A stretch of DNA of 64,000 nt from a virus: the IMG/VR virus record IMGVR_UViG_3300047476_001246; one strand, 5' to 3'. How positions within the stretch are numbered: the first letter of the stretch is position 1; each line of letters opens with the position of its first letter. Below are positions 1 through 64,000 of this stretch, piece after piece. The position numbers were made by a program, and so were the translations under genes. The notes beneath the pieces are model-generated. The model made no database searches. It saw only the letters and a program-made list of their open reading frames with translations, and had not been told where the DNA came from.

Positions 1-1
1 G

Positions 2-3000
2 GGTTATGGCAATTGGTATGGGTATGGCGGCTATTGGGGTTGGGGCGGTTATAGAACAACAGACTGGGCAACGTTTCCTGAAGCATACCCGATCACTCTG
101 GCCAAAGGTATTAATCAAATAAGAATAGAAGTATCAAACAGCGGCGATGTTGCCGGCTTTGGGATGACCATTGCTGATACCAGCGGCAATATCGTATGGG
201 ACACTAGATCAACTGCGGTAGTATCAGAGTATACACAAACCTGTGGTCGATACACACTAACATCCCCAATGGCCATGGACATAGTAGCTTATCTGTGGGG
301 TGGCGGAGGTGGCGGCGGCGGCATGGACGCCGGCAGTCGTGGGGGTGACGGTGCTCCCGGACAATTTCACAAAGTTAACTTTAGTGTAGAACAAGGCGAT
401 CTTATTGAAGTAGTGGTTGGTGATGGCGGTACAGCTGGATCTAGTAATTCAGGTGGCGCACCAGGCGGCATTGGCGGCGCAAGTAGAGTCAACCTACCGG
501 GTTTTGGTAGCTTCAGTGGAGCCAATGGATCAGCAGCTGGCCCAAGACCTTACTCAGGTGCAGGTGGTGGAGGTGGTGGTGCAAGTTTAGTGTTAGTCAA
601 CGGCGTACCAGTGGCTGTAGCCGGTGGCGGCGGAGGCGGAGGCGGAGCAGGAAACGATGGAAATAGTGCTGGAGTAATTGCGATACGAAATGCGTTAACT
701 GCTTACCCAGACACAGCTCAATTATACTCAGGTGCCACAGCAGTGCAGGTTTCAGGGACTGCTGAACCGTTAAACGGACAGCGAGGACAAGGAAAAAATG
801 GCGATGGTGGCGGCGCCGGAGGTGGCGGCGGCGGTTGGGCAGGCGGATCCGGCGGTACGGTACGCGGAGGCGATTCTAGCTCGTACGGTGGACAATCTGG
901 AGGCAACTATCCATTTAATCAAATTTTTAAACACACACCCGGAAACGTAAGTTTCAGAGCGCCCGACAGTGTTAGTACCATTGAATTAATATCTGCTGTT
1001 GCCGGTGGCGGTGGCGGTGGATCAGGTAATATTTCTCTAGGTGGTGGCGGTGGCGGCGAAGGTGCAAGAGCAAGAAATCTAAGATTTAATGTTGTTCCTG
1101 GTAGACTTTACGAAATCAGCGTGGGCGAAGGCGGAATAGGTGGTAATACTTTAGCAGGATCATATTCTGGCCAAGGTACAATTACAGATGCTAATCTTGT
1201 TATTAGTGCAGGTAGCACCGGCGGCATTACCTCTATTAGAGATACAGTAACAGATACCTATCTACTTAAACTTGGTGGCGGCTACGGCGGTAATGTCATT
1301 GAAGGCGGCAATGGCGGTACAGTAATTACAAATACCAGTTATAATATTGGAAATGAAATTATTGATCTAGGAAATCCAAGTAGTTTTACATTGAGTACAT
1401 ATGCTTCGGTTGCTGCATATTCATCTTTTGGAAGTTTATCTATACCACCGTATGCTAATGTTCTTGGTTCTGAAGTATGTGTGTTTGGATGGGGGTCTAT
1501 ACCATCTGGATCGAATACTAGAACATTAACAACTAACGCTAAAGTTAATCTTACCAATTCAGATGTGTTAACATATTATGTAAACAGAGGAACTGAAAGC
1601 GGCTGGGGCCAAACCCCAGACAAAGGCGAAACATTAAATTTAGAATATAGTGTCAATGGAACAAACTGGGTAGTGATCAATACTGTACCAGTAAATATTG
1701 TGCCTGATACCTGGGCAATACGATCTATTCCAACTCCGGCCGGATGCAAAATAGCCGGCGGGGTTTACTTGCGATTCAGACAACCAACCTCGGGCGGAGC
1801 AGCTACCAAAAGAGATACTTGGGCGTTTTCGTCGCTGTTTAACGGGACCGCAGCAGATTTTGGTTCACTAACTGACGGTGCAGACGGATCATCAACTACA
1901 ACAGCACTCGGAGGCAGCGGCGCCGGTCCAGCAGCTGGGAGAAGTGCCGGTGCAGACGCATTGACTTCAACTGCACAAGGGTCCGATTACGGATGCGGCA
2001 GTGCTGGTGCTGGTAGCGACAAAGTTTCTATTTTTGCAGTCAACCCCAATGATCAAACTCAACCACAAGTGGTTTCAAAAGGTTTTGGTGGTAAAGGTGC
2101 CAATGGCGCTATCACAATAAGATGGGATGACGATAAAAGATTAAACGAAGATGGTGAGCTCAGGGTAGTTTCAAGCGGCGCCTGGAGTTCGTTTATGAAT
2201 AATTATGCAATGTGGCGCAGTGACAATGCTACAGTAGCCACTGTTGTTAGAGGATTTGATGCAGCCTATTCTGGCACATACAAAGTTAGAGGAGCTGCAA
2301 CTGGCACCCTAACAGTTTTCATTGATGATGTCCAAGTGCTAACTACTACCAACAGTAGCGGAACAGACCCCGCACCAGTTTCGATTACACTGTCAAGAGG
2401 GGCACACCAGATCAGATTTAACTTGGAAAGTACTGCATCAGTTAAAGGTTTTGCTGTTAGTATTTCGGACTCAATTGACAAATTATACTGGGATACCAGA
2501 GATAATGTGGGTACCAATCCGCCAGGGCAGAATATGAGATATTATGTGCCTCCGTATGCAAGAGGTGGATCAGCAGGACAAGGCGGAGCAAACGGAGCAG
2601 TGGCATTAGAAATTTATCCAAGAGGATTTTGTAATGTCAAAGTAGGAGATCAATGGCGCAATGTCACAGCCGCATCAGTTAAAGTATCGGGCACCTGGAG
2701 AGACATTGCTGGCATATATGTAAAAGTAAATGGCAGTTGGAAACCCGCAGGATCTGCAGGCGATCTAACAACATTGATTTTTAATCAGCAATTTGGCAAT
2801 TATGCAACCCAAGACAGAGAAGGAATACCTGCTGGGTCCGGAGGTGGTGGCGGAGGCTGTAAGATCATTTGCACCAAACTACACGAACTGGGATACTTAC
2901 CGGATCACATCTATGCAGCCGATGAACTGTTTGGAGAATATCTACGTGAACATGATCCAGCAGCTTACTACGGATATGTGCGTTGGGCCAGCGTGGTTGT

Positions 3001-3325
3001 TGACTGGATGGAAAAAGATGGTCCACAATGTATGTTCTGGATACGCGACAAAGAAAAGCGCGGCCAAGCACAAAGAGATTTGGCTATAAGCTGGGCACGT
3101 AGAATTGCTACACCATGGGCACAACACATGGCTTACAAAATGGGTGTAGAAAAAGAAGACAGCCGCGCCGGACGAGCTATTATGAAAACTGGTTTGTTTA
3201 TCAGCAGAATGATTGGTAAGTTCTCCAAAGCAGACAAGCCAACCAAGTCTGTGGTCACAGGATATGCTATGTGGGCAGCATTTGGATTGTTCTACGTGCT
3301 AGCCGGTTTAAAGGATAAAAAATAA
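2..3325 (+). CDS. Large glycine-rich tail fibre/virion protein, 5'-truncated by the window edge
   Basis: The frame is open from base 2 (GYGNWYGYGGYWGWGG...), so the ATG at 164 is probably internal. Multiple poly-Gly blocks, a reelin/carbohydrate-binding-like segment (LEYSVNGTNW...YLRFRQ...DTWA), a PA14-like segment, three VKVxGxW repeats and a C-terminal GGGGGCKIICT domain. Confidence 0.75.
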   Translation, partial: GYGNWYGYGGYWGWGGYRTTDWATFPEAYPITLAKGINQIRIEVSNSGDVAGFGMTIADTSGNIVWDTRSTAVVSEYTQTCGRYTLTSPMAMDIVAYLWGGGGGGGGMDAGSRGGDGAPGQFHKVNFSVEQGDLIEVVVGDGGTAGSSNSGGAPGGIGGASRVNLPGFGSFSGANGSAAGPRPYSGAGGGGGGASLVLVNGVPVAVAGGGGGGGGAGNDGNSAGVIAIRNALTAYPDTAQLYSGATAVQVSGTAEPLNGQRGQGKNGDGGGAGGGGGGWAGGSGGTVRGGDSSSYGGQSGGNYPFNQIFKHTPGNVSFRAPDSVSTIELISAVAGGGGGGSGNISLGGGGGGEGARARNLRFNVVPGRLYEISVGEGGIGGNTLAGSYSGQGTITDANLVISAGSTGGITSIRDTVTDTYLLKLGGGYGGNVIEGGNGGTVITNTSYNIGNEIIDLGNPSSFTLSTYASVAAYSSFGSLSIPPYANVLGSEVCVFGWGSIPSGSNTRTLTTNAKVNLTNSDVLTYYVNRGTESGWGQTPDKGETLNLEYSVNGTNWVVINTVPVNIVPDTWAIRSIPTPAGCKIAGGVYLRFRQPTSGGAATKRDTWAFSSLFNGTAADFGSLTDGADGSSTTTALGGSGAGPAAGRSAGADALTSTAQGSDYGCGSAGAGSDKVSIFAVNPNDQTQPQVVSKGFGGKGANGAITIRWDDDKRLNEDGELRVVSSGAWSSFMNNYAMWRSDNATVATVVRGFDAAYSGTYKVRGAATGTLTVFIDDVQVLTTTNSSGTDPAPVSITLSRGAHQIRFNLESTASVKGFAVSISDSIDKLYWDTRDNVGTNPPGQNMRYYVPPYARGGSAGQGGANGAVALEIYPRGFCNVKVGDQWRNVTAASVKVSGTWRDIAGIYVKVNGSWKPAGSAGDLTTLIFNQQFGNYATQDREGIPAGSGGGGGGCKIICTKLHELGYLPDHIYAADELFGEYLREHDPAAYYGYVRWASVVVDWMEKDGPQCMFWIRDKEKRGQAQRDLAISWARRIATPWAQHMAYKMGVEKEDSRAGRAIMKTGLFISRMIGKFSKADKPTKSVVTGYAMWAAFGLFYVLAGLKDKK

Positions 3326-3729
3326 TGGGTATATCATTAGAAGAATATTTGCGTAATAGAGAATCCTGCTCGGTATGTGATGCAAATGGCGACACAGATC
3401 ATTGCAAAACTACCATGCTTAGTAGGGTCGATAATTGTCTCATTTATAATAGCATATTATTCAATGATGATCCCTACGATGACAACGACGTGCTGCTATT
3501 ACAGAATCTCAGAAGCGAACTAAAAGAAGAAAAAATAATCGAATATTATATAAGATCTGAACGACTAGTAAAACACGCTAAATATGTTTTTGATCAGTCA
3601 TTTTGGTCTTTGCTGTACAAAAAGCACGTAGGTAGAATAGTTGCCAATTTGAAAGCCGGCGACAAAGAAAGCTCAATATCTGGCATTTTTGTAATGCTGG
3701 ACAGCTTGGAACAAGATTTCCAATTATAA
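3325..3729 (+). CDS. Hypothetical protein resembling a CFI-box-CTERM-like domain
   Basis: 134 aa ORF; its ATG overlaps the upstream stop (TAATG). Pattern CLIYNS..DD..LLQNLR...IIEYY...LVK. Confidence 0.5.
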   Translation: MGISLEEYLRNRESCSVCDANGDTDHCKTTMLSRVDNCLIYNSILFNDDPYDDNDVLLLQNLRSELKEEKIIEYYIRSERLVKHAKYVFDQSFWSLLYKKHVGRIVANLKAGDKESSISGIFVMLDSLEQDFQL

Positions 3730-3736
3730 ACCATCA

Positions 3737-3742
3737 TAAATA
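3737..3742 (+). promoter_or_regulatory. Putative late promoter (TAAATA)
   Basis: CATAAATAAC in the intergenic gap, followed by a GGAG RBS and the ATG at 3764. Confidence 0.5.
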
Positions 3743-3763
3743 ACAGAGTCGGAGAATACTTAA

Positions 3764-5413
3764 ATGGCATACAATATTACTTTATCAAATGGTGGGACAC
3801 TTATTACAGGTGGATTACCCGACGGGACCATTGATACTACAAATTCAAGCTTGACACTAGTCGGCAAAAACTATCCTGGATATGGAACATTTCTAAACGA
3901 AAATATGATCCATTTAATGGAAAATTTTGCCAACGGCGCAGCTCCAACTGCACCTTTGCCGGGACAATTATGGTGGGATACATCAGGTAAAGTTATCAAG
4001 GTCAATACCGCATCAACCAAAGGTACCGCGGCCAGTGCATGGAAACCCATGGCAACAATGAGCGCAGGCTCGAGCCAGCCTAACAATCCTATTGTGGGCG
4101 AACAGTGGTGGGATACATCTAATTTACAATTAAAAGTATATAACGGAACAACTTGGACCGCAGTAGGCCCATTAACAACAAGTGCTACCGGTAATACTGG
4201 TGCTGTTCCTGACACAATTGTAGCAACAAGCCCATCGGCTACCTATGTTGTTCTTAAATTTTATATTGATAACACTCTAGTTGGTATTTGGAGTAAAGAA
4301 CCAACTTTCAGTACAGCAGTACCTGGATTCGGTACAGTTAAAACCGGATTAAACTTGGCTACAAATATTTCGAACATGGCATTCCAAGGAACTGCCGATG
4401 TAGCAAACAACTTATATTATAGTGCATTGTTTCCTAGTGTACCTGGTAGCAGTTTTCTTAGAAATGATACCAGCGGAACAGTTAACGGTGCATTGAGCAT
4501 CACAAACGACACTGGTTTAAAAGTTGGTGTTGCAAGCGATTTTGAAGCAACAGTCAGCAGTGGTGAAGTCACTCTAAGAAACGTCACCAACAACAAAGAC
4601 TTTGTTTTAAGTTTAAAGAAATCATCAGTTCAGTCGCCATTCCTAAGAGGCAATGCTGCTTCTGGGTTGCCTGAAGCTTATGCTAGCCCAACAGCATCGT
4701 CAAGTGCATTTTCTCTAGCAACAAAAGATTATGTTGACACTATCCTAGGTGGCGGTGTTGGTATTAGTACATTCTCTGCCAGCCTGAATCCACAATCTAA
4801 CGTGACCTATACACTAGGAAACGTGACCAATAGATGGAGTAATGTGTTTACGCAAGGTATGTTGATTGGTAATGTGTTTGCTGCTAACGTAAACACAACC
4901 CGAGCAAACCTTACTACAGCATATGTAGCCGGGGCAATATTACCAACATCAAATACCACAGTTAATTTAGGTAGTACAGGAATGTGGTTTAACACATTCT
5001 ACGGTGTGTCAGTACAAGCACAATATGCTGACTTGGCAGAAAGATTTGAAGCCGATCGTCCGTACAATCCAGGAACTGTTGTTGCTCTTGGCGGAGTCAA
5101 AGAAATTACAGCCGCAGTAGACGAACTCAGTGAAGACGTTTTTGGCGTCATAAGTACTAAAGCAGCATACTTGATGAATGGTGCTGCTGGATCAGACGAA
5201 ACTCATCCTCCTGTAGCTGTCAACGGTCGTGTTCCTGTTAGAGTAATTGGTAAAATACGCAAAGGTGACAGATTGGTTAGTGCCGGAAATGGACTGGCTA
5301 GATCAGGAAACAAAAACGAACTTTCTGCATTTAATGTTATTGGCCGTTCTTTAGAAAATAAAAACACTGACGGCGAGGGTGTTGTTGAAGCTATCGTCAA
5401 ATTGAATAGTTAA
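3764..5413 (+). CDS. Tail fibre/baseplate-associated protein with a C-terminal intramolecular chaperone/auto-cleavage-type domain
   Basis: N-terminal LTLVGKNYPGYG..LNEN..HLMENFA, two GxxWWDT repeats and C-terminal AQYADLAERF..PGTVV...GRVPVRV.G...KGDRLVS, typical of large-phage fibre proteins. Confidence 0.7.
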   Translation: MAYNITLSNGGTLITGGLPDGTIDTTNSSLTLVGKNYPGYGTFLNENMIHLMENFANGAAPTAPLPGQLWWDTSGKVIKVNTASTKGTAASAWKPMATMSAGSSQPNNPIVGEQWWDTSNLQLKVYNGTTWTAVGPLTTSATGNTGAVPDTIVATSPSATYVVLKFYIDNTLVGIWSKEPTFSTAVPGFGTVKTGLNLATNISNMAFQGTADVANNLYYSALFPSVPGSSFLRNDTSGTVNGALSITNDTGLKVGVASDFEATVSSGEVTLRNVTNNKDFVLSLKKSSVQSPFLRGNAASGLPEAYASPTASSSAFSLATKDYVDTILGGGVGISTFSASLNPQSNVTYTLGNVTNRWSNVFTQGMLIGNVFAANVNTTRANLTTAYVAGAILPTSNTTVNLGSTGMWFNTFYGVSVQAQYADLAERFEADRPYNPGTVVALGGVKEITAAVDELSEDVFGVISTKAAYLMNGAAGSDETHPPVAVNGRVPVRVIGKIRKGDRLVSAGNGLARSGNKNELSAFNVIGRSLENKNTDGEGVVEAIVKLNS

Positions 5414-5425
5414 AAGGATTTTAGT

Positions 5426-6361
5426 ATGTCATACGCTCAAGGCGATTTAATCGAAGCAGCCGATTATAACAATTTAATCAATGGTACAAACCAATTAAAT
5501 ACAGTTTGGTCAACCGGATCAGGTGATGCAGGATACGGTCAAACTGCAATCAGTACGGTTGCTGCCGGTTCTCTAGTCACTGCGACTCAATGGGCAACAT
5601 TGATTAATACTCTTAATTCTACGTTAACTCATCAGTCTGGTAGCGGCTCTGGTATAACCGCGGTGACGTCAGGTCAGCGAATAGATTGGTTAAGCACTTT
5701 GCAGACCAATATTACCACTGCTTACTCAAACAGAGTAAATGCAAACGCCACTGGAACCGCGGTCACAGGAAGTTCGTTGACAACAGCATGGACTATATCT
5801 ACAACCCAGGGAACCGACCCAGGAACAGCAGCACGAGCGTTTGGAGCAAGAGCTACATTTGCCAGTGCAGATGCAGCTAGATATTTTTTCAATGCCGGCG
5901 GCAGATTGGCTTTTGTGTGTACAGCTACAGGTACTGGAAACAGATCCAGTGCGGTGGTTAATTTAGCAAACTACATTGGTGGTGTTAATACTTTTAGAAC
6001 CACAACCAATGGCGGTAGAACAGGCACTGGTGGTACATTAAATACCAACGATACCACAATAGGTTATTACGATTTAACCACGGCAAACGCTACTATAGTT
6101 TCTGTTAGTAGTCTTACAACCAATTACACTTCAGATACTGCAACCTTGCTTGTAAGATCAAACGGTCCACAGGGTGCAAACGGCGACGCCGGTTCACAAG
6201 TTGATTTCTGGTTGGTTTTATCATCAACATCGGGCGGAAACGCTGGCGGCAGTTTTGATGACTCATTGAATGTGACACCAGATCGTCGCATTGATGTCAC
6301 ATATCCGTCAACTGGCAGTCTTTCCAATACCTGGGGCGCAGTGACAATTAGCTCAATTTAA
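5426..6361 (+). CDS. Virion structural protein (Thr/Gly/Ser-rich)
   Basis: 311 aa ORF with an AAGGA RBS, in the structural cluster; ARYFFNAGG motif. Confidence 0.55.
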   Translation: MSYAQGDLIEAADYNNLINGTNQLNTVWSTGSGDAGYGQTAISTVAAGSLVTATQWATLINTLNSTLTHQSGSGSGITAVTSGQRIDWLSTLQTNITTAYSNRVNANATGTAVTGSSLTTAWTISTTQGTDPGTAARAFGARATFASADAARYFFNAGGRLAFVCTATGTGNRSSAVVNLANYIGGVNTFRTTTNGGRTGTGGTLNTNDTTIGYYDLTTANATIVSVSSLTTNYTSDTATLLVRSNGPQGANGDAGSQVDFWLVLSSTSGGNAGGSFDDSLNVTPDRRIDVTYPSTGSLSNTWGAVTISSI

Positions 6362-6370
6362 ACAAAAAAA

Positions 6371-6399
6371 TTGCATTTTCAGACTGGTTAGTGTACAAT
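6371..6399 (+). promoter_or_regulatory. Sigma70-type promoter at the head of the tailoring island
   Basis: TTGCAT-17 bp-TACAAT; a 9-bp inverted repeat (ACTGGTTAG/CTAACCAGT) flanks the -10 box. Confidence 0.55.
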
Positions 6400-6427
6400 A
6401 GTATCCTAACCAGTTTCTATATTCACA

Positions 6428-6742
6428 ATGGATAATGTTGACTTACTAGTAAAGCAAATACGTCAAGCCACGGACTTTCAAAAAAATAAACTCATTTTGA
6501 GAGAAAAAATACAAACAGATCTGCATTTGGCACATGCCGGCGGGCTATTTAAAATCACGCCAGAATTGATTGCCTTTGTAAAGACCTGGCCAGTGGATGA
6601 ACTGTATCTTGAAGATACATATAACAATCCAATCAAAATTGATAGGCAGACATTTTTAGTTCAAGCACAACAGCACTATCAACTGGTAATGAATCGATGG
6701 CACAATGAATACGAAGAGCTCAAAAAAATCAGAAAAATCTAG
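6428..6742 (+). CDS. Hypothetical protein
   Basis: 104 aa ORF, first gene of an overlapping operon. Confidence 0.7.
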   Translation: MDNVDLLVKQIRQATDFQKNKLILREKIQTDLHLAHAGGLFKITPELIAFVKTWPVDELYLEDTYNNPIKIDRQTFLVQAQQHYQLVMNRWHNEYEELKKIRKI

Positions 6743-7493
6743 AGGCATATTGGCCTTTGCATTCAATACACCGACCACAGATTACGTCAGCATTGCCAAT
6801 AATACTTTGGCACTTGCCAGTAAAAAACTTGGTTTGCCTTATACTCTAATTACAGATACAGAGGACAGCACTTTTACAAATACTAGATTTGATATAGATC
6901 AAAAAGCATTTGTTGGCTGGCGAAATTTTAACAGATATAGTGCATACGAGTTGAGTCCATACGACGAAACCGTGGTAATTGATGTTGATTATCTTGTTGT
7001 TGATGACAGTATACTGAAAATATTTGATTGCGAATGGGATTACCTACTGCAACGAAACAGTCATGCGTTAACAGCCGATTGGCCTCGTTTGATGGGCAAT
7101 CAGAGTTTGCCGTATGTTTGGGCTACAGTTTTTGCTTTTAGAAAAACACCCCGGGCCAAATTATTTTTTGATCTAATACAACGAATACAAAAAAACTATT
7201 CGTATTATCGGGCACTGTTTAATATTCAAGAAAGAAATTATCGAAACGATTATGCATTTTCTATAGCTGACATTGTTCTAAACGGTTTTGTAGTAGAAGA
7301 AAAATCAATTCCAGGTAGCATGCTGGCAATCAATCAAGTGATCCACGACGTGCAGTACAAGGATTCAAAATTTGTCATAAGGGACGATTCGTCAGCTTAT
7401 GTAGTGCCTCGTACAAATTTGCATATTATGAGCAAACAATATTTACAATCAGAAAATTTTCACAAGTTGATTAAAGATCTAATAGATGAGTAG
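6705..7493 (+). CDS. Putative GT-A fold glycosyltransferase (GT8-like)
   Basis: SPYDETVVIDVDYL (DxD motif), RNDYAFSIA. Confidence 0.6.
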   Translation: MNTKSSKKSEKSRGILAFAFNTPTTDYVSIANNTLALASKKLGLPYTLITDTEDSTFTNTRFDIDQKAFVGWRNFNRYSAYELSPYDETVVIDVDYLVVDDSILKIFDCEWDYLLQRNSHALTADWPRLMGNQSLPYVWATVFAFRKTPRAKLFFDLIQRIQKNYSYYRALFNIQERNYRNDYAFSIADIVLNGFVVEEKSIPGSMLAINQVIHDVQYKDSKFVIRDDSSAYVVPRTNLHIMSKQYLQSENFHKLIKDLIDE

Positions 7494-8319
7494 ACACAAA
7501 GAACAGTTGGGATTTTTGACTTTTGCAATAAATTCAAAAGAAACAGACTATCTACGACTTGCATATTTGCAGGCATTAACAGTCAAGCACACTCAAAAAA
7601 ATAATAGATACGCAGTTGTGGTAGATTCTTCAACTGCAGAATTAATAAATGACAAGCATAAAAAAGTTTTTGATTATGTAATAGAAATACCAAATCAGGA
7701 TTACAGTCCGTTTGAATATGAGCACTTGGCTTTCAATTTAACTCCTTTTAAAGAAACTATTAAACTAGAATCTGATCTTGTGTTCACCAGATCAATTGAT
7801 CATTGGGTCAATGCATTTCGATTAAGAGATGTCGTTTTAAGTGTGGGTTGTAGAAATTATCAACAAACAAAATCTACTTCACGCAAATATCGTAAACTGT
7901 TCGACGACAATCAGCTGCCGGATACCTATAACGGATTGATGTATTTTAGATACACACAGACCGCAGCCAATTTCTTTAATTGTGCAAAATTGATTTTTAG
8001 TAATTGGGAAACAGTAAAAAAGAATCTGCTCAATTGCGATGATATTGACCCAAGCACGGACGTGGTATATGCATTGGCCGCTAAAATTATAGGCGAAGAA
8101 TTGTGTACTTTGCCCGGTGCTGATTTCATAAATTTTGTACATATGAAACCGGCAATTAATAATTTTAGCGAAGATATTGAATTTGAAAATGTTTTTGTTA
8201 GCGAGTTTGATAACGGGATGGTTAGAGTTAACAATATAAATCAATATCATCCTTTTCATTATTATGACAAAAAATTTATTAAAGATGAGATGATAGAATA
8301 TTATGAATCCAATGGATGA
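7486..8319 (+). CDS. Putative GT-A fold glycosyltransferase, paralog of 6705-7493
   Basis: TPFKETIKLESDLV, YNGLMYF, TDVVYALA, FVHMK. Confidence 0.55.
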   Translation: MSRHKEQLGFLTFAINSKETDYLRLAYLQALTVKHTQKNNRYAVVVDSSTAELINDKHKKVFDYVIEIPNQDYSPFEYEHLAFNLTPFKETIKLESDLVFTRSIDHWVNAFRLRDVVLSVGCRNYQQTKSTSRKYRKLFDDNQLPDTYNGLMYFRYTQTAANFFNCAKLIFSNWETVKKNLLNCDDIDPSTDVVYALAAKIIGEELCTLPGADFINFVHMKPAINNFSEDIEFENVFVSEFDNGMVRVNNINQYHPFHYYDKKFIKDEMIEYYESNG

Positions 8320-8677
8320 ATTTTATAAAGCTTTGAAATTGGTCGAAGAAGAAAATCTCAAACGCTTGCCTGCGGTTAAACAATATAGGATTTATTACGA
8401 CAACGAAGGATTGGTCACAGCGTTTAGTGAAATAGACCATCCCGACGGAGATAACTATATCGTTGTTGATCATCCGGATGTATTCCACAAAGCAAATACA
8501 CTTTTGTTGAGAGTGATTGATAAAAAACTAATTACACTAAATCCCAAGGCCCTTGAACTTACAAGAATAAAAAAATCAACACAGGGACAGCCAGTAGTTA
8601 AAGGTATAGCTGCTGTTGCTTTGGGTGTAGACGAACACTTTTTGGACGTAGAACATTATGACAGAACAAATAATTGA
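8303..8677 (+). CDS. Hypothetical protein
   Basis: 124 aa ORF overlapping both neighbours. Confidence 0.65.
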   Translation: MNPMDEFYKALKLVEEENLKRLPAVKQYRIYYDNEGLVTAFSEIDHPDGDNYIVVDHPDVFHKANTLLLRVIDKKLITLNPKALELTRIKKSTQGQPVVKGIAAVALGVDEHFLDVEHYDRTNN

Positions 8678-9587
8678 TATTGCAGATCTAGACTGCATTT
8701 TTTTAACATATGACGAACCTAAAAAAGAAGAATTTTGGATTAAAATTCAAAATATGGTTCCGTGGGCTAAAAGAGTTGACGGTGTTAAGGGTTCCGATGC
8801 CGCACACAAAGCGGCCGCTGCCGCAAGTGATACCGAACGATTCGTTCTTATTGATGGAGATAATATACCCGACCCTGAGTTTTTTAATCTTCAATTATCG
8901 TTGGACGAAAAGAACCATGATCACGTTTTTAGATGGAAGGCACGTAATGTTATAAATGGATTACGTTATGGCAATGGCGGGGTAAGTTGCTGGACTCGAG
9001 ACTTTGTAATGAACATGCGTACACACGAAGCCAGTCGGGGCGACGAAGAAACTGCTGTGGAGTTTTGTTTTGATCCAAAGTACACTGCCATGCACAATTG
9101 TTATTCAACCACATACCCAAACGGTAGTGCCAAACAAGCATGGCGTGCTGGCTTTCGCGAAGGGGTAAAAATGTGTCTGGATCGTGGACACAAACCTACA
9201 TTGGCAGAGTTCGAAGAAAAAGTTAATAATCGCAACTACGATCATTTGTGTATATGGCAAAGTGTTGGCGCTGATGTTGAGAACGGATACTGGGCCATGT
9301 ATGGTGCAAGACTAGGCACATTCATGATCATGCTTGAAAATTGGGATCATCATTATGTACAAGACTTTGATGTGTTGGAAAAACTATGGGCAAGTTTTAG
9401 TCAAGATGATCCACAAGAAAGCTGCGAAAGAATCGAAAGTGCATTAACTACTAGACTGGGATTGCCGATCGTCACATACACACCCGAACAAAGTAGATTC
9501 TTCAAGCATCACTACAGCACAGGACAACGCAATAGCGAAATCATGATGACTGAAATAGATGTTATCCGTAGGATCGAAGGATGGTAA
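8658..9587 (+). CDS. Putative glycosyltransferase (GT-A-like)
   Basis: FVLIDGDN (DxD), RNVINGLRYGNGGV, AWRAGFREGVK; the latter two motifs recur in the C-terminal half of 25633-27492. Confidence 0.55.
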   Translation: MTEQIIDIADLDCIFLTYDEPKKEEFWIKIQNMVPWAKRVDGVKGSDAAHKAAAAASDTERFVLIDGDNIPDPEFFNLQLSLDEKNHDHVFRWKARNVINGLRYGNGGVSCWTRDFVMNMRTHEASRGDEETAVEFCFDPKYTAMHNCYSTTYPNGSAKQAWRAGFREGVKMCLDRGHKPTLAEFEEKVNNRNYDHLCIWQSVGADVENGYWAMYGARLGTFMIMLENWDHHYVQDFDVLEKLWASFSQDDPQESCERIESALTTRLGLPIVTYTPEQSRFFKHHYSTGQRNSEIMMTEIDVIRRIEGW

Positions 9588-10411
9588 TCAAATTACCTTT
9601 TTTAGAAACAATGATTACACAAGTGTGTAATTTGTCGTGTCACGGATGTACCAACTACTCCGATTTACCACACAAAGGCTATGTCACGTGGGAAGATGGT
9701 CGGCAACAATTGTTGCCGTGGTTGGAAAAAGTATCTATTGACGATTTTGGAATCATGGGCGGAGAACCATTAATCAATCCTGAAGTTTCAAAATGGTTAG
9801 TGGGTGTAAGAAATCTTTTGCCCAACAGTCAAATAAGATTTACCACCAACGGGGAATTGCTTCACAAACATTTTGAAATTTTAAATTTATCGCACGACAT
9901 TGGCAACATAGTATTTAAAATCACAGTACACAGAAACAGTCCAGAACTAGAAGAAATTATAGAAAAAATATTCCGAGCATACAACTGGGAACCAGTACAA
10001 GAGTTTGGTATCAATCGATTCAAAACCACAAACAATCTAAGATTGCAAATCAATCGACCAAACAAATTTATAAAAACTTACAAGAATACGTATGCAGACA
10101 TGGAACCGCACGATAGCGATCCCAGTGAAGCTTTTAAAATATGTGTGCAACAAAAATGTCCTTTGTTATACAATGGAAAAATTTATAAATGCAGTACCTC
10201 GGGACTGTTAGAAAGCACATTGGCCAAGTTCAATTGGCCCAATAAAAACAAGTGGGAACCTTACCTAGGTAGCGGAATTGCACCAACTGATTCAGATGCA
10301 GACATTTTAAATTTTGTTAACAATTTTGGTAAACCAGAACTGTTGTGTAAACAATGCCCTAGCGAGTCAAGTGCTTACATAGATCATATTAAAACGGTAA
10401 TAGTAAAATGA
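9581..10411 (+). CDS. Radical SAM protein
   Basis: CNLSCHGC, MGGEPL, FTTNG and C-terminal cysteines (YKC, CKQC). Confidence 0.9.
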   Translation: MVIKLPFLETMITQVCNLSCHGCTNYSDLPHKGYVTWEDGRQQLLPWLEKVSIDDFGIMGGEPLINPEVSKWLVGVRNLLPNSQIRFTTNGELLHKHFEILNLSHDIGNIVFKITVHRNSPELEEIIEKIFRAYNWEPVQEFGINRFKTTNNLRLQINRPNKFIKTYKNTYADMEPHDSDPSEAFKICVQQKCPLLYNGKIYKCSTSGLLESTLAKFNWPNKNKWEPYLGSGIAPTDSDADILNFVNNFGKPELLCKQCPSESSAYIDHIKTVIVK

Positions 10412-11394
10412 ATAAAATTCTAGCAAGAAACATAGATTCAAAATTCTGGGATATTGAATTTTTAGCCGCTGACATCTTGAAGTCAATTGAAACTCACGGC
10501 GAGGCCATAGTTGATTTTAATCTTGAAGGACCAGATTTTAAAGAAACAAATCTATATAGATTGTTTGAGTATTTAAAAAATACGCACAATGTTGATTTAT
10601 CTAAAATAACTATCTTTACAGGAAATTTTCTCGAAGACCAAAACACAGAATATAAAATTAAAATAAATTTTCGTTGGATGTACGAGTTAGATGAATTACA
10701 AAAATCGGCACATTTGTATTTGCCAACAGCTAAAAAAAATCAAGCGGCAAAAAAGTTTGGACTGTTTATAGGTAGGTGCAATTATGCAAGATTGGCCATA
10801 ACAGGTCATGTGCATGCAAAATACAAAGACGATACTTTGCTAACCTTTCACTATGAAAGCGGATCAGACTATCATAAAACTCATCTGGGCTTTGAGGATC
10901 TGCTGCACAAATATGGACCTAATTCGGATATAGTTATAAATTCTTTTGATTTGATTCAGAAATCACCGCTGCTATTAGAAGAATCAAATTCCTACCCACT
11001 TAATAATCCAGAATGCTACAAGATATTATCTTGGTACAATGATTTTTTTGTAGAAATTATTTGTGAAACATTTTTTACTGGTAATACTTTTTATCCTACA
11101 GAAAAAACCTGGAGAGCCATTGCTTCTAAAACTCCGTTTGTAGTACAAGGTCCGACTAATTTTTTAAAACGATTAAAAAAAATAGGATTCAAAACTTTTG
11201 ATCGTTGGTGGGACGAAAGCTACGACGAAGATCCTTATGACTATAAGTTGACAGCAATTCTGAGAGTCATTGACCAAATTAATGATTTGGATATCAACAA
11301 GACATACAATGAAATGCAACCAATATTGGAACACAATTATAATGTTTTTAAAAATTTAAATGTTGCAGAATTCCGAAAACTACTAAATGACTAA
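10408..11394 (+). CDS. Putative glycosyltransferase-like protein (GT-B/exostosin-like)
   Basis: ETFF..TEKTWRAI..KTPFVVQG..LKKIGFKTFDRWWDESYD; paralog of 24486-25634. Confidence 0.45.
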   Translation: MNKILARNIDSKFWDIEFLAADILKSIETHGEAIVDFNLEGPDFKETNLYRLFEYLKNTHNVDLSKITIFTGNFLEDQNTEYKIKINFRWMYELDELQKSAHLYLPTAKKNQAAKKFGLFIGRCNYARLAITGHVHAKYKDDTLLTFHYESGSDYHKTHLGFEDLLHKYGPNSDIVINSFDLIQKSPLLLEESNSYPLNNPECYKILSWYNDFFVEIICETFFTGNTFYPTEKTWRAIASKTPFVVQGPTNFLKRLKKIGFKTFDRWWDESYDEDPYDYKLTAILRVIDQINDLDINKTYNEMQPILEHNYNVFKNLNVAEFRKLLND

Positions 11395-12775
11395 AAGTAA
11401 ATTTTTATCCGCAGCAGAAGAGATGCGGGATCAATTAGGTCCCAGTCTCTGCTTGGCCAAATGGCAACAAGTAAGTTTACACCTTCCCACAGGATTGACT
11501 AACAGTTGCTATCATCCACCACTACACGAGATAGACGCAACATTATTAAAAGACAATCCGTCAGCATTGCATAACACACCTTACAAAAAAGAACAGCGTA
11601 AAATTATGCTGCGTAATGAAAGACCACAAGAATGCAGTTATTGTTGGACACAAGAAGATTTGGGGAATTTAAGTGATAGACATTATAGATCAGGAGAGCC
11701 CTGGGCAGCCGAACACTTTTCAGCGATTGCTAACAGTCATGATGCTGGTGACAGAGATTTTACTCCTTCCTATGTGGAGGTCAATTTTAATCATGCTTGT
11801 AATCTTAAGTGCTCCTATTGCAGTCCTCAGTTTAGTAGTAGTTGGGGTGATGAAGTGGGACGTTTTGGAGGATATCCCACTAGCACTGTTCATAACGATC
11901 CTTCCCATTTTAGCGGTCGCAGACGACCTATCCCAGTTCGGGAGGATAATCCTTACGTTGACGCATTCTGGGAATGGTGGCCGAGTTTATACCCCAAGCT
12001 AAAACATTTTAGGATGACTGGCGGCGAACCACTGTTAGATAAGAACACTTATCGAGTATTTGATTACGTGCTTGCTTTTCCAAATCCAGATCTACATATT
12101 GATGTGACCAGCAATTTTAGTGTGGAAGAAAAGTTATGGGAACAATATTTTGGTTATGTGAGTCAATTATGCAAAACCAATATAGAACATTTTATGCAGT
12201 ATGTGAGTTTAGACTCTGGAATAGCTGAGCACGCCGAATATATTAGACATGGAATGGAATTTAAAAGGGTACTAGCAAGAGTCGATTATTTCTTAAGGCA
12301 TATACCCAATCGTAATAGTTTAACGTTTATTATTACCATGAATAATCTCAGTGTACTAGGGTTAAAAAGACAATTGGAAACTATTCTTTCGTTACGAAGA
12401 TTTCATAGTACAACATATCAACGAGTTTGGTTTGACACACCTATACTAAGACAACCCACTTGGCAAAGTTTACAAATACTTCCTCCGGTGTATGCCAATC
12501 GATTACAGGATGTAGTGGATTGGATGCAGACCAATTTAGAAACCGTGGATAAACCATTTAATGGATTCAAGGATTACGAAGTGCAAAGATTGCAACGAGT
12601 TGTAGATTGGATGAAGGAAGGTTGGAGATTACAACCAGAGTATGTTAAACTACAACGTGCTGATTTTTTTAGATTCTTTAACGAGCACGATAAACGCAGA
12701 GATACAAACTTTCTAGAAACATTTCCAGAAATGCGAGAATTCTGGAACGAATGCCGATACCATGCCCAAAATTAA
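11387..12775 (+). CDS. Radical SAM protein with an N-terminal SPASM/twitch-like Cys cluster
   Basis: CLAKW..SCYH..CSYCW, then CNLKCSYC and TGGEPL. Confidence 0.9.
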   Translation: MTKSKFLSAAEEMRDQLGPSLCLAKWQQVSLHLPTGLTNSCYHPPLHEIDATLLKDNPSALHNTPYKKEQRKIMLRNERPQECSYCWTQEDLGNLSDRHYRSGEPWAAEHFSAIANSHDAGDRDFTPSYVEVNFNHACNLKCSYCSPQFSSSWGDEVGRFGGYPTSTVHNDPSHFSGRRRPIPVREDNPYVDAFWEWWPSLYPKLKHFRMTGGEPLLDKNTYRVFDYVLAFPNPDLHIDVTSNFSVEEKLWEQYFGYVSQLCKTNIEHFMQYVSLDSGIAEHAEYIRHGMEFKRVLARVDYFLRHIPNRNSLTFIITMNNLSVLGLKRQLETILSLRRFHSTTYQRVWFDTPILRQPTWQSLQILPPVYANRLQDVVDWMQTNLETVDKPFNGFKDYEVQRLQRVVDWMKEGWRLQPEYVKLQRADFFRFFNEHDKRRDTNFLETFPEMREFWNECRYHAQN

Positions 12776-14117
12776 TAACGAAACAGAATTAGAATACAAG
12801 CACAGAGTAATAGATATCAAGTCAGAAAGCTTCTGCGGCGCAAAGTGGTACAATGCAACCATATGGTTGGGTTCGGGTATGACCACCAGTTGTCATCATC
12901 CATTGCCACACAAGGTTGAAGTAGCAGATGTGCAAGCAAATCCTCGAGCATTGCATAATACACCCAAGAAGAAAGAGGAACGTAGACAGATGCAAGCGGG
13001 CGAAAGACCTGCAGGATGTGAGTATTGTTGGAAGATCGAAGACATAGGCCGCGATAATATTAGCGATCGTGTTTACAAAACAGTAATCTATTCAGATAAG
13101 GATCTTGATTATGCATTTAACACAGACTCAAAAGAAGATGTCAATCTTCGAACTCTTGAAATTAGTTTTGATCGCACTTGTCAGTTTGCTTGCAGTTATT
13201 GCAACCCTGCATTCAGTAGTACTTGGGTTAAAGACATCAACACTAATGGACCTTACATGGGCCTGGTGTCTGACGGTAGGAATCATTTTACTCATAGCCA
13301 TGACAGTTCGCAGCTTTTTAAATTTGGTCAAGATAACCCATACATCACGGCCTTCTTCCGGTGGTGGGAATCAGACCTCCACCAAACTCTAGACGAACTT
13401 AGAATCACAGGCGGCGAACCTCTTATGTCAGGATACACCTGGCAGCTACTAGATTGGTTCAAAGCAAACAAAGGTCGAAGCCAAACTCGACTAGCAATCA
13501 ATTCTAACTTAGGAACTCAAGTTGATCTCGATCGTTTATTTTCAAGTGTGGACTCACCCATTGACCTATACACTAGTAATGAAAGCGTCGGCAGTCATGC
13601 AGAGTATATTAGAGACGGATTGGTTTGGGACGATTGGGCTAATAGTGTAGAATTAATACTGGATAATCAAATTGGCAATAAACTTCGTGCCTTGCATATC
13701 ATGTGTACTATTAATGCATTGTGTTTAGATAGTCTAGCAGACTTTTTAGATCGCATAGTAGAATGGAAATTAAGTTATGGAAGAGAAGCAGTCAATTTCT
13801 CATTAAATATACTACGCTTCCCTAGTTTTCAATCTGCATTAGTGCTGTCCGATGAGCTACGCACACAGTATAGAGATAGACTCGCACAATTCATGGTCAA
13901 GCACAAAGGCTACAGCTATTTGCACGAATACGAATGGAACCAATTACAACGATTAGTTGATTATTTAGATGTGGTCAAAACCCCACACGCAGATGCCGCA
14001 GAACAGCGAATACTGCAACAAGATTTTAAAAAGTTTTATACACAATACGATCAACGACGCAATAAAAATTTCGCAGAAACATTCCCTGCACTAGCAGATT
14101 GGTATAACAGCATATGA
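12762..14117 (+). CDS. Radical SAM protein with an N-terminal SPASM/twitch-like Cys cluster
   Basis: CGAKW..SCHH..CEYCW, then CQFACSYC and TGGEPL. Confidence 0.9.
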   Translation: MPKINNETELEYKHRVIDIKSESFCGAKWYNATIWLGSGMTTSCHHPLPHKVEVADVQANPRALHNTPKKKEERRQMQAGERPAGCEYCWKIEDIGRDNISDRVYKTVIYSDKDLDYAFNTDSKEDVNLRTLEISFDRTCQFACSYCNPAFSSTWVKDINTNGPYMGLVSDGRNHFTHSHDSSQLFKFGQDNPYITAFFRWWESDLHQTLDELRITGGEPLMSGYTWQLLDWFKANKGRSQTRLAINSNLGTQVDLDRLFSSVDSPIDLYTSNESVGSHAEYIRDGLVWDDWANSVELILDNQIGNKLRALHIMCTINALCLDSLADFLDRIVEWKLSYGREAVNFSLNILRFPSFQSALVLSDELRTQYRDRLAQFMVKHKGYSYLHEYEWNQLQRLVDYLDVVKTPHADAAEQRILQQDFKKFYTQYDQRRNKNFAETFPALADWYNSI

Positions 14118-15433
14118 GTGTAAAAGAGTTTTACAATAAAGGTTATGACTACAACGAACGAGCTCCGTATTTCATTGAACGAGAGCAATTGAATGACCAG
14201 CAATGGAAACTGTTAACTGAAAGCAAAACATTTTGCATGATGCCATGGGTACACATGCATGCCTTCCCCGACGGTCGTGCATATCCGTGTTGCCTAGCAG
14301 ATTACTGGCATCCGGTGGGTGATTTAAGAAAAGACACAATGGAGACGGTATGGAATCAAAAGCCATATCGTACTTTGCGTATCAACATGTTAAACGAACA
14401 ACCAAGCAAGGAGTGTACCAAGTGCTATGAACAAGAAACAAACGGTTTTTTTAGTATGCGTAATGATGCCAATCGCAATTATGGACATTACGTGTCTCAA
14501 GTGGATAGGACGGATAGCGATGGACATAACCCAGAGTTTAAGTTCAGATATTGGGATGTACGGTTTTCTAACTTATGCAATTTTAAGTGCCGTAGTTGCG
14601 GTCCTATCTTTAGTAGTAATTGGTTCAATGATCACGTTAAATTATATAATCGGACGCCTGACGTGCTCGGAAGGGAAATGGCTAGGGTAGAATATACTAC
14701 CGGCGACGAGGATGGTATGTTAGCGCAAATGCTGCCACATATACCATATCTTGAACAAGTATATTTTGCTGGTGGCGAACCTTTAATCATGAAAGAGCAC
14801 TACTTCATGTTAGAGAAATTAATTGAAGCCGGCAAAACAGATGTACGTATTCAGTACAACACAAACTTCAGTGAACTTGCATTCAAGGACAAACATGTGT
14901 TTGATTACTGGCGGCATTTCAAAAATGTCAGTGTTGGTGCAAGTCTAGATGCATCAGGCACACGGGCCGAGTTAATGCGTCGAGGCACAGATTGGAAACA
15001 AACTGTGAATAATCGTCAACGCATGATGGCAGAAGTGCCACATGTGGACTTTTATGTAAGTGCAACGGTGAGTGCAATGAATGTATTGCATGTGTTAGAT
15101 TTTCATCGTGAGTGGACTGAATTGGGATTGATACAGGCAAAAGACTGGAATATCAACATATGTCAGAGCCCAGAGTGGTATCGCATTGACATACTACCGG
15201 AAAAATTTAAAAACGAAACAGTAATACCAGCTTATGAAAGACATATTGCTTGGTTAGAGCCGCAAGACAGTTTAAAACGAGCAACCACCGGTTATAAGAG
15301 TTTATTGAATTTGCTTACAGCACAAGATGCCAGTCACTTGATGCCTCGGTTCCGAGAGGAAATCGTAAAATTAGATAATATTAGAAATGAAAACTTTTGG
15401 AAAGTGTTTCCCGAATTAAATGAGCTTGCCTAA
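14114..15433 (+). CDS. Radical SAM protein with an N-terminal SPASM/twitch-like Cys cluster
   Basis: CMMPW..YPCC..CTKCY, then CNFKCRSC and AGGEPL. Confidence 0.9.
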   Translation: MSVKEFYNKGYDYNERAPYFIEREQLNDQQWKLLTESKTFCMMPWVHMHAFPDGRAYPCCLADYWHPVGDLRKDTMETVWNQKPYRTLRINMLNEQPSKECTKCYEQETNGFFSMRNDANRNYGHYVSQVDRTDSDGHNPEFKFRYWDVRFSNLCNFKCRSCGPIFSSNWFNDHVKLYNRTPDVLGREMARVEYTTGDEDGMLAQMLPHIPYLEQVYFAGGEPLIMKEHYFMLEKLIEAGKTDVRIQYNTNFSELAFKDKHVFDYWRHFKNVSVGASLDASGTRAELMRRGTDWKQTVNNRQRMMAEVPHVDFYVSATVSAMNVLHVLDFHREWTELGLIQAKDWNINICQSPEWYRIDILPEKFKNETVIPAYERHIAWLEPQDSLKRATTGYKSLLNLLTAQDASHLMPRFREEIVKLDNIRNENFWKVFPELNELA

Positions 15434-16634
15434 AACTATTTGTATGCTGCCATGGATCAGTATAGAGACCAGTCCAATTGGAACTGCTCGCCCGTGCTGT
15501 CTGGCAGTTGACGAGATCACAGACGACAACGGTCGCAAGTATGATCTCAACGAAACTGATCTACAAACAATATACAATAGCACATACATGCAGAATTTAC
15601 GCCAGCAATTTCGTGCCGGTGAGAAGCCCGAAACCTGCAATCGTTGCTGGCAAGAAGAAGATGCAGGTCGTGCAAGCAAACGTATATTCAGCAAGATTAG
15701 ATTAAAAGAATTGGTAGACAAGGTTGATTACCCAAATGATACTCCAGACCAGCTTTGGTTTGTAGATTTGAAATTAGGAAATATTTGTAATCTCAAATGC
15801 CGCATCTGCGGCTCCTGGTCTAGCAGTCGTTGGGCGCAAGAAGAAATTGATTACATTCCAGAATTAACAAATAAAAAAGAACATCTGGCATATAAGTTTT
15901 TGCAACAAGGTGCATGGCCGCGCAAAACACAAACGTTCTGGGACAACTTACGTGAATTGTTGCCCAATATCAAATACTTTGAATTTACTGGCGGCGAGCC
16001 ATTTATGATTCAAGAACATTTTGATCTATTACAGTATGCAGTTGACCAAGGCTACGCAAAGAACATTGATATACATTACAATACCAACGGAACTCAATGG
16101 CCGGATGCACATGAATTATGGAAACATTTCAAACGTGTAGATATTGCGTTTAGTATTGATAATGTAGGCAAACGGTTTGAATATGAACGTTATGGTGCCC
16201 ATTGGGCAGAGGTCACAGAAAACATACGCAAGTTTCATGAGTTGCGTGATCAAAATCCTGCAAAAATTACCACTCAAGTGTGCATGACTGTTAACATACA
16301 AAATGTTTATTATCTAGAAGAATTATGCAATTGGATCAACACACAAACATTCAACGATCACTATTTTAATATGCTTCATGATCCCAAGCACATGTGTATA
16401 GACAGTTTGACTCCAGAAGCAAAAAAGATTGTGATAGAAAAATTACAGTCGGGATCATTTACTCCTAAGCATCGCGCAGAGATCATTCGAATAATTAAAT
16501 TTATAGAACAAGGACGAGGATCCAATGGCGAAGAGTTTTTGTTCAAAATGCAACAAACTGATTCTTATAGAAAACAAAATTTCTATAGCACACATCCTGA
16601 AATAGCCAAAGCAATGGGGTATCAGTGGAACTAG
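15420..16634 (+). CDS. Radical SAM protein with an N-terminal SPASM/twitch-like Cys cluster
   Basis: CMLPW..RPCC..CNRCW, then CNLKCRIC and TGGEPF. Confidence 0.9.
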   Translation: MSLPKTICMLPWISIETSPIGTARPCCLAVDEITDDNGRKYDLNETDLQTIYNSTYMQNLRQQFRAGEKPETCNRCWQEEDAGRASKRIFSKIRLKELVDKVDYPNDTPDQLWFVDLKLGNICNLKCRICGSWSSSRWAQEEIDYIPELTNKKEHLAYKFLQQGAWPRKTQTFWDNLRELLPNIKYFEFTGGEPFMIQEHFDLLQYAVDQGYAKNIDIHYNTNGTQWPDAHELWKHFKRVDIAFSIDNVGKRFEYERYGAHWAEVTENIRKFHELRDQNPAKITTQVCMTVNIQNVYYLEELCNWINTQTFNDHYFNMLHDPKHMCIDSLTPEAKKIVIEKLQSGSFTPKHRAEIIRIIKFIEQGRGSNGEEFLFKMQQTDSYRKQNFYSTHPEIAKAMGYQWN

Positions 16635-17890
16635 AAAAAATTGTTGATAGCAAAACCTATCGAGAATTTAAGGGAGCTGATTGGCCAACTTATGGCGATT
16701 TTGTTGCCAACAACTATACAGTGTCTGATTCTATTAAAAAAGAATTAGAAAAATTTGTTCAGGCAATGCAAGAACAATATGAAAATTTATCATCCTCTCG
16801 CACAGCGGAATTGGCAGCAGCTAATCAAGCTAGACAAGGACAAATTTTTTATAATAAATCGTATACCGGGATTTCCCGCTGCAGAGAGCCGTGGCAAACG
16901 TTGGGTGTAAATGCCAATGGAAATATTTTTATTTGTTCAAGTCCAAGTTGGATTCCTATTTTTGTTGGAAATCTGTTAGAGTCCAACAATGTTTATGACG
17001 TACTCAACTGCGAACAAGCAAAAAAAATTAGATTGGAAATTTTACAAAATAGATATTACTACTGTAATTCAACCATATGCAAGTTTTTTCAAGCTGCCAA
17101 TCCAAACACACATAAAAAAACTTTCAGTGAAGAAGATACACGAGAGTTAACACTAACAAACGATCAAGACGAATTGTGTGTCAATGAAATTCCCCGAAAC
17201 TTGATATTTGATTTTGATCCCACATGTAATTTTAAATGTCCTAGTTGTAGAATAGAGCATCAAAATTTTAATAATCATCATGTGATTAGACCAATTAACA
17301 ATAGCATATCAGAAAAAATCAAAAAACTAATCATTGATGAAATAAAAGATCAACACATATCCGTTAGATGGGCAGGTGGTGAACCTTTTATGAGCGAAGT
17401 GTATATAGAACTCTTTGATTACATAATAGAAAAAAATAAAAAAAATATTACCAACATTGTGCAAACTAACGGAAGTTTATTAAAGAGCAAAGAAAATCTT
17501 CTTAGAAGATTTTTGCCTTATATCAGCAATCTAAGAATTAGTTTTGATGCCGGCTGCGAGGAAACATACAAACTAACTCGTGTTGGCGGAAACTGGAACA
17601 ATCTATTAGACAATGTTAAATTTGTAAAAGATCTTGTTAAACAAAATAATTTTAGAACGCAACTGTCAGCAGATTTTGTAGTTCAAAAAAACAACTACAA
17701 AGATTTACCAGCATTTGCCAACTTGTGTAGAGAGTTAAATTTGTCAATGAACATACAAAAAATGTGGAACTGGGGGACGTGGGAGTTAGACGTTTTCAAT
17801 GACATGAATGTTTATGATAAAAAACATCCTTTATATGCAGACGTTGAAAAATATTTTCGTTTGGCTAAATTACCAATGGCAAACAATTGA
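16625..17890 (+). CDS. Radical SAM protein (AT-rich, divergent member of the array)
   Basis: CREPW..FIC..YCNSTIC, then CNFKCPSC and AGGEPF; GTG start. Confidence 0.88.
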   Translation: MELEKIVDSKTYREFKGADWPTYGDFVANNYTVSDSIKKELEKFVQAMQEQYENLSSSRTAELAAANQARQGQIFYNKSYTGISRCREPWQTLGVNANGNIFICSSPSWIPIFVGNLLESNNVYDVLNCEQAKKIRLEILQNRYYYCNSTICKFFQAANPNTHKKTFSEEDTRELTLTNDQDELCVNEIPRNLIFDFDPTCNFKCPSCRIEHQNFNNHHVIRPINNSISEKIKKLIIDEIKDQHISVRWAGGEPFMSEVYIELFDYIIEKNKKNITNIVQTNGSLLKSKENLLRRFLPYISNLRISFDAGCEETYKLTRVGGNWNNLLDNVKFVKDLVKQNNFRTQLSADFVVQKNNYKDLPAFANLCRELNLSMNIQKMWNWGTWELDVFNDMNVYDKKHPLYADVEKYFRLAKLPMANN

Positions 17891-19179
17891 AACCTGAAAC
17901 ATTATGTATGGCACCGTGGACACACACATACCTAAGTCCACAAACTGAACGACGCATGTGTTGTGCAAGTCGTGAACCGGCACAAAACTTCAAACAGTAC
18001 ATTGATACTGACTCAGGCACGGGTCAATATATTCCTATCACACTAGAAGAACACTGGAACAGCGATCATATGCGGAGTGTGCGTAGACGCATGTTGGCAG
18101 GGGAAACCTTGCCTGAATGTGAAGTGTGCAACGACAAATTATTGAACACCAGCGTTTACCGCAGTTATTTTAACAATCTATTTGGACATAAGTACAAACA
18201 AGTAATAGAAACAACTGACGCTTCAGGATCAACAACCATGAAGCCTGTAAGCTGGGATTACAGATTCAGTAATCTCTGCAACTTCAAATGCCGTATGTGC
18301 GGTGACATGCTGTCTAGTTCGTGGGAAAGTGAACAAAGACAACACGAAATGATCGACTGGTCAAATCCAAAAAACAATTGGATGCAACCTGAAATCAAGC
18401 AACAAATTGAAAAGTTTCAAACAACTCAAATTGAAGCCGAGTTCGCAGCAGCAGTAGAGGACCACCGTATAGAAGAGGTCTATTGGGTGGGGGGCGAACC
18501 GTTAATGTATGAACAACATTGGCGGTACATGCAGCGCATTATAGAACTAGGAGATGGATCAAATGTTTATGCTAGATACAATACTAATCTTAGCCGCATT
18601 AATTACAGAGGTTGCGATCTTTATCGGGATATACTTGGTCATTTGCGGGATTGGCAAATTTGTGCCAGTATCGACGGTACAGGCCGAATTGGAGAGTATA
18701 TCCGAACAGGCCTTGATTATGAAACATGGCTTGAAAACTTTAAGAGAGGAGTTGCAGTCGCTCAGCACCCGAGGCAAATGAGATTGGACTTCACACTTAC
18801 TCTTCCGGGTATGTTTGAAGTCCTTAATATACAGCAGTTAGGCAACGATTTGGGCGTTGACATCCTGGCCAAGGTTGTCTTTGGTTTTAGTTCGGACATA
18901 GTTATGTCACCTTTAGCCCTACCCAGATCTATATTAGAGCCCTGGATAGACGAAATACTTCCCGTGGTGGAGAATAACCCGTTAAAGGATATCTTAGTTC
19001 AGCTAAAAACTAGACCCACGTTCCAAGAACAATATGGTGAAGAGGAATATACCAAAGGCATTGCTCGAGGTAAGGCTCGTGTGTTAAAATTAGAATCTAT
19101 TCGTACACAGTCAACAACCATGGACGAAATATTATCAAAGAGAGCAGACGTATATGAGTGGTGGAATTCGATTGGTTAG
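17887..19179 (+). CDS. Radical SAM protein with an N-terminal SPASM/twitch-like Cys cluster
   Basis: CMAPW..MCC..CEVC, then CNFKCRMC and VGGEPL; TTG start overlapping the upstream TGA. Confidence 0.9.
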   Translation: MKPETLCMAPWTHTYLSPQTERRMCCASREPAQNFKQYIDTDSGTGQYIPITLEEHWNSDHMRSVRRRMLAGETLPECEVCNDKLLNTSVYRSYFNNLFGHKYKQVIETTDASGSTTMKPVSWDYRFSNLCNFKCRMCGDMLSSSWESEQRQHEMIDWSNPKNNWMQPEIKQQIEKFQTTQIEAEFAAAVEDHRIEEVYWVGGEPLMYEQHWRYMQRIIELGDGSNVYARYNTNLSRINYRGCDLYRDILGHLRDWQICASIDGTGRIGEYIRTGLDYETWLENFKRGVAVAQHPRQMRLDFTLTLPGMFEVLNIQQLGNDLGVDILAKVVFGFSSDIVMSPLALPRSILEPWIDEILPVVENNPLKDILVQLKTRPTFQEQYGEEEYTKGIARGKARVLKLESIRTQSTTMDEILSKRADVYEWWNSIG

Positions 19180-20305
19180 AGTGGTTTTACGAAACCCGTT
19201 AGATAAAAAAGATACGCTCGAATATTTAATTGAATTAAACGACAGTCGACTGGCACAAGACTGGGCGCAGGCACTAAAACAAGAATTAATCAAAAATCGA
19301 TTGATCGAAAAAAATTTTTGTTTTATGGGATTCCCGCACACTCCAAGAAATTTAAATTATCTATGCCAGGAACTCAACGCGGCCATATATAGAATCAATA
19401 TTTTCAATAGAACTAAAATTTGGCAGGACAACGGTCTAGAACCATGTATCATTGAAGATTATTTTACTCCGGAGGGTGTGCAGTTTGGGGAAGAATATCC
19501 AATTGGATGGAACGAATCAAATCTAGGTTTGAGCATCAAGCATGGAATAATGAATAGGCTTCACAACTATTTTGAAGTGCTACAAGGTACTGTTGATAAT
19601 TTGAGTCTCTATTATAAATTTGCAGATTACGATACCAAATACGCAATAAGGCAATTGAATAATTTATGCCACGAAATAGAAACATTGTGTCTGAGTAGAC
19701 GAAAACAAGCCACTGCCCCAGAATGGATAAGACCCAGTCAAATAACCACATTTCTTCATGCAGACAGAATTGAATTAAGCAACGAACATAGAAACGGATT
19801 TGCAACCAACGGATTTGATCGAGTGTTTGGTGGAGTATACATGCACTGGACACAGATAGGAAAAACATTGTTTGAAGTTTTTCGTGACGAACACGCACCC
19901 AAACTAACAGATACCGTGTGCGAAGCAATTACAGAGTTAAAATATTATAGCGGCGAATTTGACATTGAGTGGGGCAAAAGCTTGGTATATGGTGGACCTC
20001 ACGAATGGCATAACAAACAAATAGACAATTTTAAAGAATGGTTGATATCAAACAACAGAGATCCTGATGATGTAAATTTAAGTTTAGGCTATTTGCCATT
20101 GGGTCAAGTTAATCTAAGTTTTAGTTTTGGAACCTTGCACGAACAAACAATTCAACAAATGTTAAGCAATCATTTGGACATTTACAAAATTGAAGTAGAT
20201 GGTGTCACTAATACATTTGATTATTGCTGGAGCGATTACAACTATAAACAAATGCAAATTGATATAATGAAACCCGGATATGACTACAGTTCTCGCCGGG
20301 GGTGA
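19154..20305 (+). CDS. Hypothetical protein
   Basis: 383 aa ORF in the operon; no motif recognised. Confidence 0.75.
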   Translation: MSGGIRLVRVVLRNPLDKKDTLEYLIELNDSRLAQDWAQALKQELIKNRLIEKNFCFMGFPHTPRNLNYLCQELNAAIYRINIFNRTKIWQDNGLEPCIIEDYFTPEGVQFGEEYPIGWNESNLGLSIKHGIMNRLHNYFEVLQGTVDNLSLYYKFADYDTKYAIRQLNNLCHEIETLCLSRRKQATAPEWIRPSQITTFLHADRIELSNEHRNGFATNGFDRVFGGVYMHWTQIGKTLFEVFRDEHAPKLTDTVCEAITELKYYSGEFDIEWGKSLVYGGPHEWHNKQIDNFKEWLISNNRDPDDVNLSLGYLPLGQVNLSFSFGTLHEQTIQQMLSNHLDIYKIEVDGVTNTFDYCWSDYNYKQMQIDIMKPGYDYSSRRG

Positions 20306-20828
20306 TAGTTTTGTCTGGGGAAGTGAGCTGGCAGACAGTCCGCATGGCGGCCCTGACGGGTTCAGTCAAAAAACATTTCCAGCCTTGCTTGCAGACAGAT
20401 ATCTTTGTGCAGCGTATCCAGGAATTGGTAATAAAGAAATAGCATACCGTGTTAGAGAAATGTTGGTATGGGCCAAGCCTGATATAATCATAGTATGCTG
20501 GACTTGGCCCAGTAGGGATAACGCTTTAGATAGTGATTTTCATATTACAAATTTAGAAGATCATTTACAATATTACAAGATACCTTATATCTTTACTTGT
20601 GCCGATAACTGTGTGGTCACAGGAAAACTAGACTACACAAATTGGTTTATGTTCCCTCCTGGCGTTGGTGCGAATCAAACAGAAACTCCAAGAGGATTCT
20701 ATCAGTGGGCAGTAGAGAATAAGTACAAATGCGGAAATGAAAAGCATCCGCTAGAGCAGGCACATCAAGATGCTGCAATATTAATGCAAGGAAAATTCAA
20801 TGACATGGTTAAAAAACATCTGGACTAG
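20280..20828 (+). CDS. SGNH/GDSL-like hydrolase or acyltransferase
   Basis: N-terminal GDSFVWG, C-terminal HPLEQAH. Confidence 0.55.
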   Translation: MTTVLAGGDSFVWGSELADSPHGGPDGFSQKTFPALLADRYLCAAYPGIGNKEIAYRVREMLVWAKPDIIIVCWTWPSRDNALDSDFHITNLEDHLQYYKIPYIFTCADNCVVTGKLDYTNWFMFPPGVGANQTETPRGFYQWAVENKYKCGNEKHPLEQAHQDAAILMQGKFNDMVKKHLD

Positions 20829-20901
20829 AATACGATTAGAAATCAAATATAGACGTAAGCTAAAAGAACTGCGTAAACGTGATCCTTTTATCTATAAATG
20901 A
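20800..20901 (+). CDS. Small basic peptide (33 aa, MTWLKNIWTRIRLEIKYRRKLKELRKRDPFIYK), absent from the ORF track
   Basis: Translated by hand; it fills the gap and its TGA overlaps the next ATG (ATGA at 20898-20901). Confidence 0.7.
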   Translation: MTWLKNIWTRIRLEIKYRRKLKELRKRDPFIYK

Positions 20902-21467
20902 TATTAGTTAACGGAGATAGTTTTACAGTTGGCGAAGAAAGTCCAATTGCCTGGCCCAGTTTAATACCTAACACAGTGAATATTGCACTGTCAGGGGCAA
21001 GCAATGATTATATTTGTCGTAGTACTGTAAATTATATTGAAAATGTATCAAATAAAGTTGATGCAGTAATTATTGCATGGACCACACCTAACAGAATCGA
21101 ATTAGTACATAGACACTTGACCGCTACTAGTCATCGAAAATACGGAGACATTGTTGATACTGTGTTTTGTGATTGGGACGAATGGTGGGCAGATAACAAA
21201 TTTATAAGCCAGGTAAAAATGATGGCAGGTTATTTAAAAATGAGAAACTTGCCGTTTTTGTTTATAAGTACATTTGATATTCAACGTATCAATCATAGCA
21301 AAGTTTGGAACATGCCCGAAGAATACTTAGGTTGGCCCAACGAAGGGCTAGTAGAATGGATGGGCGATTGTGATAAAGGCCCAGGCGGACATCCGCTTGA
21401 ACAAGGTCATATTCGAATAGCATTAAAAATAAATGAACATATTAGGAATCTCGGCTGGGTTTCATGA
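20898..21467 (+). CDS. SGNH/GDSL-like hydrolase or acyltransferase
   Basis: NGDSFTVG, NIALSGASN, GHPLEQGH. Confidence 0.6.
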   Translation: MILVNGDSFTVGEESPIAWPSLIPNTVNIALSGASNDYICRSTVNYIENVSNKVDAVIIAWTTPNRIELVHRHLTATSHRKYGDIVDTVFCDWDEWWADNKFISQVKMMAGYLKMRNLPFLFISTFDIQRINHSKVWNMPEEYLGWPNEGLVEWMGDCDKGPGGHPLEQGHIRIALKINEHIRNLGWVS

Positions 21468-22923
21468 CGCTGCCGCTAGTGTAATTAATACACAAGGTGA
21501 CATCTTGTTCGCTGCTCATAGCGAACGCTATAGCGGGACTAAGAACGACGCTAATATCTGTCGTGCATTAATGGACGATGTAATGAATTATTTTCCAGTA
21601 CATCATGTTGCCTATTATGAAACACCCTGGAAAAAACAATTACGCAGATTGTACAGCGGTGAAGGTATTGAGTGGAATAAACTATCCACAAAGAAAATTT
21701 TAACAGAACAGTTTGGTGGATACGCACATATACCCAGTTATAGTACACACAGTCATCATCTAAGTCATGCAGCAGCCGGCTTTCAAACCAGTCCCTACGA
21801 TCGTGCAACAGTGGTTGTGATTGATGCCATTGGTGAATGGGATACTATTAGTATTTGGGGTGCAGAGTACGACAGTCGTGGTCGTGCAAAATATAAGAAG
21901 CTATGGGGACAACGGTATCCGCACAGCATCGGATTATTTTATAGTGCAATGACGCAAAAGGTTGGGCTCAAACCCAACGAAGATGAATATATCTTGATGG
22001 GAATGGCAGCATATGGAGGGCCATTGTCCTATGAATATGGAGCCGAACTAAAAAATCAAGTTGTCACTAACGAACGGAAGATAACTTTTAAAGAAAATTT
22101 ACACGCCGGCTTTCATAATCAAGAGTGGGATAACGTACACGATGCTAGTATCGCTGCGGCAGCCCAAGATGTGGTAGAAAATTTAATTTATAATGTAATG
22201 CGTAAGGCAAGAGATTTTCGTTGGAGTGAGAATCTTGTTTACATGGGCGGAGTGGCATTAAACTGTTTGGCCAATAGAAACCTAGGAGAATACTTTGATA
22301 ACATTTGGATTATGCCGAATCCGGGCGACGCTGGTTCAAGTCTTGGCGCAGCAGCCCTTGCGTATGGCGGTCGCCTTAATTGGATGGATGCTTACCTTGG
22401 CCACCTTATACCTGGACCATATCCAGTTAACGCCCTATTGGATGGTTTACTGTCTGATGGTATTGTTGGCGTTGCTAGCGGTCGCGCTGAGTTTGGACCA
22501 AGAGCACTAGGCAATAGAAGTTTGTTGGCAGACCCGCGTGGTGCAAATATAAAGGATCAAGTAAATGCAATTAAACAACGACAACAATTTAGACCGTTCG
22601 CCCCTGTTATATTGGAAGAGATGGCTGATCAGTACTTTGATTTCAGCCCTGGGTGGAGTACTAGCCATTATATGCAGTCAGTCGCTCGTTGTAGGCATCC
22701 TGACCGTTTTCCTGCTATCTGCCATGTTGATGGGACCAGTAGAGTACAAACGGTTCCGCGAGATGGCTCAGGAATCAGAGACCTCTTAGAGAAATGGTTT
22801 GTGTTAACCGATTGTCCTATGTTGCTTAACACCAGTTTAAATATCAAAGGCGAGCCCATGGTAAACAATCGCGCAGATGCAGACAGATTTGAACAACAGT
22901 ATGGTGTAAAGGTTTTCTCATGA
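21433..22923 (+). CDS. Carbamoyltransferase (NodU/CmcH family)
   Basis: HDAAAS, HHLSHAA, GGVALNC, PGDAGSSLGA, EFGPRALGNRS, RPFAP, LLNTSLN. Confidence 0.93.
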   Translation: MNILGISAGFHDAAASVINTQGDILFAAHSERYSGTKNDANICRALMDDVMNYFPVHHVAYYETPWKKQLRRLYSGEGIEWNKLSTKKILTEQFGGYAHIPSYSTHSHHLSHAAAGFQTSPYDRATVVVIDAIGEWDTISIWGAEYDSRGRAKYKKLWGQRYPHSIGLFYSAMTQKVGLKPNEDEYILMGMAAYGGPLSYEYGAELKNQVVTNERKITFKENLHAGFHNQEWDNVHDASIAAAAQDVVENLIYNVMRKARDFRWSENLVYMGGVALNCLANRNLGEYFDNIWIMPNPGDAGSSLGAAALAYGGRLNWMDAYLGHLIPGPYPVNALLDGLLSDGIVGVASGRAEFGPRALGNRSLLADPRGANIKDQVNAIKQRQQFRPFAPVILEEMADQYFDFSPGWSTSHYMQSVARCRHPDRFPAICHVDGTSRVQTVPRDGSGIRDLLEKWFVLTDCPMLLNTSLNIKGEPMVNNRADADRFEQQYGVKVFS

Positions 22924-23477
22924 TTGTTAATACAGTAAACATAGCAACCGGCGCAAAAGTTTTTTTAATTGAAGAATTTTTGCCCCAAGATGTACACGAA
23001 AAAATTAAAAAATTATTCAGTGAGTTTACAACAGATAATGTAGATTGGAAAATTCCTGAATGGACACAGGGGCGACCACGATATGTGTACTGTGGGCAAA
23101 GCAATGACTTTTTGAGTTTAAAAAATTATGTTGTATCAAAAGACCTAACAAATCAATTGAGCGAGATCCTAGGAATATCAGTACAAAACACCGGAATTGA
23201 TTTATGGATTGACTTTGCTGGGTTCGGTACATTAGCACCACATTACGAGAATGAAGGCAGTATTTACTTGTCTCAAATTTATATTTCTGATAAAGAGTAT
23301 CCTTTTATAGGTACAACTATCTACAATGACAATAAAGAAATTTTATTTCAATTGCCTTTTAGAGACAACTACGGATGGCTGTTTGACAAAGGATATACTG
23401 TCATGCACGGCAGAGAACACGATATTCCAGACAGTCTAGCAAGGTGTAGTATAATGTTATGGTTTGACAAGATATAA
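22920..23477 (+). CDS. 2OG-Fe(II) oxygenase superfamily protein
   Basis: HxE (PHYE), a distal H (MHG) and RxS (RCS), the double-stranded beta-helix signature. Confidence 0.55.
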   Translation: MIVNTVNIATGAKVFLIEEFLPQDVHEKIKKLFSEFTTDNVDWKIPEWTQGRPRYVYCGQSNDFLSLKNYVVSKDLTNQLSEILGISVQNTGIDLWIDFAGFGTLAPHYENEGSIYLSQIYISDKEYPFIGTTIYNDNKEILFQLPFRDNYGWLFDKGYTVMHGREHDIPDSLARCSIMLWFDKI

Positions 23478-23478
23478 A

Positions 23479-24126
23479 ATGGCCGTCAGAATACTAATAA
23501 TGGGCCTCCCGGGTGCAGGAAAAACTTATCTTGCAGCCGCCTTACAAAAAGAATTACACGATAAGGGATACTCTGCAGAATGGTTTAATGCTGATGAAGT
23601 ACGAGAGAGGTTTGATGACTGGGATTTTAGTGAAGCAGGCAGAATTAGACAAAGCTATCGCATGCGGGACCTTGCTGAAAAATCTACAGCAGATTTTGTG
23701 ATTTGTGATTTTGTCGCGCCACTGCCGGCCATGCGCGATGCATATAATGCAAATATTACTATATGGTTAGACACCATTGATGCAGGAAGATATGCGGACA
23801 CAAATAAAATATTTGTTCCTCCAAAAAAATACGATTACCGAATAATGGCCAAAAGTGCCGAACGTTGGGCAGCGACTATAGCATGTGGACTAACGGTAAA
23901 ATTTCAACAGCAGCGAGAAAGTCATGCAAGAAGTTTAACAAAAACAATAACCTGGCGTATGACTGGTAGCGGAAGTACTTTTTTGATTTCATGGTTGATT
24001 ACAGGAAATGCTGCTATCGCCGGAACAATTTTAGGTATACATTTTGTGACAAATACTGTATTATATTACTTTCATGAAAGAATTTGGAACAAAGTACAAT
24101 GGGGTAAAGATGAAAGAAAAATTTAA
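23479..24126 (+). CDS. cysC: Adenylyl-sulfate kinase-like P-loop kinase fused to a DUF2061-like membrane domain
   Basis: GLPGAGKT, NADEVR..DWDFS..GRIRQ, CDFVAP; C-terminal RSLTKTITWR...YYFHERIW. ATG 23479 preferred over TTG 23464. Confidence 0.7.
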   Translation: MAVRILIMGLPGAGKTYLAAALQKELHDKGYSAEWFNADEVRERFDDWDFSEAGRIRQSYRMRDLAEKSTADFVICDFVAPLPAMRDAYNANITIWLDTIDAGRYADTNKIFVPPKKYDYRIMAKSAERWAATIACGLTVKFQQQRESHARSLTKTITWRMTGSGSTFLISWLITGNAAIAGTILGIHFVTNTVLYYFHERIWNKVQWGKDERKI

Positions 24127-24550
24127 ACGGGCATACATGCAAACAGCGCAGACATTTGCCAAATTGAGTTCTGCACGTAGATTACATGTAGGTGCGATTG
24201 TGGTCAAAGATGATAGAATTATTAGCATTGGCTACAACGGTATGCCAGCCGGTTGGGATAACAACTGCGAAGATGAAACACGCTACGAGGACGGCGGTGT
24301 AGTACTTAAAACCAAACCTGAAGTTTTACATGCAGAAACAAATGCAATCGCAAAACTTGCTAGATCAAACGAAAGCGGATTTGGTGCAGATATATTTGTG
24401 ACCCATGCGCCTTGTTTGGATTGCGCCAAGCTCATTTATCAAAGTGGTATTCGTGCAGTTTATTATGATAAAGATTATAGAGACACTACCGGAGTCGAGT
24501 TCTTGACAAAATCCGGGGTGGCAATTGAGAAACTGCAGATTGAAGACTAG
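24110..24550 (+). CDS. dCMP deaminase
   Basis: VGAIVV, GYNG, HAETNAI and PCLDC zinc motifs; start at MKEKF (24110) likely. Confidence 0.92.
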   Translation: MKEKFKRAYMQTAQTFAKLSSARRLHVGAIVVKDDRIISIGYNGMPAGWDNNCEDETRYEDGGVVLKTKPEVLHAETNAIAKLARSNESGFGADIFVTHAPCLDCAKLIYQSGIRAVYYDKDYRDTTGVEFLTKSGVAIEKLQIED

Positions 24551-25634
24551 CACCAAGTTCTTGCCATATTGAGTCTATAAAATGTTTGCTATAAAATAAA
24601 TTGTAATTGTGTTCAAGTACATGATTCATTCCACGCAATATGTTTTCAAGATCCTGGTCTGACGTATTACAAATTTCTTCAATTATTTTTACTACAGCTT
24701 GTATTCGCTCTACGGGATCTTCGATATCGTCATAGCTTTCGTCCCACCATGCATCGAATGTTTTAAATCCATAGCTTTTTAGATATTTTAAATTACCAAC
24801 GCATCCCAATAATACAAAAGGTTGTTTTGCCACAATAGGTTTAAATATTTTTTCTGTGAGATGAGTACGACGATCCCAAAAGCATGTTTCAGTGACTACA
24901 TGTAAAAAACTTTCCATTATAGCAGGAATAGGCCCAATAGTTTGGCTTCCGTTTGGTATTGGCCCTTCGCAATCGATCCTTAAAGGAAAATTGATATCAT
25001 CCAAACAGTTTTTGATTTTTAAAACATAAGCAGACGAAAGCTTGTGTGCTTGGATAGTAGCCAATACATTTTTTTCATAATGCCCGTGTACCGGACAAAC
25101 TTCGCTGTAGCTTACATGACCTTGGTCAAGTAGATTACGTAATGCTAGTTCTCCAATTAAAAAACTACGATAAGCTCTAGAATTGCCAGTAATACGATTA
25201 AAAGTTATGTATTTTTTAGTTATGGTTCGTTTGGTTGGAGGAATTAAACCAGTATAATATTGATATCCTCGGTACCAATCAGCTGCGGCCAGTCCATGAA
25301 AAAAATAATTTGCATCAATAAACTTGAATTCGTCTAACAGCTTGTTTTTTTCCACGCTGTGTTTCTCAGTATTAAGTAATATTATAGGTCGATCAGCACC
25401 ACGAAATGATTTGAAATTTTCTTTAATAAAAGCAAATAGTTCTTGATTGTAAGAGTATATCAATGGTTCCTGATCAAACGCAATCACAATTGGACCATTA
25501 CCACAATTGCTAAGAGATTCAATATTATCTTTGCTGGTAGCACCAAATGGGTGTAGATATACTACTGTGGGTTGTGCTATAATACTGTTTAGATAGGACA
25601 ACAAATTTTCGTAATGACTGTGAATATTGTACAT
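24486..25634 (-). CDS. Putative glycosyltransferase-like protein, paralog of 10408-11394
   Basis: VTET..LTEKIFKPI..KQPFVLLG..LKSYGFKTFDAWWDESYD..LEHNYN. Confidence 0.5.
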   Translation of the reverse strand: MYNIHSHYENLLSYLNSIIAQPTVVYLHPFGATSKDNIESLSNCGNGPIVIAFDQEPLIYSYNQELFAFIKENFKSFRGADRPIILLNTEKHSVEKNKLLDEFKFIDANYFFHGLAAADWYRGYQYYTGLIPPTKRTITKKYITFNRITGNSRAYRSFLIGELALRNLLDQGHVSYSEVCPVHGHYEKNVLATIQAHKLSSAYVLKIKNCLDDINFPLRIDCEGPIPNGSQTIGPIPAIMESFLHVVTETCFWDRRTHLTEKIFKPIVAKQPFVLLGCVGNLKYLKSYGFKTFDAWWDESYDDIEDPVERIQAVVKIIEEICNTSDQDLENILRGMNHVLEHNYNLFYSKHFIDSIWQELGASLQSAVSQLPPRILSRTRLR

Positions 25635-27492
25635 GTTTGATGTTTTTTATTATGGGTCTAAACCTAATCGATTTGCATTCGAACAACCTGCCAGTTCGTT
25701 AGAAGATGCTGCTGAGAAAAGTAGAACTCGATTCTACTGGTATATTTATGGTGGCAATGATTACACGAACTTTGATTTTGAATGGCGACCAGCACCTTGG
25801 GAAGAACACCAAACGCATTGTTTTGGAACACAGTGGCAACGCACAGGCGGTGCATATCTAGCAAATCGCGACACAGTATACAACAAAGAATGGAATTTTA
25901 GAGAAGAGCAAAAAGTCACACGCTTAATAGATAACTCTAAGTGGATCGTTCCTAAGAACTTGGACGACTCCGACTTTGATTATAGTTGGCACCCGGACGA
26001 ACTAGAAGAACCTTATGAGTATCACTTCCCTACACAATGGCAACGAGATGGTGGCCCTATATATCGTGGCACTGCTGGTATCAAGTTTGTAGATGATCAG
26101 CGTATAAAGCGAGGTGCTACACAAATCTTTTATATGGATTTCCTTAATGAAGGAAGTCAAGAACAATTTGCTAAAATAAAAAAACAACATCCAGATGCAA
26201 AGCTGACTCGATATGTAGACAGTCATCTTAATGTGTTTAAACGCATTGCTAACTTGGCTACAACAGAGTATGTCTGGATTATCAGCAGCTTTTGCATGTA
26301 TGCCGATTTTGATTTTACATGGCACCCTGCTCCCGAACAGCGAGAGATGATACATGTGTTCCCTACCTGTTATTATATTAAACAGAACACACAAAAAAGA
26401 GGAGATACATTTTATATACATGTTCCATCTTTACGTACACAGTTATACGAATTAGAATTACTTGATTGGTTTAATGTAATTAATTATTGTACAGATCAAA
26501 CGGTTCCAGTTATAATTCCGGTAGTTGAATATCAAGGAGATAGTGTTGTTGAATCTGTAATCAAACATGAATTTCGTTTTCCTTACACTATCTTTAAGAA
26601 AGATATTTTCCCTGCTCGACCAGTAGTAGTTCCGCCTTGTCTATGGCACCCAAAAGATCGCGCAATTGAGGCCGTAAACTTTGCAGGAAGTGTCACTATA
26701 GTGCCTAGAGAAGCTAAGGCGCACATTAAGACACAACTGTACGATTATCCCTATGTTTCCAGAAGAAAAGACACATCGATGTGTGCAGATAAAGCTCTTG
26801 ATATTGTGTATATAAGCAACGGAGAGCCCGATGCAGAACGTTGGTACAATCACTCGGTGACTGTGGCCGAAGCGCAGATACCACACGGCTTACAGAAAAT
26901 ACATAGAGTGAAAAATGTCAATGGACGTATTGCTGCATATCATGCGGCTGCACAGGCTAGTACTACAGATTGGTTTTTTGCAGTATTTGCTAAACTAGAA
27001 GTCGTGGGCAGTTTTAACTTTGGTTGGCAACCAGACTATTGGCAAGAAGCCAAGCATTACATTTTTCATAGCCGTAATTGTCTTAACGGATTAGAATATG
27101 GGCACATGGGTGTAATTGCTTACAACAAACGCCTAGTATTAGAAACCGTAGAATCAGGATTAGACTTTACCCTCAGTCAACCGCATACAGTAGTACCCGA
27201 GCTAAGTGCCATTGCCTACTTCAATCAGGATCCTTGGACCACCTGGCGTACAGCATTTAGAGAAGTTCTAAAGCTAAAACTGTTTATGGATCAGGCACCA
27301 ACATTGGAAACTGAATACAGACTTGATACCTGGTTGTCAACTGCTAACGGAGATTACTCTGAATGGTGTTTGCGTGGAGCGCAAGACGCAGTTGATTACT
27401 ATAACGAAGTCGGGGGAGATTACAACAAGCTGATGCTTAGTTTTGATTGGCCGTGGTTGGAAGCTAAGTTTAAGAATCTATATAACGTTTGA
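25633..27492 (+). CDS. Multi-domain glycosyltransferase-like protein
   Basis: Repeated FDF.W.P modules; C-terminal half resembles 8658-9587 (RNCLNGLEYGHMGV, TWRTAFRE). ATG 25633 preferred over TTG 25627. Confidence 0.55.
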   Translation: MFDVFYYGSKPNRFAFEQPASSLEDAAEKSRTRFYWYIYGGNDYTNFDFEWRPAPWEEHQTHCFGTQWQRTGGAYLANRDTVYNKEWNFREEQKVTRLIDNSKWIVPKNLDDSDFDYSWHPDELEEPYEYHFPTQWQRDGGPIYRGTAGIKFVDDQRIKRGATQIFYMDFLNEGSQEQFAKIKKQHPDAKLTRYVDSHLNVFKRIANLATTEYVWIISSFCMYADFDFTWHPAPEQREMIHVFPTCYYIKQNTQKRGDTFYIHVPSLRTQLYELELLDWFNVINYCTDQTVPVIIPVVEYQGDSVVESVIKHEFRFPYTIFKKDIFPARPVVVPPCLWHPKDRAIEAVNFAGSVTIVPREAKAHIKTQLYDYPYVSRRKDTSMCADKALDIVYISNGEPDAERWYNHSVTVAEAQIPHGLQKIHRVKNVNGRIAAYHAAAQASTTDWFFAVFAKLEVVGSFNFGWQPDYWQEAKHYIFHSRNCLNGLEYGHMGVIAYNKRLVLETVESGLDFTLSQPHTVVPELSAIAYFNQDPWTTWRTAFREVLKLKLFMDQAPTLETEYRLDTWLSTANGDYSEWCLRGAQDAVDYYNEVGGDYNKLMLSFDWPWLEAKFKNLYNV

Positions 27493-28570
27493 TACTGTCA
27501 ACTACAGCTTCAACCTCAGCGTCAGACAGCTCTGGATATATAGGCAAGCTTAGACATTCTCTAGTAAATGCACTAGTTTCTGTATAAAGATCTCTACTGT
27601 AATCTACATAATTAAATCCAACACCTAGATCGTACAAGGCATTTTCGTAATGTATTTTAGTTTCTATGCCATCTAACGATAGTCTTTGCATTAGACTGTT
27701 TCTATGATTGGTTCTAATTACAAACTTATGCCACGCATGCTCAACACCTTCATTGGGGGTAAGTATGTCTACATATTGATATAACTGATCAATGTAGTAC
27801 TCGGCAATTTCTCGTCTACGTCGTTGCCACGCATCAAAGTAATTCAGTTTAACTAACATTTGAGCACAGTCTGCTTCGCTCATTTTACTGTTAGTTCCTG
27901 GCGCATCATGAACAGGTTTACCGTTGTCTCTCAATGCCAAGCAAGTGTTATAGTAATCAAGATTGTCAGTCAGTATCATGCCACCTGATCCGTAATTGTT
28001 CAAGTTCTTGGTTGGATCAAAACTTAACACACTAATATCGCCCATCTTGCCACTGGGTATTCCGTGATAGCTTGCGCCAAAGCTTTGTGCAGCATCTTCG
28101 ATTACAACCAAATCGTCATTGAAGAATTCTGTTTGCATCCGGAATCTATTCCAGTCAATACAATTACCAAACAGATTGGCATACATGATAGCACCAACAC
28201 TGGCATCTAATTTGTATTGATACGAGTCCAAGTCTAATAGACCTTTGAAGTCTATGTCACAAAATACTGGAATATATCCGTTCATTAGTACGCTATTGAT
28301 TGTGGCCACAAAACTGACTGTGGGAATTAATACCGCATAAGGAGGTTTCGTTAACACAGCCTGTTGTGCAAATATCAATCCCTGTGTGCCTGAATTGACT
28401 GCTAATGCATAAGCTCTATTGCAGCGCCTTGCAATTTGCAATTCAAATTCTTGAGTATAATTACCATCTAACACACGGCCAGTAGAATATACTCTATCGG
28501 TAGCGTCAAGAATCTCATTGCGTAGATTTTTGTATTGTCGATCTACACCAAAGAAAGGAATAACTTTCAT
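27470..28570 (-). CDS. DegT/DnrJ/EryC1/StrS PLP-dependent sugar aminotransferase
   Basis: VNSGT, IEDAAQSFGA, SFDPTKNL..YGSGG, LSLPIYP; start MKVIPF via ATGA overlap. Confidence 0.92.
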   Translation of the reverse strand: MKVIPFFGVDRQYKNLRNEILDATDRVYSTGRVLDGNYTQEFELQIARRCNRAYALAVNSGTQGLIFAQQAVLTKPPYAVLIPTVSFVATINSVLMNGYIPVFCDIDFKGLLDLDSYQYKLDASVGAIMYANLFGNCIDWNRFRMQTEFFNDDLVVIEDAAQSFGASYHGIPSGKMGDISVLSFDPTKNLNNYGSGGMILTDNLDYYNTCLALRDNGKPVHDAPGTNSKMSEADCAQMLVKLNYFDAWQRRRREIAEYYIDQLYQYVDILTPNEGVEHAWHKFVIRTNHRNSLMQRLSLDGIETKIHYENALYDLGVGFNYVDYSRDLYTETSAFTRECLSLPIYPELSDAEVEAVVDSIKRYIDS

Positions 28571-29535
28571 AGTCGAGCCTGCCAGTATGTTGACGTCTTT
28601 AGCCAATTGATATAACGTGCAAATCCTTCTTCTACATCAACAGACGGATTGTAGCCAAAATCGTTTTGTGCTCGTGCAATACTTAATCTTCCTCTACTGG
28701 GAAAACTTAAATCTCTATCAGCAAGTTTAACAGATCCTCGTCCTGCTATTTTGATTATTAGATCAGCTGCTTCAGCTAAAGTGATAGTATTTTCGTTGCT
28801 GCGTGTGATATTGTAAATTTTATTTGCAGTGTTTTTGCTTAGAATAGCATCAACAATACCTTGTGCAGTATCATCAACATGTGTAAAATCCAGTCTTTCA
28901 TTTGCACCACGTACAATTAATTCTTGACCGCGTAGTGCTGCCAATGCAAATTTACTTACAACACGATCGTCAACATCCCATTCGCCATATACAGCACTTG
29001 GGCGAATGATAACATATTCTATACCATGTCTAGTGCAGTAATCTTCAACTAATTTTTCTCCCATGTACTTCATGATGCCATATTGCCCTTGTGGATTACA
29101 CACAGCATCTTCAGTCACACCAGAGTCAAAATTGCCATATACCATACTTGAACTGATGTATACAAATCGGCGAACCTTGAAAGTCACTGCGGCTTCTAGT
29201 AAATTGATAAGACCGGTAATCATCACCTGACTGGCAGTCACAGGATCTTGTTGCACAACTTTTTGTCTAGGAAAACTAGCAAGGTGTACAATACATTTGA
29301 TATCAAATATACCAACATGACTTTTGATTGATTCTGTATTTCTAATATCCGCTACCAATGGAGAATATCCTGATCGATTGGTTCTACCAGAAATCAAATA
29401 ATCAAGTTCGTCCTTGGGAACGAATCCGTAATCAGTTCTAGAGTCAACGCTGTAGCAATCAATTCCTTTGCCACGCAATAATTTAATTACATTGTGTCCA
29501 ATAAAACCGGCACCGCCGGTGATAAGTGTTTTCAT
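28567..29535 (-). CDS. NAD-dependent nucleotide-sugar epimerase/dehydratase
   Basis: TGGAGFIG, SSSMVYG, YGIMK (YxxxK). Confidence 0.92.
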   Translation of the reverse strand: MKTLITGGAGFIGHNVIKLLRGKGIDCYSVDSRTDYGFVPKDELDYLISGRTNRSGYSPLVADIRNTESIKSHVGIFDIKCIVHLASFPRQKVVQQDPVTASQVMITGLINLLEAAVTFKVRRFVYISSSMVYGNFDSGVTEDAVCNPQGQYGIMKYMGEKLVEDYCTRHGIEYVIIRPSAVYGEWDVDDRVVSKFALAALRGQELIVRGANERLDFTHVDDTAQGIVDAILSKNTANKIYNITRSNENTITLAEAADLIIKIAGRGSVKLADRDLSFPSRGRLSIARAQNDFGYNPSVDVEEGFARYINWLKTSTYWQARL

Positions 29536-29759
29536 TTATATTTCAAAGTAAAATAAGTTGCATCTTCGTCGGACAAGTTGCCATATATAACAACCTGATA
29601 TCCATATACGTCATAGTTTGTTGTTATTTGATATGCAGTATCCGAACAATGTTCCATAACCCAGGTGCCCATTTCTGATTTTTGCCAATCAAGAATAGGC
29701 CCTGCTGCGTAGATTTCCGGATCCTCTACATCACTTAATGTAAATTTATGAAAAATCAT
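29532..29759 (-). CDS. Hypothetical protein
   Basis: 75 aa ORF with ATGA overlaps on both sides. Confidence 0.7.
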   Translation of the reverse strand: MIFHKFTLSDVEDPEIYAAGPILDWQKSEMGTWVMEHCSDTAYQITTNYDVYGYQVVIYGNLSDEDATYFTLKYK

Positions 29760-30403
29760 TTGTAAAGATCTGTGTATTTTGAATATATCTGATCAGCATA
29801 CCATTTGTGATGTAATGGTCCTGGGTGTATGCGATCAAATCCATAATCAATAAATGAATAATCGTTTTGATCAAATAACATTATTGAATTTTTTATATCT
29901 TCGGTGAAGGCAATTGTTTGTAAATCGTGTTCTTGGCCATTCAACGGCATAACTGCTAGAATAAATTCAGCTCCAATTTTATCAAGATAGTTTTTAACTT
30001 GACCGATGTGTGTGAATGATTCGTAGAGCATGTGATTGCTTGCCAGTAGCTTTTCGTTTATATAATTTTTAACAATTGCAACATCTTTATAATTGGCTGC
30101 ACCTATATGATATAAAATATTTTTATCATCCAGGAACGTAAATCTGCCGGCTCCGGTGAGAGCCCACACAACAACGTCGTTTTTCTTTATGTCTGATCTC
30201 AGTATTTGATCAGCAGCCCATGATATAGAAGTTCCAGGGCGAGTTAGATAGCTAACTGGAAGATTTAATTTTTCCGCAAGCAAGTGGCCAAATCGTTGTT
30301 CTCGTTGAATACCAATACCGTGAGCAAAACTACACCCGGCTATCCATAATTGATGGCTGTCAGTCTTTCTTGAATCAGTGAGATTTAAAAAACTCAAATT
30401 CAT
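29756..30403 (-). CDS. SGNH-like protein (GCS variant)
   Basis: AGCSFAHG, PGTSISWAADQIL, HPGPLHH. Confidence 0.5.
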   Translation of the reverse strand: MNLSFLNLTDSRKTDSHQLWIAGCSFAHGIGIQREQRFGHLLAEKLNLPVSYLTRPGTSISWAADQILRSDIKKNDVVVWALTGAGRFTFLDDKNILYHIGAANYKDVAIVKNYINEKLLASNHMLYESFTHIGQVKNYLDKIGAEFILAVMPLNGQEHDLQTIAFTEDIKNSIMLFDQNDYSFIDYGFDRIHPGPLHHKWYADQIYSKYTDLYK

Positions 30404-31504
30404 TTAATGATATATTTGATTGTATATTGCTAACAATTCGTTGGCATAAACTGCATGCTGACGTGGGCCAGGATGATGAGCACCCTGAACTAACGAAGGA
30501 TCAATCGACGGGTCATCATTATTAACATCGGTATAACTACGAATTACTATATCGGCCCATGGATACTCCGGACGTATCACAAACAGTCTTGGATCGTTCT
30601 TGCTGATAATGTACTGAATCATTTTTCCCATGTGATTCAAATACGGAGCATCTATATCAGCAAAGTATCCCATTAAATATTCAACTTCCAGTTGATTTAA
30701 ATGATTAACAACTTGTTCAATGTGATTCCATGAATCATATAAACTGTGATCTGAAAGCAAAAATGATTCTGATATCATACGCTTCACATGAGATATTTTT
30801 TGACCGTTCGAAAACAGACTTTTGATTGACGTTTTTTGAGATTGATCAAGCAAGTGAATACTAATGGGCCACACACGCTCATCGGTGTATATAGTAGCAC
30901 GAGCAGTTCCGGTGATGCCCCATAATACAATGTCTCCTGCCCGTATGTCTGATTTAAGTATTTGATCGGCAGCCCATTGATTTGATGCACCGGTCATTGA
31001 TAAAAATGAAACTGGCAATCCAAGCTTGTCGGCAAATTGCTGACCAAATCTCAAGTTAACATCATCGAGTCCGTGCCCGTGTGCAAAACTGCACCCCACA
31101 ACCCAGACTTGTTTGCCATCAGTTTGTCTTTGTGCAACCGGATCTAATAAGGAAGGCCTAACAAATTTTGTAGGCTCATAATCTACAGCCCCTCTACCGT
31201 ACTCACCGGCCTTGAGCATTTTAACTGGTCTGCAGGTGTTTATGTACTCTAGCCATCCAATAGTGTGATGCTTGGTATCTTCAGATCTCCATGTTGTGGG
31301 CTGTACAAAGATTAATTCTTTACAACTGTAAAGAATATCATATAATTTTTTTGGAGGAAAATCATTCGTATGCAAATACACAGTATCACTGATCTTCCTA
31401 CCATATTCTTTATACGGTATAGCCAATCGATTAATACTGTGTACTAGAACACGAAAAGAAGTGGTATCATCCCCAACATACACTGTCAAGTCTTCGACCA
31501 TCAT
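30404..31504 (-). CDS. SGNH-like protein (GCS variant) with an N-terminal extension; tandem paralog of 29756-30403
   Basis: VGCSFAHG, TGASNQWAADQIL, HPGPRQH. Confidence 0.5.
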   Translation of the reverse strand: MMVEDLTVYVGDDTTSFRVLVHSINRLAIPYKEYGRKISDTVYLHTNDFPPKKLYDILYSCKELIFVQPTTWRSEDTKHHTIGWLEYINTCRPVKMLKAGEYGRGAVDYEPTKFVRPSLLDPVAQRQTDGKQVWVVGCSFAHGHGLDDVNLRFGQQFADKLGLPVSFLSMTGASNQWAADQILKSDIRAGDIVLWGITGTARATIYTDERVWPISIHLLDQSQKTSIKSLFSNGQKISHVKRMISESFLLSDHSLYDSWNHIEQVVNHLNQLEVEYLMGYFADIDAPYLNHMGKMIQYIISKNDPRLFVIRPEYPWADIVIRSYTDVNNDDPSIDPSLVQGAHHPGPRQHAVYANELLAIYNQIYH

Positions 31505-32418
31505 ACTGCCATCTTGGCCTTAATAGCGTCGTGCGATTGATAATTTTCTAATCTGATATCAGCCATAGTAAACTGAGTAATATCAGTAATCTCAGGATTG
31601 AGGTACAATTGCGGTGCAGGAAATGGTTCACGTGTCAACTGTTCTTTGACCTGCTCCACATGGTCTAGGTATATGTGTGCATCGCCTAGAACGTGAACGA
31701 ACTCGCCGACTTTTAAACCGCACACTTGTGCTATCATAGCCGTTAATAGGCTATAGCTGGCGACATTGAACGGTACACCTAGAAACATGTCGCAACTTCT
31801 TTGATACATCTGGCAGCTGAGTCTACCATCTGCTACATAAAACTGTGCAAAGCAGTGACACGGGGGCAGAGCCATGGCATCTAATTCTCCAGGGTTCCAC
31901 GCTGATAATATATGTCTTCGTCCGTATGGGTCTGCTTTAATTCCGTCGATTAGTAATCTTAGTTGATCGACTTCTCGTACTTCTATGTTATTACCTGTTC
32001 TGCGATACGTGCTGCCAAAACTGTCTTTGAATGTACCTTCGGTTGCCCTGGGTTTAATAGCCCGCCAGTGCCTCCACTGCACGCCGTATACACGACCTAG
32101 ATCGCCATCAAACTTGGCCTGTGGTTTCCAGTAAGGAGCAAGCGCATTAGGAGTCCATATAGTCACTGTGCCGTCTCGGGTGCCGTGTGTAATTTCTGCT
32201 AGTCTACGCTCGTCACCTGATCCTTCGATCATCCAAAGCAACTCACCAACAACACTGCGCCATGCAAGTTTTTTGGTAGTCACAGCCGGGAAATCTTTGG
32301 ACAAATCATAACGCTGCTGCATACCAAATTGAGATATGGTGCCTACACCCGTACGATCATCTCTGCGTGTCCCTGTTTCTAAAACATCACGCAATGCTGT
32401 TAAATATTGTTGTTCCAT
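31501..32418 (-). CDS. thyA: Thymidylate synthase
   Basis: DRTGVGT, GRVYGVQWR, ALPPCH, YQRSCDMFLGVPFN, HIY. Confidence 0.97.
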   Translation of the reverse strand: MEQQYLTALRDVLETGTRRDDRTGVGTISQFGMQQRYDLSKDFPAVTTKKLAWRSVVGELLWMIEGSGDERRLAEITHGTRDGTVTIWTPNALAPYWKPQAKFDGDLGRVYGVQWRHWRAIKPRATEGTFKDSFGSTYRRTGNNIEVREVDQLRLLIDGIKADPYGRRHILSAWNPGELDAMALPPCHCFAQFYVADGRLSCQMYQRSCDMFLGVPFNVASYSLLTAMIAQVCGLKVGEFVHVLGDAHIYLDHVEQVKEQLTREPFPAPQLYLNPEITDITQFTMADIRLENYQSHDAIKAKMAV

Positions 32419-32928
32419 TTATAAAGGTCTAAAAATATCTACATTTTTGTAGATACTAAAGTTTAACATTTTATCGCTGCTAGGTCTACTGCTTGTGATT
32501 CTCATTCCAGTCATAAACGCTCGCATGTCGATTCTTACATCCGAAAAGGCAGCACCTTTTCTGTGAGTAATATAAGCATAGTCTATTAGGTCTTTACAGT
32601 CCATAATAAGATCTGGTCCGCCTAATATGAAGATATTTTTAGTTGGAAACAATGTTTGTAGTTCTCGAATTTGTTTTTTGTAATCCCCGTGTAATCGACG
32701 AACACTGGGATATCCAACAATTGGTTTACTGCTAACTACACAATTAATTCTATTTGGTAATGGTTTCGTCATTTTGGGATCATCCCAAGTTCTTCGTCCC
32801 ATTACAACAATTTGATCGTGTGTATGTTCGCGAAACCAAGCCATATCTTCGGGATCAAATGGCCAAGGTAAGGTGCCACGATTACCAAATGTGCCTGCTT
32901 GGTCTGTGGCAAATATCGTACAAATCAT
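32419..32928 (-). CDS. folA: Dihydrofolate reductase
   Basis: GTLPWP..EDMAWF, VVMGRRTW, PLPNRIN, ILGG; adjacent to thyA. Confidence 0.9.
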   Translation of the reverse strand: MICTIFATDQAGTFGNRGTLPWPFDPEDMAWFREHTHDQIVVMGRRTWDDPKMTKPLPNRINCVVSSKPIVGYPSVRRLHGDYKKQIRELQTLFPTKNIFILGGPDLIMDCKDLIDYAYITHRKGAAFSDVRIDMRAFMTGMRITSSRPSSDKMLNFSIYKNVDIFRPL

Positions 32929-33266
32929 AAATTTTTTAGAATATTATCTGTGGCAGGCTGAACAACTTTAGCGACTGCCTTGACACTTATATAAAAATCA
33001 ATGTCATTGATAATGTGATCCAATGCGCTCAACTTTGTCTTGATCATTTTTTCAAGTTCGTTGGGATCATTGCCCTCATCTAATAGTTCTTTGATATTGA
33101 TACTTACTTCTGTGCCATCAGTTAGATTGACGCTCATACTTTCAAGCATGGCGATGGGAATTTCTTTTTTCTCTACAGATCGTAAAATTGATTCCCATTG
33201 CGCCTTGCTATTGAGATTAAGCCGCTTGCTTTTTGCTCGAGGTTTTTTTGGTTTTTGTTCCGGCAT
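32925..33266 (-). CDS. Hypothetical protein
   Basis: 113 aa ORF in the operon. Confidence 0.7.
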   Translation of the reverse strand: MPEQKPKKPRAKSKRLNLNSKAQWESILRSVEKKEIPIAMLESMSVNLTDGTEVSINIKELLDEGNDPNELEKMIKTKLSALDHIINDIDFYISVKAVAKVVQPATDNILKNL

Positions 33267-33906
33267 CTTCGGCTCTTGGAGTTAGGCTTTCTGCTTCTGC
33301 TTTTAAACGTGCAGCTTCGGCTAGTAATTGCTGTGCTGTAGCTTCCATCTTGGCTGCTTGTTCAACTCGTTGAGCAGCAAGATCACTATCACTAAGCATG
33401 CCTGCTAGCATTTCTGCTGCACTGGTATTTCCTTGTGCTTCGCGAGTACGCTTTTCTCCTAGTTCTTGAATTTCTGCACGCCGTGGCGGAGTGTTATTTT
33501 TCTTACCAGTTAACCCTCTATTGGCATCAAGATTTTGTAGACGTTCCATTGCTTCTTGACCTTTGGCCATTTCGTCTAGAATGTCATTGAGTTCGTCAAG
33601 TCTTACACTACTAGTAGTGGTAGGTGTGACTAACACTTGATTGGTAGGAACTTTCTTCATTAAACCGTTGCGATGAAGACTTTCTAAACAGTTGGTACCG
33701 TCTGCCATTACGGTTCTGAATAATACATCAGAAATTTCTACTGCGGCTTGACCTTGCGGACTTTCAACAGCTCGCATAACTTCATCGTGTACCAGTCGCG
33801 GAAGTAGATCGCTATAAACTACTAGAGCCATGTGCTCTAGATCTGGTATTTTTCTAAAAATGATTACACATCTTTTATCGTTGTGTTTGCCAACGTGCTT
33901 TAACAT
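33217..33906 (-). CDS. Hypothetical protein with a coiled-coil C-terminus
   Basis: 229 aa ORF with an AGGAG RBS. Confidence 0.75.
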   Translation of the reverse strand: MLKHVGKHNDKRCVIIFRKIPDLEHMALVVYSDLLPRLVHDEVMRAVESPQGQAAVEISDVLFRTVMADGTNCLESLHRNGLMKKVPTNQVLVTPTTTSSVRLDELNDILDEMAKGQEAMERLQNLDANRGLTGKKNNTPPRRAEIQELGEKRTREAQGNTSAAEMLAGMLSDSDLAAQRVEQAAKMEATAQQLLAEAARLKAEAESLTPRAEDAGTKTKKTSSKKQAA

Positions 33907-33920
33907 ACTATTCTCCTAGA

Positions 33921-34148
33921 TTAATTTGAGGCAGACTGATCTGGTTGTTCGTTGATTACCGGTGGATTCACTGGTTTCAGTGCGCCACTTGCTTCTAAGA
34001 ATTTAACCAATTTTTGATATACAGCGCCAACTTCGGCCATTTCTTCTGCACGAACAGCGCCGCGTTCAGCAGACGCACGTATAAGATTTAGCAGTAATAC
34101 TAAATCAGCTAGTGCAAGACTTGGAATTTCTGGTTGTGTTTGATCCAT
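33921..34148 (-). CDS. Hypothetical protein
   Basis: 75 aa ORF with a GGAG RBS. Confidence 0.7.
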   Translation of the reverse strand: MDQTQPEIPSLALADLVLLLNLIRASAERGAVRAEEMAEVGAVYQKLVKFLEASGALKPVNPPVINEQPDQSASN

Positions 34149-34158
34149 TGTATCTCCG

Positions 34159-34178
34159 TAAATAACTATAGTTATTTA
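34159..34178. promoter_or_regulatory. Perfect 20-bp palindrome carrying TAAATA on both strands
   Basis: TAAATAACTATAGTTATTTA in an intergenic gap. Confidence 0.55.
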
Positions 34179-34205
34179 ACCAAGTAAAATACAACAGAAT
34201 TTTTT

Positions 34206-34499
34206 TTAGAGATGATAATTGACAGAATTGATTTGATCTAGGCAAAGAGCAAACATACTTGCTTCGCCGGGTAATTCAAAACCCACGCAATTGGTAAATT
34301 CACATTTACCAAAATCATTTACGTAGTATTCTTCGCCAATCCAAAAACGTCCTTCAAGATTTTCCCAAATCCAATCGGTAATTTTTTTTGGTTGGCTTGT
34401 TCTAAGTTCAAATTGAACTTTAATAAAATGAGGCGGACAACGGTCTAGTTCTCTTAGACCGTGTACCGACAAAGGATTAGCCTCTCCATTACGTAACAT
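34206..34499 (-). CDS. Hypothetical protein
   Basis: Probable start MLRNGE at 34499, overlapping the end of the upstream gene. Confidence 0.65.
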   Translation of the reverse strand: MLRNGEANPLSVHGLRELDRCPPHFIKVQFELRTSQPKKITDWIWENLEGRFWIGEEYYVNDFGKCEFTNCVGFELPGEASMFALCLDQINSVNYHL

Positions 34500-34776
34500 T
34501 TTTGTTGTCTTTGGTTTCGTCTGTGATGATAGTGATCTTTTGTTGCTCGGCACTCACGCTACTGTCGGGACGTACAATACGATTCTTCAGAAATTCGTTT
34601 GACTGCTCGATCCAGGTACTGAGAATTTCTCGCTGCCCGGTCACTTCAACAATCTCGGCAGCACGAGTGATATCTTCGAGTGCATCCTCGGTCAGTAGCA
34701 AACGTTCTTGCAGATCAGCAATCAGCTGCTTGACTTTTTTGCTTGCTTTAATTTCTTCAAAATTAATTGGTTCCAT
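34489..34776 (-). CDS. Hypothetical protein
   Basis: 95 aa ORF with an AAGGA RBS. Confidence 0.65.
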   Translation of the reverse strand: MEPINFEEIKASKKVKQLIADLQERLLLTEDALEDITRAAEIVEVTGQREILSTWIEQSNEFLKNRIVRPDSSVSAEQQKITIITDETKDNKNVT

Positions 34777-34784
34777 GATATCCT

Positions 34785-35378
34785 TTAAAAGTTGGCTAAT
34801 GCTACTGTGTTCATATTGTTATTATACACTATCTTCCAATTATGTTCAAGCAAAAAAGGAACAGCGGTTCCGCCTTTGCCATTCCATGCATACCCATTAT
34901 AAAACGTATCGTCAAGATGGATAATACATTTGTCCGCACAAAACGGTAATAGCAATTTGGTTTGGGTCAAGTGAGCCAATTTGCTATTTTCATTGTTCAT
35001 GTCTATACCGTATTTGGCATATTGTTTCTTTTGCTCAACATGCCACCATTGTTCATTGTCAGGATCATAATTAAAATCAAAGTTGTCAAGATACGCATAA
35101 CAAATTTTTTCGTTTAATGCAGGAAATACCGATTGTAAAAATTCTTCGCCAGTCATCATGTAAGCAAAAGAATTTTCAATCTGATCTGCATACGCTTGGG
35201 CAACAGTATAAGGTTCACGATCAAAATCAACAGCATGATGCCGGAACTTTTTTACACCAACAACTAGTCCGGCGTAAAAGTCTGTAGAACCTTCACCGCG
35301 TCCGCAACCAATTTCTACAATTGAACCTTCTAGTACTGCTAGATGTTGAAGTATATAATGATGACCACGAGCACCCAT
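34785..35378 (-). CDS. Class I SAM-dependent methyltransferase-like protein
   Basis: IVEIGCGRGEGST (motif I), YLDN, LDDT..GKG. Confidence 0.6.
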   Translation of the reverse strand: MGARGHHYILQHLAVLEGSIVEIGCGRGEGSTDFYAGLVVGVKKFRHHAVDFDREPYTVAQAYADQIENSFAYMMTGEEFLQSVFPALNEKICYAYLDNFDFNYDPDNEQWWHVEQKKQYAKYGIDMNNENSKLAHLTQTKLLLPFCADKCIIHLDDTFYNGYAWNGKGGTAVPFLLEHNWKIVYNNNMNTVALANF

Positions 35379-35773
35379 TAGGCATTTTCCTGTTTGAGTA
35401 TTTTAAATGTTTCTGCTTTGGCTTTATTGTATTTGATCCGCTCTTGTCTAGCAACTTCTTTCACTTCATATTGTTCGCGTCGTTTATCGCTCATGGCACC
35501 AAGATAACTGTCATATTGTCTTGCCCAATCCAAACCTTTGATCCAGTATTCAAGCTCAACAAGATTGCCAGTGAATAAACAAGCGTCGCGAGTATATATT
35601 GGCAAGCGATCATCCTTAGGATACAATGCTATATTGTCCATATTATCAGTTTCGCCATAGGCAGCATACGCCGGCTTACCCATGCGAAAGCCAAGACGAT
35701 CTACCACTTCACGGACACGATCGATACGTTCAATCATGTTCATACCAACAGCGACACCAATATGCTTACTCAT
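35378..35773 (-). CDS. Hypothetical protein
   Basis: 131 aa ORF in the operon. Confidence 0.65.
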   Translation of the reverse strand: MSKHIGVAVGMNMIERIDRVREVVDRLGFRMGKPAYAAYGETDNMDNIALYPKDDRLPIYTRDACLFTGNLVELEYWIKGLDWARQYDSYLGAMSDKRREQYEVKEVARQERIKYNKAKAETFKILKQENA

Positions 35774-35996
35774 GATTGTTTAGTTGTTCTTTCCAGTTGA
35801 AACCAACATAGTATTCGAGGAGCGTCTCCATAGCATTACGATAACGGTAATTATGATCTAGATCTTGTCGCTGGTATTCTCGAAGTTCTTTTGCAGATTC
35901 TAAGCGATTGATGTCTTGGCACAGGCCTTGATAATCTTGGATTAGGATACTATGCATTAGGCCGTCAACTGCATCATTAGTTAACTCCACTTTCAT
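35766..35996 (-). CDS. Hypothetical protein
   Basis: 76 aa ORF with an ATGA overlap. Confidence 0.65.
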   Translation of the reverse strand: MKVELTNDAVDGLMHSILIQDYQGLCQDINRLESAKELREYQRQDLDHNYRYRNAMETLLEYYVGFNWKEQLNNHE

Positions 35997-36166
35997 CGTG
36001 CCATCCTTTCTTTTCTACAAGCTTCTTTCATCTCATTGGTATAGTCTGGACTGATTTCTGCAATGCTGCAATCAATTACACGTCGATCGCTGGGGAAATA
36101 GGCTAAGGCAAGTATTACACCCGCTGCTATGGCTAGCATGGCCAAAATAAATTCTTTACTAATCAT
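35993..36166 (-). CDS. Small membrane-anchored protein
   Basis: Start MISKEF via ATGA overlap; one hydrophobic helix and two Cys. Confidence 0.6.
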   Translation of the reverse strand: MISKEFILAMLAIAAGVILALAYFPSDRRVIDCSIAEISPDYTNEMKEACRKERMAR

Positions 36167-36309
36167 CGGCATATCTCCTTGATTTCTTCTACGGATTTGC
36201 CTATCTTGGCCATCTCCACACGACAATCTTGTTTGTGATACTCGCTATAGCCAAGTCCAATAAACGGAATTATAACAAAAGCTGCAATTAGTATCATAAA
36301 CCATTTCAT
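36163..36309 (-). CDS. Small membrane-anchored protein (48 aa, MKWFMILIAAFVIIPFIGLGYSEYHKQDCRVEMAKIGKSVEEIKEICR), absent from the ORF track
   Basis: Translated by hand; its stop overlaps the next ATG. Confidence 0.65.
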   Translation of the reverse strand: MKWFMILIAAFVIIPFIGLGYSEYHKQDCRVEMAKIGKSVEEIKEICR

Positions 36310-36310
36310 A

Positions 36311-36583
36311 TCACTGTCCATCAATCTTCTCCTTCTTTAGGATGTCAAATACTCGTTCATCGTGCTTGACAAAATCTCGCCATATATTACGAGCACCCCA
36401 AGCCATAAAAGCCAACATAGCCAAAGCATTTACTGCAATAGCTATACCCCAAAAGACATTACGAGTTGGTCCTTCGCCTGCTGTAAGGCCTGCTGCTAAA
36501 CTAAATGAAGTAATAAACATTACAGCTTCGAACCAACCGCATTTACTTACAAACCACTTAACAAAACGCCATATTCGTTTCAT
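36311..36583 (-). CDS. Membrane protein (two predicted TM helices)
   Basis: 90 aa ORF with two hydrophobic stretches. Confidence 0.65.
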   Translation of the reverse strand: MKRIWRFVKWFVSKCGWFEAVMFITSFSLAAGLTAGEGPTRNVFWGIAIAVNALAMLAFMAWGARNIWRDFVKHDERVFDILKKEKIDGQ

Positions 36584-37842
36584 TATTTGCCTCCTCGTGC
36601 AGCTTCTTCATAGTGTGCCCAAATACCCCACGGTGGCTCACAACCCGGGTTGCCTTTAATGATCCATACTGTTTCGCAGTACTCTTCTTCGCCCCACTCG
36701 CCAAACGGCATACCGTCAGTAAACATAATGAACTTTTTAGGTTCAATGTTGTTTTCTTTCATAAACTCCCAGTTAGCCATAAAGTCGGTACCACCACCGC
36801 CCATGGGCTCGTATTCCATAATGTCATCAATGTTGTCGCTAGTAAAAGTTTTGACATTGTAAATCTCAGTATCAAAGCACCACAGCGTGATCTTGTACTC
36901 ATCGAACGCCTCCATGATGCCTTTGATCTCACCCAGGAACGCACGACTGTCTTCTTCACTAATGGATCCAGACTGGTCCAATGCAATACAGATATCAATC
37001 ATGTCACCAGGTTTGAGACCAGGCATAATAGCATCCATGTGCCAGCCTCGACGACTTGGACGAGCCCAAGTATAATCGTTTTTAATTACACTTGTAATCT
37101 GTTGCTGCAACAATTCTTTCCAACCAATAACAGGTGCAGTGATGTCCTTGAGTAGACGCTTGACACCTGCTGGCAAGTTGCCTGCACCTGCAGCCTGAGC
37201 CGCTGCAATCACAGCACCCTTGATCTCGTCGCGGATAGCTTGTGCTTCTTCTTTGCTTAGTTTGGGACGACCTTTGCCGTCTTTGCTCTCACCATCGCCG
37301 TCGCCGTCATCATCTTCAAGGTGATCATCAAGAACCATTTGCTCAAGTTGGTCCATGTTGAGCTTGTCTGCATTTTCATACAGATAGTCATAGACCTCTT
37401 CGTAGCTCTGTCCTTTAAATTTTGCATCATAAAGAATTGGCACTACTGAGATCTTTTCACCAATACGCTGGTCCACCAGGTCCTGGTTAACACAGTAGTC
37501 GGCAGCAATATTGCTCAGACGCGGCATGCGATCTCCGCGTCGACCCATGTGATCATAAACCGCATGTAGAATCTCGTGTCCGACTAGGAACTCGAGCTGT
37601 TTAAGCGGCATCTTGTTTACAAACTCGCTATTGTAATAGAACTTGCGTCCGTCTGTTGCCGCAGTCGAGCACCACTCGTCTGCGTTGGTCAGTGTCATTC
37701 TAGTAGCCAACTGTCCAAAGAACGGAGCCTTTAGCAGCAAGCCAATACGTGCTGTGGTAAGTTTTTCGCGAGCCGCCGCATCGGTGCGCGGATCGGTTAT
37801 AGTGACTGCCTTTGCTTTATCAATTACGGTTGAATCTGCCAT
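36583..37842 (-). CDS. Metallopeptidase-like (HExxH) plus vWA domain protein, MoxR partner (DUF2201-like)
   Basis: TAATDG, HEILH, MIDAS motif DQSGS, GGGTDF, FTDG. Confidence 0.85.
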   Translation of the reverse strand: MADSTVIDKAKAVTITDPRTDAAAREKLTTARIGLLLKAPFFGQLATRMTLTNADEWCSTAATDGRKFYYNSEFVNKMPLKQLEFLVGHEILHAVYDHMGRRGDRMPRLSNIAADYCVNQDLVDQRIGEKISVVPILYDAKFKGQSYEEVYDYLYENADKLNMDQLEQMVLDDHLEDDDGDGDGESKDGKGRPKLSKEEAQAIRDEIKGAVIAAAQAAGAGNLPAGVKRLLKDITAPVIGWKELLQQQITSVIKNDYTWARPSRRGWHMDAIMPGLKPGDMIDICIALDQSGSISEEDSRAFLGEIKGIMEAFDEYKITLWCFDTEIYNVKTFTSDNIDDIMEYEPMGGGGTDFMANWEFMKENNIEPKKFIMFTDGMPFGEWGEEEYCETVWIIKGNPGCEPPWGIWAHYEEAARGGK

Positions 37843-37867
37843 TTACATGCTCCTTAACTATGTGTAT

Positions 37868-37896
37868 ATTATAACGCAAACGGGATTTATAGTCAA
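37868..37896 (-). promoter_or_regulatory. Sigma70 early promoter
   Basis: TTGACT-17 bp-TATAAT upstream of the vWA gene. Confidence 0.8.
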
Positions 37897-38237
37897 TTGG
37901 TCCATTTTAATTGTACGTGCGACAACACAGTATCGTCCACAAGGTATATGTATGGGGCAAACTGTTTTGGATCGTAGTACCAAGCCCACCTTGGCGCATT
38001 TGCTTTGCGCTCGGCGAAGCGAGTCTTTGGATTTTCCTCGAACGCCACGTACCTATAAAAATCTCGTTCGCATCCTGGCCCAAACGCTTCCCAGCACCAT
38101 TCTAGCATTTCTTGTTGCTGCCGCGCGAGATCTTGGTGTCTGTTGTACCCATGTATAGAGGATTGAAACTCCAGGCGATACTTAAAAGAGCTGCTACCAG
38201 TGTATCTACCGTCGAGCTTGATAATTACGAATCTCAT
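37893..38237 (-). CDS. Hypothetical protein
   Basis: 114 aa ORF between the MoxR and vWA genes. Confidence 0.65.
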   Translation of the reverse strand: MRFVIIKLDGRYTGSSSFKYRLEFQSSIHGYNRHQDLARQQQEMLEWCWEAFGPGCERDFYRYVAFEENPKTRFAERKANAPRWAWYYDPKQFAPYIYLVDDTVLSHVQLKWTN

Positions 38238-38277
38238 AAAAATAAGGGGGTCTTACGGACCTAGGTCCTGCCCCCGC
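38238..38277 (-). terminator. Probable intrinsic terminator after the MoxR gene
   Basis: GGGGG..GGACCTAGGTCC..CCCCC nested hairpin followed by a T-rich run on the minus strand. Confidence 0.5.
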
Positions 38278-38294
38278 CTCACACGCGATTAAAC

Positions 38295-39401
38295 TTACTT
38301 AGAAGAACCAGCTGCTGCAAGAACATACTTACCAAACCGCTGATGGAACTCATCAAAGCTAGGCATCTTGCCAGGAACCATTGGCAGATTGTATGTGGTC
38401 AGTGCAACACGAGCACCCATCACAGTGACTTCGGTTGTAAAGTTATCCATCATAAAGCGCAGGAAGTTGTCTGCCATTTTATGGAAGTCTACAATCTTGT
38501 CCTTGCCGTTCTTTTGGTAGTAGTCTTGCAACTCGTAGCACATGCTGGTAGTCAGCGAATACATGGCCGAAATCTCTTTGGTCTTGAGTTCTTTGACTTT
38601 GCCTGCCAGAATGTCTTCGGGCTTGGGCAAGTTAGCCGCATGCTTACGATGAGCCATAAACTTGACAGCCGTACCTTCGCCAACACAACCTGCGATAAGG
38701 TCTGTTAGTTCAGCAGCACTGACACCATCGTCGTGGCAGAACTGACTTGCAAAGGTCCACGAACGCGGCGTCGGGAACGAACGACTATTGCTACGCGGAT
38801 CAAAGTCAAACATGTCCGACTTAGCAAAGCTGAGATAACCGACCACGTCCGGGTGGATCTTGTTCTTGACAGCCCAAGTCTGCCACGATTCAAAGTCGGG
38901 ACGAACTTCCAAGTGAACAAAGCGGTTCGCCAGCGGACTAGGCATACGATAAGTGACACCTTTGTCTGAATCGCGGTTGCCGGCTGCAACCATTACAACA
39001 TTGTCCGGCAAATGATACTTGCCGATACGACGGTTAAGAATCAGCTGATACGCTGCCGCTTGTACAGCCGGCGCAGCCGAGTTCAATTCGTCCATAAACA
39101 GAACAACGATTGGGTACTGCGATGCCAGCTCTGTATCCGGCAAGTCAATTGGTGGAGCCCAATCCATTAGGCCTTTGTCTTTGTTAAAGTACGGGATACC
39201 GCGAATGTCAGTGGGTTCCATCTGCGACAAGCGCAGGTCAATCATATAACCACCGAGCTCTTTAGTAATGTCAGCAATCACCTCTGACTTGCCAACACCC
39301 GGCGGACCCCACAAGAACAGCGGACGCTGGTGTTTGAACGAGCGTAGGATACGGCTACGTGCCTCTTCGGGCGTCACCGTGCGAGTTTCAGATACAGCCA
39401 T
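38295..39401 (-). CDS. MoxR-family AAA+ ATPase
   Basis: Walker A GPPGVGKS, Walker B LFMDELN, AAGNR, PLANRF, TPRSW. Confidence 0.9.
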   Translation of the reverse strand: MAVSETRTVTPEEARSRILRSFKHQRPLFLWGPPGVGKSEVIADITKELGGYMIDLRLSQMEPTDIRGIPYFNKDKGLMDWAPPIDLPDTELASQYPIVVLFMDELNSAAPAVQAAAYQLILNRRIGKYHLPDNVVMVAAGNRDSDKGVTYRMPSPLANRFVHLEVRPDFESWQTWAVKNKIHPDVVGYLSFAKSDMFDFDPRSNSRSFPTPRSWTFASQFCHDDGVSAAELTDLIAGCVGEGTAVKFMAHRKHAANLPKPEDILAGKVKELKTKEISAMYSLTTSMCYELQDYYQKNGKDKIVDFHKMADNFLRFMMDNFTTEVTVMGARVALTTYNLPMVPGKMPSFDEFHQRFGKYVLAAAGSSK

Positions 39402-39431
39402 TTAGTTCTCCTTGTTAACGTGTGAAACATT

Positions 39432-39460
39432 ATTATAGTGTATTACAGAATTAATGTCTG
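39432..39460 (-). promoter_or_regulatory. Sigma70 early promoter for the MoxR gene
   Basis: CAGACA-17 bp-TATAAT with an AAGGAG RBS downstream. Confidence 0.65.
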
Positions 39461-39480
39461 TGGCATTTTTGCCACAGACA
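39455..39480. repeat. 11-bp perfect inverted repeat (terminator or operator)
   Basis: TGTCTGTGGCA-TTTT-TGCCACAGACA, overlapping the -35 box. Confidence 0.7.
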
Positions 39481-39489
39481 CCCAACATA

Positions 39490-39885
39490 TTAAATGCCGT
39501 TCTTCTCACGCCATGCATCGGCTTTGACGGTCTTTTCGGCCATCCACTGGTCAAAGAATGCAGCAGCATCCATACCCGGCTTCAATTCAGCAGGCACTGG
39601 TTTGGCTTTGGCGGCAACCACTTTAGTAGTCTTAGCAGCCTTGACTTTGACAACCGCAGGCTTTGCAGCCTTGGCAGCACGAGGTGCTTTGCCAGCAGTG
39701 ATGCCTTTGGTTGCAAGATAAGCCACAGCAGCTTCTTTATCCATTGCTTCTGGCAGTGCAATCATGTTAATGTCTGTGCAACCAAAACGCTCTAGTGCTT
39801 TGGCACGATTAACATCGTTAGCAAATTTGTAAACAGTAGCGCCGTTCTCAACGCAAGTACCCGCAAAAGTAAAAGTCTTAGACAT
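39490..39885 (-). CDS. Hypothetical protein with a Lys/Ala-rich (histone H1-like) linker
   Basis: KAPRAAKAAKPAVVKVKAAKTTKVVAAKAKP; AGGAG RBS. Confidence 0.7.
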   Translation of the reverse strand: MSKTFTFAGTCVENGATVYKFANDVNRAKALERFGCTDINMIALPEAMDKEAAVAYLATKGITAGKAPRAAKAAKPAVVKVKAAKTTKVVAAKAKPVPAELKPGMDAAAFFDQWMAEKTVKADAWREKNGI

Positions 39886-39931
39886 ACACTCTCCTATGAA
39901 TTACGGTTAAAATTAACTACCCAACAGACAT

Positions 39932-39960
39932 AGTATAACAAAATGGGCTTTTTTGGTCTA
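39932..39960 (-). promoter_or_regulatory. Sigma70 early promoter
   Basis: TAGACC-17 bp-TATACT. Confidence 0.6.
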
Positions 39961-40293
39961 CCGTTTTTTTCGTTGCTTTTTTGCAACAGTTTTGGGTGTT
40001 GCTAAAGGTGCAACTTTAGTTGCATTTTTTAAACGATGAAATAGCATAGTAGCACGACCAAACTCAAAATTTGGATGCTTATACATGTAGTCAATTTTGC
40101 GCTCTAAAACTTGCAAAACTTCTAACAAGTCCATTTTTGTTGCAAAATCGCTATCCATTAGTATTTTGTTAACATCATGCTTGTCTAGCATGTATTCTAC
40201 CCATTTTTCTGTTGCGGGTATTTTGTAATATTGGACTATTGCTTTTTTGTTATTGCGTGTTGCATATTTTGTAATATATGTACGAGCAAACAT
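39958..40293 (-). CDS. Hypothetical basic protein
   Basis: 111 aa ORF with an AAGGAGG RBS. Confidence 0.7.
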   Translation of the reverse strand: MFARTYITKYATRNNKKAIVQYYKIPATEKWVEYMLDKHDVNKILMDSDFATKMDLLEVLQVLERKIDYMYKHPNFEFGRATMLFHRLKNATKVAPLATPKTVAKKQRKKR

Positions 40294-40319
40294 AAAGCCT
40301 CCTTTACTGAAGACTATGT

Positions 40320-40348
40320 ATTATATGCAAAAAGTGAATTATGTGCAA
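40320..40348 (-). promoter_or_regulatory. Sigma70 early promoter
   Basis: TTGCAC-17 bp-TATAAT. Confidence 0.7.
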
Positions 40349-40354
40349 CGGTTA

Positions 40355-40726
40355 TTAAAGTTGCAAGTTGTCGAGGTATTGTTGAAGATTATCCGCATGT
40401 AATTTTAACATAACAGCTTCTTCGTCGCCTAGCAGTAGCACGTGATCAAGTTTGTGTATATAATACGGACAAGTCATCAATCTACTCAATTGTATCAGAG
40501 TGCGATTTCGTAATGGTTCGGGAAGGACACATTCGTACACAGGAATCCGTGTATTTTTTTTAATAAATGTGATTCCCATTTTTGATAATCTAAGTTGATT
40601 GGTATTGGTGTGATTCCACCACCAATCAACCCAATAATTAGACTTTGCAACAGTGTCTACATCCAACCCCGCAGCCTGTATAAAAGCTTCGGTGTAGTGA
40701 TGTTGATTATGGGTAGATTTGATCAC
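40355..40726 (-). CDS. Hypothetical protein
   Basis: 123 aa ORF. Confidence 0.65.
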   Translation of the reverse strand: MIKSTHNQHHYTEAFIQAAGLDVDTVAKSNYWVDWWWNHTNTNQLRLSKMGITFIKKNTRIPVYECVLPEPLRNRTLIQLSRLMTCPYYIHKLDHVLLLGDEEAVMLKLHADNLQQYLDNLQL

Positions 40727-40994
40727 CTTGTTTCATTAAGACCACAGTGAATTTGTCTGTCTTGAACAGAGTGTTTAGTTTTTTGCAAAGATTAATAGCA
40801 TGCCCGCTATTGCTAAAGCTTACTTTCTTATATTTTGGACCAGGGTAATGCAGTAAGGTATGATGAGTTTTTAAATTAATGGGCGCATTGTCGTAGAATA
40901 CTGCCCAAATTCCTTCGGAACTTAGTACTTGATCACTTTTGTAGTTAGTTTTGTTCACGTGTTCTAACAACACAGTAGGTTTAGGTCTTGCCAT
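40707..40994 (-). CDS. Hypothetical protein
   Basis: 95 aa ORF with an AAGGA RBS and TAAATA upstream (41015-41020). Confidence 0.7.
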   Translation of the reverse strand: MARPKPTVLLEHVNKTNYKSDQVLSSEGIWAVFYDNAPINLKTHHTLLHYPGPKYKKVSFSNSGHAINLCKKLNTLFKTDKFTVVLMKQGDQIYP

Positions 40995-41039
40995 TGCTGG
41001 ATTCCTTGATTATATATTTATGACAGAAAACGGCGTAGT

Positions 41040-41252
41040 TTACTTAAACCCGCCTCCGTCCATAAACGTTTCCGAAGTTGGCTCACTTTCGGGCGTTGTT
41101 TGCATTTCAGCCAGGTTAGCCAGAAGTACATAGATATCTGCATGTAAATTTCTTGCTTCGTCCGCAGTTAACATAAGTTGTCTACTTCCGGTTTGATTCA
41201 TTTGTTGAATTTTGTTATTAAAATTTTTAAATGCTAGACTAAGTTTCTGCAC
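41040..41252 (-). CDS. Hypothetical protein
   Basis: 70 aa ORF ending MDGGGFK. Confidence 0.6.
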   Translation of the reverse strand: MQKLSLAFKNFNNKIQQMNQTGSRQLMLTADEARNLHADIYVLLANLAEMQTTPESEPTSETFMDGGGFK

Positions 41253-41718
41253 GATTCAGTTCCTTTAATTTGCTCGACATTTCTGCTTCTGTACGAAATG
41301 GACCAAGATATTGGTATCTATTAACGCTAATGCTTTTGGGACAAAACGCTTTGGTCCATGTATTGTTTAATAATAGCAAATAGTATCCTGCACAATATTG
41401 ACTTTTACTTTTTTCTGTCTTGGTATATATTGGCAATCGTTTCTTTACATCATATACAACATTATAAAATTTTCCAGAGACAGGATAGCCATACACTTGG
41501 TTTGTTTTTTCTTTAACGGCTTTCGCGGTTGATGTAGTAAATTTAATATTGTGTTGTTTGCTTAAAATTTTTATACTAGGATACTTTTCTCTATAATCGT
41601 TGTGAACATAAACAATACTGCCATCTTCTACAGCTTGTATGGTAGCAATTTTTTTGCCTTGGTCTTCAACTACCCAGAATTTATTCTTGACCACTGGTTT
41701 TGCAATTAGTTCGCTCAT
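41239..41718 (-). CDS. Hypothetical protein
   Basis: 159 aa ORF with an ATGA overlap. Confidence 0.7.
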   Translation of the reverse strand: MSELIAKPVVKNKFWVVEDQGKKIATIQAVEDGSIVYVHNDYREKYPSIKILSKQHNIKFTTSTAKAVKEKTNQVYGYPVSGKFYNVVYDVKKRLPIYTKTEKSKSQYCAGYYLLLLNNTWTKAFCPKSISVNRYQYLGPFRTEAEMSSKLKELNRAET

Positions 41719-41990
41719 GATGATTTAACTAACGTATGATGAGTCACGATTTTACCTAATTCCTGTCCTAGATCTTTATTATCGTCAATCACGTACATGT
41801 CACCTTCGTTGCCGTAGCCGGTTGATACTCTTACCACATATCCGCCGTGTGCGGTATGAACATCAAACGATATTTTTTTGTTAGGCAGTTTATTTTCACT
41901 GTTCCATCCTCCCAAATTGATTTGAGAAAGATCACTCACAGTCAATGGGCCAATCCCGGCTCCTGAACCTGCCATGGTGTAATTACTCAT
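41715..41990 (-). CDS. Hypothetical protein
   Basis: 91 aa ORF with ATGA overlaps. Confidence 0.65.
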   Translation of the reverse strand: MSNYTMAGSGAGIGPLTVSDLSQINLGGWNSENKLPNKKISFDVHTAHGGYVVRVSTGYGNEGDMYVIDDNKDLGQELGKIVTHHTLVKSS

Positions 41991-42259
41991 AGTTTCATTT
42001 GCTCCAACATGATTGCTTGTGCCACTTGTTTGGCAAAGTCTTCATCGTCGTGGATCATGTACAGCGTACCTTCGTGGCGATCAGTTTTATGATTGTAATT
42101 TTTACATTCTAAAATATGTCCGCCCACTGCATTGTATAAGGTAAAGTTCATACCGTTTATGGCCGGACTAGACCTATCTCGTTCCACTACTTCAACTCGC
42201 TCAAGTTGAATTTCATCATGGTTTAACCAATCAAGAATTTTTCTTTTTAACCACTTCAT
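41987..42259 (-). CDS. Hypothetical protein
   Basis: Start MKWLKR via ATGA overlap; weakly similar to the neighbouring gene (F.v..A.GG.......y.i.d..D....ia). Confidence 0.65.
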   Translation of the reverse strand: MKWLKRKILDWLNHDEIQLERVEVVERDRSSPAINGMNFTLYNAVGGHILECKNYNHKTDRHEGTLYMIHDDEDFAKQVAQAIMLEQMKL

Positions 42260-42603
42260 TGCTGTTCTTCCTCCATGCATAGTGCTTTCATCATTTCAAA
42301 TTTGTCGTTTAAATCTTTTAGGCCAGGATGTCGAGCTAATAGTTCTTTTAACTTTTGATCTTCCTGCATTTTTTTCTCGGCCCATTCAAGGATTCTCTTT
42401 GTGTCTTCGCTAAGATCAATGTTGGCTGATCCATTGGCAATCGTTTGCCACGTGCCACCATCATATACTTCCATGCCGCCACCGTTATGAGTGTTATAAC
42501 GTACCATGCCTGCAACTGGCTGTGTGGTATTAATATACGGTTTATTACCTTGATAAGTTTGCACGTTTAACCACTGACTGTTTCCGTAGATGTTATTGAT
42601 CAT
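42256..42603 (-). CDS. Hypothetical protein
   Basis: 115 aa ORF; GMVRYN...MEVYDG.TW. Confidence 0.65.
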   Translation of the reverse strand: MINNIYGNSQWLNVQTYQGNKPYINTTQPVAGMVRYNTHNGGGMEVYDGGTWQTIANGSANIDLSEDTKRILEWAEKKMQEDQKLKELLARHPGLKDLNDKFEMMKALCMEEEQQ

Positions 42604-42977
42604 TAAATGTATTCCGCTAATAATATTGAAACTGTAAAGCCAATCATCAAATATACCATGGCGTGTGCAAGTTGGTCAACACCAATCCACATCCAAAATC
42701 TATCTGACTCTGTACTCAATCTGACTGTAGCCCTACGATGAACTAAATCCATAGTGTAATGCAATACTGCGTCAAACACAGCTAGCATAACACAGGCCTG
42801 CAAATTTAAAAAATGCATCAGTATCACATAGGTCAAGGCACCATGTAAACCGGCATGCTGCAAACCGCCAAGTCTACCAAGGTGCCCTTTGTCTTTGATC
42901 ATTCTATCACTTTGCCAGCAGAAGTCTGCTAGAAAGTGTTTAACAAATAGTAAGGCCAATATTAGCCAAGTTGTCAT
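42603..42977 (-). CDS. DUF3307-like membrane protein
   Basis: KHFLADF..Q..M...K, HAGLHG, HYTMD, IGVDQLAH. Confidence 0.75.
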   Translation of the reverse strand: MTTWLILALLFVKHFLADFCWQSDRMIKDKGHLGRLGGLQHAGLHGALTYVILMHFLNLQACVMLAVFDAVLHYTMDLVHRRATVRLSTESDRFWMWIGVDQLAHAMVYLMIGFTVSILLAEYI

Positions 42978-43201
42978 TGGCCAAGTTCCTCCCACATCAA
43001 TTCGTTATCTTTTACATTAGCAACAAGTCGAATATAACCAAGAGAAAAAGCTCTTCGTATCGTCTCTTCTTCATATCGCGGGCATTTAGAATCAATTACA
43101 ACGCCGGCACGAGCTGCAACAGTTATGCCGTCGTGAATGTAAAAGCCGGGGTCGTCTTGTCCGATAGTTCTAATGTTAGATTCGTGTACAGTGTATGTCA
43201 T
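42974..43201 (-). CDS. Hypothetical protein
   Basis: 75 aa ORF with ATGA overlaps. Confidence 0.65.
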   Translation of the reverse strand: MTYTVHESNIRTIGQDDPGFYIHDGITVAARAGVVIDSKCPRYEEETIRRAFSLGYIRLVANVKDNELMWEELGQ

Positions 43202-43335
43202 CTAAAAATTGAGAGATACAGAAATGCTCCAAGCAGGCTACCAAATACGCCGCCGAAGCCTAAGAATCGCCAAGCCACAGCAGTAATCATGCCTTGAAAC
43301 AAGATCCACATTTGTAAGTCAAGTAGCGTACTCAT
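43198..43335 (-). CDS. Small membrane protein (45 aa, MSTLLDLQMWILFQGMITAVAWRFLGFGGVFGSLLGAFLYLSIFR), absent from the ORF track
   Basis: Translated by hand; ATGA overlaps at both ends. Confidence 0.65.
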   Translation of the reverse strand: MSTLLDLQMWILFQGMITAVAWRFLGFGGVFGSLLGAFLYLSIFR

Positions 43336-44321
43336 TCGGGGTACTCCGCACTTAATAGTTCTGCATAATTTGAACTATGTTCACTCAGTCGATTGAGTTC
43401 GTACTTGCCGCAGAACTTGAGAAACTGTGCTCCTACCATTGGGCGGCTCTTTTTCACCGCACCAGCTTGCACTGTTTCGTTGATCTTTGCTTTGATATCT
43501 GCAGGCTGTGCAGCAAGATCCACTAGAGTCACATTACGATTGTAATCGTCTAGTACTCTATGCTCAACTCCATTGTGGTCAGTCCACCGCTGGAGCATGA
43601 GATTGTTCCAATCAAATCCCTTTTTATCTTTGTCAGCAAAAGCTTCAGTGAGACCAACTTTATTTTTGCTACCTTTGGTCCTAACACCAGGATAGGCGGA
43701 AAAGACGTTATCTGTTGGATCACCGCGCATACACTTCTCAAACAGGATCCATTTTGGATCAGGTATGACCTTGGGAGCTTTAGTTTTCTTGTCAATGACC
43801 AGTTTACCTTTCTTGTCAAAGATACCTTCTAGAGTGTGAAGCTCGTCGGCAACACCATTGTATTGTTGTACGTTCGGCGCCAGCAGCTGGTGAAAGTCTG
43901 TGTCGGAAGAAACAATAACATGATGGTCATTGGGGTGGTTCCAGATCCAACCAGAGATAAGATCATCTGCTTCGAGCTCGCTGTGTTGGAGCACGGTGCA
44001 ATTAGTTTTCTCAGCAAGAAAAGTCTTAAGGTTATCGAAAGCTTCCCAAAAAAGTCGGTCCTCTTCGGCTTCCGTCTCCGTAAGAGCCGCCCTTGCGACT
44101 GCCCGATTCTTTTTATATGGCTCATAGAAATCTTTGCGCCATGACCGTCCCTCCAAACAGAATACCACGTGATCGGCCTTTTGATCACGCCATGCTTTGT
44201 TGACTGACGCCAAGGTGACATGTATGGCAAATCCTAGTTTATCCCAGGTGTCCGATTGACGATGTGCCGAATGCCGAGCACGAAAGAATGTATTGGCTGT
44301 GTCTACGATTAGATATCTCAT
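43332..44321 (-). CDS. rnh: T4-type RNase H / 5'-3' flap exonuclease
   Basis: LIVD..N, WRKDFY.PYKKNR, LEADDLI, SSDTDFHQL, GDPTDNV. Confidence 0.88.
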   Translation of the reverse strand: MRYLIVDTANTFFRARHSAHRQSDTWDKLGFAIHVTLASVNKAWRDQKADHVVFCLEGRSWRKDFYEPYKKNRAVARAALTETEAEEDRLFWEAFDNLKTFLAEKTNCTVLQHSELEADDLISGWIWNHPNDHHVIVSSDTDFHQLLAPNVQQYNGVADELHTLEGIFDKKGKLVIDKKTKAPKVIPDPKWILFEKCMRGDPTDNVFSAYPGVRTKGSKNKVGLTEAFADKDKKGFDWNNLMLQRWTDHNGVEHRVLDDYNRNVTLVDLAAQPADIKAKINETVQAGAVKKSRPMVGAQFLKFCGKYELNRLSEHSSNYAELLSAEYPE

Positions 44322-44327
44322 GCAGTA

Positions 44328-44356
44328 ATAGTAGCATATTACAATAATCTAGTCAA
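44328..44356 (-). promoter_or_regulatory. Sigma70 promoter with an extended -10
   Basis: TTGACT-17 bp-TACTAT with TG; the ATG follows within ~7 nt, so the mRNA may be leaderless. Confidence 0.6.
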
Positions 44357-45022
44357 GTGCGGTAGCAGAAATTCTGCCCATTTTCTGTGAGCATCTGCTC
44401 GAAAATGATAAGACGGATTGGAAAGGAATCCGTGATTGGTTAACCATTTCCAATATGTCATATCCGGATCATACGGATCAATATACGATCCGTTCCAATC
44501 TTGCATTGGTTGATTTTGGAAATCGCTATAGCAATTAAAAAATAAATGAGGAATGGATAAGTTGGTTAGTTCTTGATGAAATTCAAAAATTTCTTTGTGT
44601 GCTTTGTGCTCGTAGTGCGCCCAATCAATATTGACAACGTATTTTTTATAACGTTCTTTGATTTCTTCGGGCCAGTCGTTTCCCACTCCGCCGGCATTCA
44701 CTTGCCAAAAGATATCGTTGAGCAGCCACTCTTCTCTTTCCCAGGTGCTCCATCCGATAACAATTACATCCGGTATGCCTTCATTTTTGAGATAATCTCT
44801 TGTTGTTCTTATTATTCTTGTATTGCTACTAGCCGATTCTGCATCACAATGCAATATGGCTCCTAATTCATTAGCAAGCAAGCAACCATAACTGGCACGT
44901 TCATTTTCTGGATGTGGCTGTCGTCCCAATCCTCGATATAAAGGATCGTCTTCGGCAAAACAATAGGGAACTACCGCTTCGGCACCGGCACTGTGACTAT
45001 CGCCGTTTACATAAAGTATCAA
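44339..45022 (-). CDS. SGNH-like protein
   Basis: YVNGDSHSAG, SASSN.RI.R, IGWSTWER, YHF..DAH. Confidence 0.55.
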   Translation of the reverse strand: MILYVNGDSHSAGAEAVVPYCFAEDDPLYRGLGRQPHPENERASYGCLLANELGAILHCDAESASSNTRIIRTTRDYLKNEGIPDVIVIGWSTWEREEWLLNDIFWQVNAGGVGNDWPEEIKERYKKYVVNIDWAHYEHKAHKEIFEFHQELTNLSIPHLFFNCYSDFQNQPMQDWNGSYIDPYDPDMTYWKWLTNHGFLSNPSYHFRADAHRKWAEFLLPHLTRLL

Positions 45023-45417
45023 GATATCTCCGACCGACCGTTTCCTAAATCGTTTCGATCTACTCGACGCGGTCGAGCATCAATGGGTTGGTTGGCTTCC
45101 CATTGTTCGAAGTTCTCGTTCAAAATATTACGGCATACACCCTGAAACCAACGATCCACAATTTCAGCATCGGTGTCATCTTTTTTCTGCATGTATCCGG
45201 CTTTTACCAGTCTAGCAACAAATACTTCATTCCAATCTAGTTCAAAAGCACCATTGCCAACATCATCTGGATCAAGCTCTACACTGACAACGCTGATGTA
45301 AGGTTCGCCGGCTTCGGTAGCAATTTCTTTTTCTGATTTGGGTTTTACCTTAGGCTTTGGTTCTGATTTTGCTACTTTTGGTTCTTCTTTAACTTTTTTC
45401 TTTAAGAAATCAAACAT
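45019..45417 (-). CDS. Hypothetical protein
   Basis: Likely start MFDFLKK; GAFELDWN. Confidence 0.65.
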   Translation of the reverse strand: MFDFLKKKVKEEPKVAKSEPKPKVKPKSEKEIATEAGEPYISVVSVELDPDDVGNGAFELDWNEVFVARLVKAGYMQKKDDTDAEIVDRWFQGVCRNILNENFEQWEANQPIDARPRRVDRNDLGNGRSEIS

Positions 45418-45440
45418 TTCAAATATCCCGTCTAAGTACA

Positions 45441-45665
45441 TTATATAGTACCTTTCAATTTTTCCACTAACCAAGTGTCTTTGTCCATCCAGCGTTTTTC
45501 TCTAAGAAAAATGCTTTCGTACAAACTTTCTATAGTACCGCAGTACGCCCATTCGAGCCAGATTATTCGTCGAGTTCGAATACAGCGGTGGGGCAAAATA
45601 GCAAAGCACGATTTCCATTTCGTAGCAATACGATAGAAATGTTCATAGTCAAAATCAATCCTCAT
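45441..45665 (-). CDS. Hypothetical protein
   Basis: 74 aa ORF with an ATGA overlap. Confidence 0.55.
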   Translation of the reverse strand: MRIDFDYEHFYRIATKWKSCFAILPHRCIRTRRIIWLEWAYCGTIESLYESIFLREKRWMDKDTWLVEKLKGTI

Positions 45666-45859
45666 TGAGATTGCTCCGTTTGATTTTGAATCCAGCCTAC
45701 TTCGTAATAAAGTCCTAGTATATCTAAGTATTCTAATTTGTAATACTTGAAACTAAGTTTTCTTTTGTTAGTTTTTAATACCCAAACACGATCTTTTATC
45801 CTTAAAGACCAAACATGTCCTTGATTAGTCCGCACATGATAAAAGTTTAGTATGGACAT
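45662..45859 (-). CDS. Hypothetical protein
   Basis: Short ORF; its start overlaps the queE stop. Confidence 0.5.
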   Translation of the reverse strand: MSILNFYHVRTNQGHVWSLRIKDRVWVLKTNKRKLSFKYYKLEYLDILGLYYEVGWIQNQTEQSQ

Positions 45860-46716
45860 TAAGTGCCCCACTCATTTTTAAACAGTGGTACCTGTAGTCG
45901 ATCGCTATAACGCAAGCCATGCTTCATTGCATGTAGTGCAACTGCTTTATTATTAAGAGAGTATACACTTTCTACACCGCCCACAGGCATTAGATACACA
46001 TCGCCCTTAAACCCTGCTGCACGATATTGTTCGTGTGCTTTCAATGCATCACGTACATCCTCATCTGTGGCAACAACAAACTTGAGATACGTGTGTCCAA
46101 TTTCTTCGTAGCTGCGAACAATGTCTGGTCGAATAGCATCTTCCCACCGTTCGCCACTGGCAGGAAGTTTAGCACTTACACTAAATGTAAGAGCATTGCG
46201 TCCTCTGCGACCAAGTTTTGGATTCAATGTCCAGTCCAGCAAGTAATGTCTAAAATCTTTTGACAGCTCTTGAGTACCGTTTGTTTCAAAAGTAATTTCT
46301 TTTAGTTTTTGCATACGAGGATGATTTAGCAGATCCTCATAACTGCGTTGCCAACCCAGTAAGGGTTCACCGCCAGTGATAACAAGATGTTCTTCCTTCC
46401 ATTTACCATGCGGAAGAATTTCCATGATACGTTCCACAATGGCATCACTAGTTAATACAGGACTAAGATCTTTGAATCTTGGATCCCAGCTAGCATAACT
46501 ATCACAGCCTGTACTTACCAATGGTAGTTCTTCATACCGGCTATACTTGTTGGGATCTACAGACTCAGCTTCTTTACTTAACTCACCTCTAGGCATACCA
46601 AAGCCGGCACATTTGAAGTTGCATCCGAATGTGCGTAAGAACACACTGGGCACACCCATATAGCGTCCTTCGCCTTGTATACTATAAAATAATTCTGCTA
46701 CTTTGATTTTGCTCAT
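45859..46716 (-). CDS. queE: 7-carboxy-7-deazaguanine synthase (radical SAM)
   Basis: ELFYSIQGEG, FLRTFGCNFKC...CDS, ITGGEPLL, ETNGT, RLQV. Confidence 0.92.
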   Translation of the reverse strand: MSKIKVAELFYSIQGEGRYMGVPSVFLRTFGCNFKCAGFGMPRGELSKEAESVDPNKYSRYEELPLVSTGCDSYASWDPRFKDLSPVLTSDAIVERIMEILPHGKWKEEHLVITGGEPLLGWQRSYEDLLNHPRMQKLKEITFETNGTQELSKDFRHYLLDWTLNPKLGRRGRNALTFSVSAKLPASGERWEDAIRPDIVRSYEEIGHTYLKFVVATDEDVRDALKAHEQYRAAGFKGDVYLMPVGGVESVYSLNNKAVALHAMKHGLRYSDRLQVPLFKNEWGT

Positions 46717-46719
46717 AAT

Positions 46720-46869
46720 TTACCAATGTCGAATAATACCTGCAACAATAAACAGGTTTGTTACAATATATACTAGCACAATAGCGGTACGGATGCAAGC
46801 AATTTTGTTTGCTTCTGCATCCGTAGTTCCTGCTTTTTCGCCTAGTGATTTAGCCCAGAGACGCCACAT
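46720..46869 (-). CDS. Small membrane protein (49 aa, MWRLWAKSLGEKAGTTDAEANKIACIRTAIVLVYIVTNLFIVAGIIRHW), absent from the ORF track
   Basis: Translated by hand; fills the gap between the cupin and queE. Confidence 0.7.
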   Translation of the reverse strand: MWRLWAKSLGEKAGTTDAEANKIACIRTAIVLVYIVTNLFIVAGIIRHW

Positions 46870-47210
46870 CAATGATTTCGTTTTCCGTCAAATACACAAT
46901 TGAATACAAGATTCATTTCGCCAGTGTTGATTACACGATGAAATGCACCATCTGGGATTAGCACAATGTCTCCGGCCTTGACTGGAAATGGTGTATCCGT
47001 TTCGTTGCCTACAATCATTTCTCCAAAACCTTGTACAAAGAAATATACTTCTTCTTGCCCAGCGTGTCTATGTCCTCTTGTACTTTGTCCTCGATATAGT
47101 TTGGTAGAACTTAATACAAGATTGTTTAATGTTCGATTGTCTTTAAGCAGGTAAACATCGTTGTCTTTGACAATTTCACCGCCAATGTCGTGTACATTGT
47201 ATTTGTTCAT
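46869..47210 (-). CDS. Cupin domain protein
   Basis: GHRH..QEEVYFF..G.G, GDIVLIP.G.FH.V.N. Confidence 0.85.
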   Translation of the reverse strand: MNKYNVHDIGGEIVKDNDVYLLKDNRTLNNLVLSSTKLYRGQSTRGHRHAGQEEVYFFVQGFGEMIVGNETDTPFPVKAGDIVLIPDGAFHRVINTGEMNLVFNCVFDGKRNH

Positions 47211-47326
47211 GCAAATAAATCCTCATTCCATTCACGATGTCCTTCACGGAAAGCCATGTTAGCTTGTGTTTCGCGAACTTCAACACGATAGCACCATAAG
47301 CGTTGTTCTAACCGTGTATTAAACAT
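47207..47326 (-). pseudogene. Displaced original 3' end of queD, now a 39-aa mini-ORF (MFNTRLEQ-RLWCYRVEVRETQANMAFREGHREWNEDLFA)
   Basis: 29/30 aa identical to the QueD C-terminus encoded at 48764-48853; its TGA overlaps the cupin ATG. Confidence 0.85.
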
Positions 47327-47624
47327 TTTTTAATCCTATTCTACTATAACCTAACTTTGACTTGAGTTCCCTGCTTTTCTTCTCTGGTTTCCATGCTCTA
47401 GGATCAACTGTTTCGCCTGTGAGTTCATAACGAAAGTCTGGATCATAAACCATATAGCCCAACTTGTTCCATTTGATTACCCCGTCATCAAAGAGAAAGA
47501 TACAACCACGACACATACAGAAACTGGCACCGTTGTTACTCATTACATTACCATTTACCGTGCCAACATATTTGACGACACGACCTTGGTGCATTTCTTT
47601 CAGTGCTTCGTAGTAGTCAATCAT
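47319..47624 (-). CDS. Hypothetical protein (cassette passenger)
   Basis: 101 aa ORF with an ATGA overlap. Confidence 0.65.
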   Translation of the reverse strand: MIDYYEALKEMHQGRVVKYVGTVNGNVMSNNGASFCMCRGCIFLFDDGVIKWNKLGYMVYDPDFRYELTGETVDPRAWKPEKKSRELKSKLGYSRIGLKNV

Positions 47625-47851
47625 TTTTCAACTCCAAAAACAAATTTGATACGGTTGGCAACAACCTTGCCTTCATACCGTGTATCGTTAGCAACATCTA
47701 AACATTCATTGATGATTAGTTCAGCAAACTTAGCCAAACGGATCTTGTCCCATTCTTGAATTTTGAATCCATGATCGGGATCAAATTGATATGTCTTATC
47801 AGCAGACAAGTTAGCCTGTTCAGTAAGTTGTTTTATCTTCTGTTCGTTCAT
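47621..47851 (-). CDS. Hypothetical protein (cassette passenger)
   Basis: 76 aa ORF; KFAELIINEC motif common in small phage ORFs. Confidence 0.65.
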   Translation of the reverse strand: MNEQKIKQLTEQANLSADKTYQFDPDHGFKIQEWDKIRLAKFAELIINECLDVANDTRYEGKVVANRIKFVFGVEK

Positions 47852-48708
47852 AGGTAATAATATTCCTTGTTGGCTGGGTCTTTTAATCTACTATGTAGTT
47901 TGTATTCAGATATGTTTAATTCTAACATAGCCTGTTTGAGAGTGTCAAATGTTCTGGATTCGGCTACAATCTTTCTTGCCCTGCCGTTTTGACTACCAGC
48001 ACATTTACCTTTTCTACCTTTACTGCTTTTTTCAAAAACCTCTTGTCGTTTTTCTTCTGACCAGTTTGCTCTTGTTTCTTTGGCTTTCTGTCTTGCTAAT
48101 GTTTCGGATTCTGGATTGCGGTTCTCTACACCTTTTCGTGCCGCTTCTTTTCTGCGTTCTTCGCCCATTCGCTCTTTACCTAACCGGGCACTACGCTTTC
48201 TATCTTCTGGATCACGAGCCTTTACACCTTCTACTAATCGCGGTATATTATCTCGTAATCGTTCTTTTAACTTCAGTCCTTCTTCAGTCTGATACCATTC
48301 TTTAGTTTTAGTATGGACAGTATCTAACAATCTTTTCTTTTCTTCTTCAGTTCTGTTTGCCCATATTTGTTTGATTTGATTACTAAACTCTCGACGGCGT
48401 TCGTCGGTCCAGCCAGCTTTAGTGTCTCCGCCTATTACATCCTTTGCTACATTGTAGTAGTCATCGGAATAGTAGGCATTGACTTTATCTAAATAGAATT
48501 TTTCACGCTCTAATAGATATTGCCGATCTTCAATTTCAACATATTCAATAATAGAACGGGTAAAGTTTTCTATTCCGTGTTTTTTTACAGCCCTTTGAAA
48601 AACTTTACCAGATCCAACATATCCATCGTCTATGGTACCAGCATGTGAACCAATATACTTTTTACCATTGATGTTATTGGTCCACTCGTAAATAAATCCA
48701 TAATACAT
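47848..48708 (-). CDS. GIY-YIG (Seg-like) homing endonuclease
   Basis: GFIYEWTN.INGKKYIGSH, YVGSG, F.R.I.E, EREKFY, YYN; basic helical C-terminal DNA-binding region. Confidence 0.88.
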   Translation of the reverse strand: MYYGFIYEWTNNINGKKYIGSHAGTIDDGYVGSGKVFQRAVKKHGIENFTRSIIEYVEIEDRQYLLEREKFYLDKVNAYYSDDYYNVAKDVIGGDTKAGWTDERRREFSNQIKQIWANRTEEEKKRLLDTVHTKTKEWYQTEEGLKLKERLRDNIPRLVEGVKARDPEDRKRSARLGKERMGEERRKEAARKGVENRNPESETLARQKAKETRANWSEEKRQEVFEKSSKGRKGKCAGSQNGRARKIVAESRTFDTLKQAMLELNISEYKLHSRLKDPANKEYYYL

Positions 48709-48748
48709 AGTTCGTCCTTTGCTACTAACTATGTTTATTTATGCTGAT

Positions 48749-49336
48749 TTATTCAAAACCTTCAAATAAATCTTCGTTCCATTCTCTATGACCCTCTCTA
48801 AACGCCATATTAGATTGGGTTTCTCGGACCTCAACTCTATAACACCATAAGCGGTCGGCTTCACCCGGACCCCACATATCTGGAATATATACAGCGTTGA
48901 TATATTTGTATAACATATCGGCTAACCCCTCACACCCAAGTTTAGGCAAAATTGTGAGTTTAGCCATCTTCTTTTCTTGTAGAAGTTTATATACTTCAAG
49001 ATGGGGGTCATCGGAACTAACTAGAAGGGTATGATCGAACTTGTCCTCTAAAAAGCGTTTAAGTTCCTTAAGACCACCGTAGTCGGCAGCCCAGTTACGC
49101 ACATCCAAATGGTCTGTGCCAAAATAAAACTTCATTGAAAAACTATAGCCATGAATAAGATTGCAATGGCTATCAGCACGCCATTGGCGATACGCACATG
49201 GAAATGCATCGTGATATTCTTTGGTGCTTGTGTATTTGTAAGTTCTTGGTTGATTACCAAATGCACCAAGTTGTTCTAAAGTTGCAACTGCTTGTTCAGG
49301 TGTTTGATTTCCTACATCAACATTGATTGTTGTCAT
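48749..49336 (-). CDS. queD: 6-carboxytetrahydropterin synthase (PTPS family)
   Basis: CNLIHGY, DYGGLK.LK..L...FDHTLL, GCEGLA, VEVRET. Confidence 0.85.
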   Translation of the reverse strand: MTTINVDVGNQTPEQAVATLEQLGAFGNQPRTYKYTSTKEYHDAFPCAYRQWRADSHCNLIHGYSFSMKFYFGTDHLDVRNWAADYGGLKELKRFLEDKFDHTLLVSSDDPHLEVYKLLQEKKMAKLTILPKLGCEGLADMLYKYINAVYIPDMWGPGEADRLWCYRVEVRETQSNMAFREGHREWNEDLFEGFE

Positions 49337-49429
49337 GCTATTCTCCTATGTTAAATTTTAGCATAGGCTTGCAGAATTTGTAAAGCGGGATGAATGCCAG
49401 AAAGGCCGCTGTGTAGAATGATATTTATA
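49337..49429 (-). promoter_or_regulatory. Late promoter TATAAATA plus a structured 5' leader of queD
   Basis: TATAAATA at 49429-49422; AGCGG/CCGCT stem with an inner GCC/GGC hairpin; CCTATG/CATAGG hairpin overlapping the AGGAG RBS. Confidence 0.55.
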
Positions 49430-49434
49430 TTTTG

Positions 49435-49614
49435 TTATTGCTTCAATATAATACAATTAGCAGATACACGATAACGGTCTGATCCCCACCCACGTATAAC
49501 TGCTTCTCTTGTTTTAAGGCACTCTTCGTACCCTGCTGTTGGTAAAACTATAGATCCTTTTGCTGGAGGTACGTTGGGTGATACTGCATGTAGCATTACA
49601 ATCAAGGTCCACAT
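49435..49614 (-). CDS. Hypothetical protein (59 aa, MWTLIVMLHAV...CIILKQ), absent from the ORF track
   Basis: Translated by hand; fills the gap. Confidence 0.6.
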   Translation of the reverse strand: MWTLIVMLHAVSPNVPPAKGSIVLPTAGYEECLKTREAVIRGWGSDRYRVSANCIILKQ

Positions 49615-49616
49615 AT

Positions 49617-49955
49617 TTAGGCCATTTCTCTGGCGTGACGTTCCATTACTTCTTGCAAATTGTTTGCTGTAATATGCTCAAAAAATTTCATGATAAACAT
49701 GCTGGCAGCGGGTGCATCATCACCGTGGAAATGTAGTCTAGTGCCACCTGTACCGTTTTGATGATGATGACAGCGTTTACCTCGACCGTAGCTTACATAG
49801 TAAACAGATTGCTCGCGACCACGAGTGTCGTACCATTTGTCTTGATATACTTTGCCGTCGACCATTCGATACCACTCAACCATTTCGTCGTTCAGCTTAT
49901 CTACATCAACCCAAACAGCATAAGTCACGGTGCAACCGGGCGGGAGTGCGATCAT
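49617..49955 (-). CDS. Hypothetical protein
   Basis: Start MIALPPG via ATGA overlap with the PRTase stop. Confidence 0.65.
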   Translation of the reverse strand: MIALPPGCTVTYAVWVDVDKLNDEMVEWYRMVDGKVYQDKWYDTRGREQSVYYVSYGRGKRCHHHQNGTGGTRLHFHGDDAPAASMFIMKFFEHITANNLQEVMERHAREMA

Positions 49956-50503
49956 CGCTGCCACCAATCTTCCCATGGGAATACTACCCAACAGGGACTT
50001 TCGTGTTTGTTGATACTGGTACCTGCATAATCAATATTTTTGAATCCACTCGCTTCGTTGTTGACAAGGACTGCAAATTTTGTGGTATCGTTCCAGATTG
50101 AATCCCAAACCGGACTGTTAGGCAAACATCCACTGACCCAGTCTTGACGAATCCAATCTATTGTGGCACCAGTGTCATTGATATCGTCCACAATTAAAAT
50201 CTTTTTACGACGTGCAGGATCTGTTTCTGTACCAGACTCGTCACGTTGGTCATGCGGTACATAACCAAATGCTTCTTCGGCCATCCATAAATTACTTTCA
50301 GAATCTCCGTCACCGTCTCTGAGGCTGACCTTCAATGTGTGCATGGGCACACCCAGATACTGACTGATCATAACAGCAGGAACAAGTCCTCCGCGAGTAA
50401 TTCCTACTACATAATCTGGACGCCAATTCTGTGCATACATGTCTCTTAGCATGGTTTGCACCAAAGATTGTACATGTGCGTTTGAATAATATAATTTGTT
50501 CAT
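49952..50503 (-). CDS. Purine phosphoribosyltransferase (Gpt-like type I PRTase)
   Basis: VVGITRGGLVPA, ILIVDDINDTGAT (PRPP-binding loop), WVVFPWE. Confidence 0.88.
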   Translation of the reverse strand: MNKLYYSNAHVQSLVQTMLRDMYAQNWRPDYVVGITRGGLVPAVMISQYLGVPMHTLKVSLRDGDGDSESNLWMAEEAFGYVPHDQRDESGTETDPARRKKILIVDDINDTGATIDWIRQDWVSGCLPNSPVWDSIWNDTTKFAVLVNNEASGFKNIDYAGTSINKHESPCWVVFPWEDWWQR

Positions 50504-51288
50504 TTGATACCTCGAAATTGATTGTTAGCAATATCCACGGCCTCAATAACTCCGGAACTTATTGCATGAGTTTGAAGAACATTTATTATAGCACGAACAT
50601 CTTTAGGAAAGCAAGCTCCACCATAACCAAATTGACCGTCGGGTCCGGGCACTTGATTGTGACTTGAGCCCATTCGATCATCCACTTCAATCATTTCTGT
50701 AAACTTGTTCCAATCCCCACCCAATTGCTCACACAGTTTGTAGTACTGATTTAGTACAGTGACTTTGGTCGCTAAAAAGCTATTCATAAAATATTTCACG
50801 AGGCTTGCTGTGACCAAATCTGTTTTTACAATTGGCACAGACAGTCTTACCGCACTTGTTTGTATAATACGAATTGCATCATGACAGTCGTTGTTTCCAC
50901 CCACAAATATAAAGTTGGGATTTAGATAATCATAAATGGCCTGTCGCGCCACCAAAAATTCCGGAACATGATATAAATTGTAAACATGTTTATAGTCTAA
51001 CCAGAAATCCGGAGGAACAGTGCTCTTTACAATAATGGCACCTGAGTAGTGTCCGATTAAAGATTTCAATGTATCGCTGATAACAGTAGTATCGCATGCA
51101 CCGCTATCATCAGACGGGGTAGGTACGCATACAAAAATTGCACCTGGACGATCCTCAAGCAACTGGTTGATACTGTCAACAGAACCTGCAACTGCGGGAT
51201 CGTAAAATTTTACAGAATGGTCGCTGCCGAGCCAGCTGGCCTCAACTGCTCGACCAACATAGCCCATGCCAATAATACCAATTTTCAT
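50500..51288 (-). CDS. UDP-glucose/GDP-mannose dehydrogenase family protein (short form)
   Basis: GMGYVG, FVCVPTP, KSTVPP, PEFL, KYFMNSFLA.K, GYGGACFPKD. Confidence 0.88.
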   Translation of the reverse strand: MKIGIIGMGYVGRAVEASWLGSDHSVKFYDPAVAGSVDSINQLLEDRPGAIFVCVPTPSDDSGACDTTVISDTLKSLIGHYSGAIIVKSTVPPDFWLDYKHVYNLYHVPEFLVARQAIYDYLNPNFIFVGGNNDCHDAIRIIQTSAVRLSVPIVKTDLVTASLVKYFMNSFLATKVTVLNQYYKLCEQLGGDWNKFTEMIEVDDRMGSSHNQVPGPDGQFGYGGACFPKDVRAIINVLQTHAISSGVIEAVDIANNQFRGIK

Positions 51289-51299
51289 AAATTGGCGTC

Positions 51300-51488
51300 T
51301 TAGTCTCGTTCCATTGCTGATGCTTCTTTGATAAGTTGCACTAACTCATCTAAAGTATTGCACAGAATTTTAACACTGGCCCAATCACCTTCTTCATTGC
51401 GACCACTGGCTTCAAACATAAAGCCATTGTCGTACATGTTAACGTTAAAGCTATCACTGATTTTAGTTAGTTTATCTTCGATTTTCAT
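51300..51488 (-). CDS. Hypothetical protein
   Basis: 62 aa ORF with an AAGGAG RBS. Confidence 0.65.
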   Translation of the reverse strand: MKIEDKLTKISDSFNVNMYDNGFMFEASGRNEEGDWASVKILCNTLDELVQLIKEASAMERD

Positions 51489-51513
51489 TTTTTCTCCTTG
51501 AAAAATTAATAGA

Positions 51514-51741
51514 TTATTTAAGTCCCTTTTTTTTCTTTTCTTCCTGCATGCCTTGTGCTATCATTTTTTTAACTATCAGCATGACCCTGCCTTTTTCTTT
51601 TTCAGTTAAAATCTTTACCAGCGTGAGTTTGTCTTCGTAGCTTTTGGCATTGTCAAGAAACTCAGCTGGTACAGTGATTTTAGGCTTTTTTGGTTTAAAC
51701 TTTTTTAAATTTGCTTGTATATCGTCGTTATCGTCGGACAT
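51514..51741 (-). CDS. Hypothetical protein
   Basis: 75 aa Lys-rich ORF. Confidence 0.6.
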   Translation of the reverse strand: MSDDNDDIQANLKKFKPKKPKITVPAEFLDNAKSYEDKLTLVKILTEKEKGRVMLIVKKMIAQGMQEEKKKKGLK

Positions 51742-51746
51742 TCATG

Positions 51747-52424
51747 TTATTCTTTCTTGATACCAAATAGCTGAAGCAAACTTAAAAATAGATTAATAAA
51801 ATCTAAATACAGGGTTAGAGCGCCCATTGCTTCAACAGCCGGACCATCCGATTCCATGATCTGTTCTCTAATCTTTTGAGTATCATATGCAGTCAGTCCT
51901 AAAAAGATTACAACTGCTGCGGCACTAATTACGGTTTGAAGAACAGACGATCCGATAAAGATATTTACGATGCTAGTGATAATAATGGCGATTAACGCCA
52001 CCATTAAGTATTTTCCTACACTGTCAAGACTCTGCTTGGTAAAATAACCGTATACGCTCATAACACAGAACAACACACCAGCACCAAAGAACGCACTGGC
52101 AATACTGGCTGTGGTGTAAACAACAAAAATTGTAGCAAAGCTGATGCCCATTAGTGCCGCAAAGCCGTGTAGGGTCAATTGAGCAGTAGTTTTACTTGGA
52201 TTATTGCCTAACACATATCCTACTGCAAAGATAGCAGCCAACGGTGCAAATATAACCACCCATTTCATAATGCCTGTAAATAGAAACGTCATTAGTGCAG
52301 CATTACTTGCTACCAATGCGCTAACGATCATACTTGTAAAAACAGCCATAGCCATGTTTCCATATACACGACTCATTGCTGTGTTAATCTCCGATGCAGT
52401 TTTATAAGGTAAAGCGTAGTCCAT
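51747..52424 (-). CDS. Bax inhibitor-1/YccA family membrane protein
   Basis: About seven TM helices; GLTAYDTQKI, ALTLYLDFINLF. Confidence 0.92.
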   Translation of the reverse strand: MDYALPYKTASEINTAMSRVYGNMAMAVFTSMIVSALVASNAALMTFLFTGIMKWVVIFAPLAAIFAVGYVLGNNPSKTTAQLTLHGFAALMGISFATIFVVYTTASIASAFFGAGVLFCVMSVYGYFTKQSLDSVGKYLMVALIAIIITSIVNIFIGSSVLQTVISAAAVVIFLGLTAYDTQKIREQIMESDGPAVEAMGALTLYLDFINLFLSLLQLFGIKKE

Positions 52425-52435
52425 AATTAATCTCC

Positions 52436-53200
52436 TTATCGTGGGGCAAATTCTTGTTGCAGTTTAACGTTGTCAAAAAACTCTTTCTTGGTTGCAGGGT
52501 CGTTCTTAAACGCACCTTTTAACACGGTAGTTTGGGTGAGACTACTGTGCGCCATAATTCCTCTATTTTCGCAACAGCCATGTGTCGCCTGTATGTATAC
52601 AGCCACATCCCCACTTCCAGTTGCAAATTCGATTTCTCGTGCAATGTCCATGCAAAGTTCTTCCTGAAGTGTACCGCGCCTCGCGCACCATTGAGCGATT
52701 CTAGTGTATTTGCTAAGACCAATGAGTTTCGGTCCAGCAATGATCCCAATATAAGCCACACCGGATACAGGCTGGTGATGATGACTGCAAACACTTTTAA
52801 GTTCTGAACGGACAACGAGCATACCTTCGTATTTTCCCGCCGTGTCATTTGGAAATGCAGTTGCATTTGGAGTCGGATCATATCGGCCTGCCATTAGTTC
52901 GTTGTAATACATCTTAGCAAGTCTGCGAGCAGTGCCTTGACTGTTAGGATCTGTGTCTCTGTCAATCAACAATGTGTCAAGTACTATTTCAAATGCTGCT
53001 GTGGCTTCGTCGATCAGTTTCTCCTTGTCTTTGTCGCTTACATAATCACTGATATTGTCGCCGGCCCAGTGTCGCTTATTGTCACGCTTCAATCGTGCTA
53101 AAATATTGCGATACAAAGGACCTTCACTGTAGCCACCTTCGCCAGCCATTGCACCTAGTGCTGTTTCGTCATTGCTTTCATACATTTTTTCGTAAACCAT
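52436..53200 (-). CDS. folE: GTP cyclohydrolase I
   Basis: TARRLAKMY, SVCSHHHQP, IGLSKYTR, LQEEL, HGCCENRG; start MVYEK follows a GGAG RBS. Confidence 0.93.
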   Translation of the reverse strand: MVYEKMYESNDETALGAMAGEGGYSEGPLYRNILARLKRDNKRHWAGDNISDYVSDKDKEKLIDEATAAFEIVLDTLLIDRDTDPNSQGTARRLAKMYYNELMAGRYDPTPNATAFPNDTAGKYEGMLVVRSELKSVCSHHHQPVSGVAYIGIIAGPKLIGLSKYTRIAQWCARRGTLQEELCMDIAREIEFATGSGDVAVYIQATHGCCENRGIMAHSSLTQTTVLKGAFKNDPATKKEFFDNVKLQQEFAPR

Positions 53201-53204
53201 ATAA

Positions 53205-53789
53205 TTAATCTCCAATAATTTCTATATCCCGCAAGTCTGGATATTCGTGATATTTAGGCGGGTCATTAACAAAATACAATTTTTCTAAACCGATCCTTGC
53301 ATCTTCAATAGTGGGCCGATAATGGTAGCCCACCATGAACTTGCGCTGCGACTGCCACGGCTGTGTTGCGAGGTCGCGTCCATCATATCTTTGCTGTAAT
53401 AAAACGCCATATGCTTCCTTGTCATCTAGTAGTATAGCACCACCGTGGCCTATTTGTAAAGGCTTGTTATGACCAAAACTTACGCATTGCATTTGTCCCG
53501 GTCTATACATATCATTTTCCAATCTTCTGGCACTATCCCAAATGTTAGTGCCATGAAACGGATATTCTCCTACCCACTGCTCTTCGGTATACATGTATGT
53601 AATACCCAATTTATGCATAAGCATGGGTATACTTAAATAGGTAAACGCGGTAAATGCTGTTTGGGTCACACGATGATATCTCAAACACAACTCAATAGCA
53701 TGGGTGCAGCAATCGGTCATTATGGCATAAGGTGCGCCAGTTTTCTTTGCTAATAACTTTTCGAATTGTAGTATTGGTTCAAATGCCAC
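53205..53789 (-). CDS. Short DegT/DnrJ-family PLP aminotransferase-like protein
   Basis: TDCCTHAIEL, WDSA, SFGHNKPL..GHGGAIL; probable GTG start at 53789. Confidence 0.7.
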   Translation of the reverse strand: MAFEPILQFEKLLAKKTGAPYAIMTDCCTHAIELCLRYHRVTQTAFTAFTYLSIPMLMHKLGITYMYTEEQWVGEYPFHGTNIWDSARRLENDMYRPGQMQCVSFGHNKPLQIGHGGAILLDDKEAYGVLLQQRYDGRDLATQPWQSQRKFMVGYHYRPTIEDARIGLEKLYFVNDPPKYHEYPDLRDIEIIGD

Positions 53790-54744
53790 TGGTATACCAC
53801 TTGTACGCTGAGTCAACGATTTGATTGATAGTAGAGTAGTTAGGCTTCCATTGAAGAATCGATCGAGCCCGAGTAGCATCAGCAATCAGCTGATCCGGAT
53901 CACCGGGCCTACGCGGTCCTGTTTGTATTTTTAATGGGCCGTAATTTATCGTTATGTAATCAATAATTTCTTGATTGCTAATCCCAGTATTGGTACCAAG
54001 ATTAAACACTGCCCAGCGATTATCTGTATTCCATTTGATAGCTCGATGGTGTGCATCTGCTAGATCCCACACATGAATATAATCTCTTATACATGTTCTA
54101 TCTGGGGTATTAAAATCTATTCCGTTAAGTGTAAAGAACTCGTCGCGAATTTTTGATTCTAACAGTCTAGCAATAATATGTCCAGCGCCAGGTGCTTGTC
54201 CTAGATCGTGATTGTTGGGCTCGGCACCAGCTGCATTGAAATATCTGAAACAAACACTAGGTAGTCCGTATGCTTGATTGTAGTTTTGCAGCAGCACTTC
54301 AACTAGATCCTTGGTATGACCATATGGACTGATTGGCCTTACCCGGTCTGTTTCAACCAATGGAACATGATCAGGATTGCCGTAAACACTAGCACTAGAA
54401 CTGAAAAGAATAAGCGGTTTCTTTTTATAATCCTTAACATGATTCAAAAAAGTTATTGTCTTGGCCACATTGTTATCGTAATACTTGGCCGGATCTTCAA
54501 CACTTTCTCTTACAGAAATGTCTCCGGCACAATGTACAATGACGTCAGGTTGAATTTCATCTAACCATAACAAGCTTTGTCGAGACACGTAATCTGTGTG
54601 TAAAAAACCGTCGACGTTTTTTAGTGTGTGATCTCTACGTTCGCGATCAATCACATACACACTTGATCCTTCGTTGTGTTGTTTTAAATAGCGAGCGATG
54701 TGACTACCAATATAGCCACATCCTCCAGTAATTACTATTTTCAT
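53779..54744 (-). CDS. galE: UDP-glucose 4-epimerase-like
   Basis: TGGCGYIGSH, FSSSASVYG, YGHTK, RYFNAAGA, RDYIHV.DLA.AH, RRPGD. Confidence 0.88.
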   Translation of the reverse strand: MKIVITGGCGYIGSHIARYLKQHNEGSSVYVIDRERRDHTLKNVDGFLHTDYVSRQSLLWLDEIQPDVIVHCAGDISVRESVEDPAKYYDNNVAKTITFLNHVKDYKKKPLILFSSSASVYGNPDHVPLVETDRVRPISPYGHTKDLVEVLLQNYNQAYGLPSVCFRYFNAAGAEPNNHDLGQAPGAGHIIARLLESKIRDEFFTLNGIDFNTPDRTCIRDYIHVWDLADAHHRAIKWNTDNRWAVFNLGTNTGISNQEIIDYITINYGPLKIQTGPRRPGDPDQLIADATRARSILQWKPNYSTINQIVDSAYKWYTSGI

Positions 54745-54959
54745 TGTGCGTGATTTTCTTTAAGTACGGATAGTAGTTTACATTGTTCATAAATCTTTGT
54801 CAAGTCAACCCATCCGCCCATACCATTAGCAATTTCAAATTTTTGATCGCTGCCCCATGCTGTGGCAGCACGATAGTAAAGCAGTTCGGCAGCCGATTCA
54901 GACAGAATTGGTGACTCCTGCATCACCAATTCTGTCCATAGTTTAATACTTGGAGGCAT
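54741..54959 (-). CDS. Hypothetical protein
   Basis: 72 aa ORF overlapping its neighbours. Confidence 0.55.
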   Translation of the reverse strand: MPPSIKLWTELVMQESPILSESAAELLYYRAATAWGSDQKFEIANGMGGWVDLTKIYEQCKLLSVLKENHAQ

Positions 54960-56136
54960 GTGTATGTTTACGATAGTCAGTACTCATACGTAGCCACTGC
55001 TCGCCCTTGCCTTCAAGGATATCGCAGACACGGTCAATAGTGCCATCGTTCCACGCACTAAATTTACCCATGTTGATGTGTGGGTTCTTGAGGAGGGGAA
55101 TAAGTTTTTCGATTGCGTCTGTAAGCGACCACGGGATATAAAGTCTTTGGTTATCGTTTGCAAAAGCTTCGGGAAAACTACGGTAGGCTGGGTATAGTAT
55201 GTTAGCACCCAAAGTATCAGCTTCACTTGCAGTATTCGAAACCCAATCCTGAAGAGCACAATTAAACAGCACTCGCGTATCGTTGAGTAGAGCGTAGTAA
55301 TCATTCTTTTCAAGATCTTCATATACTACTAACTTTCCTTCTGCTTGCAGTCTGCGAGTACGCTCCATGTAGCTGCTATTGTTAGACTTTAGTTTACTGC
55401 CACTAAAGATCGCAAACTCAACCCGAGGCCAATCGTTATAAGGCATTGCTGCTAGACGATGGTATTCTTCGATCAAATCCATGTAGAAGTCAGGCTGCTT
55501 CTCTTGATCCCATCTAGCAGCAAAGCCTACACGATATGCACGATCCTCAAACTTTTTAAGTTCACCTTCGACTCGACCTCGTACTTCTGCTTTACCAAAT
55601 GCAAGACCACTAATGTTATAGACGGGGGCTTTCCAACCTGCCACTTTCATATGCATGACCATTTCCTCGTTGGTAGCCAGAACAATGTCAGCAAATGAGT
55701 CTACCATCTTTTCGTAATGCCCCATCCATTCTTGCATGCCCCAGACATGAACAAAGTCATCTGGGTCAATAGTTTGTGCAAGACAACGAACGGCAATGCG
55801 AGGACGCATATTAGCAGGAACTTGATCGAGAATATAAGGTAAGCTCTCGATGCCGGCTGTAAACATATCTTCAAAGTAGATAACATCCTCATTGGTAATT
55901 TCTCCTTGTTTCATCAATTTGACTAATTTAGCCAACTGTGTCATTGAATAATATGTGCGGCCATGTGCATCCAGAACTTGACCGGTAACGATTGCCTTGT
56001 CTGTATCTAGGGTTTCGCCTTCAACAATGACATAATCGATGCCTCGTTTTTTAAACACGGCTTCGTTCCATGTCTGCAATTGAAGTGTGTATCGAGCCTT
56101 ATAAGACTCTAGTCCAACATAAAATAATTTTCTCAT
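54943..56136 (-). CDS. GT-B fold glycosyltransferase
   Basis: GFAARWDQEKQPDF, YYALL..RVLFNCALQDWVSNT..EA..LG..LYP..RSFPE. Confidence 0.7.
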   Translation of the reverse strand: MRKLFYVGLESYKARYTLQLQTWNEAVFKKRGIDYVIVEGETLDTDKAIVTGQVLDAHGRTYYSMTQLAKLVKLMKQGEITNEDVIYFEDMFTAGIESLPYILDQVPANMRPRIAVRCLAQTIDPDDFVHVWGMQEWMGHYEKMVDSFADIVLATNEEMVMHMKVAGWKAPVYNISGLAFGKAEVRGRVEGELKKFEDRAYRVGFAARWDQEKQPDFYMDLIEEYHRLAAMPYNDWPRVEFAIFSGSKLKSNNSSYMERTRRLQAEGKLVVYEDLEKNDYYALLNDTRVLFNCALQDWVSNTASEADTLGANILYPAYRSFPEAFANDNQRLYIPWSLTDAIEKLIPLLKNPHINMGKFSAWNDGTIDRVCDILEGKGEQWLRMSTDYRKHTHASKY

Positions 56137-56142
56137 AGTGTG

Positions 56143-56171
56143 ATTATATAGAAAGATGCTTGAAAAAACAA
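56143..56171 (-). promoter_or_regulatory. Sigma70-type promoter for the glycosyltransferase operon
   Basis: TTGTTT-17 bp-TATAAT immediately upstream of the ATG at 56136. Confidence 0.5.
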
Positions 56172-56249
56172 GATATTTTGATAAATAAAAATGCCGATCG
56201 CGATACTGGAATATCCACCGGCTCTAACAGTTTATAAGGAACTATCAGC

Positions 56250-56843
56250 ATGTCTATTTATACTGCGATTGATCGCACCCCGTTTACTTATGTTATAACT
56301 CATATTCCGACCGGAAAGCGATACTATGGTGCTAGATACAGCATACATTGTAAACCTGAAGATCTTTGGTCTAAATACTTTACATCGTCCCAGGCTGTAC
56401 ATAATCTTATAAAAGAATACGGAAAACAATCATTTAATATTAGCATTCGCAAAGTCTTTACTAGTGTATCAAAATGCAGAGATTGGGAATCTCGTTTCTT
56501 GCATAAAATTAATGCAAGGTTTAATCCTGAATGGATCAATGCTCATAATGGCGGATCTAATTTTTATAATATAGATAAAGCATCAGATATTACTAAACAG
56601 CGTATGAGTAAAGTTCGTTTAGGTAAACCAAAATCTGAATCAATGAAACAAAATGCTATGTGGTACTATGAATTAAAATTTGATACAGGAACAATTGAAC
56701 ATATTAAAGGCAAAGTAAATGTATTAGAAAGACTCAATCGCAAAGACTGGGAATCTATACGGATTACAATTCAATCGAAGAATGGTTACTTACGCAAGGA
56801 TAAAGTAACCATTCAACGAATGCCAAAGTCATTTACACCATAA
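56250..56843 (+). CDS. Free-standing GIY-YIG-like endonuclease with a NUMOD3-like motif, inverted relative to its neighbours
   Basis: FTYVITHIPTGKRYYGAR..YFTSS..WESRFL..N; TKQRMSKVRLGKPKSE; own TAAATA promoter (56182-56187) and AAGGA RBS. Confidence 0.75.
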   Translation: MSIYTAIDRTPFTYVITHIPTGKRYYGARYSIHCKPEDLWSKYFTSSQAVHNLIKEYGKQSFNISIRKVFTSVSKCRDWESRFLHKINARFNPEWINAHNGGSNFYNIDKASDITKQRMSKVRLGKPKSESMKQNAMWYYELKFDTGTIEHIKGKVNVLERLNRKDWESIRITIQSKNGYLRKDKVTIQRMPKSFTP

Positions 56844-56851
56844 TTTTCGCA

Positions 56852-57346
56852 TCATTTTTTAAATAATCCTTCCGCAGCAGAGTTGACTCTGATATCTAGC
56901 TCGCGTAGAGCATCCTCAGAAATTTGTGCAGAGTATTTTGCAGCGGCCTGCGACTTCCAATAATCTTCTGCAGAGATAGCATTGGTACCGGTGCTTTGTG
57001 TTTGTGGCCATCGCGCTGCTTGTTCAGCACCGCCACGATATCCGCCCGAGGCTCTATCCGACCATGCATTCATTTTTTGTAGATTTTGAATTTCGTGCCT
57101 TAGGTCTGACACTATTCTACGCAAGTCGTTAAGGTCTTCTTGCATTCTACGCATTGGACCTCTACGACCATTCAAGCCCCTGTCCTTATCTTCGTGCTCG
57201 TCACTGGTAAGAATAACCATCATCATGAGTTGACGCAAGGCATTCTTGACTCGAGGATCGTCACTGGTCAATGCTTCGTCGAATAGTTCAGTTAGACGCT
57301 CTAGGTCGTAATCTGAACTGTCCTTTTCTCTCATTGCACCGCTCAT
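56852..57346 (-). CDS. Hypothetical coiled-coil protein
   Basis: Start MSGAMRE via ATGA overlap. Confidence 0.65.
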   Translation of the reverse strand: MSGAMREKDSSDYDLERLTELFDEALTSDDPRVKNALRQLMMMVILTSDEHEDKDRGLNGRRGPMRRMQEDLNDLRRIVSDLRHEIQNLQKMNAWSDRASGGYRGGAEQAARWPQTQSTGTNAISAEDYWKSQAAAKYSAQISEDALRELDIRVNSAAEGLFKK

Positions 57347-57564
57347 TGGGTACGTTCTTTCTTGGCGTACCAATTCATTTTAGGATATTTGCCGCGTCGA
57401 GCACGATCGAACTCTCCCCATGGAGTGCTATTGTTGTATAGATGTCGTTCGTCATACGGGTATCCGTATTGAACGCAGAACTCGCGATACCGGTCAAGTT
57501 CATCAAAAATTTGAGTGACTTCGGGTTTCATAGTCAGGTACTTCTTGAGCCATTTAGCGGCCAT
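57343..57564 (-). CDS. Hypothetical protein
   Basis: 73 aa ORF with an AAGGAG RBS. Confidence 0.7.
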   Translation of the reverse strand: MAAKWLKKYLTMKPEVTQIFDELDRYREFCVQYGYPYDERHLYNNSTPWGEFDRARRGKYPKMNWYAKKERTQ

Positions 57565-57574
57565 TTTAATCTCC

Positions 57575-58024
57575 TTAGATTTTTATTGATAGAGAAGGTT
57601 GATGAGTGTTGTAAGTAATAGAGCAGCCATTTTCGCCATCTTCACTTACTTCAATTATAACACGACGATCGGGATATCTATTAGCAATTTGAACATACAG
57701 TTCATCAGCAATCATCTCGCATGATTTGTAGTCCAGTCGCAGACAATTTGATTCCCCTGAATACAGTGCTTCCAGCCATCGTTTGAATTGGATGAACTCG
57801 ATATCACGGTCATTGTGCCATACGTCGATTGACACCCGGAAGTGAAAAATATGGCGATGAGGATAGCCAAGAAACGATACATCATATTGATCTCCAGTTG
57901 CTAGTTTTGGGTCATCAAGTGCTGCTGGATATTTATGAATACCTTCTTTGCGAAAAGTGACCCAAATTTGTCTTTGGGCTTGTTCCATGATTCTATCCGC
58001 TGTGTCTCTTTGTTCTTGATTCAT
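57575..58024 (-). CDS. QueD-like T-fold protein, candidate DpdL (CDG decarboxylase)
   Basis: EGIHKYP, LGYPHRHIFHF (LxxxHRHxF), DRDIEF, SCEMIA, EVSEDGENG; lies near the TGT-like gene. Confidence 0.6.
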   Translation of the reverse strand: MNQEQRDTADRIMEQAQRQIWVTFRKEGIHKYPAALDDPKLATGDQYDVSFLGYPHRHIFHFRVSIDVWHNDRDIEFIQFKRWLEALYSGESNCLRLDYKSCEMIADELYVQIANRYPDRRVIIEVSEDGENGCSITYNTHQPSLSIKI

Positions 58025-58536
58025 CTAACAATCTCGTCTTTAGTGTATTTGGACCAATCAGTAAATGACTGATCTCGTTTCATTAAATTGTGTACGCTAT
58101 GGCACCAAACCCCAGGATTTGTTGCAGCGAAATCTTTGTCGTCTAACTTAATTGTAGCATTATATCCCAGTTGTTGTATATAGGGCAATTTAACCGAAAT
58201 CATAGGAATAAAATTATGCCGTTCGGTCAATCCGCTTTCTAGTAGACCCTCAACTTGGTTAACGTCAATATCCAACGTACAAAGAGTTCCTTTGGATAAA
58301 AATGGATGAATCATGTTCTCCCACTTGGTCCATTCAGTACTATTTGTGTCAATTGGCGGAAAACTTTGATTGGCACCAAAATAAATGTGTGTACATTTAT
58401 GAGCAACCATTGCTGCTTCAATTAGTTCTTGTGATTGAATGCCAACCACAAACAATGTTTTTTGACCGTAAGCTGGACTGTGTTCAACTTCCGTGCCAAC
58501 AAACAAACTTGTATTATTGTGACCTGCTCTATTCAT
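58021..58536 (-). CDS. Hypothetical protein in the deazaguanine cluster
   Basis: 171 aa ORF; HIYFGANQSF, NPGVWCH. Confidence 0.7.
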   Translation of the reverse strand: MNRAGHNNTSLFVGTEVEHSPAYGQKTLFVVGIQSQELIEAAMVAHKCTHIYFGANQSFPPIDTNSTEWTKWENMIHPFLSKGTLCTLDIDVNQVEGLLESGLTERHNFIPMISVKLPYIQQLGYNATIKLDDKDFAATNPGVWCHSVHNLMKRDQSFTDWSKYTKDEIVR

Positions 58537-58751
58537 TAATAATCATCTCCATAACCGGTTCGCTGTGTATCCTCTTCCCACTGTAGTTTAGTTAGTTTAC
58601 TGATTTCGTCCTTAATGAGCAACTTTTTCTTTTTGAGATCAGCCAAGTGTTCGATATCTACACCTGGATGATTGTTTTGCATCTCGTTAATTTGCTTGTC
58701 CAGCAACTTGTGCATTTCTTCTAGATGGTTAATTCTGCTTTTATAACTCAT
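58536..58751 (-). CDS. DUF465/YdcH-like small coiled-coil protein
   Basis: HKLLDKQI...LKKKKLLIKDEI. Confidence 0.7.
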   Translation of the reverse strand: MSYKSRINHLEEMHKLLDKQINEMQNNHPGVDIEHLADLKKKKLLIKDEISKLTKLQWEEDTQRTGYGDDY

Positions 58752-58752
58752 G

Positions 58753-60414
58753 TTAGCCCTCCACTAAATGATCTAAAGAAATTGGAATACTTTTTTGTTT
58801 CTTGGGTTTATCAAGCTTGGTATCCGATCCTTCAATTTCCAGATGTACTTCGGCCATTGTTTCGGAATTCAATGCTTTTTTACCTTTATTTCCTCGAGTA
58901 CCAATAATTTCCATCCAGTAGTTCTTATAGTACTCAATTATGGCCAAGCTTTCATCTTTGGTTGGTGCAGCAAAGATCGCTTCCACTAGGTCCTCAAACT
59001 TTTCATGTCCTGGACCTGAATACTGCATCATGTAAGGACGATCACCTGCATCAAATCGCCGATTGGCTTCTTGTACAGCAGTAATATGCATCCATACATT
59101 GTGTCCCATTAGCAACATATAGCTAAACGAATCCCAACTAGTTTTACCTTCCTTGCCATTCTTATTTAGGTCACCGGGCCGATATATACAAATGTCTTTC
59201 ATTTGTAAATGATCACTAATTGGACTTTCTTGCCAATTTGGATAAATGCCATCTTGTACTACACCATCTGACCATTTGCGAGTGTCCGTTGCATATTTTT
59301 TATCATCGGCACTTGGAGCCATTCTATAACTCCATTTACCCTCGTGTTCAAATGTATTTTCGTAATACACTTGGCCGTTGGCTGTTGCAAGAAACGGACT
59401 AGCACAATCAAAACTAATAGTGAAATCTGGATTCACATGTTTTCGTACAGCTCGTTGAATCACTGTTAATAGTACTGCCCACTCCAGTTTACTTGTACCT
59501 AGAAAGTGCATCCAGTCGTGGACGCCTTGTTGTAGCAAATTATCATATCGTAATGCAACCAGGCGTCTAAGAATCAGATCAACATCGCACATGTTCTGAC
59601 CTCCCATGGCCCAACCATCAAAATGTCGATCAGGATACTGTGCGGGATCACAGTACTTCTTCATTTCTTGATACCAAGACTCGGCGTTTGTGTGATTGGA
59701 GCCTTGTAAAACATTTAGAAACTTGGCACCACCGTTGTTCTTGCCTCGACGATTGGCAATAAAGTATTCGTTATTGAATTTTGTTGCTGCAATAGCTTCA
59801 GGTACAGTTTTAATTTTACAAGCGTCACTGGCTTTCTTGTCTTTAGTGACCCAAGTTGGAATATCAAGAATCATGCCGTAGTCAGCAATGCCATCTAACC
59901 ATTTAAGAACAGCATCTCGTTTCTTTTGTGCAGCATCCAATAACTTTTGATGTTCCTTCAATGGATCAACTACAACAGTTTTGCCTTTTTTATTAACTTC
60001 GGTGTAAGTACCCTGTGCCGCAAGATCCTTTAGTTCTTGTTGAACTTCAACGCTGCCAGGATCACGCCAGTCACCTTCCCACAGTCCTTTAGCAATCTGG
60101 AATCCACCCGAGTCGCCTAGCATGAACGTGCCTGATTCGCGTTTTCGAACCATGTCTTCGCTGGCGTCGTCTTTGGCAAGATCTAGGTTTGCGTGTCCGC
60201 CGGAGTAGAGGCTCCATCGGTACGGGAAGAGGGCTTGTTGGCTGTTGAGCCAATTGAATTGCTCCATGTCTTGTAGTGCCTTAGGCATACGAGCAGGATC
60301 AACATAGTCATTGTTAACACGTTGTTTTCCTATAAAAGTTGCATAGAAACCAGATATAGCAGGTAAGAAAACTGCATAATCTGATTGTTTACTAGTTAAA
60401 TTATCTTGGGTCAT
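58753..60414 (-). CDS. dpdA: TGT-fold guanine transglycosylase, DpdA-like (7-deazaguanine insertion into DNA)
   Basis: LGDSGGFQ, ILDIP, LNVLQG, GWAMGG, MHFLG, SFDCAS; co-located with folE/queD/queE. Confidence 0.72.
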   Translation of the reverse strand: MTQDNLTSKQSDYAVFLPAISGFYATFIGKQRVNNDYVDPARMPKALQDMEQFNWLNSQQALFPYRWSLYSGGHANLDLAKDDASEDMVRKRESGTFMLGDSGGFQIAKGLWEGDWRDPGSVEVQQELKDLAAQGTYTEVNKKGKTVVVDPLKEHQKLLDAAQKKRDAVLKWLDGIADYGMILDIPTWVTKDKKASDACKIKTVPEAIAATKFNNEYFIANRRGKNNGGAKFLNVLQGSNHTNAESWYQEMKKYCDPAQYPDRHFDGWAMGGQNMCDVDLILRRLVALRYDNLLQQGVHDWMHFLGTSKLEWAVLLTVIQRAVRKHVNPDFTISFDCASPFLATANGQVYYENTFEHEGKWSYRMAPSADDKKYATDTRKWSDGVVQDGIYPNWQESPISDHLQMKDICIYRPGDLNKNGKEGKTSWDSFSYMLLMGHNVWMHITAVQEANRRFDAGDRPYMMQYSGPGHEKFEDLVEAIFAAPTKDESLAIIEYYKNYWMEIIGTRGNKGKKALNSETMAEVHLEIEGSDTKLDKPKKQKSIPISLDHLVEG

Positions 60415-61021
60415 TGTAAAATTCAATAGTGTTTATAAATTCGTAATCTTCTTTATAAGCCTGTACTACTCGTGCTTTTAAATCTGGATTGTTTGCAATT
60501 TGTTTTTTGATAAATCTTGATACTTGTTCGGTATCATAATTGGATTCAGATTTATTAGCATTGACTGTGACAGTTGTATTTAGATCGTGTCCAAGAAACG
60601 AATTAATTTGTGGAACTAAATTCTCGTTATAACGAAAGAATACAGGATTATAATCAAGTATTTGTTTAATGTATTTTACTTGATGATCAGTGTGATCGTC
60701 AAATATCACTTGATCAAAGATAATTCGTTTTGCTAGATTGTTGTAATCTTCAACAAAGTGATCACTACCATAACCATAACCAAATAAATGTAATGCAGCA
60801 TAAGTGGCGAACCCACTGATCCATCGGTCCACTGGGTCTCGAACAAATGCCATTGTGGTTTTAATAGCAGAGGAATTTTCTAATATGTTCCAATGACTCC
60901 ACTCGTTTTCTTTTAGTACATTAGTTAAATATGTACTTGCATTTTTTGGAATATTGAGATAAAATATTTCCCGGGTGGGAGAAATCATTCCTCCCCCTGG
61001 GTAATATCCGCGATCTTGCAT
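60401..61021 (-). CDS. Sulfotransferase family protein
   Basis: 5'-PSB-like IPKNAST and 3'-PB-like VRDPVDRWISG; C-terminal Y.ED. Confidence 0.65.
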   Translation of the reverse strand: MQDRGYYPGGGMISPTREIFYLNIPKNASTYLTNVLKENEWSHWNILENSSAIKTTMAFVRDPVDRWISGFATYAALHLFGYGYGSDHFVEDYNNLAKRIIFDQVIFDDHTDHQVKYIKQILDYNPVFFRYNENLVPQINSFLGHDLNTTVTVNANKSESNYDTEQVSRFIKKQIANNPDLKARVVQAYKEDYEFINTIEFYNDPR

Positions 61022-61743
61022 TACTTGGTTTGAGCAGGTAAAATGTAGTTGTAAACAGCCAGTCCTGAATCAACAGTAATCTGTGCCGCACCTTCATCAC
61101 TGAAGCGAATCATTTTGTCGCCTGGTAGACTCAAGATGCCAATAACAGCAGCAACTGGCCAGTGCCAAGCTTTAGACAAGCTACCAGACACATCATGGGC
61201 AAACACAAAATTGCCGGCATGACTTGAGTGGTCGCCAAAGTAAAATACTAGATTACCGTTTTCTACCCGGGCAATAAAAGTAGTTTCTTCACTGTTGGCT
61301 TGAGCCTGAAATTTCAAACGTTGAATACTGGCCACGCTTGGTTCAATTTCTACACCCCACTTGACGCCTTTGAACTTGACTGTCTTGAGTTTGTCATTGA
61401 CCACATTCGCAGTCATTAGGCGATAATCGTTTTTAAAATCACCATTTTTATTCTTGAACGAAATACCATCAGGGTCGCCGCCTTCTTTTTTTGTAATTAC
61501 AATAGCAGCATCTTCCTTGTATTCGGGAATGTTTAAGATAGTGTTTAGTTTACCTAGGCTAGGCATACCAAAAGTTCCAATAAACTCTGGAACTGGATTG
61601 TGAAACTGTGCTTGAATAATAGCAACCCGATCTTCGCTGACTGCGTCAATAACAGTAGCGGAATCTGTGCCTGTAATTTTTACCAAATCAATAAAACCGA
61701 GGCCATGAGTGTGCTGTACAATGTCGTGTAAATAGTCTTTCAT
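61021..61743 (-). CDS. Putative DNA polymerase sliding clamp/processivity factor
   Basis: 240 aa, beta-rich, ends YNYILPAQ, lies near the DNA polymerase; no diagnostic motif. Confidence 0.45.
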   Translation of the reverse strand: MKDYLHDIVQHTHGLGFIDLVKITGTDSATVIDAVSEDRVAIIQAQFHNPVPEFIGTFGMPSLGKLNTILNIPEYKEDAAIVITKKEGGDPDGISFKNKNGDFKNDYRLMTANVVNDKLKTVKFKGVKWGVEIEPSVASIQRLKFQAQANSEETTFIARVENGNLVFYFGDHSSHAGNFVFAHDVSGSLSKAWHWPVAAVIGILSLPGDKMIRFSDEGAAQITVDSGLAVYNYILPAQTK

Positions 61744-61766
61744 TTAGATCTCCAATAATAGTTGTA

Positions 61767-61795
61767 AGTTTAGCAAAGGTATTTAGACAAGTCAA
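61767..61795 (-). promoter_or_regulatory. Sigma70 promoter with a nested TAAATA
   Basis: TTGACT-17 bp-TAAACT; TAAATA at 61785-61780 within the spacer. Confidence 0.55.
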
Positions 61796-62724
61796 TGGTT
61801 AATTTGTTTTATTTCACCAAGTGCTTGTGATGCTTTTATCGAATTTAGGACACCTTGCTTTTTAAATTCAATAAACGAGTGCGATGGGTCAGAGTTATAA
61901 CTGATAACAGTTTCAAATCCTATACTCTCTGCCATTGGTACCAGTATAGATTCTGGCACATAGGTCATAAAATAACTTTCTGCAAGGCCAGCCGATGTTG
62001 ATAAATCAGCATTGTTGTAAGTGAAAATAATAGTGCCGCCGGGTCGCAGCCATTCCATGGCCTGTAGCAACAGTTGTTTGATACTGTCAACACTGAGATA
62101 ATTAAAAAAATTAAAACTAAAGATTAAACCAAATTGATTTTTTGGCAAGTTATCAATTTTATAAAAATCGTGTATCAGGTATTTCCTTACTCTGCCTCGA
62201 TATAGATCTGGAAATTGTTCTACAGCAGATGTGAGAAACTCAGGAAACACATCAGCAATATATAGTGGATCACTTGCGACCAACAGTTTGGTCCAATCTC
62301 CGTCTCTACAACCAATTTCAAGAGCAGGGTATTTCCAATTGCTATACAAATTGATTCTTTTTGCAAGCTCTTCGAGAAATTTGTCGTTCTCGGGCATGAC
62401 TCTGACTTTTCGAATAAATTCTGGGCTTACGTGTTTTAGTTCAGTTTGATAATTTTCTTGAAAAAATCTACTAGATAACGAAGTAATTCTTTCTTGAACT
62501 TCTTCGTAAATTACACGCACATTCTTTATATCTTGTTCTAGTGCAAATGTTATTTTTTTGTGATCTTCGGCTGCAGATAGAATTTTATCTGCAATGTCTT
62601 GATCTATGTTATTTGTTATTGTGTTTAATCGTGCGTAATTTTTTTCAATTTCTGTTTTGATAATTGAAGTATCTAGAACTTTAGCTAGTTGATTGCGTAA
62701 TTGTACAAGCTCAGATAAATTCAT
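61792..62724 (-). CDS. Class I SAM-dependent methyltransferase with an N-terminal coiled coil
   Basis: ALEIGCRDG, FGLIFSFNFFNYL, WLRPGGTIIF. Confidence 0.8.
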   Translation of the reverse strand: MNLSELVQLRNQLAKVLDTSIIKTEIEKNYARLNTITNNIDQDIADKILSAAEDHKKITFALEQDIKNVRVIYEEVQERITSLSSRFFQENYQTELKHVSPEFIRKVRVMPENDKFLEELAKRINLYSNWKYPALEIGCRDGDWTKLLVASDPLYIADVFPEFLTSAVEQFPDLYRGRVRKYLIHDFYKIDNLPKNQFGLIFSFNFFNYLSVDSIKQLLLQAMEWLRPGGTIIFTYNNADLSTSAGLAESYFMTYVPESILVPMAESIGFETVISYNSDPSHSFIEFKKQGVLNSIKASQALGEIKQINH

Positions 62725-62751
62725 CGAATAGCACCATTTACAGTTAGATAT

Positions 62752-64000
62752 TTATTCGAACGTGAACAAGCTATCGAATGTTGTTTTGATATCAGTATGC
62801 GAGGGAATATCCCAATCAAGAACTCCTAATAGATTTTCTACTTTTTGATCCACAATAGTAGTTTCCATCAGTCCATCATCAAATGGTAGATCTTTAAACC
62901 ATTGCGGAATATGTGTTTCGTCTGTGGGATAACCTACACTGGTATAGCCCAGAGGATTGTCTTTGAGTTTACACACAATGGTTTTCATGCCATCAATGAT
63001 AGACATAGAATAGTTGTCTCCGTGCATACGACGCAAGTTATTCCAGTTCATTGCTGCACGTACATGCCCGGGCATGTTGGCTCGGCCGAGACGTTCTTCT
63101 TCTTTGCTATACTTGGTCAAGTTGTTCACACGTTTAGGAGTACCTTTTTCCCAGGCTGGTCTATCCTGAAACGCAAGTTTGAATTCGCGTACCTTGTCGT
63201 ACACATGATCCGGTTTCGCTCCTGTTAGAACATCAGTTAACAATTCACTTAAGAAATCCTGCACAACCTTGGGAGTATCAGACCGTTTAAGGTCAAGCCC
63301 CATTGCTTTTACTTTACCGGGCTTGCCGTGTGTGTCTAGTCTATTATTTTCTAAATCATAAATTAGTACTGCATAGCGTTTCTTCTTTATGAATAGTCCC
63401 TTGCTAGCAACAAGCTCCCGCCCTCCTTTGATAAGCGAACCCATCGATCGCGGTACGTGACACGCTCGTTCCATAAAGGCCGGAAAACTTGCGTTAACTT
63501 GATCAGCGATTGAATCATAGAGCTGCACACAGATTTCTTTGTTCCACTCCATACGTCCGGCTTCAACTTCTTCTCTAACAGCAGGCCAAGCTGTAAAATA
63601 GCAACTGTCAGTGTCGCCGTAGATGATACTTTTACCCACATGGTCGTACTCTCCGAAGATGCACTCATTGATATACGCATCCATGTGCCTAGCAATGATA
63701 CGTCCAGTGAGCGTAGTGCTTTGACCAATCCTTTTGTCGAAAAATCTACAACCTGGGTTGAGAATTGCTCCGTAGAGACTGTTAAGGTTAATCTTTTTAA
63801 CCAGCTGTCTCTTATCCCAAAAAGCCTTGTCTTCTTCAGTAGTTGCTTCTTTTTTCTTGGCTTGCAACTCCTTGCGTTCTGCATACCACCTCTCAAGTAG
63901 TCCTGGCACAACTGCCTTTTGTTCATAACTGAATATAGTGCCGTTGGCACTCAGCATCCAGGGTCGATTACTGTCAAATATTAGTCGCCAAATGTCAGCA
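62752..64000 (-). CDS. Family B DNA polymerase, C-terminal part (5' end outside the window)
   Basis: KKINLNSLYG (motif B), YGDTDS (motif C), KKRYA, MGLDLKRSDTP. Confidence 0.95.
   Translation of the reverse strand, partial: ADIWRLIFDSNRPWMLSANGTIFSYEQKAVVPGLLERWYAERKELQAKKKEATTEEDKAFWDKRQLVKKINLNSLYGAILNPGCRFFDKRIGQSTTLTGRIIARHMDAYINECIFGEYDHVGKSIIYGDTDSCYFTAWPAVREEVEAGRMEWNKEICVQLYDSIADQVNASFPAFMERACHVPRSMGSLIKGGRELVASKGLFIKKKRYAVLIYDLENNRLDTHGKPGKVKAMGLDLKRSDTPKVVQDFLSELLTDVLTGAKPDHVYDKVREFKLAFQDRPAWEKGTPKRVNNLTKYSKEEERLGRANMPGHVRAAMNWNNLRRMHGDNYSMSIIDGMKTIVCKLKDNPLGYTSVGYPTDETHIPQWFKDLPFDDGLMETTIVDQKVENLLGVLDWDIPSHTDIKTTFDSLFTFE

Follow-up and report, generated by a model that had tools for sequence, protein, structure and literature searches.

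In the queD gene of large freshwater phages, we probably see a homing element that replaces the end of its target gene, of the kind known as WHO elements in yeast and as mORFs in fungal mitochondria. As reconstructed from sequence comparisons, the unit would comprise the 3′ half of a resistant queD allele, a GIY-YIG endonuclease gene, exchangeable cargo genes and a queD 3′ fragment to which a short leader is fused. The stretch analyzed (64,000 nucleotides; hereafter, the window) is DNA of a large uncultured freshwater phage with related contigs of up to 364 kb, while cultured phages contain distant relatives only (identity of 31% or less for the GIY-YIG protein and 54% or less for QueD). On the minus strand, the gene order is queD (49336-48749), the GIY-YIG gene (48708-47848), a 76-aa ORF, a 101-aa ORF, an orphan queD end, a cupin gene, a 50-aa ORF and queE. 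Related loci are designated by an L number. The features that define the target gene and its two ends are the following:

48749..49336, minus strand: queD, encoding a 6-carboxytetrahydropterin synthase-like protein of 195 aa (Pfam PTPS, E 5e-15; PHROG 2389)
48764..48853, minus strand: in-gene 30-codon tail, from a foreign ortholog (tail comparison)
48763-48752, minus strand: carrier-typical EGFE end of queD, directly behind the in-gene tail
47207..47302, minus strand: orphan native queD end (codons 162-191 plus Ala and stop), putative right homology arm
46869..47210, minus strand: cupin gene, native downstream neighbour of queD (Pfam Cupin_2; L103, L179)

The C-terminal 30 codons of queD are present twice, at 48853-48764 and 47302-47213 (both on the minus strand, offset 1551), and represent the sole duplicated peptide of the window (tblastn E 1e-15). 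A recount confirmed what an initial sequence-only reading had reported, i.e., that 29 of 30 residues are identical, that 15 codons differ synonymously, three of them as AGA versus CGT (codons 167, 180 and 184), and that a GIY-YIG gene and two small ORFs (286, 76 and 101 aa) lie between the copies. The sole residue difference is S/A at codon 175; with this non-synonymous change, 71 of 90 nt are identical, the longest exact match being 11 nt. The in-gene copy ends in EGFE, while most relatives stop one residue past DLF. A mini-ORF of 39 aa (47326-47207), with its ATG overlapping the end of the 101-aa ORF, runs in frame into the orphan and terminates with it, at a TGA that overlaps the cupin ATG (47210-47207).

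The in-gene tail had initially been taken as synonymously recoded, which did not hold. Among 62 distinct tails classed as empty (i.e., from cassette-free alleles), pairs differed on average at 13.3 codons synonymously (median 13), and 34% of them reached 15. The value of 15 out of 30 thus reflects ordinary ortholog divergence, and special recoding was rejected on these grounds. A seemingly recoded duplicate of a gene end will usually be a foreign ortholog, a caution that applies to other cases. With regard to tail affinities, the six nearest neighbours of the in-gene tail were all carriers of the nuclease gene (75-78 of 90 nt), whereas those of the orphan were mostly empty alleles (up to 83 of 90 nt). 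Similarly, the mean synonymous distance to empty alleles was 17.2 for the in-gene tail and 11.8 for the orphan. On this comparison, the in-gene tail is foreign and the orphan native.

The cassette-free arrangement predicted beforehand, with queD ending in DLFA and joined straight to the cupin gene, was found in L103, where the same upstream genes precede a queD whose stop overlaps the cupin ATG; L179 has the same join. Together with the proximity of the orphan to empty alleles, this upheld its assignment as the native end. In total, 98 of 118 cassette-free alleles end one residue past DLF, and in 49 of 118 the stop overlaps the next ATG, whereas carriers have EGFE-like extensions. Drift after a local duplication of the phage's own tail, or a chimera assembled from two strains, would account for the similarity of the tails and nothing further. 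Each tail is closer to alleles of other phages than to its partner, orphans are free of stops and frameshifts, and the layout recurs in many contigs, including independent IMG/VR contigs. Moreover, contigs of two studies match the window exactly, with 0 differing letters over the GIY-YIG gene, the cargo and most of the orphan. Tail affinities, recurrence and exact matches thus leave duplication or chimerism an almost negligible probability, and both were rejected.

The nuclease gene and its control elements are located as follows:

47848..48708, minus strand: free-standing Seg-like GIY-YIG endonuclease of 286 aa, intact (PHROG 314, E 7e-28; profile match to the I-TevI catalytic domain, PDB 1LN0)
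48742-48736, minus strand: T4-late-promoter-like ATAAATA (from sequence)
48734-48705, minus strand: hairpin over the GIY-YIG ribosome-binding site and ATG (same fold in 15 of 15 carriers; z -2.96)

Pfam scores for the GIY-YIG domain fell just below the cut-off, and annotated Seg-like matches were found. Residues Y7, Y18, G20, E69 and N86 are invariant in 13 homologues, in all of which the ORF is intact, and correspond to Tyr6, Tyr17, Gly19, Glu75 and Asn90 of I-TevI in the alignment with PDB 1LN0; it is these five residues that identify a Seg-like GIY-YIG N-terminal module. At the place of I-TevI Arg27, the profile alignment has a gap and the AlphaFold model a pLDDT of <50; with a mean pLDDT of 52 (the C-terminal helix-turn-helix-like part alone is near 80), the model is too poor to judge the catalytic domain. 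Relatives share 73-93% identity with dN/dS values of 0.05-0.11, as expected for a gene under purifying selection. The hairpin is almost invariant in sequence among carriers, and its fold is therefore without covariation support. An ATAAATA late promoter together with a hairpin over the ribosome-binding site is known for T4 homing nucleases (PMC2988022).

The GIY-YIG gene directly follows queD in 19 of 20 related loci, and its presence at this one locus is patchy, with 19 carrier alleles versus 118 without, as in free-standing homing; L189, which retains only a GIY-YIG relic, was not counted as a carrier, and L205, in which an HNH-like gene is nested at the GIY-YIG 5′ end, was not counted as empty. 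This patchiness, the completeness of queD with its own stop before the nuclease gene and the lack of any Rfam match at E≤1 within 46500-50500 agree with the earlier description of a mobile element without intron or intein. A group I intron or intein, which would interrupt the frame and be spliced, was discarded in view of the queD stop and the Rfam result. Allele-specific cleavage by the GIY-YIG protein and biased inheritance of its gene are predicted activities.

The part of queD that seems to have travelled with the nuclease gene, and the zone within it that may bear the cut, are these:

48749..49060, minus strand: donor-derived queD tract, approximately codons 93-195, with an approximate left edge at codons 88-94 (sliding identity; allele pairs)
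49013..49042, minus strand: candidate cleavage and immunity zone, codons 99-108, including the conserved FDH motif (carrier linkage)

Sliding identity showed that queD of the window is like empty alleles in its 5′ part, up to about codon 88-94, and like carriers in its 3′ half. From codon 94 on, the best carrier match was 0.89-0.96 versus 0.69-0.89 for the best empty match in most sliding windows; the signal was mixed at codons 148-174 and reversed upstream of the tract. Pairs of alleles gave sharp left edges at codons 91/92 (L094/L202), 94/95 (L099/L005) and 96/97 (L082/L083), and L083 and L088, different in codons 34-96, are identical in codons 97-191 and in the GIY-YIG gene. In the nuclease-free L025, codons 101-159 are common to L005 and L099. 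In segment trees, the carrier label needed 13 and 12 changes within codons 34-93 and 9, 7 and 8 within codons 94-191, compared with a mean of 15.4 and a minimum of 12-13 after label shuffling; carriers cluster on the trees of the 3′ segments and hardly on those of the 5′ segments. Based on the allele-pair edges and the trees, the replaced part amounts to about 100 codons. Of the earlier proposal that the gene is repaired with a diverged tail, the foreign origin was retained, but not the extent of 30 codons. Likewise, the suggested mapping of where foreign sequence starts placed the onset of recent transfers at codons 91-101, far upstream of the tail. Shared tracts running from these codons through the GIY-YIG gene in different backgrounds are the pattern of co-conversion. 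queD is highly mosaic in these phages, and its sequences should be handled with caution, as hybrids.

The tightest carrier-linked change in queD lies at codons 107-108. An AGY serine codon at position 107 was present in 19 of 19 carriers (11 clusters) and in 19 of 118 non-carriers, and Ser107-Ser108, instead of the common Ala-Gln or Ala-Glu, in 17 of 19 versus 8 of 118, counts that come from related and not phylogenetically independent alleles. At least four of the eight Ser-Ser non-carriers (L005, L018, L019, L025) have donor-type tracts or an EGFE scar, and Ser-Ser is likewise present in each of the four WY-subtype alleles among the non-carriers. Homing nucleases tend to target conserved codons. 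The FDH motif within the zone aligns with PDB 7V0F. On balance, this linkage favors cleavage within codons 99-108 (49042-49013), some 300 bp away from the GIY-YIG start, and makes codons 106-108, upstream of the duplicated tail, the best immunity candidate.

This contrasted with the earlier idea that the cleavage site is destroyed inside the 30-codon tail, given the linkage at codons 107-108, the tract starts at 91-101 and one orphan that starts near codon 145. A cut in or beside the duplicated codons, with immunity conferred by the synonymous differences of the in-gene tail, would be in keeping with carrier tails clustering together and showing some codon skews (V170 GTC, T173, S175 TCN), and with the commonest junction at codon 161/162, as many WHO fragments start just behind the cut (PMC7282813). 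It is nevertheless unlikely: no tail polymorphism cleanly separating carriers was found among carrier and non-carrier tails, and the tail of carrier L099 is even of the empty type (0.91 to empties versus 0.81 to carriers). Left edges between codons 109 and 161 are absent from the carriers compared, right junctions begin near codon 145 (L209), and a site wholly inside the tail would be cut in the orphan, which keeps the native tail beside the nuclease. Selection for the Ser107-type 3′ half as an enzyme variant, with nuclease and cargo hitchhiking, would fit the non-synonymous nature of the linked changes and the nuclease-free donor-tract alleles (L018, L025, L208). As it leaves the orphan, the fixed junction and the other nucleases at queD (L048, L189, L205, L181 group) unexplained, we consider it highly improbable.

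To the right of the nuclease gene, the window contains:

47621..47851, minus strand: cargo ORF of 76 aa without family, one of a set of small interchangeable genes
47319..47624, minus strand: cargo ORF of 101 aa without family, the end of which is the fixed right arm
47303..47326, minus strand: eight-codon in-frame leader MFNTRLEQ fused to queD codon 162 (junction 47303/47302)

The leader probably represents the first codons of a cargo gene. In the 90 nt that precede the junction, L087, L181, L188, L190, L192 and L194 are 100% identical (window, 97%), while their orphans diverge starting at codon 163 (63-93% per 30 nt) and are followed by different genes. For L181 and L192, the orphan matches empty alleles that have the downstream gene in common with them (94% in the tail, 92-100% downstream). 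The identical right arm next to differing orphans and neighbours indicates that the junction is fixed and that the orphan comes from each recipient. The locus therefore combines a foreign in-frame 3′ end upstream of the nuclease with a native one downstream, which each recipient supplies anew; part of the loci showing this contain a second nuclease. Since four or five of the six sharp-junction loci carry a different nuclease or none (L190 none; L188 incomplete), the role of this GIY-YIG protein in driving the sharp right junction is putative; the right arm is reused by other elements, and passive recombination may contribute. Taken as the whole explanation, i.e., one or a few old insertions followed by ordinary homologous recombination that swaps orphan and flanks, with a nuclease that is no driver or cuts elsewhere, passive recombination would suit L190, which has its own orphan without nuclease, the mosaicism of queD and the free shuffling of cargo. 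However, it predicts neither left edges clustered at codons 91-101 nor complete Ser107 linkage, neither strong purifying selection on the GIY-YIG gene nor its constant place behind queD, and has only about one chance in eight in our estimation.

With regard to cargo, the genes of the window (47319-47851, minus strand) and of L081, L082, L086, L090 and L093 are small, unannotated and interchangeable; many start with MN-x-R/Q-I and end with FGVE, which suggests exchange through shared ends. A further arrangement is found in L181, L187, L194 and L197 (L192 and L190 being related), i.e., a divergent queD (60%), a reverse-strand NUMOD3-rich GIY-YIG-like ORF of about 230 aa, the last GIY-YIG codons and the same cargo and right arm. 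L181, L194 and L197, whose queD is 60% identical, are 98-100% identical among themselves over 480 nt in spite of different flanks, and also have an intact nuclease ORF on the reverse strand; the final seven codons of the GIY-YIG gene studied here persist in L181. Near-identity in different phage backgrounds points to whole-gene replacement of queD. The queD leader (49340-49411, minus strand) has a conserved RNA pseudoknot and a hairpin over the ribosome-binding site, with 97% of cells paired and 12 double (compensatory) changes in the pseudoknot; one strict pattern matches 60 of 139 queD loci, and the element is preQ1-I-like in look, with no Rfam match. This leader may be the left homology arm for the L181-group element.

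In the end-replacing homing model, which we prefer, the nuclease would, late in mixed infection, cut a cassette-free queD near codons 99-108, some 55-60 codons ahead of the duplicated tail, while Ser107(-Ser108) would let the donor allele escape. The left end would then recombine just upstream of the cut, so that the donor 3′ half replaces that of the recipient, in agreement with the observed tracts. The right end of the recipient would pair with the donor orphan, since phages vary in the genes behind queD and no other homology is available on that side of the nuclease, and the recipient's last 30 codons would become the new orphan, as the renewed orphans suggest. Pairing with the in-gene copy, or later recombination between tails, would yield resistant alleles without nuclease. 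As to its origin, a nuclease gene behind queD may have gained the orphan by one-sided, illegitimate repair, presumably at least four times, as orphan junctions are found at codon 162 (the commonest), 168 (L093), 175 (L084) and near 145 (L209, with a divergent queD as its source). The leader, being in frame, probably keeps the next gene translationally coupled.

Most of the 20 GIY-YIG loci have an orphan; L083, L094, L095 and L096, which include the two most divergent GIY-YIG genes, do not, and agree with an ancestral state without orphan as well as with later loss. L005 and L009 retain EGFE, joined to the native end via a 5-nt microhomology, and L018, L019 and L025 combine a donor middle with a native-type tail, either from excision or from repair without nuclease. 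The cassette-free derivatives with donor tracts or an EGFE scar (L005, L009, L018, L025) speak against the earlier proposal that tail divergence hinders excision. Joints that skip the cassette in environmental contigs probably stem from co-occurring related phages and are not counted as evidence of excision. The sequence-only reading had named one finding as contrary to itself, namely both tails in relatives without the endonuclease. Formally, L181, L190, L192, L194 and L197 show an orphan without this nuclease; we read them as derived states because most keep the last GIY-YIG codons or carry a second nuclease.

The mechanism proposed here equals that published for the WHO elements of yeast FBA1 (Coughlan et al. 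2020; PMC7282813). Members of the WHO family proper encode an intein-like (LAGLIDADG-type) and zinc-finger protein at FBA1, whereas the phage element encodes a GIY-YIG protein at queD. WHO cuts lie slightly upstream of the start of a fragment of about 400 bp, compared with a putative distance of about 55-60 codons and a fragment of 90 bp in the phage, where native codons ~94-161 would thus be lost; in addition, the phage fragment stands in frame behind its own ATG, with cargo genes aboard. Fungal mitochondrial mORFs are known from Allomyces macrogynus atp6, Glomus atp6, atp9, cox2 and nad3, Rhizopus atp9 and Mortierella cox2, and likewise have a foreign in-frame C-terminus with an endonuclease gene behind it (GIY-YIG at Glomus atp9) and a native C-terminus stranded downstream that is closer to relatives' alleles (PMC3630166). 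To these, the phage case adds orphan renewal visible across many hosts, cargo genes and T4-type translational control. In T4, free-standing nucleases as a rule cleave at a distance; SegE, SegF and SegG are free-standing GIY-YIG proteins encoded beside their target gene that cut hundreds of bases off, the target allele is co-converted, and a late promoter with a ribosome-binding-site hairpin is found as in segB, mobE and I-TevI (PMC2988022). Repair in T4 uses homologous genes flanking the nuclease, with no stranded gene end described in the parts of that source drawn on here; in the queD element, the carried fragment would replace downstream synteny. By analogy, its layout resembles that of mORFs, its mechanism that of WHO elements and its distant cut that of the T4 Seg nucleases.

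No phage precedent of end-replacing homing was found in the literature, which is weak evidence, as subscription papers were mostly outside the search. The present case would extend such homing from yeast and fungal mitochondria to bacteriophages, with states before, during and after visible in natural populations and a candidate cut site narrowed to about 30 bp. It could also explain intronless homing in mosaic genomes with varying genes behind the target, and its layout resembles a natural home-and-rescue drive. A broader reading, which we offer tentatively and rate at slightly below even, takes the stranded end as an in-frame homology arm that the element carries along and that makes homing independent of downstream synteny, so that a far-upstream cutter could invade any queD. 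An unrelated nuclease could then take the arm over for a whole-gene swap to a 60%-identical queD (L181 group), with the conserved leader RNA as left arm, and alleles of deazaguanine-pathway genes in phages might be replaced to a major extent by way of such elements.

Several other arrangements mark queD as a hot spot for such elements. L048 has an unrelated GIY-YIG gene (37%) behind queD with a shorter orphan (12-codon match), and L209 a GIY-YIG relic (residues 210-286) with an orphan from a divergent queD clade. In L189, the layout at queD is a mirror image: a different nuclease-like ORF (283 aa) is followed by a complete queD and has a stranded 5′ fragment of the gene (codons 29-66) upstream; in L097, a related ORF precedes queD. 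Among 73 distant GIY-YIG loci, one further case of a duplicated terminus was found: in L325, the last 58 codons of the Gp23 major capsid gene are duplicated (90% aa; 1183-1356 and 2335-2508), and the orphan sits behind a broken GIY-YIG gene and again starts with ATG. Finally, folE, queD and queE are grouped within 8 kb, surrounded by sugar-nucleotide genes (45859-53215, minus strand), pointing to a 7-deazaguanine pathway.
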